A stretch of 56,298 bases of DNA, filler included, from Platydemus manokwari (Eukaryota): the NCBI GenBank assembly GCA_037951405.1. It is 5 parts of 5 records of this genome, joined end to end, with 100 filler letters (N's around TTAATTAATTAA, not from the genome) between each part and the next. Parts side by side here need not be neighbours in the genome. Positions count along the whole stretch, not along the records: positions 33,339 to 43,582 come from JBBMOY011139772.1; 4 more parts are not named here. One strand, given 5' to 3'. The notes under the pieces were generated by a model. That model did no database searches. It saw nothing but the letters and a program-made list of their open reading frames with translations, and was not told where the DNA came from. The translations under genes and the position numbers were made by a program. Position 1 is the first letter of the stretch, and every line of letters begins with the position of its first letter. Below are positions 1 to 56,298 of the stretch, piece after piece.

Positions 1-99
1 TCCATGCAACTATTAACATAACAAAGTAAAACTGTCTGAAATATTAACTTAAAACTATTTTTGATTTACTCCTAAATGTAAAACAATGTCATTTAAAAA

Positions 100-1010
100 T
101 TTTTGTTTGAGAAAGGATTGTTAAATTCCGAAATTTATATTTCAGTTCAGTACTCTCAATTGTCGGGATGTAATTATTATCTTATTTGGTTGTATACTCA
201 ACTGATTGTTTGTCTATTAATTGAGTCACAGTTTGTACAATTTGTTCCCTTCAATATAGCATTTTTGATTGTTTCATGGAATAATTCCATTTTCAAAGTT
301 CATAACTATTCATCTGTCGACACTGCCTCACTGTGTTTAGTTTCACTTTGCTTAATTTCACTTTCATTTTTTCCAGACTTAGTTTTTATACCATTTAGAT
401 TATGTCACCTGTATTCACTCTAGCAATAACATTGGGCATGCCCATCGAGATTTGTTCTATTCCTCGTGAATTCCGCACTATTTACTCTATATCCTTTATT
501 ATATCGTTAAACTCCTCCTAATGAAGCTTTGTTTCTTCAATTCAGCCCATTACATTTAAATTCATCATTGTTTCAATTATTTCTATTATTGTTACATCAT
601 TTCAGTCTGTTTTGATATATTAGATCATTTTCATTACGATCCCAGTACTTCTCTCCTTTTTTCGAGAATTACCTCTTCTACTCCACTAGTAATTGTGTCT
701 CGATGTCTAGTTACCATTATTATTCCGATTAGGATTGTACCCAACCCTATTATTATTTCCTCTTTTAGCTTCCGATTTCGATTATTATTATTTCTTCCAT
801 ATTCATATCATTACGAGTTTTTTTATGTCTTGTTCCTTCTGGAATCGTTCTAACAAATTTTTAAAATCTTGCCATTTCACGTTGTCCTCAGGTTTCTTCT
901 GATCTTTCTCTAATATATCTGTTGTATTTTTTCAAAATAGGTTTAATTTTTTCAACGAATTTCACTTCATTAATTTTGTATTCATTATGTCCATAAAGCC
1001 TTGACTTATT
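100..1010 (-). mobile_element. Possible highly decayed LTR-retrotransposon gag-like relic
   Basis: The minus strand gives broken K/E-rich coding-like stretches (KPEDNVKWQDFKNLLERFQKEQ; KLKEEIIIGL) and a possible eroded zinc knuckle near 400-435 (QCYC*SEYR*H). There are many stops and frameshifts. Confidence 0.25.
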
Positions 1011-1788
1011 TAAACTATTGTATTAGATTCATTTTGATTTGCAATATATTTTATTTTGTCTTATTTTACTGCTGTTTATTGAATTTTACTTTATTATCAT
1101 TTATATTTTAAATAATATTTTTATTATAATCACCCGAGTGTCTAGCAACAACAACATCTTATCTGTTTGGAGTCCAGATAAGTTGGAGATTTAGGGTAAC
1201 CATATTCTGGAAAATTAATAGCGTTAAAAAAATCCTTCTGACACTACGACATTAATCAAAATCTTTTTGCAAATACTGCATTTGTAATTTGAATTTAGTA
1301 CTAGTATATAAATACACATCAATCTTTAGCAGCTGTGGTATTTGCTGCCACCATCTTGAAGAACTGATTCACTTTTCGGGGACTATCGGCTTGAGTTCGA
1401 TTTTTTCGCTTCAGTCGGTCATTTCAAGCTTGGTCCCTTGGTATGTAATATTGTTCATACTGCTCTCTTCGTCCAGTTCTATCCGTTTTGTTTTGTCTTG
1501 GGTGACCGCCAATTTTTTTTAATGCAAATAATTTTAATGTTTTTAATGCTCCACTGATTTATTCTGTCCTTGAAATTAATTTCGGAATGCTTTAATAAGC
1601 ATGAGTTGTAGATTTTCTTCCATAATAATTTCACGTCTCATACACTATTTTACTCCATCGTATGTCAATGGTTTTCATGGTTTCCTCATATTAGACTTTA
1701 TATACTTCAAATGCAAATCCTCTTAGATGAAATGGTTTTCTAGCAAGTATTTGGCGCTTTCTTCTATCTGTTGGAGTTCTTAATTTCT

Positions 1789-1818
1789 TTATATATATAT
1801 ATATGTGTGTGTGTGTGT
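1789..1818. repeat. Compound (TA)n(TG)n microsatellite
   Basis: Directly visible tatatatata...tgtgtgtgtgtgtg run. Confidence 0.9.
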
Positions 1819-2109
1819 GGATGAGCGTGTGAGTTTGATACTACCGGTTGAAGCACTATGTCAATCGCGTAGATGCGTGCTCTTAAAAGTCGTGATAAAA
1901 AATAAATCAACACAAAGAATGCAACAGCAAGGTATATTCGTTTAATCAACTAAATACAAATATATCAGCTTGTTTAACAATTAAATGATGATGAATCCAA
2001 TTTAAATTTTATTTCGCAACCAAACTTAATTATTCAATCAAACAACATTTCCAATTTATTCAATCACGCAGATTAATAAAAATGCATACTAATTCTTCGT
2101 CCAAACAAT

Positions 2110-4260
2110 ATTTCAAAAGGAGAATGTTGAATTGGACTCTGATATATTGCATCGATGATGAATTCTATCCGAAGTATTAATTTATCCAAAGCCTGTTTCT
2201 CTGATGCCATCGATGTTACCACCATATCTCCGACAATCCTAATCATCCTTTCGGCTAAGCCATTTCCCTGATGGGGAGATAAATTCCGGTTTTAATCCAA
2301 AACGTGTCTCTAATTCCTTCATTTCCCTTCTCTCGAAGACTCTACCCCCATCAGTGAGCATTGATTTTGGAGCACCATATCTATAGATCTATTTATTGAT
2401 GATGGACTTGGAAATACTTGTTTCGTCTTGTCGAATAAGTGTATCCAAACTTACTAACTTATTAAATCTATCTACAATAACCAACAAACATTTGGTTTTA
2501 GTAATAAATTCCGAGAGGAGCAACATCAACAACAATCTGATCTAGAGGTCAAAACCCTTCCCTGGGAATCATAATTTCTTTAGTCCGTCCAGTGTATACC
2601 TTCCGTTTAGCACAAATATCACAATTCCGTATTGCATGTTCGATGCTTCGTTACATATTTGGCTAATCGGTTTGTTAGTTTTCTTCATGTATGTCAAGGC
2701 TTTGTGATCAGTGCGAGTCACAAATTTCTTTCCCAACAGATGATGTTTAAAATGCATAGTAAACTCGTGAATTGCTAAAAGCTCCTTCCTCGTTTTAAGT
2801 TCTAGAACCATAGGCTACTCCACTATATTTTCCATTTTCATCCAGCTGACTTAAAACGCCGTCAATCGCTCTAAAACCAGCGTCGGTATCTAAAATAATT
2901 TCTTTGTCCGTATCCGGAAAGGTCAAAATCGCGGCTGTGCATAATTTTTCCTTAAGGTTTCCAAAACTTTCTTCACACTCTGTAGTTCACTCCAATTTCT
3001 TGTCACTTCCAGTCATCATCGCATATAACGGAGCCGTAATAATTGTATAATCCTTGATAAATCTTCTGTAATAATTTCATAATCATAGGCACGACCTCAA
3101 CTAAGTGATACAATCAGGTTATATTGCTTACTTAATCTTATTTACTTTGTCGTCATTAGTTTCTATACCTTCTGCACTGACCGTATGAGCCAGGAAATTC
3201 AATTTTCTAGTGCCAAAAGTGCATTTCTCGGGATTGATTTTCAAACCTATTGATTTAATCAACCTAAATACCTTGTCCAGTTTCCCATTGTGTTCCTCTA
3301 CCGTTCTTCCATACATTAAAATATCGTCCAGATAAACAAAACGCCTTTGTAAATCAAGTTCTTTAATATAGTATTCATTAGACTTTAAAACGCTGCTGGT
3401 GCGATACATAATGAAAAAGGTAGTCTGTGAAAACAGAAGTGCCCAGTTCTCGAGCTGAAGGCCGTTTTCAACTTAGAATCTTCCTCAAGGTTAACCTGAA
3501 AATATTCTTGACCAAAATCTATAGTGGAGAAAACTGTCACTCCATACACAGAGTCCAATAATGTTTGTATATCAGGTACCGGAACAGAAATCTTTTCGGT
3601 CTATTCGTTTAATTTTTTAAAGTCTAAACACATCCTGATCGATCCATCTTTTTTAGGAACAACGACCAAAGGAGAGTTCCAAGAGCTCTTGCAAGAAGTA
3701 TAACATCACTTCTATCAAAGATTTTCTATCAATTCTTGGATTTTGGTTTCTAAATTTATTGGCTGCCTTTTGGGGTTTTGATCAATAGGTTCCAGATTTT
3801 CTTTTTACACCTATTCAATGAAATATTGTTGTTATCAGCAATACTCTTTAGTGCCATTTCGATTCTGTCTTGGTCGCTGTATTTCTTTTCCAGATCCTTG
3901 GCATCAATTGATTTTATTTCTGCAAGGAATTTTCCACAAGTCTTCATCATATAAACTCCTCCGGTAAATCCTGGTGAAATTTCTTTTACTACAATGATCG
4001 CCTTTATTAGAATTTTGTTTTTCAAAACTATTGGGATCCTTATTTTCCCTAGACACGATTTGTGTGTATTGGAGAATACACCAGCCAATCGAACGTCAGA
4101 ATTTTTAATCTCTGGCTTTCCAATGAGTCTACAATTGCTCTCGTTCATTACTGTTATTGATGCACCAGAATTCCATTACATTTTAATATGTGTACCGTTG
4201 CACTCAATTTTACTCCACTGTCTACCATCTGTTTTCGCAAAAATTTTCTGTCTCTCTTCT
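2110..4260 (-). mobile_element. Degenerate Ty3/Gypsy pol (protease-RT-RNase H-integrase), copy 1
   Basis: Protease-like NSGASITV at about 4150-4172. RT: WNSPLVVVPKKDGSIRMCLDF (about 3620-3685) and VYLDDILMYGRT...GLKINPEKC (ORF 3128-3409). RNase H: IILDTDA and TRKELLAIHEF...TDHKAL (ORF 2569-2811). Integrase core: SILTDGGRVF and QGNGLAERMIR (about 2230-2370). Domain order is the Gypsy order; multiple frameshifts and stops. Confidence 0.95.
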
Positions 4261-5661
4261 CGTTTAGCTCAAGTCTGAGCGTTAATTAACATAAGTCGTT
4301 TCCATCAATATTTTATTCTATTTCAAAATCAAACGCGTTTTTTAATAATAATACAAAAATCTTTTTTTTAATCTAACTCTTTTTATTCCAGGAAAAATGG
4401 AAATAATTGAATTAATCTTCTCATCAGTATTGATAATTCTAAATTGGCAATATTTTTAGTTTAAATGGGTTTTATTTTTTATTTATCATTATTTTGATGT
4501 TCCGTGAATTATTGTGTTTTATTCAAATCGACTTCGAAATATGTTAATTTTTTGGTTAATACTTAATTTTTGTTCAAGCACATTGTTTATTTATAATATT
4601 AACACTTGTAACCGGTTAGAATTATCAACTGTTCAATCAGCAGACTCTTTGACCTTTTAATAATTTGCTCCAGAATTATTCTGCAGAAACAGAATATTAT
4701 TATTCTTACGTTTATTAAAGGTTTCCTAAGAGAAAGTTATTTTTCTTTAATTTTTAAAGAAAATTTAAAACTGACAAATAATATTGAAACAACTCATTTG
4801 ATAGAAATATTTAATAAAATTAAATTTAACTCTGATATCGAAAAAAATCGTACATTAAGTAAGAGCTTTTCAAATCCAAAAATTAGACATTAATTGGATA
4901 TATTTGATACTTGGATATATTATAAAAGAAAATCAAAATTATTTCATTCTTACAATGTTTCATGTTATAAAAATCAGGTTACACTAGAAATTAAAGTTCA
5001 TTTATTCATCAAGGATCACCATTTGTAACCAATATATGAAAATCTATACTAAAGCAGGTGTTCTTTGACCATTTTCTTCTTTGAAATTTTATCCAAAATC
5101 CTGAACATTGAAAATAAATAAAATCCACATCAATACAATTAATCCACCGGGTATTTATTGTGAAAACACAAAAATTTTACTGAAATATGTTCTTAGCATC
5201 TTTATAATTTCCAAATGAAACTTTTTCGATTAAAATAATTATTGTAAAATATAATATATAGTTTAATACACATTTTGTTAATACTTATTTATTTAAGTAT
5301 CGGTTCAGAACTTTGTTTATTTCTAACTAACGATTTTTCAATATTTAATTATATTTTAAATACACTTATATTTAACTCCGCTACTTCTAGTTGAACTGTT
5401 TTAGTAATTGATTTCATGCATTTTGGGCTCAGTAAATTTAAATTATATCTAATAAACTTAAATAACTTAAAATTTATTTTCAAAAACATTTTCGAAGAAT
5501 ATTGAAAGATTTCTCGAGTTTCTTAATCAACAAATGAATTAAATTTACAAAATTTACTCTTATCATGAAAAGATACTCTATATCGAGTATCAACAAAAAT
5601 TATAATACTTTTTTTCGAGTATTTGTGTACCAAAGTTGATAAACAACGGTTTGGGAGATCT

Positions 5662-6807
5662 CTATTGTCTCCATTCAGGATGATCTGATATCATACAAAC
5701 AGAAGTACCATGAAGTGTTCTTGGAAGAAACGTATTGTTAGGGAACCTTAACGAACGAAATGTTTTAATAGATGGCAAGTTATCGTTCAGGTTATTACTA
5801 CCAAAGTTTGGTCCTGCAAATCCATTTTGACTTTCATAGCTTGCGGAAATCTTAGCGCACAAAGTACGACAGAACTGTGAAAATCCAACCATAACTATTC
5901 GAAAAATGAAAATACACAACACATAGATCTGATAAATTATCGCTCCGTGAAAAAATGACGCTGAGCAAAATGTCTTGGAGAAAACATTTGTAGAACTGGC
6001 GTAATGAACAATAATAATTTCTTCTTTCTCAATTTTGTTTAAACTTTCAGTATACGGTACCATTATCCATGCGAATCCTATTGTATACCAGGTCACCGAG
6101 AATACGTACATACAAAATAAGAATATTGTTGAGGCAAATTGAAATACGTGAATACAAGGTAATGAATCTCGATGATTCTTAAGATTCCAAATCCATTTCC
6201 GAATCCATTCAACGATGACAATAATTATATGAAAGACTCCGGAAGTAATTAAGTAAGAATCTACAAATCCACAAAGACGATAATTGTTCATACCGATACA
6301 AATATAAATGAACTCCATTCCTATTATACTCAAACAACCAATTATCGACAATGTCAATGAAAGGTGATTGAAAAAACTTTTTCTTATTGGAATAATTCTT
6401 TGAAACTTGAACTCTGGGATTGATTGTGGTACATTCTTAGAATTAAGCAGTTGCAATTTAAGATGAGTATTATAATTCCCAAAGTCGTCGCCATTAATAT
6501 CATCTATCATCCTCACCATAAAAGGAGGTCTTTCTCTGTCTTTATCAGATTCCCATTTAATATGCACGGAATCGTTATCAAAATTCAATTTTGATTTGAG
6601 CTTCTCATAATCGTCTGTCTTTATTTCATTGTCAGGAGTTAGATTATCTTGGATTGATTTTGCAGTTTCCGTATTTGTGTCAGGAACGATTGTTGGTTTA
6701 ATATTTTTGTTTTCATCGCCTAAAGGTTGTGGTTGAGCGATCGGTGTTTGTGCTGGGGAAGGAGATTGTGTGGGTTCATTTGATTGCTTTACATCATTGC
6801 TAGCCAT
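5662..6807 (-). CDS. Intronless 381-aa four-pass membrane protein, TMEM272-like
   Basis: Long ORF with a P/Q/T-rich disordered N-terminus and four hydrophobic segments. The pattern IG..NY..C...YLI..G / F...W...G..W / C....F..A resembles the TMEM272 family. Confidence 0.8.
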   Translation of the reverse strand: MASNDVKQSNEPTQSPSPAQTPIAQPQPLGDENKNIKPTIVPDTNTETAKSIQDNLTPDNEIKTDDYEKLKSKLNFDNDSVHIKWESDKDRERPPFMVRMIDDINGDDFGNYNTHLKLQLLNSKNVPQSIPEFKFQRIIPIRKSFFNHLSLTLSIIGCLSIIGMEFIYICIGMNNYRLCGFVDSYLITSGVFHIIIVIVEWIRKWIWNLKNHRDSLPCIHVFQFASTIFLFCMYVFSVTWYTIGFAWIMVPYTESLNKIEKEEIIIVHYASSTNVFSKTFCSASFFHGAIIYQIYVLCIFIFRIVMVGFSQFCRTLCAKISASYESQNGFAGPNFGSNNLNDNLPSIKTFRSLRFPNNTFLPRTLHGTSVCMISDHPEWRQ

Positions 6808-7883
6808 TTTATCAAATTTGCTTTTATTATTAATTATTGACGATTAATATTAATTATTTTCAGAAAATCAATTTTAATTTAAGAAATTAAAATTTTTAAC
6901 ACTTATTTTATCTATATTTGTTGAAAAATCGAATAGAGTTGAGTAAAACATTTATTGATTCAAAAACAATTCTTTTTCTTCGGATTCAACTACCAATAAG
7001 CTATCGTTGAGTAGAGACGAAATCCCATAAATTATCTTCGAACCATTTATTTTAGCACTTTAGTCATTGTGTGGTAACACAGCCATACAGGCCTAGCAAG
7101 GAATCAGTAACAGCAGACTTAAATAGAAATTTCTAATTTGAAAAATTGGCATAATTACACAATAACACACATGGTATTTGACCAATTCGGATTATAAAAA
7201 TCTGTAAATATAATTCAAATTTGAGAACTAAAATATAAAATCAAAACTTCATACACAAATATCACATAAATATCAAGCACAAGTACTGATGTAAAGATAT
7301 GATATTTTTGTATTGATTTGTGGAGTATTTTTAATGATTTTAGAGTTGTGGATGTATGTGTTGATTAGCACAGTTTGCTAAAAATAAAACTTTGTAACCT
7401 TCAGTTCTTCAAATCTTCGAAATTGATTATCAATGAGAGTTAATTTCGCGAAGATTTTGGAAAACTTTAATAAATAAGTCATAAATAGAATTATCAATAA
7501 AGTGTTTTACTTCCGTTGATAAATGAACTTTGATAATGCTTTAAGAGCTAATTAAGATTTTGGTACACAAGCAATTTGACTTAAGACAGTTACTATTATT
7601 TTATATTTATTATTAATTTGAAAATATTTGTGACATATTAAAGAATTGGAAATTTTATTTGTGAAAACAGCCTAATTTGAAAACTACGTTTCTGAGATTA
7701 ACCTAGACTTTAGAATTCTTATTAAAATTATTTTAAAAGATATGAAGATATATTTAATAACTCATACTTTAGACATTATAATATGGCATATTCTAAGCTA
7801 TACAATATATTAAGTAGATCACAAAAATATACAAAATATTCATGAAAATCATAGAAATAGCCCTCAAAGGATTGATATACACA

Positions 7884-8065
7884 GATGCGATAAGCGCTCG
7901 TGCCAATAGCCAATCAGATTCTTCTACATATCATTCCATATTTTTAATTCAATAATTGACTGGCGCATACCAACTAATGGCATTAAACAAGGAGAGTCAC
8001 TTATGGTACGAGATATGTAAGAGAATTTGATTAACAAACTGACGTGTTGACGACTCTATCGAATG
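7884..8065. mobile_element. Degenerate foldback/MITE-like inverted repeat
   Basis: aatcagattcttctacatatcattccata (7912-7940) is an imperfect reverse complement of tatggtacgagatatgtaagagaatttgatt (8002-8032). Weaker symmetry extends outward. Confidence 0.4.
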
Positions 8066-8391
8066 AAAAGCAAAGCGTTGACACAACAATTGAGTATACT
8101 GTATTCTTTTAAAAATCAAATTATTGATAAGGCTTTATTTAAAAACACCATTTAATGTTTTTTACAACTAAAACGCATATTTTTAAAAAGATTTATTTAA
8201 TTTACTGGCTAAAAATCATGAGACACTGTTATTTAGTTTTGATAAAGCTTAATCATGAAATGGACAGTTTTGATGTAATTAAGATAAAATTAATTTAATT
8301 TAAAAATCAATTTTAAATCAACACATAAATTTTAGAATTGATTTATTATTTTTTCTCCCAAAATTTATATTAAAAATTTTAATAAAATTTA

Positions 8392-10706
8392 GTTGTGATG
8401 TGTGAATTATTCAGTTTGGATCATATCAATGATTTGAAAGAAGTTGAAGATATTTGTAAGAATAATTATTCATTTATTTTGCTATTCATTTTAATAGGCA
8501 GTAACTTATATAAGAAACTTGGCAAATCACAAAAGTTTTTTTTCAATTATTTATGTTATTAAGTTATTAATAATTGAAGAATTTTGTTAAATTAATATTT
8601 TATTAAGCTGTTCCGCTATTGTCACAGATTCCGATTATAATATTTTCCAGTGTTCAGCAAAAATATTCTCCAATATTCAGATTAAAGTCAAAGATAATTG
8701 TTATTTCATTTTCATTCAAATATAATCTTTATAGAATGTCTATTATAACATTGTGAAAGATTATGTCGAAATTCAGCACAACAGATATGGCTGTGGTGTC
8801 AAAACATTTATAGTCATGCTTGGATGTTTTTTACAACATATCATAATTTTATTGGAAGAGGTATGTAATTAATTGTATTATAATTTATGTTTCCTTAAGT
8901 AAAATTATAAACAATATATACATAAGTTTGATTTTCTATGAAATATTGAAATTACAGGATACTTTTAAAAATATTCAAATTTTCATGTTTATAAGGTCGT
9001 TTATACTTAAATTTAAGAATGATTTAATTTGCTAGTCTGATCATAAGAATTACTATTTAAATTTTGGTCACGCGTGTGTAAATAGATATGAGTTAGTATG
9101 TATTTGTTAAGTTTGCGAATCTGGTATAAAAAGATTTATTTAATGTATATCAGAATGTGTGCATGCCATTTTTATAGTTTGTTGAAAAATGATGATTGTG
9201 TGTCTGAACAAAGTTTGAAAGTTTGGTATTGAAAACATTAAAAATAAAGGCTTCGGAAGTAATTACGTGTGATATTTAGAGAGGATCATTATTTTTTAGG
9301 ACGTAAACTTGGTTTTCTATGGAAACATACAAGGAACAGAATATCTAGATAGATTCTTGATACTTAAAAGATAAAGAAATTTAGCGTTGTTGGTGAAAAA
9401 TCCTCTAGCCTATAAAGTGTGTCAATTGAGAGCTGAAATTTTACTTTATGACTTGTCAATATCTCTTGCCAAGAAAATTGCAATAACTAAGATTAATTAA
9501 AATAAAATGTAATTAAATAAATAAATTATAAAAGTAATTCATACATATAAACTCACGAGTAATTAAATCAATTTATGTTTGCATACTTGAATCACAAAGC
9601 AATGTGAATTTCTTCATTAAATTTAGATATAGGATGACCATTATTCCATTCACAACAGAAGCTCCACAGTAATTCAGACATTTACAATAAGCCATACCTG
9701 AGTACTAAATTCCTTATAACATTCAATCAAGTGGAGTAACGATAAGATGTTAGTTATATGAGAACAAAAACTTAAACAATTAACAGTAGTGACACGAAAT
9801 GTTTGTTTATTTAAGCAAGCTAGACTCTTTCTGCAGATATGTTTTTTGGTAATTGCATAATATATCTTTTAATTACTTTCTTATATATAATTTTTTATTT
9901 TGTCTTATATCTTACCACAAATTATAAATTATATACAATATTAGAAAGAATAGAAAAGCATCAATCTAATAAGGAATCTTTCTGTTTGGTAGAAACATTG
10001 AACTATGATTAACCTAGAATCTGAAGTAATTACCATAATAAATAACAATAATAACAACAATTCTTCCTTAATCATAATAGCTATCTAACATTTTATTTAA
10101 ATTCAGAAACTGAGCACCCTTTATATAATTCAAGGATTACAAGAAGGTTTGGAAATTTTAGTCCATTTGTATCGTAAATCTGGAAAAAAAATTGATAATC
10201 GTAACAGTTTTAAAGGAGATAAAATATTTGGACGAGAAACAACTGAGTTTTTTAAAAATAAAATTACAAAATACATGAATATAACGACAGCAAATTATGA
10301 AGAAGAAGGTCCAAATAATAGTTATTCGAAATATGTTCAAACCTTCGTTCACAAATTGTGCCATTATGAAGGTACGAATATGAGAAATATATTGTGGGAT
10401 ATTGTTAGAGAAATTCTATATCTTGATGATTCAAACAATGATACTCAATCAGTTTCCTCAGATTCTAATCCAATAAGAAATATTGGTGCTTTATTAAGCC
10501 ATACGTTTAGTTCACCTGGATTCAATGAACTCAGTGCATTGTCGATGAAATTTAAAGATGATATTCAAAATATCTTGACTCTTACAACAACACATTTTAT
10601 TGGAAATGAAATTGAGAATTTTTCTTTGCATTCAGGATTTCTTGTTCATATTACGCCAGAAGTGGGAATCGTTTTAAATAAATTTACAGGATTAAAAAAT
10701 TGTTTA
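8392..10706 (+). CDS. Partial multi-exon gene of unknown product
   Basis: Large exon from the acceptor ttcag at 10106 (KLSTLYIIQGLQEGLEILVHLYRK...) to the donor gtgagt at 10707, containing ORF 10149-10718. Smaller exon-like blocks with GT/AG ends at about 8393-8455, 8608-8690 and 8735-8860. Start and end not resolved. Confidence 0.55.
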
Positions 10707-11376
10707 GTGAGTTTTTAATAATAATAATGATAATTATTAATTAAAAATCAATTAATTAGTTATTTAATTTTTTCTTTATAATATTCGCAATGAATTGAGT
10801 GTGATATTTGCCAAAATAATTTTGGAATTTTAATAATTAAAAAATGGTTTGTAATTTCTTGTTTCTACCGTGATTAAAAACTGAATGAACTTTTTTTACG
10901 TAAGTTAAAATATTTTCAATTTCAACAAGATTTCCAGTGGAATCTTTTCATACTGTTTTACATTTTCTTTCAGTTAACAGCTGCTTAATTTTAATGTGCT
11001 AATTCTATCCGATAATTTATTTTTTTGACAACGAATAATTTCTTGAAAAATCACATTGTCGGAGGCTAATTAGAATTTTTAAAATCTTTGATCTTTTAGT
11101 TAAGAAACTCTAAGATATTACTTGTTCGAATATTAAATTTTTTCCAAAATTGCTTCTGGATTTTTAAAAATTGCTATTTACACTTTGTTATTATTAAAGT
11201 CATTTTTTAATATATATTTAAAAGCAATATTTTCGAAACATTTAATATGATTTGTGACGCATTAAAGTTTTCTTAAAAAATGTACAATGGGCTTCATAAG
11301 ACATGCAATTTTCTTATGATTATTAATAGCTGGTACATTTTTGTCCAAAGAGTCTTCTGTGAGTAATATAAAGAGT

Positions 11377-12614
11377 AAACCAAAATTCAAGAATTGATAG
11401 AAAATCTTCTCGAAAGTGATGTCATACCCTTTGCAAGAGCCCTTGGAACTCTCCTTTGGTCGTGGTTCCTAAGAAAGATGGATCATTCAGGATGTGTTTA
11501 GACTTTAGAAAATTAAACGAACAGTTTTCTTTTCCGATACCCGATATGCAAACATTATTGGACTCAGGGTATAGAGCGACAGTTTTCTCCACAATAGATT
11601 CAGGCCACGCATATTATCAGGTCAACCTTGAGGAAGATTCTAAAATCAAAACAACATTCAGCACGAGAACTGGGCATTTCTGTTTAAATATACTACCTTT
11701 TTCATTATGTACCGCGGCAGCAACGTTTCAGAGTCTATATTTAAGGATTTGATTGTTGTTTATCTTGGCGATATTTTAATGTATGGAAGAACGGTAGAGG
11801 AACAAAATGAGAAACTGGACAAGGTATTTAGGTTGATTAAATCAATAGGTTTGAAAATCAATCCCGAGAAATGCACTTTTTGCATTAGAAAATTGAATTT
11901 ACTGGAACATACGGTCAGTGCAGAAGGTATAGAAACTAATGACGACAAAGTAAATAAGATTAAGGAAGCAATAAAACCTGATTGCATCACTTAGGATTAT
12001 GAAATTATTACAGAAGATTTATCAAAGATTGCTCATTAGTCACTGCTCCGTTATATGCGATGATGACTGGAAGTGACAAGAAATTGGAGTGGAGTACAGA
12101 GTGTGAGGAAAGTTTCAAACATGGTTTGCAAACTAATCCAGATTCAATTTCGAAATTCAATATCAGAAGGGATCAGATCATGGAAATGCAGATGAACTCT
12201 CAAAGATAGCCGAAGCATTTTGTTCACAATGCTTAACTTAGAACCGGGGAGCTAAAGAAGATAAACCAAAAAGTCGGTTTATTAATGTTGTCGAGCATTA
12301 AATTGCAAATAATGACGAACTTAGAAAGATTCAACAAAAAGAAATTGTCGTTGATTCCATTTGAAAATGGTTAGGGAAAACGGAAACAGAAGTCAATTCA
12401 GTGGTCAAGATAAGTAAATGTTTTAACAGTTTGAGAAATATAAATTGTTTGAAGATATGGTAGTGTATAATGAAAATGGAAAGAAGCGAATTGTTGTGAC
12501 AGAGGTTCATTCGCAGTAACTTACGAGATACCTTCATTAAGAAATTGGTCGATTACATTCAAAAAATTTACTTCTGGCCAAATATGTCACGAAGCATCGA
12601 ACATGAAGTAAGGA
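11377..12614 (+). mobile_element. Degenerate Ty3/Gypsy pol, copy 2 (same family as copy 1, opposite orientation)
   Basis: VVVPKKDGSFRMCLDFRKLN and VYLGDILMYGRTVEE...GLKINPEKC are nearly identical to the reverse complement of about 2965-3752. RNase H is absent. It ends with an integrase zinc-region-like KKLVDYIQKIYFWPNMSRSIE before the gap. Confidence 0.93.
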
Positions 12615-12714
12615 NNNNNNNNNNNNNNNNNNNNNNNNNNNNNNNNNNNNNNNNNNNNTTAATTAATTAANNNNNNNNNNNNNNNNNNNNNNNNNNNNNN
12701 NNNNNNNNNNNNNN
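12615..12714. other. Assembly gap with TTAATTAATTAA spacer
   Basis: 44 N + ttaattaattaa + 44 N. Confidence 0.99.
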
Positions 12715-12759
12715 TAATATTATATATTTATAGATGATTCATTGATTAAAACAAATCAC

Positions 12760-14644
12760 TTTTCCATAATATTGGCATTTCTAGTAATAAATTCTTCATA
12801 AGATTCTTTGATTATATTTTCAATTAATAATTTTTCTTCATTGATAATAACTGAAATAAAACAATTATTTATGTGATTATATATATAATAGATAAATTAT
12901 TGAATTAAAAATAATTCATTGAAATACTTTTCAATATGTTGGATTGTAAATTCAATTGGCTACCAATAAACGATTTCCACAAATCTTCACAATTATCATT
13001 AGCCAACCCATCATTATAAATCGAGATTCGAGGATAAAAGCGTTCGGAAAACTATATGTCAAGGTTAATTTAAATTTATTTCAATAAATCAATCAATATA
13101 AAAATCAATAAATAAATCGATAAATCAATTAATATATAGATTGATTTATAAATAATAAACACACACTTTTCCATTGGGTCCATTGGAAACAATAAAATGA
13201 TTTTTAAATCGAAACAAAACATTGATATCCATTAATTCCCACAAGCCATATGAATATCTTTCAGATTCTATATTTGATATAAATTAATTAAATAATATAT
13301 ATAAACATATTGTTTACCATTTTGATGATTGGAATTGTTTATCATTTGTTCAAAATCATCATCATTTATATCACTGATAAACACAATAACGACAATATCA
13401 AATAATAATTATCAATAATTTCTTACTTATCAAACTCATTGATGGCATCCTTATCATTGCCGTGAAAAGATTCCAATCCATCTATTTTATATATTTAATT
13501 AATATTCTAAATAATACAAATGAATACCATTTCGAATCTGGCAAATAAAATCTTGATAAACATCATCAGATTTGTTATATTGAATAGAATTATTTGATTT
13601 AGTAATTCGTTGTTTTAATGGTAATGTTCTACAATTGGATTTACAAAACCTTTTCACCATGTATTGTTTGATATGTTTTCGACGTTCATGATTTTTATCC
13701 AATGATTTCGTTATTGGTTTATCGAAAATGATACAATCTTTCGATTTATCATTCAATCCTACAATTCGAAAGATATTTTACATTTTATACAAAATTAAAA
13801 TGACATTTATTTTAAGCTGTATAACAAAAATATATTAAATTTAATTCTTATAATTTTATTAATATTTCAATGAAAAAACAATACTATTTACAAACATACG
13901 AATTTTGAGAAGAGGCAAATGACAATCTTCTTTTAATTCTTTTAAAAAACAAAGAATTAATTTTACAAAACCATCCAGATTTATAACGATATCAACTGAT
14001 CTATTCAAAACGATTTCTTTCACTATTTTATCATCCCAGATATTCGTCTAAATAATATTAATATCCAAACATTGAGCCAACAATACCTTTTGATACATAT
14101 CGATAAGAATATCCTTATCTTCTGAAAATTGTGTTTCATTTAGATTTTCAGGAAAATTCCAAAAATTCTACTTGAATTAAATTTAAAAATTAATTATAGT
14201 TATGTAATAAAATCGCAATTTTAACAATTGCAAATATATAATTTAAAAACAATATCACATAGCATTATACTATTTGAATACTCAACGTTTATATTAACAA
14301 TTGTTTGTGATGAATGGGACAAACTATTACTTTTTCTAATAATATATCACTATAATCCATTTTAATATTTTCATTCAACAATTTTTCATCGTATGATAAA
14401 ACTGGACCACGTATATACAATGGTGGTATGCGAATAATTCGCTTTCTTACTCTCTGCAGAAATGATGAAACGAGAAAATCATAAGTTTTATCAAAATGTT
14501 CTCTAAAATGATAAAAACTAATAAAGAAATTAATAAATCATTTTATACTTGAAATTAATATCTACTTCTGGTTGACAAGAGGTTTTGATAAAATTATCAA
14601 ACTCGATCAATAATTGATCATGGGTTTTTAATAATAATGACTGC
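12760..14644 (-). CDS. ICE2: ICE2/NARG2-like little elongation complex subunit (partial, about 10 small exons)
   Basis: Exons read: LLIEFDNFIKTSCQPE / FLQRVRKRIIRIPPLY...ILLEK / EDKDILIDMYQK / IVINLDGF / HLPLLKI / CIIFDKPITKSLDKNHERRKHIKQYMVK / YSYGLWELMDINVLFRF / DLWKSFIGSQLNLQSNILK / VIINEEKLLIE. Order and motifs recall ICE2 (I.I.SPL...RERN and the NARG2_C Y.LW.L.D..LL.R motif). The 3' end runs into the gap and the 5' exons were not found. Confidence 0.6.
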
Positions 14645-17600
14645 TGAAAAGCAGAATATTGAATATGAGTTTTATAATTAAATGGCACTAAAATTCTGTT
14701 AAACATTAAATGTTAATAATGTTGAGATAAATTTTTAAAAAAAAATTATAATAGTATATTATTAAAACGAATATTCTGAATTTAAAAAAATTTCAAAATT
14801 CTATCCATAAAAAATTATATAGTTACAATGGAATAAATATTTTCAATTAAAATTGAGTTTTACATACAAGTATATTGTAAAAATAGTTTTTGATATTATA
14901 TTCTCGAATTCAGATTTCTAACTTCTTAGAGTTTGAAATCATGGTTCAAATCACTGATTCAGACAAACAGCATATTTTTAAAGTCTGAATTATAATTTTC
15001 TTTATATTTCAGTTGTTAATTTTTTGACGTGAATTTTGTGTTAACTCAACAGATTTTCTAACACTGAAACATGTGAGATTATGTGATAACAATCACTCCA
15101 AAAATAAGAATATAGTAACTTAGGTATGCATTGATTTTTAACATTAAAAATTCAAGAATAACAAAATATACTCATAAATAATAGTCATAAAATAATTTGA
15201 AATTTTTAAATAATGATAACAACGAATTTTCAGACAAATGTGTCAAAATAAGAATATAGAATCACAACATATCACATGTTCATTAATAATAAAAAATTAC
15301 CTGGAAAAAAATAATCTTAAAGAAACAGTAGTAACCAGTAATATATTTTTCAAATATTCATAAAATTTTTGTTAGAATATTGCTGGTTTATGACTTCATG
15401 TGAATACTCGGAAGCCTTTGTCGATCAAAAATATAATTTGGAAAAATACAATCTCATTCATTATAGAATTTTTATATTCCTTCACGTGAAAGATGAATAA
15501 GCCAATTTCTTTCTATCTTTGTTTGTCTTGAGTAACTCTATAGGATGAGTAACTAATATAGGATGGTTGGTTGAATGACAGTATTCAAGGTTCTTCTTTG
15601 AGTTAAGATTACCCAATCAACATATGATAAGTGCAATTACAACCCATTCAAAATATAACATACTGTTACAACCTACTCAACATATATTATATATACAGAA
15701 TTGTCCACCACATTCATGAACATTCACCCTATAAACACAAACATTGAATAAACACAAATCGAATTTAATATTCAAACTAGCAATCAGCAAATCCGAAAAA
15801 GGGTAATGAATGTGCGAATTTACCCACAATCCATATTCAGTGTATTGTTAATAATTGACTGTAAGTGTGATTAATTTGTGTTTCGTTATTTAATTACTTG
15901 ATTATGATTTATTTGTGTGTTATATTAAAATAATCTATGACAATTAATATTTTGTTTTCATTTATTTGTACGATAACAGAGATGAGAAGAAAAGCGAAAG
16001 AATGAAAATTAAATAGATAAATAAAGTAATAAAAATAAACAAATAGTGTTAATTAAGAAAAATTAATTATTCAAGAATAAAGAAACGTATTCAAAGAATA
16101 CATAAATTATTTCAAGATCTAAAAGACATACATCGATCAGCTAGTATAAATAGCCGATTAGAAATGAGTTTACTTACTCGATTTCTATCAATCACTAATC
16201 ATCGATTACTGGCTGTTAATTATCGAATTAATTATTGATTATCAATTACCGAGTGCAGTAATTCACTTCAACTTATATTGGATATAGTAAGAAGATTTCA
16301 ACCGACAATCAAGATTTGGTAATATTTCACAAAATTTTGATTGAAAATTTCAATGAGCGAGACACAGATCCAAGAAGAAAAACAGATTTTGAATATTTAA
16401 ATTCAACTATCAATAAAACAGAGTGGAAAATGTTGAATTCTTTTTTAGTGTTATCTTTTGTATAACATAATCATTTACAGATAATCATTTTAATTTATGA
16501 TAAATTAAATAGGTTTGTCAGTTTTATAATTATCACCGAGTTAATTAATACTCTTCTGTAATCCTCTTCTGCATCCGCTTTCGGACTGCCACAACTCACT
16601 TTCGAGCCCCGTTGGGGATTGATACTAATTATTTATTTGTGTTATATTTCAAAATTTTGCATGATTTTGTTTAATAACAAATAAATTTTTGCATTTAAAT
16701 AGTTTTAATCCTTATAATAACAGAGTTAAAATTTTTGAAATATACTACATATTTTGACAGTTTAAATTATAATTTAGAATAGATAACTCAGGATTACACT
16801 CATTCTTATAATAATAATAAGGCTATTAAATGAAAAATCATTATCAAATTATGACAGTAATCGTATAAAAGCAATAACGACACTATTAGTAAATAATATC
16901 GCGACTAGATTTTTCAGTTAAATAATTTCCAATAGTGTGGTATCAAATGCCCACTATTGAAGCCCATTCAGATCCAGTGAGAAATAACGTTTAAAAATTA
17001 AATACATCAATCAAAAATAATAATAAAATAATAAATCAAAACAAAAAATTATTTTATTTAATATTTGGTTTATATCTGCAGGATTTGTTGAAGATTAATT
17101 TGACTTAAAATTAATCTATTAAATAAATAAAATAAATAAATCAAAAGACAACGACTTTTATAGAATAATTCGCTATTGAATTAAATTATATTCGATGCTT
17201 TATAAAAATTAAAATATTAAATGAATTAATTTAGTAATCGAACAATCATTTCTTAGGTTTTAGAAATTCACACAAATTATTTTAGTTCAAACTATTTTAT
17301 GGAAGGGAGTGCTAAAATTCGATCTTACTAATTATATAATAATATTTTAGAATTCTAAAAAATCCACACTTTAAATGTTTTTTCGTGGTTGAAGAATATC
17401 TAATACTACCAGTAATTCCTTAATCGATTCTTGTGAATTATTTTCAGTTTACAGCTTCTATTCCCCGGTAATCTGATTACTAGATTCATGTTGTTCCATG
17501 TTTAATATTATTGTATTAAGATCTTTTTTGTCGAGATTTTTAAGAACGAGAGCTCTAATTTTTTCAGCTTATTTATACTATTTTGGAAGTGGAAATTCTA

Positions 17601-19699
17601 TGTAAGAAATTTAAAATATTTTTTTCCAAATCGATTTAAAAATTAATTTTATTTTTTATAAAAAAATTCATTCTATTTTTTATAATTTTTGGAAAATTAG
17701 GTCTATTTAGTTTATTAAATCCTATAATTTTTAGAATTTCTATAAATGCTAATATTTCCATTGAATTAATTTTTGCAATTCTATAGTTAATTTATATAGT
17801 TATTTTTGGAAATATTTTATAGGTTAATTTAAACTATTCTAATTTTTTTGTAAATTAATTTTCTATTATTTTTTAGATGCTTTATTAATTATTTTTGTGA
17901 TGTTCAATTTTAATTTGAATATTGATTTCATTATTGAAAAAATTATTGTTAAAAATTCTATTAAGCTAATACATATACATTTGAAATCAATGAAGGACTT
18001 GAATTGCACAAAAGATAAGAACCAGATTGGAAACATGCAAAATCAAATAGTAAAATCAAAATCAGTTAGATAAATCCATTGTCAAATTTCTCGTAAATGT
18101 CCACACGCTTGTGAAGCTCCTACCACCTTGAAAAAAATGATTGTCTCTCAGTTTGATTCTTTCAATTTTTTCATCCTTGACAGGTTTTTCATACTTGGTC
18201 CCAGACGGTACACAGTGCTATCTGAATTACATCCGTTGTCCGGCTCTTACTGTTTTGTCTTGGATGCTTGTGCTTACAGTGCCTTCTAAACATAACGAAA
18301 TTAATCTTAATGTATAAACCAAATATAACCCTTTGAAATTTAAATATTAATCTTATCGAAAAGTACAGTAAATATATGATATACTTATCGGGAAGGGCGT
18401 AACATGGGTAAGTTGGTACTATATTCAAACAGGGGTAGATAATTAATCTTAAAATGTAAAATTACCCATGACCGTCAACCCTTACGAATCATGGGAGAAA
18501 AAAATGACAAGATACGCAACGACATCAAAGAAATACAGATTAACGAGTAAAGAAAATGATAGTGAGAAGAAAACTCACAACACTTAGCAACAATTGATCA
18601 ACCAGAAAAATGCTGGGGAAAGTTAAAGAAAAGAAGCTAGGGTGTCAATACACATGCCTTAAGTTTTGAACCTTGAATAAGTTTCATTATTATATTTGTT
18701 AACTATACTTTGTAATAAATTGTTATCCTATTTTTGATTTTCAACATCTGTTAAATGTTTCTACATCATACTTTTTAAAGTCATAATAAAATTTCAACAA
18801 AAGCAGCTTTACCTTCGTTTTAACTATGATGCAAAATATTATCATTATCTTCACAAAACTTTTTAAAAATTTTACAATTTCTGATTATTTATGAAACCAA
18901 ATATATTCAGGAATTCTTTGATCCCTGCGTTGAAGTACGAACTCCGTGTTGAATCCCTTTCAAAATAATTTTCAAATACTTCAACTAAAGTCTCTTGTTT
19001 TTTATCTCTAAGGAATAAAGCAACCATGTTTTGTGTATAAATCAATAGCAAGTAAATATATTTATATTAGATTTTATTGGCATAGCAACTATATTTCCAC
19101 TATAAGTGTTGTGGGGTTTTGGTCCTATAAGTTAGTATTCCCAACACAAGTAAGTTCGGTAAGGTTAATCGGATTTAAATTAATCCTCTCGAATATCAGT
19201 TTATTATAAACCAACTATTTATTATAAAAACAACTATTGATTACTATAACAATTATTTATTATTTAAATTCAAAAAACAATTATTAAAAAATAAATCAAA
19301 AGTAAAGACAAATTTGTAAGAATAAGCCGCTATTGACAACTAATACAAAACAACTATTTATTGACAATTTATTTAATTAATAAACCATTTCAATACTCAG
19401 TTTATTTATTTCCAAACAACCAAGATTTTAACTCTCGCAGATGATGGTTTGTGAGTGGTCGATTCGAATTTAACGAAACGAACCTGTAGATACTGATTTT
19501 AGAGAAGTATAGATTTTAAAATATATTTATTTCAGCTTTTTCTATCTTCGCACCTTCGAGTTTATTCGGTTCTGTCGTAGAATCAAAAATTGCCAATTTT
19601 CCTTTAATTGACGCCATGTTATTAATTTCATATTCTTCGTCTTTGTTCTAAAATATTTTCTGTAATTGCTAAATCTTTGGCTTTTCTACCTTTTCTCGT

Positions 19700-21080
19700 G
19701 TAATGCTTACTACCAGGAGGAGTTAGAAGATGAATCCCAAGAAAACACCATTTCCAATAAATATGAATAATACTGTTTCACAAAGATTTAGTTTTAGTTT
19801 ACAAAGCACTTTGAACTTTACATGAACTTATGACCGAGATAGAGGTACTAATTTTCAAAAACTATAGAAGAACATTGTAAAATCTTTTGGACATAGAAAT
19901 GATATTTAGAAAGATGTTAATCACTGAAATGAAGATATGGTCCCTAGAAATACATGTGACACAATGCTTGAGTAAACACATGAATACAGACAAAGGAAAG
20001 TTTTATATATATATATATATATGTATAACTTACACCAACAATGAAGAAGCAGTCGAAAAAATGATTTGAAGTCTAATTCGTTTTAAAATACGGAGAACTA
20101 AAATAAATGCACGTAGATTGTGGTAAGTGCTTTGGAATAATAAAGAATCAAAGAGATGCGTTTTAGTACGGGGGCAAATATAACATTCTCCAGTTTCTAT
20201 TAGTATAATGCGATTGGATTAATTAAGTGACTATTTAAAACGATAAGAAACTATATAAATGCAATAGTAAAAGGTAGATAGCACAGAAACTGGGTTCTAA
20301 TATTACTAAAAATTTAATTCACTTTGAATGCTATGATGCAAATAAACGATTAGTAGTTGATTTTAAATATTTTGGTTCGCAGGGGCTTCAGTAACCGGTA
20401 TAAAGATCAAATTACTGGGAAAATTATTTGTTGAAGACTAAAGGCCTGTTAAGCAGAGGAACTGTCGTTGCTCTGAGTCTGAAAACAATGAAATCGTGAA
20501 TCTCGAATGAAACCGAATTGCTTAATAGTTATGGTTTAGATAATATAATGATAATCGGTTTGTTAACTCTTCGATCAATCTCCTTTACTTTTTAAATTGA
20601 AATCAATATTCGTTACACGTTATAATTGGTTGAGACAATGACTTTTATTAATAATGAAAATGGAACGTAACAGTTAATATGAAAAATAACAAAAACAAAT
20701 TAGTCAAGTAACCAGTGCCTTGCTTAAACAATTAACCGGTGAATCTGTAAGACGGACGAAGCCGATTAATGAGTAAGGAGATGGTTATTATCGACACCGT
20801 TATAATGAATTATACAATTGAAATATGGTAACCAATTATAATTAATAAAGTTAATAATGCTCTTTAATAAAATGTTAATTAGAAAATGATGGGACTTAAC
20901 TTTTAAAAATCGAAAGAACCCTTACTGTAATAAGTCCTTGAAATGCAATCGATTAAAATTTCGGCGTAAACTACACTTTCAATGTTGAAATAACAAAAAA
21001 TCACCGTTGTCGAGTAAATTCCAAAGAAAACCTGAGTTATACGATGTCGGTCTGCTTCGATATCAACGTATCGTAAAAGG
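19700..21080 (+). mobile_element. Possible very old non-LTR retrotransposon relic (RLE-type, NeSL/R4/R2-like)
   Basis: Eroded motifs in the expected order: SPVSISIMRLD (about 20187, cf. LSPxLFxIxMD), TGIKIK (about 20393, cf. GLKIN) and HRCRVNSKENLSYTMSVC (about 21002-21058, cf. CRxCxxxETLxHILxxC). Confidence 0.3.
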
Positions 21081-21774
21081 TGTGTGTTCGAACTAACTGG
21101 GTTCATTGTAATTATAGGCGCTTGCGCCCTACTACTGACATGTACCTGTCTTATTTGTTTATCTTAACTGTTACTGAAAATTAATTACCCTAACTAACCC
21201 CATTGTTTATTTATTATCTGTCTATTCATTATTAGTACTTTTATGTAGTAATCTTGTATAACCATTTTATATTTTTAATATATGTTAATATACTTTTTCT
21301 ACTTATTCTGATTATATATTTCTTTTATTAATATATTTTCCATTAATACGCTCTTTCTGGTTATTATTAATCTTAACTTAAATATAATTTTACTACATTA
21401 TGTTACTCTTTATTTATGCTTATTATTCTGTGTCGATGCTCATCCCCCATACTCATATTCTCTGCTCCGCTTATAATACGGTTACATAAACCATAATAAT
21501 AAAATATATAATAATCAAAAACATTAACATAATGTAATTTCAAGCCATATCAAAAAGAATATTAACATATTGTAATTTATTGTAATTTCGAGTTATAAAA
21601 GGCAAAGATTATATTAAAGAACATAGAATATTTGTATTGGATAATTGGTCGTCAAATATCAATTCCAAATATTAATTCCACCGTCATCATTATTACCAGG
21701 AATACTGTTGAGCATTGCCGACTCGGGTTGTCCATTATCAAGGTGTGGTGTATGTTTTTTGTACTATAACTACC

Positions 21775-21888
21775 TATATACACGGGTTATTTGTAATTGG
21801 GTTTGTTTATTTGATGAGCAGATATTTTGTATATATACACGGGCTATTTGTAATTGGGTTTGTTTATTTCAAGAGTAGGTATTCTGTA
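21775..21888. repeat. Two-copy tandem repeat, about 57-bp unit
   Basis: tatatacacgggYtatttgtaattgggtttgtttattt occurs at about 21775 and 21832, each followed by a similar tail. Confidence 0.9.
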
Positions 21889-22007
21889 ACTGATGAGAAG
21901 ATACTATTGGGTTGGTGTCTCAACAGGCATAAAAAAATGTATACTCATAATCTTTCGGAGTCATCACACAAAAGATTGAGCTACTGTTTTCAAAAACCCA
22001 ATACTTT

Positions 22008-23500
22008 TTAGAGGGCTTCGATAAACATGTCCTCATGCTTTGACTTTTTACAGATTGTTTCAAATCGATCCAATTTCTTTCTCTTGTTTCTGTTCTTGAC
22101 CGTCCGCTGGTTGAGTTACATTGTCAATATCCACTTCCATGTCTGTCTATGTGTGAATTTTCTAGAATTTGGAATTATTACAGAATTTTTTCACAATGTC
22201 CTTTCTTTTCTCTTTTTTTAGATATTGCTCAGCGTCTTGCCATAATTGCTCAAATTCTAATTGATCATTTTTTCGGTCATTTTCCTCATGTTATTGTGCT
22301 TTCCTCCATAGTTGTTCTAAAACATTTTGATTTTCCTCTATTAGATAATATTTTTCCATTTCCATTATCTAGCTCCATGGACTCCATGTTGTCAATGATC
22401 ATGTTTATTTCTGTTCTTGATTGAAAATCATTACAATTGGATACCGAATATATAAAATATTCCAAGTAACACCAAATAAAACAATGATTTTACAACAACG
22501 CAATTTATTCAAAATTGACCTTATCAAACTTCTGGACAAGGACACGGTTAATAAACTCCTTCCCTTGGAGCAAAACCACCTTCAAAGATTGTCAGATAAA
22601 ACTCGATAGTATAAATATTAAAGATAACTATAGTATTGATCAGCTTTTTATGTAAAGATCTAACTCGCATATGCGAATCGAATTAACGGCTAACACGAAT
22701 GGCTTCTGACAAATATGAATGATGGACTTGAACAGTTATCTTCTTTAGTGGTTTCGGTAAAATGACTACATTTTATACACCGATATCAACAAATGTTTCA
22801 AGATTGTTAGCAAATTATCAAGTCAACCAAGACTGTTCTGCATAAGCTATTGTTATGGTCGAATTATTTGCCAAAATAATTGTTACATTGTCGGTCAATT
22901 TCACAACATTATTGAAGGGTGTCAGTAAGCATGTCCTCATGCATTCTCATCTTTTCTTTGTGGTCTGATTGTTCAGTGGATTTCCTTTTGACTGGTTTTT
23001 TGATTGACTTTGCATTACCGACTCCCCGTGGTCGTCCGGGTTGAAATTCTACTGCATTTAGATTCAGATTTGATCTTTCTATAATTTCTCTTGTCTTTTC
23101 TTGCTCAATGTACTGCTCTGCGTCGTTCCAAAGTTTCTCATACTCATATTGATAATTTATTAGCAATTCATCTTGCATCTGAGCATCGATCCATAATTGT
23201 TATAAAAATATTTGGTCTTCCTCCGATAAATCGTAATTTTGTTGACTCGGAGATTCATTATTGATGTTCTCAATACTGCAAGAGGAAAGATTATCATGCA
23301 TAATTACTTTCTCTGAATTCTCGAAATTCTCTCATCATTTTCTTCCAGAATTTGTCTCTTTTCTGGCTGAGAAAATGTTCTTCAGCCCATCTCAATTCCC
23401 AAATTTTTCCTCTGATTCTGATTATTGTTTTTTCTGTGTGGTAATTTTCTTCGACCCACTTAAAGATGTTAATGGTGTTGGGGTTTATAAGTTTTACTAT
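22008..23500 (-). pseudogene. Two diverged tandem copies of a decayed unknown acidic ORF
   Basis: Copy A (about 23500-22909): QLWIDAQ...YEYEKLWNDAEQY...HEDMLTDTLQ*. Copy B (about 22400-22008): EQLWRKAQ...LEFEQLWQDAEQY...HEDMFIEAL*. Both have internal stops or frameshifts. Confidence 0.55.
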
Positions 23501-23620
23501 CGGTCCTTATTCTTTCCCAACTTATGTTTTTATTCGTCTTTTAACACCTGACTCCAAAGGTACTGTGTAACTATGATTTGAAAACAACGAGTTATTATTA
23601 AAAGTTTATTAAAGATATAT

Positions 23621-23701
23621 TTGGATGTCAAACTCATAAACCCAGGTCTCATCACCAGTTACAATGCGTTTTATAAATGTGGGGTCGGAATTGACTCGTT
23701 C
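23621..23701 (-). mobile_element. Mariner transposase fragment (first catalytic Asp motif)
   Basis: Translates ERVNSDPTFIKRIVTGDETWVYEFDIQ. It is cut by the gap on one side and truncated on the other. Confidence 0.9.
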
Positions 23702-23801
23702 NNNNNNNNNNNNNNNNNNNNNNNNNNNNNNNNNNNNNNNNNNNNTTAATTAATTAANNNNNNNNNNNNNNNNNNNNNNNNNNNNNNNNNNNNNNNNNNN
23801 N
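23702..23801. other. Assembly gap with TTAATTAATTAA spacer
   Basis: 44 N + ttaattaattaa + 44 N. Confidence 0.99.
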
Positions 23802-24842
23802 TACAATAAAAATTATTACACATTTTATACGTACTGTCGTGCAAATATTGTATACATATTTTTCAATGTAAAATCATTTTTTTAATTAACTAGTTGGACC
23901 AGAACCCCAACAAAAAAATTTGAAGGATTTTAAAATCCGATTTAATATACATATTTCAAGAGCCTTTAATTTTATAATTTCGTTTGGAACCAAATCGTTT
24001 AGCTGTATTTTTCATATCTCTTTGGTTCTAAGTATTGCTATTTAACTATGAGTGCAAGACTTCACTAATATTTTGGTTTCTGGAAGTTAACAATAAATAA
24101 TAGAACTAGAAAGTTATACTTCTAACTATTATCCAGATATAATCGACGATTAGTCTGCTTTTATGCTCGTTGTGGCGACGTGATAAGTATTTGTGACATT
24201 TCCACTGGTAGACAAGGGTTTTCATTGCAGTTCTATATTTTGGAATTTTTCAATCGAATTGTTAGATTTTTAATTCAGAATTTTGTAGATTTTTATTATG
24301 GTTGCTTGTACTTAATTTTATTTTCTTATTGGATGACGTCTATGTGCGTAACTGTGGATGCATGTCTGTGTTTAAGGTTAAAAATGATTTTTGAGGCAAC
24401 ATAGTTATTATTTGTGCTTCATTTACCAAACTTTGAAGTGATTTCCTACTTTCGAATGTTCTGCTCCAAAAATCTCTAAATTTTTAAATTGATTAATAAG
24501 CAAAATAAAATATATTTTATTTAATTTTAAAAGTCAAAATTCATGATGAAATTTAACTACGGATTAAAGTTTACCATGTAACTTAATCCAATATGTATGA
24601 TACGTATTAGGCTTCAAAAATCTTAAAATTTAAAGTAAATCAAAATTTATTCATAATATTTAAAAAATTAAGAAAATCAATACTAATAAAGTAAAAAGAT
24701 CGTTTGTTGGCATCAAAATTTAGTGTTTCAAAAGTAACACGTGTTTTTCGGATATTTAAACTAATCAAAATATCTAAGATAAATCTAACTAGTAAATTTA
24801 AATATAGTTAATTATCCAAAGAGTAGGATTAAATTTAATCTT

Positions 24843-25545
24843 AACGCTATTAGCCATCTTGATTCTTATTTAACCAACTCAATTTTCGTAAGGAATCTTT
24901 AAACAGACTCATTTAAATGTATTGGATTACCGAAACTTGTATTCTAATAGATAATCCAATGTAAGCGAATCTGGTACACATTTTTTACAAAGTCAAGATT
25001 ATATAGAAGATAGTCTGATGTGGGAAATGTTCTGGAAGACCACAGATTCTTACTTAATTGAGAAAATTTTATTGGGAAATGCCAGATTGATCAGAAAGCG
25101 AATTATGATTCACAAATCGGAATTCTTATAATGATTGTCGGATAGCTTGATTCTCTCACTACTATTTCAACCATTCGAATTTCAGAAGGAAACTTTAGAA
25201 AAGTATCTATGCAAAATATTCACAAATCTGCTCGGATCTGGCACCACTAACAGATTGATGTACCTATTAAGGTGCATAATAGCTCAGACTTACAAGTTAC
25301 TAGAGATTAGTCAGCGTTTTTATGACTTTTGCTCAACAGAAAGTTGTAATAATTCATTCACCAGGTCTTCATTGATTTTCAAGTTTTAGATATTTTAGAA
25401 TGGGAAGGCAATACTGTCATTCAAGCTAGCAGCATCCCCGAAACTATTATTCAGTTTTCACCGTTCTTTGGGTCATCCGCATTTCAACAGGTGGTGGTTA
25501 AAATTCGCACAACTCGGTGCACCGATTAGCAACAACAATTGAAAT
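24843..25545 (+). pseudogene. Probable endogenous viral element: N-terminal part of a Mononegavirales-like L (RdRp) gene
   Basis: SHLDSYL near the start (cf. HLxSP[LI]); an almost continuous frame of about 190 codons from 24961 with four stops, ending LFSFHRSLGHP (cf. the conserved L region I ..R.WGHP); then VKIR in a shifted frame. No introns. Confidence 0.5.
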
Positions 25546-25807
25546 CGAGGACTTTGTTGAGTCCACATCAAACTCTAAATATTGATTATAAAACCATTAG
25601 ATAATAACATTCATTCAAGATTAACTTTTTTCTTTCTTTTTAAACAAAAATTTGCAGTTCTGGATCTTTATTTGACTTAGAATCCAACCTAAAAAATATT
25701 TACCGAAAATCCTGTTTTTGTGATCACATGAGGTCATGCTGTTGCTTAACACGATAAGTTATTCCGTTAAAATGTGTTTATATATTGAAAAATTTAACAT
25801 TTTAATC

Positions 25808-26010
25808 CAGGGGTCTCCAAACTTTTTCAGCAAAGGTCCACATTGCTGATTTTTTAAAATTTGGAGGACCAAAACTATGATAGGTTTACAAAAATTGTGG
25901 TTCAAAATGAGTAGTTGAAATCATCAATAAGTCATTTAAATGTTCATCAAACAACCGTGACCTGTAGCAAGATTTTTGTCATAATGTTCGCCGTACTTTG
26001 GAGACCCCTG
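25808..26010. mobile_element. hAT (Charlie-like) MITE, 203 bp
   Basis: Perfect 14-bp TIRs CAGGGGTCTCCAAA / TTTGGAGACCCCTG and a perfect 8-bp TSD TTTTAATC (25800-25807 and 26011-26018). Confidence 0.95.
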
Positions 26011-27375
26011 TTTTAATCCATTGAATGTCGAATATCTGCAAAGACCAGGATAAGTAGTAACTCAGTTAATAAAAGAAAATTTCCACGTATTCCAGTTGAA
26101 GACTGAAAATGATTGAAATTCCTATTCCTATTCCACATATGCATGAATGAGTGTGTGAATCCTGAAAATAAGTGTAAGTTTTTAATTTGCTAAGATGGTA
26201 TATAAAATATCTCTTGAGGAGTACAAAAAATACGCATATAGCATGTATATAATTGTTTGTTTGTATTGTGTGGCGTTATCGTGGGCTGAATATCTGCTCA
26301 AAAATTTATCTAAGAATTGAAAAGATTTTCAGCGTTATCACAGATAAATGTGTAGCAGGTAATAAATTCCTGTTTTTTGTTGAGATTCTTTAAAAATATT
26401 TCGCTGCACTCCATTACAGATATTACGAAAGATACGATAAATATTTTTGAGGAGTAAATTGGATTTTTAAATGAACTCTTAGCTTCACAAATGTCAAAAC
26501 TATTCTGGAAAGAATATAATGAATCAATGCTTATAATCGAAAGATAATGACGCTCAAATAATTGATAAATATGGCCTTCAACGATCGTTTATATTATGAT
26601 GAGGAAGACTTTAAATTTCGGCCAGGTGGCATAAATAAGCTACTTAAAAAGAATTTTATAAGTCGGTTAGAGAGTATAAATCTCATATTCACTAAGTTAT
26701 TCATGAAATATCCATTAACCATGACATTCGATCAGACATATGTTGATAATAAAAAAGTTTCATTTTCTATGATTTTGATCAAAAATTGGCAGAAAATTTT
26801 GACGGATCGAAAATGAATTATGTAAATATCTGTGATAATCATATCGAATTTATAATGTTTCTTACATGTTTATATGATAAAAAAATACTCTGAGTGAATG
26901 AATGGCAATAATAACAGCGATAATTTCTTTTGATCTCTCGATATTGTTTATAGAAAGGGTTAAATTAAATGAATGCTGCAGTTTGGTAGCAGTGGAATTG
27001 ACAGAAAATTTGGGAGTTTTAATTGAATATAAAGAAATAATCTTGATATTTATTCGCGATGAAGAAGATTCTGTAAAGATTGAATTAATTATTTAGATAT
27101 TCATTATATTCAATCTATTTATCTCCTCTATGTTGTTATGAATTAAATAAATTTTTAAAGTAGGTTGCAAATCATGAAAATTTTAATGAACTTTACTAGA
27201 TCATACGGTGGAATTGATAGTTTCTAATAGATTTTATTAAAAATAATTTGTTCTAAACAATTGATTAAATTGGAATACCACACAAAAATTAATGTTAAAT
27301 TTAGCAAATATTTTGAACTTTATCAGATATTAACAGTTCATAAATATAACCAAGATCTCCGACATTAATCTAAAT

Positions 27376-27442
27376 CAGGGGTTTCTAGCATAAGCCACGA
27401 AAATTGCCAAAGAAACCATGGTCAATAAGTAGAGAAACTCTG
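27376..27442. mobile_element. Very short degenerate hAT-type MITE
   Basis: Imperfect TIRs CAGGGGTTTCT / AGAAACTCTG, with flanks atctaaat / acctaaac (6 of 8 TSD match). Confidence 0.5.
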
Positions 27443-28138
27443 ACCTAAACACACACACCTATCTTAAACATTGTTAAAAATGAAAAATAAGTTAAGCATA
27501 AATGGTAGATAAATTTTTTTTTAAATTTTAAAAAAGATTTATCATGCGCAATAATACATTGAAACTATAGAGGGTTTGATTAGTCAGGAGACTGGTGGTT
27601 GCATGACAACAAGGCAGCACTCTTAACGAGAACTGAGATGGATCAACCAAAATTTGTGAACACCGGAAATTAAAAGGGCACTAATTTTAGATTACCCAAA
27701 ATAAAGAAGAAAAGATCACCAGTAAAGGCTGACTAGTGGACTGACTTCTTAGAATTTGGGCTGCTAATTCCTCTGTACTAATCATTTGTGAGTGATATAT
27801 GATAATCCACTCTGAATCACGACATTTTGTTTTTCCCGAGTGCTCGAAATTGTTGACGATCTAAAAAATTATCGATCCCTGTTCTGTAATGGGCTCGGAG
27901 TTGATAAAGTCATATTCTTCGGGAATTCTAGTAACAAGATTCTGCTTTTCCTGAGAACTCCAGACTAGTTTTTTCACAGGTCGTCATTGAACGCTTCGAA
28001 GTTGACCGATCTGCTACTTTGAAGTGTGGTCTGTTGACATCAAAACATAAACTCGAATAAATAAATCATGAATCTTTTAAATATAGATTGCAATCTAGGT
28101 AAGGACTCTGAGTTGTGACCAAGGAGGAATATTATTAG

Positions 28139-28573
28139 TCATCCGGAAAGAATGCAGGTTGGATTGCCTGAGCTTGCCCACCCGCTTCTGTTCTGGTCGA
28201 GGATTTGAAGAGCGGTGTTACCTGTTTTGCGGAATCTCAAAGACAGTGACTCACGTCCGTGAAATTGGAAATCTCCTCTGACTTGTAGGTCCGAGTTATC
28301 CATCACGTTAAGAAGCATCCCCGGTTTGGGGGTGATGCTAGATCCAAGCAAAGTGTTGAATATTCGATGAGAGAGTAGCTTGGCCAACTCGGTGATGCTC
28401 TTTTTTGATATCCAAGGCACCTTAAATACGTTAAATGCCTTCTGCGGAACCGAGCCCAAAGAGCTCATCACGTCGTATGAATAGTCACAGTACAACAAGG
28501 TTTGTACTGCTTTATCAAATCTTGCAGCAGAGCATAATGAGCCAAGTTGATTATTCCAGTATTCATTCTTCAT
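28139..28573 (-). CDS. 144-aa intronless ORF of unknown product in a GC-elevated block; possibly viral-derived or pseudogenic
   Basis: Listed in the ORF track. The frame continues upstream past one stop (LFINLELIYI*RTHWVVEYSESILNVLS). Base composition is more balanced than the host flanks. Confidence 0.35.
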   Translation of the reverse strand: MKNEYWNNQLGSLCSAARFDKAVQTLLYCDYSYDVMSSLGSVPQKAFNVFKVPWISKKSITELAKLLSHRIFNTLLGSSITPKPGMLLNVMDNSDLQVRGDFQFHGRESLSLRFRKTGNTALQILDQNRSGWASSGNPTCILSG

Positions 28574-31500
28574 TGAGAGGACATTTAATATCGACTCGGA
28601 ATATTCGACGACCCAATGTGTTCTCTATATATAAATCAACTCGAGGTTTATAAACAATCTTTTTATAAGATAAGACACTGTTTCATTTTAATTTATTATG
28701 ATATCTTGTGAATTAAGAAACTGGTGAACCAGTCTCAAACAGTCATCACGTCTTTAAACAATTGGAGTAATGTTTCATTGGTTCAACGTCAACATAACAT
28801 GGACGGCATCTACGTTTAAATTTTTAGTAAATATAATTTATTGATTGATTTTCTATTTTATTCGAATTTTATTAATCATAATCTGATCTATTGGTGGATT
28901 TTAAAGTTCCACTAATAAGTTGCTAATAAAAATGCGAACAAGTTATTTTATTTTTAACCGAAGATATCAAAGACAAATCTAGATAATGAAAAAAATATTC
29001 CTGTATTTCAAAAACTACTCGCCATCTAACTTCCACAAAAAATCAACGTGATTCATACATTAATATTATTAATACAATATTATAACGATCCAATCTCAAT
29101 AAATTTCCCACGTAATTCCTAATTTGGCTCATATTTTAAAAATTATCACGGTTTTATTTCATCAGACTTTATTGAAAGGATCTCTGTGAGAAGCTTTACT
29201 TTATTTAAATGAAATTAAAATAAGCTCAGCTGCTAAAATTGAGCTAAAAGTCCAAACCAATCTTGTGCATATAAGACTGATTAATTTTCAAAGCGGCTTC
29301 TTATATTGACCATCATATCGGTTTGTAAATAACTGTCAGCATCCAGATGTACTAAGAACAACCATATATTCTCGGCATTTTATGCTGAATGGCCTAACAA
29401 TATTACAATGACATACGATACAATGCAATATATCCACTTGATAATCAGACCTTAGAAACGTGACCATGAAACAAATCACCATTACAAACCAGGATTAATA
29501 TCCAAATTTAGTAATCTTTTAAGAAATATATCAATTCATGTCTTGTTTGGATGTCCATTAGAAAAAAGCGCCACCAAAAAAACAGGTATTATCGCTATTT
29601 TACAAGACTAGTGTTATTCATGCATAAATTTCTGCAAATCGATAAAATGCATACAATGCTCAACATATTTATTTCATTTCTGTATTAACTTGGATGACTA
29701 ATTGTGAAGTTGTACGCAGGCACATACGATCGTTGACTTCTGTGATCTGATCCGGGTGTACTGATTGTGCGTGTGTGAGAGAGAAACTGTGTAAAACACT
29801 AACCAATAATGTAGAATGACATGTGTGCGCGTCTAATCGCCGAACATGTAGTAGCCCATCGAGTGTATTTACACAGTCGACATCAAATTCATTTCTATCA
29901 TTATTGGGATAAGATCAACTGACAAATTTCGACTCTATAATTTGAAGGTTTATATTTTCGAAATTTAGTATAAAAACCAAGACTTTCAGATATTTTCTTT
30001 GATTGTGAATTTGACTGAATTTGAATTTTCTTATTATCAGGTTAGTCATTGATTTCTTTTATTAATTTAAATTTGAGATGGAATTTTTATAATTGATATT
30101 TTCAATATACGCTAACGAAGAAATTGATGAGAAGATTTGAAATAAATCTCTGAAATTTATTATTACATGATCGAGTTGATTTATTGATTAATATCGACAT
30201 CTAATACAAATTTTTAGATTTTAAATAAATTGCAGTTACAAAATGGTGAACAATATTCGTGGAATAAATTTTGGTTTTATAAATAATAATAATAATAAGG
30301 GAAATAATTTTCAAAATAAATACTGATAAATTACAGTGGTTATCGGATTCAATAGTTGATTAAAACAAATGAATACATTAAAGTGATAAAAATTCGGAAT
30401 ATTGCTAAGAAATTCATAGATATGAAATCAATCGATAATCATCAGTGAGCGTGTTTCAATTTCAACTCTTAACAAGGTCACCAATAAATTAATTCATCAA
30501 ATTAGCTCAGTACATCAACTGATCAGACATTATCACAAACATCAGCCGGAATTTTAATAATCAAAAAGAACAATGGATTTATTTAATTAATTGATTGAAT
30601 ACTAGAATTTGATGAATACTATTTTATGGGAACCATTTAATACAAACCTAGCAGATAAAGGAAAAAAATGAAGGATCTATTTAACAATGGAATGTCTTGC
30701 AGGTTCGAACAAGTCACTGTGCCGGTTGCTTTTATTCCGAATTTATTGAGTCATATATGTGTGTGTGTCTTTAATAGAAGGATATTTAGTTGTCTAGTAA
30801 TCTATTTCTCTATAAAGAGTGCTTTGGAAATAATTGTGCGGCTGTTAAAGCATTATTATATCATTTATATTTGATAAGAAGAAATTATCTTCCTCAGAAC
30901 TTATGGAAATGTGTAATCTTGTCGAAAATATGCTTAAAAGAACAAGAGTTGAAAATTTTTCAATCGAATATTGGTAATCCAAGCGACTCAGGTACCGTTA
31001 AGAAATCCTTAGACTTATCCTATAATTGTCAATAATAAATAAATAAATAAATAAATATCGATAAATATTATTGTAACTGTCACACAATATTCATTGATTG
31101 AAAAATATGAATTTATAATTGACCTGAAAATTTTTTACAGGTTTCGATTTTCCATTTCGTAGCAGCTGCTAATTTAATTGTCAAAAAACAAATCTTCATA
31201 TTTCGTATCAATCATCACCGTTGTCATCAATTCTTGTCGTTTTGTTTCGAATTTTCTCCACATTTGTCCGCAAGTAGGTCGATATTCTATATATTAGCAG
31301 TTATCGTTAACTTAAAAAATTAAATGAAAATAATCTTTTTATCAATAAAATATTTAAAGAATGAAAATCATCGTGTTGTCATGGAATTTTAATTTTTTGA
31401 AATCAATAGTTTATATAGATTAGATTTTGATCGAAGATTGCCTCATTATAGATGTAATAAATCTCGATTTATTTTCAATTTGTCGTTTTATTTTCACGCA

Positions 31501-31681
31501 TTTTATTGAATTCATTCTTGGATAATGTTGTAAATTGTTTTATCGATTTAAATCATTCGAGAGTGAGACAACAATTAGCAACTAATAAGAAATGATATTA
31601 AAATTTTCAATGAAATCTGTTATTTGATCTTGTTATTGAAATCGATAATTCTATAGTTCAATGCCACAATAGTGGCTTCTG

Positions 31682-32564
31682 ATGGACTCGGACTTTACCC
31701 AGGCTTATAAGCAATCTCCAACCAAAGTTTATCCTATTTATTCAAAAAAATCACCTTATTATCCAGATTCTTACCCAAAATCCACGAAAATACCCAACCG
31801 GAAATCTCAGTACTACCCAAAAGTAAAGTTCTTAGCAAAATTAATTTTTTCCATTTACAGTTTCAATAATCTAGCAAATCACAACTTATTCAAAACCAGC
31901 TTACAAAACACAGAATAAAGATCAAAACATGAATCAACTCGCCCCACGATTCCAACAACGAGCAATGTATTCACAGCATTATCGAACCGATTATGATGCA
32001 TCTTGGCGTGCAAATTTCCTAGCTGCTACTTATCGGACAAAATATTACAATAAAAACTACGAAAATAATATAGTGAAAAAGTTCAACAATCTAGGAGTAC
32101 GACCCGAACCTGAAGGAGCACCGTCCAGTAACCAGGAAGAAGAAGATTACTATTCATCGGCATGTATCAATTATGATAAAGTGTTGAATGAAGACACAAT
32201 TTTGTATTCCGATTACGGATCAGACAGTGAGGACTTTAACATTGCAGAAGATTCGAAATCGTGCCAAGAATCAGAAGATAATATTCCCAATTCGTCATGG
32301 TCCACTGCTTCGCTAATAACACACGCTTTCAACAGCGCTAACTGTAACAAAGTCACTGTGATGTCATATGCAGTCATTGGAGCTGAATTGCATTCGATCA
32401 CAAAATTACATACAACAAAAACCGAGGTTGAATTGTTGCAAATATCAAAGAAAACTCAGAAATTAACAGAAAACATTGACAAAGCAAGAAAGAGTCTCAA
32501 AGAAATCGCTCTAGGATTGAGAGCGTGTAAACAAGAAATCAAATCCAAATCAAGCAGGTTATGA
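31682..32564 (+). CDS. Two-exon orphan protein (about 276 aa): Y/P/K-rich N-terminus, acidic middle, C-terminal coiled coil
   Basis: A phase-0 intron at 31823-31874 (gtaaag...atctag) joins ORF 31682 in frame to ORF 31929-32564. Possible 5' UTR exon donors at about 30041 and 31274. Confidence 0.7.
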
Positions 32565-33238
32565 ATTTTGTAGAATTAGTTTATATTTTCATATTATTTT
32601 ATGTGTTTGGTAATGGCTAATGTAATTTTTTCTCATCAGTTATCATATATTAAAGATCGACTACTTGAGTTTGTTCCAGTTTACTCGTATAACAATACCA
32701 ATGTTCCCAAACTTACATACTAGACTTGAACACCACTAGTGCAATATCAATCTCTACAATTTCTCAGATATCGTGTCAAATTTGAAATACATTTAGAGAG
32801 ATAATCTTCCCAAATGCTTATCTGTTAGACAAAGTGCGATACTACTTTGGTTTGTTTGATATTAAAAAAAATAGATCCTCAAAAATAAGTCGATCCAAAA
32901 CGAGATAGAAGAAATTAGTCCCATCATTTTAAGCTGAGATTTATTATTGATGTTGCAAGCTGCTTTCTGTATCTCGGGTTTTCAATGTGTTATTCCATAT
33001 TTTATCATTATGAATTTGTAAGATTCTTCATTAAACTTGTAACGCTTGACGAAATTGTTTGACAGATCGACTTGTTGATAAGTGATGATATCTTGTATAA
33101 AATATTAATAATAATAATAATAAAAATGATAATAATAATAATAAACCATTTCACGAAATCAATGATATAACATGATTATTTGCAGTGACGAATCATTTAA
33201 TAATATTATGAAAAATGGAAATTATCATTATATTTGTA

Positions 33239-33338
33239 NNNNNNNNNNNNNNNNNNNNNNNNNNNNNNNNNNNNNNNNNNNNTTAATTAATTAANNNNNN
33301 NNNNNNNNNNNNNNNNNNNNNNNNNNNNNNNNNNNNNN
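33239..33338. other. Assembly gap with TTAATTAATTAA spacer
   Basis: 44 N + ttaattaattaa + 44 N. Confidence 0.99.
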
Positions 33339-34089
33339 TTCTTAAAGATTTTGGGATGATAATCGTTAGGCGAACTCACTTAAATCATAAGATACGCTTT
33401 CACACCATAGAATCAGAATGAAAAATTTAAAATACTGATGTTCAATGGAAAATATTCCAAGATGAAATCTTTTTGACAAGTTATGGAATTGAATCCCGAA
33501 TTACGGCGGTATTCAACGCGCTCTTAATTTCGCTTCATGTGTCTCAACTTAATCAATACTGCTATTAATAATAGACATCAAAGTTTGAAAATTATATATA
33601 TTTTTAGTAAATTCAACACGAAAACATAAATTCTGAATACAATGATAATTTTTTAAAAATTCAGACCAAATCTAAAAATATATTTTTAATCAATACATTA
33701 AGTACATAATTCGACCCTCAAGTAATATCCCAATCATCTTTTTGTCATTCAATAAATCTTGGTTTTATTCAATCGAAATCTTTTGATTTTGTCAGGTTCA
33801 TCTTATAAAATTAATTTCTTAGTTTCAAAAGATTCTGTGATACCATTAATTTTTATTCTTCAGACTTTTCCAAGATTAACACATCTGTGGCTTGTCTATT
33901 AAAATGTTTGCTTAGATCACGTTTGGCAGATAACATTTTGCAACAATATTTGATAATTTAGTTTACGTACAAATCTATTTGATAAACATTTGTGATAATC
34001 TAGTGAGTTGGGTCGCTAGCTATTTTTAATTAGTATTGGAATGTCGTTACGATTTATCTAACGAGGTTGAAAATTTTATGGAAATTGTT

Positions 34090-35560
34090 ATAATATTTCC
34101 AATCACTTCAATGTCAGATCGTGCTAGATACACATACATATACATTAGAGTTCAGAAGAGTATTTTAAATTGTGTTCTCGTTTTGTTTATAAACCTCAAT
34201 ATATCTCAATTGTTTACCAGATCCTAAGTTTAAAAGTTGTTAAGCGAAAATTGTTTTTAGTAATTTGTTTAGATGTTGGTTATTCTAAAAATGAGTGAAT
34301 AAATTTCAAACTGACTTTGAAATTCGATCTTATCGGCTACAATGTTGAAATAAATGTTGTGGTAAGATAAAAATGGAAAAGAGACAGAAAATATTTTCTG
34401 TTGTGGCTCAAAAAACTCAAAATATGTTTATCCAGAAGCCTTCTTTTTTCGACATGTCAATTCAGGATCGAGATAGATAGTTCTAAACAATCAGAAATTT
34501 TGCTTTATTTTATCAAATTGAGCTATTTTTTGCGTTTGATTTTCTGCGGACAAAAACGAAGAATTGATCTTGAATAATGAAATAGAGATAGAGATAAAAA
34601 GGATATTCAAGATTGTATAGAGTATTTTTTTAGACAATAACGTTATTAAGCTTTGTAGATCGATTTGGAACTCGCTTTTAATAGCAGTTCTCGAGAAATA
34701 ATCTGTATAAATGTGCTTAGACTCTCGGAAATTAACAAGAGAACTGAGAAATTAACATTTCCAATAACTGATATTCGAACGTTACTGATCCCATATTTCT
34801 TCCTCTGCTAAGATATCCGGAGCTGAAAAGAAATTGAAATGGTCAAATGAGTGGCAGGAAATATCGACAATGAATTGTCTATGACACCATTTTAGTGTTT
34901 ATAGATGATGATGATATTTGTTACCGACTTATGATTTGCAATAATACAAACATTTTTGTTTTTCCAGGACAAATGATAGTCCCTAAAAGACTATTGCGTT
35001 ACAAGAAAGAACCTTTTGGCAATTCATAAATTTACTAGGTAACTTAAGTATTATTTAGTGGTAAAATGTTTCTCATTCGCATTTATCACAAGCCCTTTAG
35101 GTACACGGTTAGACCAGAAAATTTGATACTACTTTGAAAAAGGTTTCGAGTTCGAGCTTAAATATGAAAACAAAATTGAGCAAGGGAATCCAGATGGACT
35201 TTCAGTTTCAAGTGGAGATGTCTGTCCCAATATCATCAAGGAACTATGAACTATGTTGACCACGATCTGCGAAAAATTTAACAAACTGATACTGCCATTA
35301 TTTCTATTTTAAAATGGATACAGGATATTAAAGGAGTCAATACCGCAGCCTAACAAGTAAATTATCCTTCCACTTTTGCACTTTATGAAAATGCAAGATT
35401 TTTGAAGAAATCTTGGTTTGTAGTGTCCCTGTAAAGAATCATTTCGTTACGACAAAGTCCCATTCGCGGAAATTAACGAAATAATTTCATGACGAGCAAT
35501 GCCATATTGACAGAATCTGTCAAATATTTACTTATGACCATTTACGGGAGAGTTTATGAC
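34090..35560 (+). mobile_element. Older, heavily deleted Ty3/Gypsy pol relic, copy 3
   Basis: LDNNVIKLCRSIWNSLL...MCLDSRKL (about 34630-34735), KKLKWSNE (about 34830), DYCVTRK...LAIHKFT...KYYLV (about 34990-35060), FEFELKY...QGNPDGLS (about 35145-35205). Confidence 0.75.
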
Positions 35561-36484
35561 TAAAACTATTTATCCGTTAGTTATTGAGGGTAGATTAAGT
35601 GAATAATTAACATTAGTATCGCTTACCCGGCAAAATGAAACCAGTATTTCCAATTCGATCTTCATCTGGTGAATCTACAGATAATAATTTTGACGGTGTA
35701 GTATTCCAAAATCGATATTAACTAATCGGTGGTAAAATTTTTATAGAATAAATATGAAAAAATTAGCTATACACAAATTATTTTCTCCATATAAGAATCA
35801 TGATACAAGTTGTAATATAGACCAGCTGCAATGTCATACCCTGAAATTATATACTTATCATTATAAATAATCATTATCATTATATATTTCTTCATGTTCT
35901 ATATTACTATTATATACTCTCAATTTCCTTTTTTATTTAGTTTATGCCTTATAAGAAAATAAATTATCAAAGACTAACTATAAATAAATAAATAACTGTA
36001 TTAAAAATAATAATATAAACATGAGTGAACAAAAATTTCAAATTTTTAATAAAATACTTAAGTTTTCAAAAGTCTCCAATGTAAAATTAAAATTTGCAAA
36101 TTATGATGCTTTTATTAATAACAACAAAGAACGAAATTATTTCGTTAATGAAAGAAGTGAATTCGTTAATATGATAGAATGTAATTTTTTATCTATTGAT
36201 TTTGGTTGCAAATGCTATCGATTTACTAACCTCAGAGTTCATTGAACGACGATGCACCAGATCACCTAATTTATTTATATTAACAATTTTTACCTCTCCC
36301 CCGCAATAATTATAAGACGATTATTAACAAGACGTTAGCAATTAAAATCAGTCTCTAAAATTATTAGACAGATAACTTTGGTTTTATCTTTGTCTCTCTC
36401 CAGCAGCTTTGAATTTCCTAGATTATCTTTGATTTTGCATATGATTGATTCAAGCAAATCAATGAAATAATTTATCTGATCTGA

Positions 36485-36553
36485 TTTATTTTATGGGTCC
36501 ATATATTTTTCAGTATTTATTATACTGAAAAATATATGGACCCATAAAATAAA
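36485..36553. repeat. Perfect 32-bp inverted repeat with 5-nt spacer
   Basis: tttattttatgggtccatatatttttcagtat - ttatt - atactgaaaaatatatggacccataaaataaa. Confidence 0.95.
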
Positions 36554-37800
36554 ATATATAACGTGCTTACAAACGAATATTTCAAATGAAAACAATTTGG
36601 TTTTACAGTCCGAATTCGAATGAAAGGCTTATGTGTCTGTTGCCCTCGTCTCTTATTGGGTCCGAAACGTTCAATAGTTGCAATATATAGGAGTATGCAA
36701 TTGATTTTTAAAATTAAAATTAGTATTTAAAATACAGACTAATTACATGAGTTTCTTTTCTCCTGGGCTGAACAATGAATGAAACCTGGACAATAAACAG
36801 AATTGGCATGAAACACATTAATCGCAAACTTGAGGTTCTTCTGATAGAACGAGCCATAATCACTGTTTGGCTGTCTTATTTTATTGTTTTCCAAATGGGG
36901 ATTTTAGGATATTTCACCCCTCCTGGATATTCGTTGATTCTTCTAGATTTTTAATTTAATGGATTATAATTTATTTCCTCCATAATTTTCGTGATATTTT
37001 GAATAGACGGATTAAGTATTCGTTTGAATCTGTGATATTCTATGCCAGGGGATTATTTATGAAATTTTATATTTTCTTAATATTTTTTAAATATTTTAAT
37101 TAAACTTATAATTTTAGGCAAACAATATTTGAGTTTATTCTTTCGAAATTGAATTATGAAAATGTACGTAAAATAAAATTAATCGATTATTTTTAATCGA
37201 TAATATGAGGTATTCATTTTATACATCAATTGTAAATTTTTATCTAAAATGTCATAATACTGAAACATAGAATACCGATCGATTATCAGCAGTTATAATA
37301 ACAAATCTAGATCATTGGCATACAAATATCAACACGGAAAACTTATTTTAACAATTTTGAAATCGATTGTCAACTCTATAATAACAAATCTGAAATAAGT
37401 TCAAAATCTCAACAAAGGACGAAATAAATTCATTAACGAAGGAACTGAATTCGTTGATCAAAAGGTTCTGCGTCTGGCTCAATCTTTTGTTGCCATTCGA
37501 GATCGATTTTGGTTGCCTTTCAGGATCTCCAGAATTATGCGATGCCAATTTCGTTGAAAGTGCAAACTATTCTAATATGGCCATTTTTTATAAATCACTG
37601 AGAATTATTTAAACAAACGTATAATTTTAGAATCTTTCAACAAGTATCCAATTATAAAATTGTTAGTTAGTTTACAAAATATTTACGATGACGATAGCAA
37701 GTTGATTTAACAGTAAAATGAAATATAAAAAATATGAAAAATGAAATATTGGCGGCTTGCATGTTGACCATGCATTGGGATTAGATTCCGAGAATGTCTA

Positions 37801-38154
37801 TGTCATGGAATAATGGAAGAGAAGGAGGAAGATATAGATGTAAAGAAGACATAACGAAGTTTTACAGAAGATATATAAGAGAAAATGTGAAAATATAGAG
37901 AAGATATAAAAAGATTTAGAGATGATATAAAGAGATTATAAAGTAGAAAAGAAATTTTTATATAGATTAATATTTAGAGAATTTATAAAGAGATTATTAA
38001 GGATTCAGCGAAAACCAAAGATTTTAAAGAAAGGTAGATGTGAGGGTTTATAATGAATTGAGATTTTAAAGTCAGACTTTCTTAAAATATCAATCTGCCG
38101 GTGACTTTTTAGTTCGTTTCCAATACGTCCTTTATTAAATACTAATCACTTACA
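37801..38154 (+). mobile_element. Probable solo LTR (354 bp)
   Basis: Begins TGTCA and ends TTACA. Flanks gtcta / gtgta (4 of 5 TSD match). Purine-rich body with TATA-like tataaa and an ATTAAA about 15 nt before the end. Confidence 0.45.
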
Positions 38155-38981
38155 GTGTATATGATTTCCTCTTTTTTTAAACCAATCGAATTATGTTCCA
38201 GGAATTTTATGGGCAAAGCTTCATCAATCTTGTGAGAATATCAAATTGAATTCAATTTGACTTAGTATAGAATTTAATTTATATTGAATTTGATTTTAAA
38301 TTGAATTTAATTAGAATGGAATGTCGAGTCTTTTCAGTTCGTTTTCGATTCGGGTTACAAATCTCATGGGTAAGACAAGTATGATTGTCTTGTTCAGTGA
38401 TGGATAATTGAAAACTGATGACAATTTAGAAATTTTTGATTGGCTATTTGTTTGGGTATAGATGAAATATTTGTGTGAGTGTTCCATCTTAAAGGATTTC
38501 TTTGTAGTTTTTAATCTTGCTTGATTTCCGGTCGTTTTTGATGTTCTCGATAATACATTACGAGTAACAAACAATCTAAATTATTACTGGAATCATCAAA
38601 TTAAAGGATGCAAGAACTCATACATTTTCAAAACAGGAAAATATGATGTACAATAATTATTTAATCAATATTCGGGTTGAATAACTTTTAACTGTATCAA
38701 ATATTTTGTGTTCAGGATTTACCAATATTGTCGTTAATATCAACTTACCATGTTTATCATTTTTTTAAATGAATTGTCTTTCTTTAGGCATTCCCTCTGT
38801 ACAGACAATTTACCATTGATTTTAAAATGGTTTAAATTTACAACTCTCAGTTCATTCAGTATTTTCACAAATACGTGAAAATTTAAAAACTTAAAGATTA
38901 ACAGGTACAATAAATTCGATGGCACATAGAACAACATAGATACAATAAATAAAAAAATAAACCACCTTTGGTTGAAAAATG

Positions 38982-39040
38982 GGCCCTATTTCGGCCCTCC
39001 ATAGGCCTCATCAGTATCCCGGTTCAGAGATAAATAGTAC
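38982..39040 (-). ncRNA. Type III hammerhead ribozyme, apparently intact
   Basis: Minus strand: CUAU-U | UAUCUC-UGAACC-GGGAUA | CUGAUGA | GGCC-UAUGGAG-GGCC | GAA-AUAG. It has the complete core, a 6-bp stem I, a 4-5-bp stem II, a 4-bp stem III (CUAU/AUAG) and NUH = AUU. Confidence 0.88.
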
Positions 39041-39107
39041 GATCTCTCGGATCCTTCAATAACGATGGGTGCAATGATGATTATAGTGGTTTTGTGATTG
39101 GAATAGT

Positions 39108-39198
39108 GTTATATTTCGGCCTTCCATGGGCCTCATCCAGGTTTTATTGCCAATACAAGTTTCAAAGTTCATTTTCATTTTGATAAAATCCTATATAT
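39108..39198 (-). ncRNA. Second, degenerate hammerhead ribozyme (type III-like topology)
   Basis: Minus strand: UAUAU-A | GGAUUUUAU...(about 35 nt)...AUAAAACC | UGGAUGA | GGCC-CAUGGAA-GGCC | GAA-AUAUA. Stem II is nearly identical to the first copy, but the CUGAUGA box is altered. Confidence 0.6.
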
Positions 39199-39211
39199 AT
39201 ATATATATATA
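39192..39211. repeat. (TA)10 microsatellite
   Basis: Directly visible; abuts the second hammerhead. Confidence 0.95.
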
Positions 39212-40626
39212 AACTCTAAGGAAAAAGAGGAAAATGACTACAAAAAAGTATAAGCGAATTCTAAACACAAGCCGAATTAAACCACATCAGCTTTCATAAA
39301 ATCAATTCTCCTCTCACCTCCTTTTCATCCAGTGGCATTAGTTCCCAACACTGGTTGTTCTAATTCTCCTGAGCATTGCAGCTTCAAAACATGACTTAAT
39401 TGCAGTAGCATATTTGTTATTTTCGTTTATAATTGTACAGATAATAAATACTATTTGATTATAATTGCATTTTTTATCACAACACTATCTTAAAAATGTA
39501 ACCTACACTTTATGTAGTGCTAAGGGTCAGATATTGGTGGAATTACTTAATGAAATTTTTTATTTAAATTTATTTCAAAAAATAACGAACTTTTATTATT
39601 TTTTTAACGTGACGCCTAAAATCTAATCTTAAAGATAGTCATTAAAAATTAATATTTTTGAAATGATTTTGTTTTAATAAGTAATAATTAGAATTTATAA
39701 ACCATTAATTATTTGTATATATTTAATAAATAACTAATTAATTTTTTCTATTTAAAATATCCTAAATTTTCAGAAATCTATTTTTAGTATTTATAATATT
39801 ATAAAAATATTCAAATATTTAATAAACAATTTAAATGAATTAAAAAAATTATAATTAAATTTTATTAAATTATACTTTGAAACAAATATTTAATTAAAAT
39901 TAAAAAATCAATTTTAAAATCGTATAATATTTATTTATTTTTTAAAAAATATTTTAAAATGCATTAAAAATTTTTATTGCTTGAATCCATATTTTTACAT
40001 GTTTTTATTGATTTTTATTGGTTTTTTTGTAAATATCTCTATTTTCTTGGTTTCATTGTGACATTCATCGAGCTCGACTTTAATTGAAAGCACCATGTGG
40101 GATTTTGGGATTTTGACTTTTTAATCCTTGTAAATTTATGATATCGATTTATTATTAATTTTCTCGTAATTAAATACAGGCTCACTGTATGAAAATAGAA
40201 TTTCGATTTGTTACAGTAATAAATATAATATCCTAAATTAAAAGGAAATAAGTAAAAATTTCTAATAATTCTTTACAGTTGAATGAAAATGAGGAATGAA
40301 ATTTTAAAATTTTTCTGAAAATGGATAAAAGGCTGTAGTGTTTTATCATATGCCTAATATCATTTCTAGAACTTTAAAAATACCTATTTTTTCTTAATTT
40401 TAGTTTTTTATATAGATTTTCAATGTTTTTTATCAGTTTTAATGAGTCATCATTTTTATGAATATATAATTTATAAATTACGGAATTTCTGGTTATTTCA
40501 AGATATTGCTAATTTGAAATTTAATTAAAATTTTCCAAATAATAATAATATTTTGTTTAAATAATTAGATTATTTTAATTAAATAATTTCTCTGGATTTT
40601 AATTTTTTCAAATAAATAAATAAATA

Positions 40627-42142
40627 ATGAAAAATTCTACCACTAATGAAAATGTAAAAGAAGGCGCTATATTTACTGATATTAAATCCAACCATTGGGT
40701 AGTGGGTCAATTACTTGGGCAAGGGGGTTTTGGATCCATTTATACAGCTCGAGATGTGTTATCCGATGAATTTAAATTTGTTATCAAAATTGTAAGTCAA
40801 CTTTACTATCGCTTTATGAATTAATTATGAATTAATTAATTTTTAAGGAACCAAAATCAAATGGAACTATTCGTGTTGAGACTGATTTTTACATGCGTTT
40901 TTGTGAAGAGAAAATGAGTTCGTTTAATTAAAATACTAGATTTTTTGTTATTGATTTATATCAGTTACTAGTTGGATTAATGAAAATAAATTAAAATCCC
41001 TTGGAATCTCACGGTATATTAGCCATGGCATAGAAGAAATAGGTGATTATAGATTTCTCATAATGGAGAGATATGGCGATGATTTACACAGAATTTTAAT
41101 GAAAAATAATTTGAGTCAGAAGTGTCTGTTTCAGATAGCTATTAATATTGTAATATTCTTTGGACAAACATTTTAGTTTTAATATTTTTTTAGCTCGATA
41201 TATTGGAATATTTTCATAGCAAAGGATATTCTCATAGGGACATAAAGGCAATGAATATATTGCAAGGATACCAATCAACTCAAGTAACTTAATTATATAA
41301 TTAGATTTCAATTTATTCATGTTTAGATTTATTTAGTCGATTTCGGATTGACTCATAAATTCAATTTGGACGGGAAACACAAGCCCGAAGTAATTGATTC
41401 AAAGATTAAGCATAGCGGTACATTAGAATTTTGTTCAAGAGATTCACATAGGGGTTTGTTGAATTAATAATTATCTATTATTATCTATTATTATTATTAT
41501 TTTTTCCAGGATTATATTCCAGTCGTCGAAGTGATATCGAAAGCCTTATGATTAACCTAATATTTTGGCTCACTTGGGATAAAAAGAATGACTTTTCTGA
41601 ACGAGTTGGATACGGAAAACTGCCATGGTTGAGTTACATCAAAGGTTTGTCAATGGTCTGAATATGCAACGTATAAATTTATGGTTCTAGATAAGGGAAA
41701 TCAACGACGTAGTCCGAAAGTTTTGAAACAAGTTTCGAAATCCAAAGAGAAGTACATTGGTGAACCGAATTTATTAATTGAAAGTGTTGGACTAAACAAT
41801 CATTCGTGGACTAATGGTAAGTTTATTCATGATCGTATTTTTTAATTCCGTGATTTTAACCGGAAAAATCAAATTGAATTTTATTAACAGAATATTAAAT
41901 AATCTATATTTATCATGATATATTAATTAGATTTCGTGAATCTTGTCACCTATGTTTCCAAATTGAAATATTCTGAACGACCGGATTATGATGATATTCG
42001 TCAACAATTTGCCAAGATAATTTGTTTAACTAATAATCAATTGAATAAATCGTCAATCGATTTCAATGATTTCCGAAATATAGATTGGAACGATTCTACT
42101 TTGTCATCAACCCTCTCAAATGAAACAGTATCTCATTTGTAA
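40627..42142 (+). CDS. VRK1: Vaccinia-related kinase (VRK family, CK1 group), 8 exons
   Basis: Exons 40627-40791, 40848-40917, 40965-41149, 41194-41283, 41327-41453, 41510-41644, 41691-41817 and 41931-42142 splice in frame. Motifs: LGQGGFGSIY, VIKIEPKSNG, YRFLIMERYGDDL, HRDIKAMNIL, YLVDFGL, HSGTLEFCSRDSHRG, SRRSDIE, KLPW, LKYSERPDY. The symbol is family-level. Confidence 0.9.
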
Positions 42143-43510
42143 CTCGGGTTTCGATTCAAAATGATGTATCAAAAATGATATTCCAAAATCCAAAATGAAT
42201 TTTCCGAAAGAGGGTATGAACAAGAAACCATAAAGACCCAAAATCCCACTCATGTCAACTTCATATTGTGATTGTAAATACTTACAGCTTAATTAGCACT
42301 TCTTTATTTTATAAAAGTCAAAACTGCATTACCAGAGTAAATTTGAATTCAGATTATGATAAAATAAAGTTCATATTGATCTGATTTTTGAGGGAAAAAT
42401 TATTTATAGATTTTTTATTTAATTCCTTAATATATTATTGATATTTTTTCCCTTGTTTTTAATATATTAAAGTTAATTATTAATTTTCAAAGGCAACAAA
42501 GGCTCATTGCAATTGATACATATGAAGTTAATAAAATAAATATGGTTATGAGTTACAAAAATTATAACATAATTTATATTTAAATTGAGTATTAACACAA
42601 AACTTGTAAATGTTTATGAGCGAGCTAAAAAATGATACAAATAATAGCAATTAAATGAAAATATTTTAAAAGTTCTCATCGATTTGTGCCTTAGAACATG
42701 ACATATATATCACAGCAATTCCAATAATAATTATTACATAGTCTTTGTGAAAATCCAGTAAATAGGTGAGAAATAAATATTATTAAATTATTATCAAAAA
42801 CGTATGTTAAAATATGTGCGGGCTGATCATTAACAATTTTTCAAAGAAGTCATTGGAATTTTCGAAAGTTAACATTACTTTACGGATGTGGAAAAACATT
42901 AATTGTAATCCTTAGCTATATTAATATTTATTATACTATGTATAAAATTTATTATTAATACATTGAAGTTGGCCTTAACTTCATATTTTTACTAAAAAAA
43001 ATAAAATAGGCTTGAAAATAGTAAATTAAATAAATATTTTGCATTTTGAAAAGAGAATGATTTCATTTCAATGAATTCATCTGTTTAGTTAAACAATTTC
43101 ATGATTTTAAATGGATTGCATACTTAGTTTAATTTCTTTGTGCCAAATCATATAGAAAACCAAACAAAAGTAAAAAAGGATTTAAAAAAAATTATTTTCT
43201 TAAACAGTTATTTGAAATAACAATAAAAAATTATTTAAACTCTGTAAACACAATGAATGTTTGTTTAAACTTTTCAGTGTGACCTGTACATTTAGAAATC
43301 TAAATGACCAGATGAACCGTGATATTAATAAGTGGTTTTCGAGGATCAATGAATTACAACCATTTTTGTCTGTTTTGTGTACAAAAATATAACGAGTGTT
43401 TTTCATTCATTGGTTATCATAAATTCTCTTTAGAGCTAAAGTTAAGAAAAGGGGTCCTACAATAAAATTATGAAGATGTCGAGGGATCGAAAAAATCTAT
43501 ATAGTTTATT

Positions 43511-43582
43511 TATTAGGGTGAACCAAAAGTTCTTTCCGATTTTTTATTAAAAATTTAAACATAATTTTACAACAAATGGAAA
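43511..43582. mobile_element. Mariner-type element terminus cut by gap
   Basis: TA followed by TTAGGGTGAACCAAAAGTTCTTTCCG resembles mariner TIRs and lies at a contig end. Confidence 0.55.
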
Positions 43583-43682
43583 NNNNNNNNNNNNNNNNNN
43601 NNNNNNNNNNNNNNNNNNNNNNNNNNTTAATTAATTAANNNNNNNNNNNNNNNNNNNNNNNNNNNNNNNNNNNNNNNNNNNN
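43583..43682. other. Assembly gap with TTAATTAATTAA spacer
   Basis: 44 N + ttaattaattaa + 44 N. Confidence 0.99.

Positions 43683-43743
<61 letters not shown>
43683..43743. repeat. (AAT)n microsatellite
   Basis: About 20 perfect units, starting at the gap. Confidence 0.97.
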
Positions 43744-43744
<1 letters not shown>

Positions 43745-46469
43745 TAATAATAATGATAATTAAAGTTATTAAAATTAATTAAAATAATAACTATAAAAAA
43801 TCATTATTTTTATTATTAATAATTAATTTTAATAATTAAATTAATAATAATGATAATTAAAATTAAAATAGTGGCTGTAATAATCAAAGGTTATAATAAT
43901 TATTATTATTGAAACAATAAATATCGTACTACTTCTAATAATAATAACAATAGATTAACAGGGCCTTCAAATAAAAATATTTTGTAAAACTCGCCTCATG
44001 ATCATGTGGATCATTCCATATGACATCGATTTTAAACTAAACTTCATCATCAATAAATATTATATGAATAATGAAGATAGGAAATTGTTACAAAATTTGA
44101 TGTACGACATTGTGAAACTGTAACTAGATTATTTCACATAGACTGTTTTGAATCTCTGATACATATCAGCACATTTCACTTACAATAAAATCATGTCACT
44201 GATTACTTTAGTGGTCGTCGTTCAATCTCTTCATTGTCCAAGTATTGTTTTTATTAATAAATAAATAAATATTAAGGACATTTATCTCATTTTTTATCAT
44301 GACATTCACACTCGCTGTTATCTTACAACGAAAGATTTGTTTGGGAAATTTTCAAATCAAAAACGATATATTTATTTATTTAAAATGAAATATAATTATT
44401 AAAAAAAAAATAACACTTATAGTGAATATCAAAAAAAAGAAAACATATTTCAATATTATCTTTAATCTAACCGTAATTAGTTATTCATAAGATTGGATTA
44501 AAGATTTTTTTATTACTGAATTATTGGTGATTCCTAACGTTATCTGAATAGAATTTTATCAATCATTTGAAATCACATTTGCAAGATTTGAGCCCTAACA
44601 ATGATAAGTGAAAAAAATAATCTAACTATGTAAGATATCCAGTGATTGTTTTGTCCAGACAAAATATTTAGTCCAGGTTCCAAGTCCACTCATTCCCAGC
44701 GATATCAAAATTTTAACAACGATTTTCAACATTATCAGTAATGTTGAGGAAGGCAAATTTAAGCATAATAACATGGATTATAAATTCTCATTATATGTGT
44801 GACTATTTCTTTACCGTTCATTTCTGGTGAATATAAAAAATATATTATTCTTCAGAAAATATAGTTTCACTAATAAAATAGAGACGCTTTGTTACTATAT
44901 ACATAGCTTGGTGTTTGTGAAGGTAGCAAGAAAATAATTGCCCTTCATTTATTTCAAGAAAAAACAAATACTGAAAAGTATTTATTGTTTTCATTATTCT
45001 TAGTACGACATCATTGCTAGACTCTAAGAAAACTATCGAAATTTAATTATAAGCAAAACATTCTGTTTAAATAAGAAGTTTAGTTAATGGCCGGGTTTCG
45101 AATTATTATTATTTTCATTGTAAGTTTGCCAAAATTTCTTCATTATTGATATTCAATTCAAATGTCATGTTTACAACAGAACAAAAAAATCTTTTCATCA
45201 ATACAATTTGAAATTAATTTCCATCTGATTTGTCTTCATTTTAAATTCAAAAATAAAAATACCCACGTTTTTATATTACATCTTATTTTTTCTTAAACGA
45301 TTTAAAATTTATGTTTAATAATTTTATAATTGAAAGTTTAAAACAGTATTTTTTTAAACAAGATCCTTTTATAAATATTAACAATAATTAAAAATATCTT
45401 TTGGGTCAATTTTTAATCATTTTAATCCCATGTAAATTTTAATTATTTATCGTATTTTTAAATAAATATTGGACTCATCAATATCTGTTACTTCCTTGTT
45501 CAATCAAAAATTTGAACTTGTAGAGACTTTATTAACACCCATTGTGATTAAGTTCACTTTCCATACCTTCATAATCTTCAAGTTAAAATTAAACTATTAA
45601 TTAATTAATTTAATTTAATTAATAAAATTGAAATTATTGTAACTTCTTCATTTCTGAGGATGTATTTCAGGACCAAAATTCAATTTCTAAAAATTCAGCG
45701 AAATTACATCATATTTACTCATTTTGAAATGGCCATATTCATTTTAATAAATATTATTTATAAGTTTTATAACAAAATTCTAATAAAATTATTATTCATT
45801 TTCAATCAACGAGGAAAATAGCACCAAAATATCGAATGTAAAAAATAGAGAAAATTCCTGAATGAGTTCAACGAACGAAATTAATCGCATCTGTTAAAGT
45901 TGAGAGAGAGAGAGCAAAACCGCTATCAAATACTCCATGATTGATGGTCCGTTGTTAATGAAACCAAAACATGTTGTTATGAACATGCAAATTATTTTTC
46001 GCTATTAGGATTTCGTTGCATATTATCATGATACATCTCTCAAATATTTGTATTCGGATGACGTAATATGGTTGGTATTGATTTGAAATTATCGAAACAA
46101 AAGCAAATAACAATTGTTTAACTCTGTCTAGATTTCGTTCGGTGATTTTCGTTCGTTGTTATATTTCAAAAAATCAATAATTGAATCACATTTGGTGATT
46201 ATCTTGTGAATTTTGCATTTTATTGCAAGTATTCCTTATCGCGATAGCAATCTTGATAGTGATTCGTCAAACTGAAATTCGTTTGTGTTGTTATTAGAAA
46301 AACCTGTTTTCATTTAAGAAATGTTGATTTCAATACAATAGAATTCGATTAATATCATTTCGTCCGTTCGAGGAAAAATAATGATATTAGCAGACTTCGG
46401 CGCATGTTTACAAGCGAATTACAATACTGTAATTTTGTTTAATCGAATTGTTAACATTTATTTTATATT

Positions 46470-46590
46470 AGTTATTATTATTGTTATTAATATTATTATA
46501 TTTTTATTATTATTGTTATTATTATTATCATTATTATTATTGCTATTATTGTTGTTATTGTTATTATGAATATTATTTCTATTATTAGTA
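46470..46590. repeat. Degenerate (TTA)n microsatellite
   Basis: Visible; it explains the poly-Leu ORF 46381-46569. Confidence 0.9.
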
Positions 46591-49500
46591 TTTGTTCCTA
46601 TTTATATTCAGACTTTTATTATCTTTCCAAAGTTTGGATCGTCAACATAAAGAAATTGAAGATCTTTGATATAACTGCCAAACCATTCGAATAAAAATTA
46701 GATTGTTTTTAAGTAAATTTATAAAATGTGATTACAAAAAACGTGCATTAAATAAAACATTGTTTTAAATTCCATGAATTCCAATAAATATGCACAGGTC
46801 TAAAATCATAAAACTTCTGATTTTCCAAAATTCAACAGCTGAGAGAATCCATAATCAAGCTTTCCATGACTATTGACTAGAAATTTTATTTATTAAGGAT
46901 CTGAGAATCTCTTAAAACTTGTGATAAATGTATTTTTATCTTATGAGGAATGACAGGAAAAATCATCTTCAAACCTCTTCTCATATAAGGGTCTATTTTC
47001 AAGAAACTAATTGACCTATCCTTGTAGCCTGAAATCCATTATTTTTATCCAATATTTTATTTGTGCCTCATCAATTAAATTCTCCATACAAAAACTTAAA
47101 ACCATATGAGATTTGGTGACATCTAAGGTTTATTGTAAAGTTAACTATTATTATAAAAAAAATTAAAAGCTTTAATTAAATTTTCAAAGCAATTCGACAA
47201 ACCTAAACACCACCGAACATCCGCCAATCTGAACAACCAAAATCGATTGGATGAATCGAAAAAATTTTATTATTATATTACAACTGAAACGTGTAAATAT
47301 TAACTCGCAAAAAAATCAAAGTTATCTCCTATCGAATCGAATAAATTATACAAGTAAGTAATCCAAATATAATAGATTAATCGCTTCGTCGAATCCGAAG
47401 TTCACATAGATAAGAATCAATCAAAGAATCTTATATCAAAAAAAATTATTCATCAATGGATAATAAATTCGATAAGGCATCCGAATTACAATCCACTATT
47501 CTTCCATGTTGCAATTCTAATATTGATAATCAATAATAGATATTCTATCGGAACTAGAAATGAGTCATCTATCAAAAATAATAAAAAAATATTCAGCATG
47601 TAATATCAAAAAATCTTAATTATTTACACAGTTGTTGTGCACTTGAATAATTTCGCTTTCATCAACTGTTACAAGCAAATATTAAACAACAAAAAAAAGC
47701 GAACTCAATGTTTAAAAACAATTTGGAATTTATTTTAAGTTATCTAATGTTGATGATTTTTTGGAATTATTGTAACTTACTCAAAAACTGTTGGTTATTT
47801 ATAGTGATAGAAATAAATCAATTTATTCATTCTTCATTGTATTTTAAGTGGAACTACATCATTAAGCACTCTGAAAGTCTGCTCTGAAAATATGGACAAA
47901 ATATATTGATATGTCACAAAAATCAAATCATCAAGAACCCATTAATAAATATACTAATGAAATTATAATACTAAAAATTCTAATCCAATGGAAATAATTC
48001 ATAGAAATTTATGTTGGTTAATTAATTAGTTTTGTGAGATTTTTCTTCTCAGATTTAAATTCTAAAAATTGTCTTTTATCTAGATTAAATAACTACGCAG
48101 AAAAGTAAGATTTATGATGTAAAATTCTGTTAACGGATAGTTTACTATCTGATGGATAAATTACGAAGAAGAAATTATGGTTTCACATCAATCAGGAAAA
48201 TATTATTAATTATTTTAACCTAAAAAAAATTTGTTCATCATATCAAACCGTGATATCAAAGTTTATTTGATATTTTCTTATTATATAGTAAATGTGAACC
48301 CATTCCAAATTGAAGCTAAATCTGAAACACATTTAATCACATCGGTAATAATGTGAATAGGTTCTCTCACCAGAACAACACACCAAAAATATGCATTTGT
48401 TACTCAAATCTTCCAGTAACTAACCAATATCTACATCTGATGGGCTACAACGTGTCATAGATGATGTTTATCACTATAAGCTGGCATTCTCTGTTATCGA
48501 TTTTTAGATATTTTAGAACCTGTACTCTTAATTATGCACACTGGCAGCCCTACCCATCTGAAAGAGTTTAATCTGACGCGCATACAGTTAATCCTACGTT
48601 TCAATGTTTTTACACAATGATCAAAATATGCACATCTCATTATAATAAAAATTTGACCTAGAAATAATTGATAAACATCCTCCGTGCATTAAATCTATTT
48701 GTGTAAATTTTTTTTGAGTAGATACTAAATCGTGTGAGTAAGTGCTGTTTGTATTTGATAATACAAGTATAGACAGCCCGTGCATTAAGATTTTGTTATA
48801 GAGAATCTCTGTGAAAACGTAATAAATATCTATGCTAAACAAACCAGAATCAACAATGCACAATAATAATAAAATATCTTTCATGCTTACACACAATAAT
48901 TGTATGCACCGATTGAGTGAGTGTGAGTGTGTATGTGCATTTGCTAACAATGAGAATAGCACAAAAGCACACACAGGTGAGAATGCAGTCTGTACCAGAT
49001 TTTGGGCTTAGTAACTGCACGTCGTCATCACAGCCTCTCAATGGGCTGTGCTATCGCTCAATTGTCAATGTAGCCACAGAATTGATTAGATGATGCAGTG
49101 CCTGTGTGCTGTTCGTAGCAGACAATATGAAACAATAGAAATATCGATGCACTGTCTGGCCCTATTACAACACAACCCCAATGATACCCAATTTGTGAGG
49201 AAGGCACAATTCAGTTTTCATTTTCTATTTTTGCAATACATAATCGGTAAGTTTTTTTGCTTTGTAAGAATTTGTTTTTGGGTTAAATCAATTTCAATAT
49301 GAAATCGATTTATATAATCTATTTTGTTAATGGAACTTATTTATTAATATAGATACATTATCAATGACTTAGCTGGCTTTGTTTTTGTTTCAGTAGACGC
49401 ATTCCCAAGACAAAAATGTCATTGTGTACATAACCAATATGGTTAGATATTTAATTGATGAATGGACCTTGATCGCAAAGGAAAATAGTATTGAATAATG

Positions 49501-50255
49501 AGGCATTTAATGGTATGCAGGGCATGGGTCATTTCAATAACCAGATACAAAACACACTCTATTAAGGATAGACAAATTTATTATAATCAAAACAGTGGAT
49601 CTCGATGTAATATCATTAACTAATGCATAATTTTGTGTTCGTTTAATCTATTCAAAATGGCGGCATTGGTAAGTCGATATAGAGAGAGTCGCAACTCATT
49701 AGAACTAAATCTGAGTGCAACTTGGAGATGCCGAGAAGTTTGATTTTATCCATATTTACCATACGAAACACACAATCACGAACATTGCACCATGCAATTG
49801 ACAACGTCATACGAGAGAGAGAGAGTTTTAACAACAATTTCTATTCGATACGACCTCAACAGGTATTCGTTAGATAGGATTGAAGTTGGGCATGCAAGCT
49901 TGACCAGAATGTGACGTTCGTCGGCAATTGTTTTACCGATTTGTGCGATTGTTATTGATTCATAGTAGCATAATGAGATATTAGGACAATAAAGATTAAA
50001 TCCTAATCAACACGTTAAGGTAGTCAGATTAAGAATGTGTGCATTTTTGATAAAGTTTGTACCCAGTTTTATCAGTGCCGGCATGTATTTCGGTTTGAAT
50101 GTCGAGTGTGCACAATGGCTTATTTGTAAGGCATATATGTATTGTCTTCATCATTCGGTCAATCCACTTTTGTGATTTACACTACCTCCATTTTCCTTAT
50201 CATTCTGTTATTGTATTTTGTGATTTAATTAGTTTTATGACATCTATCTATTTAG

Positions 50256-51710
50256 ATGTTTCCATTCACTATCAACAACAATCTGAAATTTTTCTCCCAA
50301 AACAATGAATCTGCAGAGGATGATTTGATCAAAGAAAAAATCAATCAGAGCATTTTTCAAGCTCTTGGGTCGAAGAAAAACATCAAAATCAACGCAATAG
50401 TTGTTATCGAATGTGATAACGAACCAAAACGTACTTTGATCATCAATGAATCAACTAATGGGAATATGATGAATCCCAATATCCAAATAGCTGCCAAATT
50501 GCCTAACAATGCATTTGCTTCTATTTCAACGAATTCTGTATCCAATCATACCGGAGTCTTGCTGCAACAGCCTCCATTATTTTCAACAACTCTAGAAGAT
50601 CTACAGGCTTTACTTAATATAACTACATCGAATATAAATCGTCAAAACGTTTCGCTTTCTGAATCATCCAGTCAAATGAATTTTTCTTTTATTTCTGCAC
50701 CAAATTGTAGTCCCGAATCCATTTTGAAAAATGAAAAAACTACAGACAATAATGAGCTCGGACTTTCTTCTCGGAAGAGAAAATCCGAAAAACCAATGAA
50801 GATTCCACAAGATTCCCCAATCGATTCTAATGGACTCGATCTTACTGTCAATGTTAAACAAGAACGTCCTCTAAACAATGACACCGAAATGAAGATGGAG
50901 AAATTCTTTAACTGTAATTTACCCATTTGGCCTTGTCCTACGTCAGCAGATGCGAAATCGTTTATTACTCAGACTCCCCTTCTTGCGTCTAAACCAAGAA
51001 AACCTCAGACAGTGTCAGGACACAAGAAATCCAGTAAAGTTTTCAACTGCAATCAGTGCAAACTCCAATTTAACTCTCTCAATGCTCTCTGCAAACATAC
51101 GTTTTCAGATCATCGAGCTTTCCGTTGTACTTTTTGTAGTGCAAATTTCACTCAAAGATCGAATCTCCAACGTCATTCATTGAAACATGTGGGATTCAAA
51201 CCGTTTATTTGTAATGTATGTAGTAAAGCTTATTATCGAAAAGATCATCTAGTGAGACATATCGAAGTTAGTCATCCTGGTTCTGATCCCAAATCAAATA
51301 TCACTGTTAAATTGTCATCATCAGAATGCCTAGAATACTTAGAAAGAATGCAAAACAACAGACTACTTGAATTGGAGAATACTGAAGATGGAAAAGAAGT
51401 AATTGATCCATTAAGTTTGGAACCAATTGGAAAAACTTCTCCCTATACTTTGCATCTTCCAGACATTGAAAACAGTCCTTTCAATGATGATTCCATGGAC
51501 AACAGTCAACCTGAGAATAGTAAATTCATATCAACTGGAAAAGAAGAAATAGAATCTCCAGGTCGACTGCAAATATCACTTGAAGAGAACATTTCAAATC
51601 TAGAAGTCAGCGGAATGAAGTTAATTGACGAAGAAACGATTCCGACAAATTTGAGTGGAAGCTCATATATGGAAAATTGTCAGGATAAAGCTCTGAAAAA
51701 CTGCATTTGA
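50256..51710 (+). CDS. zfp-1: Flatworm zfp-1-family C2H2 zinc-finger transcription factor (484 aa)
   Basis: Three C2H2 fingers, with QRSN in finger 2 and RKDH in finger 3, followed by NITVKLSSSECLEYL. This is the signature of the flatworm ZFP-1 family. It also has a GLDLT CtBP-type motif and an RKRK NLS. The ATG directly follows a splice acceptor (tttag). The exact paralog is uncertain. Confidence 0.85.
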   Translation: MFPFTINNNLKFFSQNNESAEDDLIKEKINQSIFQALGSKKNIKINAIVVIECDNEPKRTLIINESTNGNMMNPNIQIAAKLPNNAFASISTNSVSNHTGVLLQQPPLFSTTLEDLQALLNITTSNINRQNVSLSESSSQMNFSFISAPNCSPESILKNEKTTDNNELGLSSRKRKSEKPMKIPQDSPIDSNGLDLTVNVKQERPLNNDTEMKMEKFFNCNLPIWPCPTSADAKSFITQTPLLASKPRKPQTVSGHKKSSKVFNCNQCKLQFNSLNALCKHTFSDHRAFRCTFCSANFTQRSNLQRHSLKHVGFKPFICNVCSKAYYRKDHLVRHIEVSHPGSDPKSNITVKLSSSECLEYLERMQNNRLLELENTEDGKEVIDPLSLEPIGKTSPYTLHLPDIENSPFNDDSMDNSQPENSKFISTGKEEIESPGRLQISLEENISNLEVSGMKLIDEETIPTNLSGSSYMENCQDKALKNCI

Positions 51711-54007
51711 GTGGGAAATAATAAAAGGCACACACAACAAATGTTTTTGATGAATTGTGATTACGTTTGTATTTGTATTATTTAGCGCAAATTTATTTAT
51801 TGTTTCTAATTTCAATAAATCCTTTATGATTTACTTGTTTATATGATGATATTTGCTGGGTTGATATTTATTTAATACATTTATTTATAATTATTTAAAA
51901 ATCGTTATTGTCCACTGCTATTGTAAATGATCAGAATTGACATATGTTACCAGTGAAGTTTCTCCGAGATTGTCGGACAGAAATATTGAAAAAGTCAGCC
52001 AAAACTAAATACTATAAAAATAGCAATCCAAAATGTCATGATGTATATATATAAATTCATCACGTTTTGGACATCATAGATTTCATATCAATAACAAAGA
52101 AATTGTTGTAGGTTTTGTGGGTCAATAAAATGCATTTTGAACATCAATGTTTCAATCTGAATCTATGAATGACTATCAAAATGCTAAGGCCTTCCCACAA
52201 CATAGATGCGATGGTATTCTATGGTAGAATATATAATTATACAACTATAATGATATGACCATCGTTCGTGATGTGTCAATCACATTTACAATCTTCAATA
52301 CATCGCACAACAATTCATTTTTTTTGCAAGTGGTTTTTCTTTTCCATACGTTTTTCTTGTTCAATTGCTTATCATCACAATAAAATTTCTATTCATGAGA
52401 AATCTCGCTTTTACTCTCATCTCATAGTTAAATATATCAAGTTTTTTGCTTTTATATTCGTTGTGTTTTGTTTTAATTTTTATATTTAAATATCAGCAGA
52501 CATTCCAACGGAATAAAACAACGTTTCATGAGTCGATTTCATTTTGTGTTTTTAAATAAATTCACAAAGGTCCTACATTCAGCCTTATTGATCTTTGGAT
52601 GTTTATTTATAAATCACAATACTATTATAAACAAGTATAAAAATAAAATTGATTTTTATATGGTTTGTTATTTTTGCTACCCAATGGTTTTCGATTTTTT
52701 TTTCGAACTAAAGTTTTATTTGGTAAATAAAAATTATAGATAGATGGTTGCTGGTTATCTGTTCTAAATTTATAAAAACATTAAATTAATTTTGAATTTT
52801 AGCTACTAGATATTTTAAAGTAATATAATTACATTTAAATTGAATTTATTTTGATTTCTTCTGCGAAGCGGATTGGTTACGCCAGAAATGAAATTGCCCA
52901 GTTAAAGTGGAATTTGATTTGTCATAACTCTGGAAAAACAACATTGCAATGATTGCCTACTTGTGTGTATCCTTGTTTTTTGCGGCCGATGTACACTATG
53001 TTCTTAATTTTTGACACTTAATTCATTTTTTGAGAATATTTATTTTTAAAATGATCGGTTATGTTTATCAATTTTAATCGAATTTTTAGATTGGTTTTGA
53101 ATTGAATTAGATGGAAACCAATAATTGAAATAAATAAAAGAGTTACAGAGTATCTATTAAATTTTTGATACCCATTAAAATGCAAAATATATTTTCTCTC
53201 TCGATTTGGAAATATAAGCAAATGGCATTGGAAATTGAATGAATCGTGGTATAAAAATGTCTGGGAATTTCATTTATGAACTCACTCTAGTATTTCCCTT
53301 CAACTATGAGATTCAAACAACCAATCCGAGATGCAAAAAAATATTCTCATATTTATCATGGATTGATATTTTCATAAATATTCCCTTCATTATATTTATA
53401 GAAAATGGGGGGGGGGCATTGAATCGAAAAAATAGTAAAATACGAATGAAATATTGATACGTGGAATACATTTATGGAGAATTAATAGATGATACAAGTT
53501 GTAAAAATGCCCATGACCTATATTTTTGACCATGAAAAGCGTGTGAGCTTAAATCGCTGTCAACATATTTTAATGAAATGGTATCTACTTTTATTCATGG
53601 CATATAATCACACAAAGCATTGTAATTCATTAAATCATTATGACAAATCATGCTATTAACTTTTGATATGACTTAGATTGATGACATTGATTAAGGAATT
53701 CCATCAATAAATTCTAACCTTTTTTATAGAATTACACAACGACAGAAATTATTTTAACTCATATGGCATTAGCCTTTGGCTCAATGATAAATTGAATGAA
53801 TATTCTCTATTCTAACTAATAATTAATAAAATTAATTAATATGATATATTTAAGAAAAAAAAAGTAAGTGCAAATCATAATTCTCTGTCTCTAAAACTAA
53901 AATATAACAACAAAACAATATAATTTATGCTCATTGATATTAATTATTATTCACTGATTAATGCACTTTATTTCTTATTTCTTATTAATCAGTTGCATTA
54001 TTACAAT

Positions 54008-54260
54008 ATGGCGGAAGCAGCTGATGATGTTAAATTTTCTTTTGCGAATATAGTGTTTATAGTTAGCTATGTAATACGGTACCAAGAATTTCATCGACAT
54101 TTCAATCGTGCACCACCAGCGACAACAGCAGTGCATTACTGGAAAGAGAAGTCTGACAAAACCGGAAACTTATCCACTAGACCGTTTGACGAACCATGAA
54201 GGAAAAGGTGGTAAATTTTGTAAAAGATAATGATGGCACAAATCAGTGGAGAACCTGCTT
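54008..54260 (+). mobile_element. Decayed Tc1/mariner-superfamily transposase N-terminus (DUF4817-like HTH)
   Basis: QEFHRHFNRAPPATTAVHYWKEKSDKTGNL matches the pattern F.R.F.R.PP...I..W..KF..TGS. No catalytic domain follows. Confidence 0.55.
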
Positions 54261-56298
54261 GTTATTTAACGCTATTTGTTCTTATTGTTGCTTTATTTTA
54301 GTTTTAGAGATGGAGACGGAATTGCACGGTATATATATAAATGCGTGAGTGTAAGGACTCTCTTATTTACGCGACTTACTTTTCTAATCATAATTTAAAC
54401 AATGTATTCCTACTTGATATTTATTCCTATATTTCATGACTTGACTGAACTGAGAAAATAAAGGCAAGAAGTCTTTAGTCGCATTTTCAATAACCAAGTC
54501 ATTCATTCCAAAGAATTTGAGTTGTTTTTGACTTTCGTAAATACATTTATTTCGTCATACTCACCAGTAAGAACAAAATCATCAAGAAAGACAAAAATTT
54601 ACTTATTTTTCAAAATAGGCAAAACTTTAATCAAATTAAAAAAAATAATTAAATATTATTATTGTCAATAAATTATAATAATATTTACAATAATAATAAT
54701 TATTATTAATGTTATTGTTATTCGATCAGAACGATTTTTATAATTGATTTTTGCTTCAATCTTGATTAAAAAGAATTTTCTTTTCCCGTTGTAAAGATTT
54801 TCTAATTAATTTTGTTACACGTGGTATCCTTTTTGATTGTTTGACGTTCCAGCGATAAATTGAAATCATTGCATTATTGATGGCCAGTTTCAAGTGAGAG
54901 TCAATAATTGTTTTTTTTTCTCTTTTTTTCAAAAAATTTTCAAAAGCTTATTTAAAATCAAAAACAATTGAAAAGCAAATAAATGAAAATCATTATGTTT
55001 ATTCCAATGAAATTTTTTGAAAATTTTCATTCTGAATATTGATTATTTCGGGTTGTTTATTTCTGATTTTAATTTTATAGCTTTCGTCAGTGTTTATCAT
55101 TGCTTAGAATTGTAATGATAATAATAATTGTAAACCACTACACTCATCGAAAACAAATCGAAAATACATGGTATCAAATTATATATTAAAATATCATTAT
55201 ATAAACAAATTAATACATAATTTATATTAAATTAAATTTAACACAAAATTAAATTTTATACAAAATCAAACTTTATCTAAATTCAAATTCTACTCAAAAT
55301 CAAAGCTTCAAAGATTAATTATTTTTATTTAACGATTCGGTTGAAGGATTAAACAATTTCGAACCATTTGACTAATTTTATTAAATTTAGTGCATCTAAT
55401 AATTTTGAAAGTTTTATGGGACTAACTGAATCATCAACAATTCTTATTGTATTCGCAATAGCTGTTTGAGTTTGAAAAATCGTATAGATTCTTTGGTTTA
55501 CAAATGAGAAATTGTACGATTACGTCATAATTATAATAAAGAACTGCAGAGATCAACGATTCCTTAGTCGACGTATTCGTATACAAACGGATGTTGTGCC
55601 AGTCTATCAATCACAAATCACACGTGAAATTAAATTAAAATTTCAATAAACTGTTCCAAGCCAATCAAATTTTGTTTTATTTAATGATTCAAGAAATACT
55701 TTGAAATAGACTGGAGATTTGAAGATTCAAATGACAGAGATTGAAGCAATTTATGTGATTTAATGATTATTTTAATTTTTCCATTAGATAGGTTCTTTCT
55801 CAAACCAATTCACTTACTAATCACAATTATAAACAATAATGAAAGGTTCCCAAAAATTCAAGATACCATTTTCAATTTATCTCAACAAGCTATTTCCTTA
55901 TAATTCATTTTAATTAAAATTTACCTTTTATTGGTCACCATTAATTTGAAACATTTGTTACTCTACTCTGACTCATCACTTTTGAGTCGTGAGCTTTTTA
56001 ATGTTTTTCTTCCCCTTTTAGTTAATCATTACCAATAACAGTTACAGTATTTATATGCTTTATTATTAACTTTATCTGTGTTTCATAAAATCTTATCGTA
56101 AATGATGAAGTTCACGTGATATATCAATTATTGGATTGCACTATTTCGGCATTCCAACAAACATTGAGCTTAAATAACTTTATTTTATACATCAGAATGA
56201 TCAAATCAGATTTGTCAATTATATTAAAATGCATCAATAAAAATTAAAATGAGTCTCAAGAAGTTATTAAACAACATAATTAAAGACATTTTTATTCT

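Follow-up and report, generated by a model that had tools for sequence, protein, structure and literature searches.

The window, by which we mean the whole 56,298-nt stretch of DNA that was analysed, carries on its minus strand, at positions 38983–39040, a motif that could be confirmed as a genuine type III hammerhead ribozyme motif and is filed as such. It quite probably represents one copy of a short, non-coding, multi-copy repeat family of a metazoan genome, a family in which the units are predicted to be self-cleaving and of which the copy in the window has decayed. The window locus itself is a 5′-truncated fragment of ~1.6 units located in unique intergenic DNA, and the element is a variant of the retrozyme and satellite-hammerhead kind that falls outside both described retrozyme families. 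The features of the locus are listed in Table 1.

Table 1. Features at and near the hammerhead repeat; positions count along the whole window
Feature	Position	Strand	Basis
Repeat fragment, 3′ part, U-rich on the ribozyme strand	38938–38982	−	Contig depth 164–1283
Complete type III hammerhead (downstream copy)	38983–39040	−	Direct reading, RF00008, R1, descriptor scan
Stem II GGCC/GGCC plus U39003–G38997, loop 2 AUGGA	38993–39007	−	Reading; fifth pair covaries
Stem I UAUCUC/GGGAUA, 6 bp, loop 1 UGAACC	39015–39032	−	Direct reading, 15 metagenomic hammerheads
Spacer between hammerhead copies, part of the repeat unit	39041–39111	−	Contig depth 430–1084
Upstream 5′-truncated hammerhead, core GAUGA through stem II to GAAAUA	39112–39137	−	Direct repeat, R1
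VRK1-like protein kinase gene, introns ~30–50 nt	40627–42139	+	Homology; context only

Read on the minus strand, the two strands of stem I lie at 39032–39027 and 39020–39015, with one G–U among the six base pairs, and enclose loop 1 at 39026–39021. The catalytic core consists of CUGAUGA (39014–39008) and GAA (38992–38990), between which the stem II strands (39007–39004 and 38996–38993), lengthened by one extra pair, enclose loop 2 at 39002–38998. In stem III, CUAU (39037–39034) pairs with AUAG (38989–38986) over 4 bp, and the outer part of the stem continues with a mismatch of A39038 with G38985, followed by the pairs U39039–G38984 and G39040–C38983. A test of the core position by position found C3, U4, G5, A6, N7, G8, A9, G12, A13, A14 and an H17 other than G each to be present; the A15.1–U16.1 pair corresponds to A38989–U39034, and since H17 is U39033 the cut is predicted between 39033 and 39032. 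With loops closing stems I and II and stem III left open, the motif is type III. The initial annotation had put forward the same core nucleotides, three stems and type III topology, on which the minus-strand reading and the full-length alignment to RF00008 now agree, and it had placed the cleavage at the position where H17 indeed falls. Its further proposal that a U–G pair closes loop 2, leaving AUGGA, is upheld by the metagenomic relatives of the motif, in which this position is paired in 15 of 15 hammerheads and covaries.

These relatives were obtained by scanning for an exact pattern derived from the window, covering the core, stem II and loop 2 and leaving three positions free. The pattern matched 20 metagenome contigs (L001–L020), with no match in IMG/VR and none in 185,579 prokaryote species genomes (GTDB). 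Type III hammerheads make up most of the 20 loci, stem I being ~6 bp and loop 1 5–8 nt long; three matches are without a perfectly paired stem I, one of them showing no recognisable stem I at all. Loop 1 reads UG..CC in most of the loci, and in L015 it is identical to the UGAACC of the window. When 15 distinct metagenomic sequences were aligned, stems I and III were found to covary, with 98.7% of cells paired, double changes at 9 pairs and observed values that none of 500 shuffles reached. The fifth pair of stem II is GC in seven of these hammerheads, CG in five and UG in three, and because the position of U39003–G38997 is always paired and covarying in the relatives, loop 2 of the window motif is to be read as AUGGA. 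Both the UG..CC loop 1 and the AUGGA loop 2 are common to the 15 hammerheads with covarying stems, the loop–loop contact itself being without covariation, and to judge from the sequences this conservation implies that the two loops are likely under constraint.

A covariance model built from the 15 metagenomic type III hammerheads, with the window left out (model R1), scored the window motif at 62.4 bits (E ~7e-19), a score in which the share of core, stem II and loop 2 is circular because the pattern used to fetch the relatives was derived from the window. The features that were not forced in this way, namely a 6-bp stem I, a UG..CC loop, U16.1, H17 and a 4-bp stem III, coincide at one of 20,348 positions of the 10.2-kb piece that holds the locus, and that position is the real site. 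The upstream partial copy of the hammerhead received 34.2 bits from the same model. In Rfam, the family RF00008 (Hammerhead_3, clan CL00010) aligned end to end, with model positions 1–54 at 38983–39040, at 24.2 bits, which is below the gathering score of 48.5 and about half of it; of the comparison with Rfam that had been proposed in the initial annotation, the full-length alignment to Hammerhead_3 was thus obtained, but not a score at the gathering level. In Rfam searches at gathering and with E up to 10, only Hammerhead_3 matched, and the opposite strand was without a ribozyme. The low score is a property of the RF00008 model and not of the motif, because well-paired hammerheads of this loop subclass at seven metagenomic loci, perfectly paired in six cases, likewise went unmatched by RF00008 at gathering.

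Could AT-rich DNA nevertheless have produced this likeness to the hammerhead consensus by chance? Taken alone, CUGAUGA-N8-30-GAAA has an expectation of 0.3 occurrences per window and is not significant, the Rfam score lies below threshold, and the z-score of the minimum free energy (MFE) of the isolated copy, −0.38, is unremarkable. However, a descriptor for the complete type III motif, requiring all three stems, U16.1 and an H17 other than G, found a single site in the 10.2-kb piece of the window that harbours the locus, namely this motif, and none in 3000 dinucleotide-preserving shuffles. Together with the R1 score, the presence of a second copy and the existence of a multi-copy family with a better-paired majority form, the shuffles rule out a chance match, to which we attach practically no probability.

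The family became apparent from a search of public sequencing runs, in which a single run (X1) contained the locus, with 0.94 of the sampled words; the run is stored as contigs and is not RNA. Since depth in the flanks of the repeat is even, at ~9.8 over unique AT-rich sequence, X1 appears to be genomic DNA, probably from the source sample. When the X1 contigs were aligned to 38500–39700 at 80% likeness, 269 contig pieces could be placed, nearly all of them on 38938–39137 and most of them 80–95% alike. Summed depth rises from the level of the flanks to 430–579 over the spacer and the upstream copy and 1084–1283 beside the ribozyme core, with a peak of 3462 over the core itself; these values, like those given below for individual sites, are summed contig depths and per-site variants of one run, not copy numbers or full copies. 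They indicate that the family numbers roughly a hundred copies or more. Many of the contigs run into different flanks, 164 of the 269 pieces lying only partly on the repeat. The repeated element family that had been supposed at the outset is accordingly substantiated by the 269 related contig pieces as well as by the second copy 125 nt upstream in the window.

The majority form of the family differs from the window copy at several informative sites. C replaces A at 39038 in 87% of the depth and A replaces G at 38984 in 90%, so that stem III of the majority reads GUCCUAU/AUAGGAC with seven perfect pairs, and at H17 (39033) A replaces U in 89% of the depth, which makes the cleavage site AUA as against AUU in the window. 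Positions 38981 and 38982 also differ in most copies, and the sequence GGCCC, which pairs with the 3′ strand of stem II, is consequently absent there. G-to-A changes account for ~11% of the depth at each of G12, 10.2 and 11.4, and with such changes in core and stems many copies must be dead, a sign that the family is old and decaying.

Folding predictions place the window copy among the decayed members. For the 58-nt motif, the hammerhead fold has a free energy of −10.4 kcal/mol against an MFE of −14.3 kcal/mol, and all three stems are present in ~4% of the predicted ensemble. With flanks added, a GGGCC/GGCCC hairpin dominates the predicted folds of the window copy, the window-specific GGCCC at 38985–38981 forming a hairpin that competes with stem II. 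Once the three majority letters are put in, the hammerhead fold (with the extra U–G pair) becomes the MFE structure, at −19.1 kcal/mol. That the MFE structure of the isolated copy is not a hammerhead thus reflects decay of the window copy and is not evidence against the family. The earlier description of the ribozyme as apparently intact holds for the core, which is complete, but not for the remainder: relative to the family majority one stem III pair is lost and another weakened, AUU has taken the place of AUA, the GGGCC/GGCCC hairpin has been gained, and the active fold is confined to a small part of the ensemble. On the strength of these predicted structures, the window copy is probably a relic that would have little if any activity in vivo, and functional importance would be unlikely. 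As a separate observation, a sigma-70/terminator scan read 38981–38997 (minus strand), a GGGCC-N7-GGCCC hairpin followed by a U run, as terminator-like; this reading is irrelevant for a eukaryote and was discarded, the scan having flagged only the competing hairpin.

The second copy in the window forms with the first a 26-nt direct repeat, 92% identical, at a spacing of 125 nt, and the unit so defined has a GC content of 42% in an AT-rich genome of 27% GC. Because homology to the family ends at 39137, the upstream copy is without stem I and cleavage site, and no unit-length RNA would be releasable from the window locus. Other members continue further. At least 20 contigs extend past 39137, and there the 5′ half of a hammerhead is present in full; its stem III strand is GUCCUAU, the site AUC, stem I UGUCUC/GAGGCA and the loop UGGUCC; in comparison with stem I of the window there is one compensatory change from A–U to G–C, and there are two one-sided G–U/A–U changes. 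In one contig, 38983 is joined back to 39081 via 23 letters resembling the start of the spacer, which gives a head-to-tail period of ~122, and 19 contigs run past the ribozyme into sequence resembling the 3′ tail of the window's repeat.

From these features, intact members of the family are predicted to carry hammerheads ~122–125 nt apart on one strand, with AUA or AUC as the site, stems I, II and III of 6, 5 and 7 bp, UG..CC as loop 1 and AUGGA as loop 2. With hammerheads recurring on the same strand at this interval, a transcript through two or more units would cut itself to unit length. Read-through transcripts would be cut after H17 to give ~125-nt RNAs with 5′-OH and 2′,3′-cyclic phosphate ends, the unit RNAs could be closed to circles by a host RNA ligase or by the ribozyme itself, and a retroelement enzyme might copy them back into DNA, thereby spreading the repeat. 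We infer each of these steps, from cleavage and the release of monomers to circle formation and the way in which the repeat spreads, by analogy with hammerhead chemistry, with satellite hammerheads and with retrozymes (PMC7229834, PMC4918200). Dispersal by insertion would fit both the truncated 5′ end of the window copy and the variety of flanks.

It could also be that the repeat is an ordinary satellite or tandem repeat in which the hammerhead does no more than trim the transcripts, newt satellite 2 and the cave-cricket repeat pDo500 being examples, in which case there would be no circular or retrotransposition cycle and the repeat would have spread by unequal crossing-over and segmental duplication. 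The head-to-tail joint and the two copies 125 nt apart are in keeping with this, and so is the lack of hallmarks of a retroelement: ARAGORN found no tRNA-like gene in the piece, a tRNA-Met primer-binding-site pattern had no match near the element, and reading of the sequence revealed no poly(A) tail at the window element and no clear target-site duplication around it. The DNA around the repeat showed no long ORF or reverse transcriptase. Folded as a circle, the 125-nt unit of the window, which is a decayed copy, is 46% paired with a z-score of +0.47, so that a viroid-like rod was rejected for this copy; the value is to be set against >70% for retrozymes, and this want of compactness keeps a plain transcribed satellite live. 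On the other hand, the window copy stands isolated as 1.6 units in unique intergenic DNA with its 5′ end inside a hammerhead, for which insertion is the better fit, and many contigs leave the repeat into different flanks. We consider a plain satellite unlikely, and prefer a dispersed family of short, non-coding repeats with units that would cleave themselves.

The family resembles the retrozymes of Acropora, Mytilus and axolotl, Schistosoma Sm-alpha, newt satellite 2 and cave-cricket pDo500, all of them short, low-GC, non-coding repeats. Like metazoan non-LTR retrozymes and satellite hammerheads it would be both tandem and dispersed, with the hammerhead on one strand in each unit and unit-length products expected; a tandem arrangement is suggested by the two window copies, one of them truncated, by the 20 complete upstream hammerheads and by the one head-to-tail joint. 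Repeat-borne hammerheads of animals, known from non-LTR retrozymes, satellites and Penelope-like elements, are of type I, in units of 150–450 bp, and the monomer RNAs of metazoan non-LTR retrozymes are >70% paired and their hammerheads often have a weak stem III (PMC7229834, PMC4918200). The present family departs from these retrozymes in being type III, in the 7-bp stem III of its majority, in its unit of ~122–125 nt and in the low pairing of the window unit, itself a decayed copy. It likewise differs from the Sm-alpha SINE, in which a tRNA-derived part is combined with a type I hammerhead, in having no tRNA part and in the type III topology.

The literature assigns type III hammerheads to phages, viroid-like RNAs and the LTR retrozymes of plants. 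This agrees with what the initial annotation had stated, that genomic hammerheads of animals are mostly type I and that type III is a plant and viroid-like form, and adds phages to it. Plant LTR retrozymes have ~350-bp LTRs, ribozymes 600–1000 nt apart and a GC content >55%, and feature primer-binding-site and polypurine-tract (PPT) motifs, 4-bp target duplications and a loop 2 that is usually 4 nt long (PMC4918200). The family described here shares with them the type III topology, a 6-bp helix I, a 6-nt loop 1 and a short helix II, as well as the principle that two ribozymes in direct orientation delimit the excised RNA. The spacing of 125 nt, the GC content of 42%, the lack of a match to a primer-binding site and of a clear target duplication, and the 5-nt loop 2 set it apart.

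Type III hammerheads that have been reported from animal genomes are isolated, atypical forms with long helices, from termites, dipterans, Drosophila pseudoobscura and HDV-like agents (PMC7936874); type III elements of insects that are unpublished are referred to in one review. In the atypical forms helix I is long and contains an internal loop, helix II has 6 bp, and there are an additional hairpin and a GCCR/YGGC pseudoknot (PMC7936874). A Watson–Crick contact between loops 1 and 2 may be common to them and to the present motif, in which it would join the invariant letters CC and GG; unlike them, however, the motif has helices of canonical size and is highly repeated. In the literature, as far as our incomplete coverage of it extends, we found no account of an animal repeat family with a canonical type III hammerhead.

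The hammerhead itself resembles the type III hammerheads of phage and viroid-like contigs from metagenomes, which have in common with it the 6-bp stem I, the UG..CC loop, the GGCC strands with their covarying additional pair and the AUGGA loop. The loci L001–L020 differ in being single motifs on GC-richer contigs, many of them before a ribosome-binding site, and their stems I and III and flanks are unrelated to those of the window. Among these loci, L004 lies on the contig of a phage, in which genes for a primase and a terminase large subunit were recognised. At L004:9942–9996 (plus strand), and in most of the 20 GC-rich loci, the hammerhead lies directly before a ribosome-binding site and an ATG, a location ahead of phage genes that suggests possible processing of the mRNA at that point. 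Two other contigs, each of ~1.75 kb, carry a type III hammerhead of this loop subclass and a Hairpin-meta1 ribozyme on opposite strands, in L003 at 1096–1162 (plus) and 1339–1394 (minus) and in L005 at 176–243 (plus) and 335–392 (minus); the layout suggests that these may be viroid-like circular RNAs.

One might presume from this that the family goes back to the hammerhead of a phage or viroid-like RNA, gained by horizontal transfer and subsequently amplified in the animal genome, a proposal about the origin alone that can stand beside the main explanation. The stretch of core, stem II and loop 2 occurs exactly in 20 metagenome contigs, the UG..CC loop 1 is shared independently of it, and among the contigs are the phage with its terminase and primase and the two with a Hairpin-meta1 on the other strand. 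However, the likeness is limited to ~30 constrained nucleotides and might reflect convergence or common ancestry, no relationship is apparent in the flanks or in stems I and III, and IMG/VR and the 185,579 prokaryote genomes gave no matches. Such an origin appears improbable to us, and the account of a decayed copy from a metazoan repeat family does not depend on it.

Somewhat more room, though still tentatively, may be given to the broader proposal that this is the first animal repeat family built on a canonical type III hammerhead, retrozyme-like, giving rise to ~125-nt unit RNAs or circles, with a ribozyme module that, to judge from the loop architecture it has in common with phage and viroid-like RNA hammerheads, may have been acquired horizontally or be an ancient shared form. 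If this were true, circles of ~125 nt would be smaller than any hammerhead circle described. A canonical type III motif in a hundred or more animal copies at a spacing of ~125 nt blurs the divide between type I and type III. The family may serve as a test case for whether the retrozyme life cycle of self-cleavage, ligation to circles and reverse transcription depends on the topology of the ribozyme and the size of the unit, and for whether the hammerheads of animals and those of viroid-like elements and phages have a common ancestry. Should the host be a parasitic flatworm, an abundant species-specific repeat would in addition be of practical use as a target for diagnosis.

The VRK1-like gene with its tiny introns that lies near the repeat identifies the host as a metazoan; its matches neither bear out nor contradict the flatworm supposed in the initial annotation. 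The best database match of kinase exon 3 is 62% identical, and named relatives are from arthropods and a fish, at 40–48%; the kin of the best-matching protein (P0001) belong to arthropods, cnidarians and vertebrates, at 33–46%, and an exact-protein look-up with the ORF of the kinase exon returned no identical entry. The repeat is situated in intergenic DNA at 1.6 kb from the start of the kinase gene and on the opposite strand. This intergenic position could be taken to mean that the hammerhead has been domesticated as a regulatory ribozyme in single copy and acts upstream of the VRK1-like gene in the processing of a host transcript. Yet the motif is one of many copies, it has decayed beyond the family majority, and no conserved gene was found nearby on the ribozyme strand, so that domestication strikes us as very improbable in comparison with a dispersed repeat.

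Some further sequence features were noted around the locus. Just upstream of the repeat on the ribozyme strand lie a (TA)10 microsatellite at 39192–39211 and a stretch of 300 nt (39639–39938) with a GC content of 8.7%. At 36488–36550 there is a perfect AT-rich inverted repeat of ~63 nt, with arms of ~29 nt and a loop of ~5 nt, which matches several miRNA-precursor models on both strands at 30–38 bits, against gathering scores of 76–90, and which could represent a gene for a hairpin RNA or else a small palindromic element.

What the first reader, a model, noticed from the sequence alone, without database searches (positions are those of the whole stretch)
39033..39191. Two tandem hammerheads bracket a 159-nt RNA: candidate retrozyme or viroid-like circular RNA unit
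Seen: a second hammerhead-like motif lies about 125 nt upstream on the same strand with an almost identical stem II (GGCC-CAUGGAA-GGCC versus GGCC-UAUGGAG-GGCC) but a different stem I. The predicted cut sites (after 39192 and after 39033) delimit 159 nt of noncoding RNA. Known: retrozymes are non-autonomous retroelements whose paired hammerheads excise a monomer that circularises. Inference: a small non-autonomous ribozyme element, not a simple tandem duplication because stems I and III differ. The upstream core here is mutated (UGGAUGA or CUGGAUGA), so this copy may be half-dead.
Basis: partly seen in the sequence, partly recalled or inferred. Interest (0 to 1): 0.8.

Follow-up and report, generated by a model that had tools for sequence, protein, structure and literature searches.

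The report
Truncated hammerhead-ribozyme repeat element copy

Summary
The two motifs are real and lie on the minus strand, 125 nt apart. The downstream one (39040-38983) is a complete type III hammerhead. It has an intact CUGAUGA/GAAA core, a 6-bp helix I, a 4-bp helix II, a 7-position helix III with one mismatch, and a cut site after 39033. The upstream one is not a mutated ribozyme. It is the edge of the element. Contigs of the one public run that holds this DNA show a family of at least 258 distinct contigs lying on about 38938-39137. Family likeness stops at 39137. At least 20 other copies run on from there into a full helix I and an intact CUGAUGA. The "extra G" is therefore a junction with unrelated flank, and the proposed upstream cut site (39192) and the 159-nt unit are not supported. 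In intact copies the cut-to-cut distance would be about 125 nt. The ribozyme belongs to a subclass (loop 1 UGNNCC, loop 2 NAUGGAN) also found in bacterial or phage-like contigs and in circular viroid-like contigs. A VRK-like kinase gene 1.5 kb away suggests an animal host, where repeat-borne hammerheads are normally type I. Best reading: a dead, truncated copy of a retrozyme-like family. No RNA data were available.

The parts
38983..39040 (-). Complete type III hammerhead (HH-b). Helix III is 39040-39034 with 38989-38983. The cut site is after U39033. Helix I is 39032-39027 with 39020-39015. Loop 1 UGAACC is 39026-39021. The core CUGAUGA is 39014-39008. Helix II GGCC/GGCC is 39007-39004 with 38996-38993. 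Loop 2 UAUGGAG is 39003-38997. GAA is 38992-38990.
   Evidence: Rfam RF00008 gives a full-length alignment at 24.2 bits. Subclass model R1 gives 64 bits, E 4e-19. The parse is identical in architecture to 16 metagenome hammerheads. This is the region of highest family depth.
39041..39113 (-). Spacer between the two hammerhead motifs. It is family sequence and non-coding. Its first 6 nt (39113-39108), together with A39114 of the upstream remnant, make up the 3' strand of that remnant's helix III (AUAUAAC, 39114-39108).
   Evidence: Family contigs align through it at 80-84% identity (table 8, records 2-7). It contains no ORF.
39114..39137 (-). Remnant of the upstream hammerhead (HH-a): GAUGA, helix II GGCC/GGCC, loop 2 CAUGGAA and GAAA only. 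It lacks C3 and U4 of the core, helix I, the cut site and the 5' strand of helix III.
   Evidence: Pattern match. Family likeness ends at 39137, and 20 contigs continue there with other sequence that encodes the missing half (table 7). R1 scores it 33 bits only through the core and helix II, with helix I collapsed and UG in place of CU.
38938..38982 (-). Tail of the element downstream of HH-b. The boundary is fuzzy, between about 38925 and 38940. Some other copies continue further with a different, coherent sequence.
   Evidence: Summed depth is 826 in bin 38941-38971, against 36.5 in 38910-38940 and about 9.8 outside (table 2). There are loose ends at 38938 (8 contigs, agreement 0.75).
39138..39192 (-). 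Flank, not part of the element.
   Evidence: Depth falls to the single-copy level of 9.5. The stretch folds no better than shuffles. (TA)10 lies at 39192-39211.

Best explanation
The locus is a roughly 200-nt, non-functional fragment of a multi-copy, non-coding, retrozyme-like element. The element carries pseudoknot-class type III hammerheads in direct orientation, about 125 nt apart.

In intact copies a transcript of the minus strand would fold a hammerhead at each repeat and cut itself after position 17. That would release a monomer of about 125 nt with 5'-OH and 2',3'-cyclic phosphate ends. The 5' part of the monomer comes from one ribozyme and its 3' end from the next, so together they can re-form a complete hammerhead. 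By analogy with animal retrozymes, the monomer would be closed into a circle, mainly by the host RtcB-type tRNA ligase. It would then be copied back into DNA by a reverse transcriptase supplied in trans and inserted with arbitrary ends.

At this locus the element begins inside the upstream ribozyme, so only the downstream ribozyme (cut after 39033) is whole. A transcript could be cut once, but no monomer can be excised.

Shown: the ribozyme anatomy, the multi-copy family, the truncation point, the linkage of two intact hammerheads at other loci, and stronger conservation of the ribozyme than of the spacer.

Inferred: self-cleavage, circularisation and retrotransposition.
For: Anatomy. HH-b has every core residue and three helices.

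Subclass. HH-b shares all features of 10 aligned metagenome hammerheads that the search pattern did not impose: U16.1, the C-G pair closing helix I, and loop 1 U..CC. In those sequences helices I and III co-vary: 99.3% of cells are paired, 9 pairs change on both sides, and 0 of 500 shuffles reach this. Rows were chosen for pairing, so this is only indicative.

Family. 258 contigs of run X1 lie on about 38938-39137 at 80% likeness or more. Summed depth reaches 3690 over 39003-39033 against about 9.8 for the flanks. The peak is on the ribozyme and the spacer is lower (515-1195).

Differences between copies respect the structure. Where this copy has an A.G mismatch in helix III (39038), 87% of depth has C, giving C-G. 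At 38984 90% has A, turning U.G into U-A. At 39019 G>A turns U.G into U-A in helix I. Site 17 is A in 89% and U here, and both are allowed (table 3). No majority variant is listed inside CUGAUGA.

Truncation. 20 contigs run past 39137 into sequence whose reverse complement is a 6-bp helix I, a UGGUCC loop and CUGAUGA, preceded by GUCCUAUC (table 7). Compared with HH-b, that helix I carries a G-C to A-U exchange.

Context. The element has no ORF, about 42% GC in a 27% GC region, and lies in intergenic DNA 1.5 kb upstream of a VRK-like kinase gene.

Literature. Small tandem hammerhead repeats of low GC without LTR, PBS or PPT are the definition of animal retrozymes, and RtcB circularises them (PMC7229834).
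Against: No RNA evidence exists. No RNA run holds the stretch, so transcription, cleavage and circles are untested.

Known animal retrozymes carry type I hammerheads, not type III (PMC7229834; preprint 10.64898/2026.07.22.740005).

The full-length family structure is unknown. It could be dimers or long arrays, and its true ends are not defined. De Bruijn contigs break at repeats, and only one contig shows a head-to-tail joint (about 122-nt period).

Within the locus the two units resemble each other only in the 26-nt core, and TRF finds no 125-nt period.

No convincing target-site duplication was found, and there is no reverse transcriptase in the 10-kb piece.

One period of this copy folds no better than shuffles (z +0.5). 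The hammerhead fold of HH-b (-10.4 kcal/mol) is not the predicted minimum (-14.3). This copy has a competing GGGCC/GGCCC hairpin.

The RF00008 score is below gathering.
Confidence: 0.68

Rival explanations
1. One reading: two hammerheads at this locus, the upstream one half-dead through a core insertion, cut after 39192 and after 39033 and release a 159-nt RNA that circularises.
For: The two motifs and the CUG-GAUGA reading are real. An AU helix can be drawn from the (TA)n run.
Against: Family likeness ends at 39137, and other copies carry a normal helix I and CUGAUGA there. The proposed stems are flank and microsatellite. C3 and U4 are missing in any register. The stretch folds no better than shuffles.
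Confidence: 0.03
2. An ordinary satellite or tandem repeat that happens to carry a relic hammerhead. It would be amplified and dispersed by DNA-level processes (unequal exchange, segmental movement) with no RNA-circle or reverse-transcription step.
For: The family is high-copy, with a head-to-tail joint in one contig. There is no TSD, poly(A) tail or RT nearby. Hammerhead satellites such as newt satellite 2 were first described this way (PMC6155905).
Against: The ribozyme is far better conserved than the spacer, and the differences between copies keep the helices paired. Many contigs leave the family at different places into unlike sequence: 154 of 258 lie only partly on it and 105 loose-end sites are reported. 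That fits dispersed short copies such as this 1.6-unit fragment in unique intergenic DNA.
Confidence: 0.17
3. A fragment of a larger mobile element whose terminal or internal region holds the hammerheads. Candidates are a Penelope-like element terminal repeat or a SINE-like element. It would not be a free-standing small element.
For: Eight contigs continue coherently beyond 38938 and twenty beyond 39137, so the family is longer than this copy. Animal retrozymes have been tied to PLE terminal repeats (preprint 10.64898/2026.07.22.740005).
Against: PLE hammerheads are minimal type I motifs acting as dimers (PMC7229834, PMC7761336), while this one is a full type III. No RT or endonuclease ORF exists within 10 kb; the longest open frame is 89 aa. 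The 125-nt spacing is far too short for a coding element.
Confidence: 0.1
4. Integrated copies of an exogenous viroid-like or satellite-like circular RNA replicon.
For: The same hammerhead subclass sits in three circular-looking metagenome contigs of 1.47-1.63 kb. Two of them also carry a Hairpin-meta1 ribozyme on the other strand, and one has hammerheads on both strands.
Against: Likeness to those circles is limited to the 26-39-nt ribozyme. There are hundreds of diverged DNA copies in the genome, a ribozyme in one polarity only, and a unit far below the size of any known replicon.
Confidence: 0.02

Closest known systems
Animal non-LTR retrozymes (Cervera and de la Pena 2020, PMC7229834)
   Same: Both are small non-coding repeats of low GC with a hammerhead in each unit, in direct orientation. 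Both are multi-copy, lack LTR, PBS and PPT, and lie in intergenic DNA. The neighbour gene suggests an animal host here too.
   Different: Those carry type I hammerheads (helix I open) and units of mostly 150-450 bp. This one is type III (helix III open, helices I and II capped by loops), with a unit of about 125 nt. Arrays longer than two units are not shown here, and there are no RNA data.
Plant LTR retrozymes (Cervera et al. 2016, PMC4918200)
   Same: Both have type III hammerheads in a dimeric, direct arrangement that brackets a non-coding RNA.
   Different: Plant elements have LTRs of about 350 bp, PBS, PPT, 4-bp TSDs, 600-1000-nt circles and more than 55% GC. Here the only repeated part is the ribozyme itself, the cut-to-cut distance is about 125 nt, GC is 42%, and the host looks like an animal.
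Prokaryotic, phage and viroid-like type III hammerheads with a loop 1-loop 2 pseudoknot (Perreault et al. 2011, PMC3088659)
   Same: The architecture is identical: 6-bp helix I, 6-nt loop 1 U(G/A)NNCC, 4-bp helix II GGCC/GGCC and 7-nt loop 2 NAUGGAN. [quoted passage not shown]
   Different: Those are single or operon-linked motifs in GC-rich microbial DNA, or parts of 1.5-kb circles. This one is borne on an AT-rich eukaryotic repeat. There is no likeness outside the ribozyme.
Penelope-like element hammerheads
   Same: Both are hammerheads tied to retroelement repeats in invertebrate genomes.
   Different: PLE motifs are minimal type I with a very short helix III, and they lie in kb-scale coding elements.

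Membership tests
Hammerhead ribozyme, type III (Rfam RF00008) | Conserved core C3-U4-G5-A6-N7-G8-A9, G12-A13-A14, an A15.1-U16.1 pair, and H at position 17 | tested here: met
   HH-b has CUGAUGA at 39014-39008, GAA at 38992-38990, the pair A38989-U39034 and U39033 at position 17. The upstream remnant fails this test because C3 and U4 are absent.
Hammerhead ribozyme, type III (Rfam RF00008) | Three helices, with helices I and II closed by loops and helix III open | tested here: met
   Helix I has 6 bp plus a 6-nt loop. Helix II has 4 bp plus a 7-nt loop. Helix III has 6 of 7 positions paired.
Hammerhead ribozyme, type III (Rfam RF00008) | Score at or above the curated gathering threshold (48.5 bits) | tested here: not met
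   The score is 24.2 bits. Five other members of the same subclass, including ones in ribozyme-paired circles, also score below it at 31.7-46.5 bits. The threshold therefore under-calls this subclass.
Hammerhead ribozyme, type III (Rfam RF00008) | Self-cleavage at the predicted site | not testable with these tools
   This needs in-vitro transcription or RNA ends from raw reads. No RNA run was available.
Animal non-LTR retrozyme | Type I hammerhead in each repeat unit | tested here: not met
   The motif is type III.
Animal non-LTR retrozyme | Head-to-tail repeats, multi-copy, low GC, no LTR, PBS or PPT | tested here: inconclusive
   The family is multi-copy, with 258 contigs. Two hammerheads 125 nt apart occur here and in at least 20 other contigs. 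One contig has a head-to-tail joint. GC is 42%. Nothing is repeated beyond the ribozyme. Arrays longer than two units are not demonstrated.
Animal non-LTR retrozyme | Expressed as linear and circular monomer RNA | not testable with these tools
   No RNA run holds the stretch.
Plant LTR retrozyme | LTRs of about 350 bp each holding a type III hammerhead, with PBS, PPT and a 600-1000-nt unit | tested here: not met
   The direct repeat is only 26 nt in this locus (D12). The spacing is 125 nt. The neighbouring VRK-like gene points to an animal genome.
Penelope-like element terminal repeat | Minimal type I hammerhead next to an RT/GIY-YIG ORF | tested here: not met
   The motif is a full type III. 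There is no ORF above 89 aa in the 10-kb piece.

The most novel reading that the evidence does not exclude
An animal genome hosts an active retrozyme family built on a pseudoknot-class type III hammerhead, not the type I motif thought typical, and possibly required, for repeat-borne hammerheads in eukaryotes. Its monomer of only about 125 nt would be among the smallest ribozyme-made circular RNAs. The ribozyme is of the same subclass as those of phage or bacterial DNA and of free viroid-like circles, which would hint at exchange between these worlds.
Probability: 0.3. Interest if true: 0.7.

Novelty: new variant of a known kind. Interest (0 to 1): 0.5.

Why it matters
Current classification pairs type I hammerheads with animal tandem retrozymes and type III hammerheads with plant LTR retrozymes. 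Perreault et al. (PMC3088659) even suggested that repeat propagation may need the type I layout. A high-copy type III repeat family in an animal would be a counter-example. It would show that the cut, ligate and reverse-transcribe life cycle does not depend on ribozyme topology. It would also supply a very small natural scaffold for making circular RNA.

The shared ribozyme subclass with microbial DNA and viroid-like circles bears on where such elements come from.

For this particular locus the result is sobering. It is a dead fragment, and the apparent core mutation is only a truncation junction.

Tried and rejected
- Scans of viral contigs and genome contigs for the core pattern found nothing.
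- A full-text search for the ribozyme strings found no paper.
- The look-up of sequencing runs gave one coded DNA-type run and no RNA run. Expression and circle junctions therefore could not be tested.
- Minimum-free-energy folding does not return the hammerhead fold for HH-b. The 200-nt element and one 125-nt period are no more stable than shuffles. This gives no support for a viroid-like rod from this diverged copy.
- TRF sees no 125-nt period, and a pairwise alignment of the two units shows likeness only in the 26-nt core.
- The search for target-site duplications found only 5-6-mers. CAGGT at 38902 and 39138 is the only one that touches a boundary, and that is too weak to use.
- Pfam found nothing on the single exon pieces of the neighbour gene. 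PDB sequence search named them VRK-like.
- I did not run the large protein search to name the organism, because the cost was not justified.
- I did not build or fold a family consensus. The other copies are not held under any reference, and I kept to describing differences position by position.
- The depth sums are not copy numbers. I use them only as an order of magnitude.

Full report
**What is in the sequence**

The piece (33339-43582) is AT-rich eukaryotic DNA with 20-34% GC. It has no long ORF; the longest start-to-stop ORF is 87 aa and the longest stop-to-stop open frame 89 aa.

Read on the minus strand, 39040-38983 is a textbook type III hammerhead, which I call HH-b:
- Helix III is GUACUAU paired with AUAGGGC, with one A.G mismatch and one U.G pair.
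- Position 17 is U39033, and the cut falls after it.
- Helix I is UAUCUC paired with GGGAUA, capped by UGAACC.
- The core is CUGAUGA.
- Helix II is GGCC paired with GGCC, capped by UAUGGAG.
- GAAA follows.

Rfam's RF00008 aligns it end to end at 24.2 bits. That is below the gathering score of 48.5, with E 0.16 for the piece and 0.0054 for the local 351 nt.

125 nt upstream lies a second copy of GAUGA-GGCC-CAUGGAA-GGCC-GAAA (39137-39114). The repeat finder reports the pair as a 26-nt direct repeat at 92% identity (D12). A pattern search finds exactly these two against 0.00 expected.

**What the upstream motif really is**

The single public run that holds this DNA (X1, coded, kept as Logan contigs) was laid on 38600-39500 at 80% likeness or more.

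- Two contigs match the locus exactly, with its unique flanks, at depth of about 9.5-9.8.
- In total 258 contigs lie on the stretch, nearly all on about 38938-39137 only.
- Summed depth rises to 826 (38941-38971), 2019 (38972-39002) and 3690 (39003-39033). It then falls to 1195, 515, 740 and 241 across 39034-39157, and to 9.5 beyond.

These sums are not copy numbers, but they show a family of the order of hundreds of copies, best conserved over the ribozyme.

Likeness to the family stops at 39137. There 20 contigs run on (median 61 letters, 80% agreement) with a sequence that, read on the minus strand, gives:
- GUCCUAUC, which is the 5' strand of helix III plus position 17;
- UGUCUC-UGGUCC-GAGGCA, which is a 6-bp helix I with a 6-nt loop;
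- then CU joined to GAUGAG.

So other copies have a complete upstream hammerhead with a normal CUGAUGA. In this locus the element simply begins at the G of GAUGA. The CUG in front of it is flank.

The subclass model agrees. It scores the remnant at 33 bits only through the core and helix II, collapses helix I, and places UG where C3 and U4 should be. The cut site at 39192 and the 159-nt unit therefore fall.

With the same 6+6+6+2 layout, an intact upstream ribozyme would cut 20 nt before GAUGA. The cut-to-cut distance in intact copies is then about 125 nt.

**Evidence that the ribozyme is a selected structure**

Where this copy deviates from most others, the majority letter restores pairing (table 3):
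- At 39038, 87% of depth has C on the RNA strand. This turns the A.G mismatch of helix III into C-G.
- At 38984, 90% has A, which turns U.G into U-A.
- At 39019, a minority G>A turns U.G into U-A in helix I.
- Position 17 is A in 89% and U here. Both are allowed.
- No majority difference is listed within CUGAUGA.

The helix I of the upstream ribozyme in other copies differs from that of HH-b by a G-C to A-U exchange.

This copy differs from the majority at some 15-17 listed places in 200 nt, so it is an old copy. It has also acquired a competing GGGCC/GGCCC hairpin. The hammerhead fold (-10.4 kcal/mol) is not the predicted minimum (-14.3). Such predictions ignore tertiary contacts.

**The ribozyme subclass**

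A scan of metagenome contigs for CTGATGAGGCCNATGGANGGCCGAAA returned 19 loci. Sixteen of 18 distinct motifs parse as type III with the same layout as HH-b.

In ten gap-free aligned examples (A1), the invariant positions not imposed by the pattern are U16.1, the C-G pair closing helix I, and U....CC in loop 1. HH-b has all of them, and L015 has the very same loop 1, UGAACC. Helices I and III co-vary in that set. I chose rows that pair, so this result is only indicative. A covariance model of the set scores HH-b at 64 bits, E 4e-19.

A stem I that is two base pairs longer than stem II is the feature Perreault et al. link to a loop-loop pseudoknot in type III hammerheads (PMC3088659). Here the likely contact is CC or UCC of loop 1 with GG or GGA of loop 2. 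That is an inference.

Members of this subclass also fall below RF00008's gathering score, at 31.7-46.5 bits. The low Rfam score of HH-b is therefore not an argument against it.

Most of the 19 loci are GC-rich (bacterial or phage-like). Three are different:
- L003 and L005 have 123-nt terminal overlaps, are about 1.63 kb as circles, and carry this hammerhead on one strand and a Hairpin-meta1 ribozyme (RF04190, above gathering) on the other.
- L014 also has a 123-nt terminal overlap, is about 1.47 kb as a circle, and has hammerheads on both strands.

All three look like viroid-like circles. They share nothing with the window, or with each other, beyond the ribozyme.

**Context and host**

On the plus strand, open frames at 40624-40821 (with an ATG at 40627), 40955-41173, 41452-41658 and 41927-42139 read as successive exons of a VRK-like Ser/Thr kinase. 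Two of them match solved VRK structures: 40955-41173 matches VRK1 at 1.3e-7 and 40624-40821 matches VRK2 at 4e-5. The other two are assigned by eye from their translations only; they gave no Pfam match and were not run against solved structures. VRK kinases are an animal family by established knowledge. Together with short introns and very low GC, this suggests an invertebrate animal. The organism is coded and was not identified.

The element lies in intergenic DNA about 1.5 kb upstream of that gene, on the opposite strand. No reverse transcriptase or other coding partner is present in the piece.

**How it most likely works**

Small, low-GC, non-coding repeats with a hammerhead per unit, and without LTR, PBS or PPT, are what Cervera and de la Pena define as animal retrozymes. 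These are transcribed and cut into monomers by the ribozymes, closed mainly by RtcB, and thought to be reverse-transcribed in trans, perhaps by Penelope-like elements (PMC7229834; preprint 10.64898/2026.07.22.740005).

I take the family here to work the same way, with a monomer of about 125 nt. The 5' part of the monomer (from one ribozyme) and its 3' end (from the next) can re-form a full hammerhead. In the majority letters the two helix III strands pair perfectly.

Copies with arbitrary start and end phases, like this 1.6-unit fragment, are what reverse transcription of a circular or multimeric template would give. Decay of a longer copy would look the same.

At this locus only one cut is possible and no monomer can form.

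All steps after the anatomy are inferred. No RNA data exist for the stretch.

**Comparison and novelty**

Membership in "hammerhead, type III" is met on anatomy. Membership in "animal non-LTR retrozyme" fails on its type I criterion and is open on array length. Membership in "plant LTR retrozyme" fails on LTR, PBS, PPT, size and host. PLE terminal repeats fail on motif type and on the absence of an ORF.

The literature held here places type III repeats in plants and type I repeats in animals. It mentions type III motifs in insects only as unpublished or atypical long-helix forms (PMC7761336, PMC7936874). No paper holds this ribozyme string.

I therefore rate the family a new variant of a known kind. 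The locus itself is a dead copy.

The size alone is not unprecedented, since the 2026 preprint lists type I consensus lengths of 51-972 bp.

**Limits**

- The family structure rests on one run of short contigs that break at repeats.
- Only one contig shows a head-to-tail joint (about 122-nt period).
- The element's true ends are unknown. Eight contigs go on coherently beyond 38938.
- No convincing target-site duplication was found.
- I did not build a consensus.

Noticed in passing
window 36485-36553: A perfect 32-nt inverted repeat with a 5-nt loop (I1). It draws weak hits from several miRNA models, all far below gathering. It could be a MITE end or a hairpin-forming repeat.
   Followed up: no
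window 40627-42139 (+): Four exon-like open frames of a VRK-like Ser/Thr kinase with short introns, starting at an ATG at 40627. Two of them have VRK1 and VRK2 as their best solved relatives; the other two were assigned by eye. Single exon pieces gave no Pfam hit.
   Followed up: partly
L003, L005 (whole contigs): Metagenome contigs with 123-nt terminal overlaps (about 1.63 kb as circles). They carry a type III hammerhead on one strand and a Hairpin-meta1 ribozyme (RF04190, 56-58 bits, above gathering) on the other. This is the layout of viroid-like or satellite circular RNAs. The two are unrelated to each other outside the hammerhead.
   Followed up: partly
L014 (whole contig): A circular-looking contig of about 1.47 kb with type III hammerheads on both strands (46.5 and 41 bits).
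   Followed up: partly
L012 5377-5402 and 6166-6191: Two hammerheads of the same subclass lie 789 nt apart on one GC-rich (67%) contig. This is a tandem arrangement like those described for bacterial operons.
   Followed up: no
window 39192-39211 and 38924-38945: A (TA)10 microsatellite lies about 55 nt beyond the element's truncated end (39137), and a 10-11-nt local duplication (ACATAGATACA) lies at its other end.
   Followed up: no
window 36117-36170 and 37405-37458: A 54-nt direct repeat at 81% identity, 1.3 kb apart, with internal inverted symmetry (D1 and I13). It may be another small repeat family.
   Followed up: no
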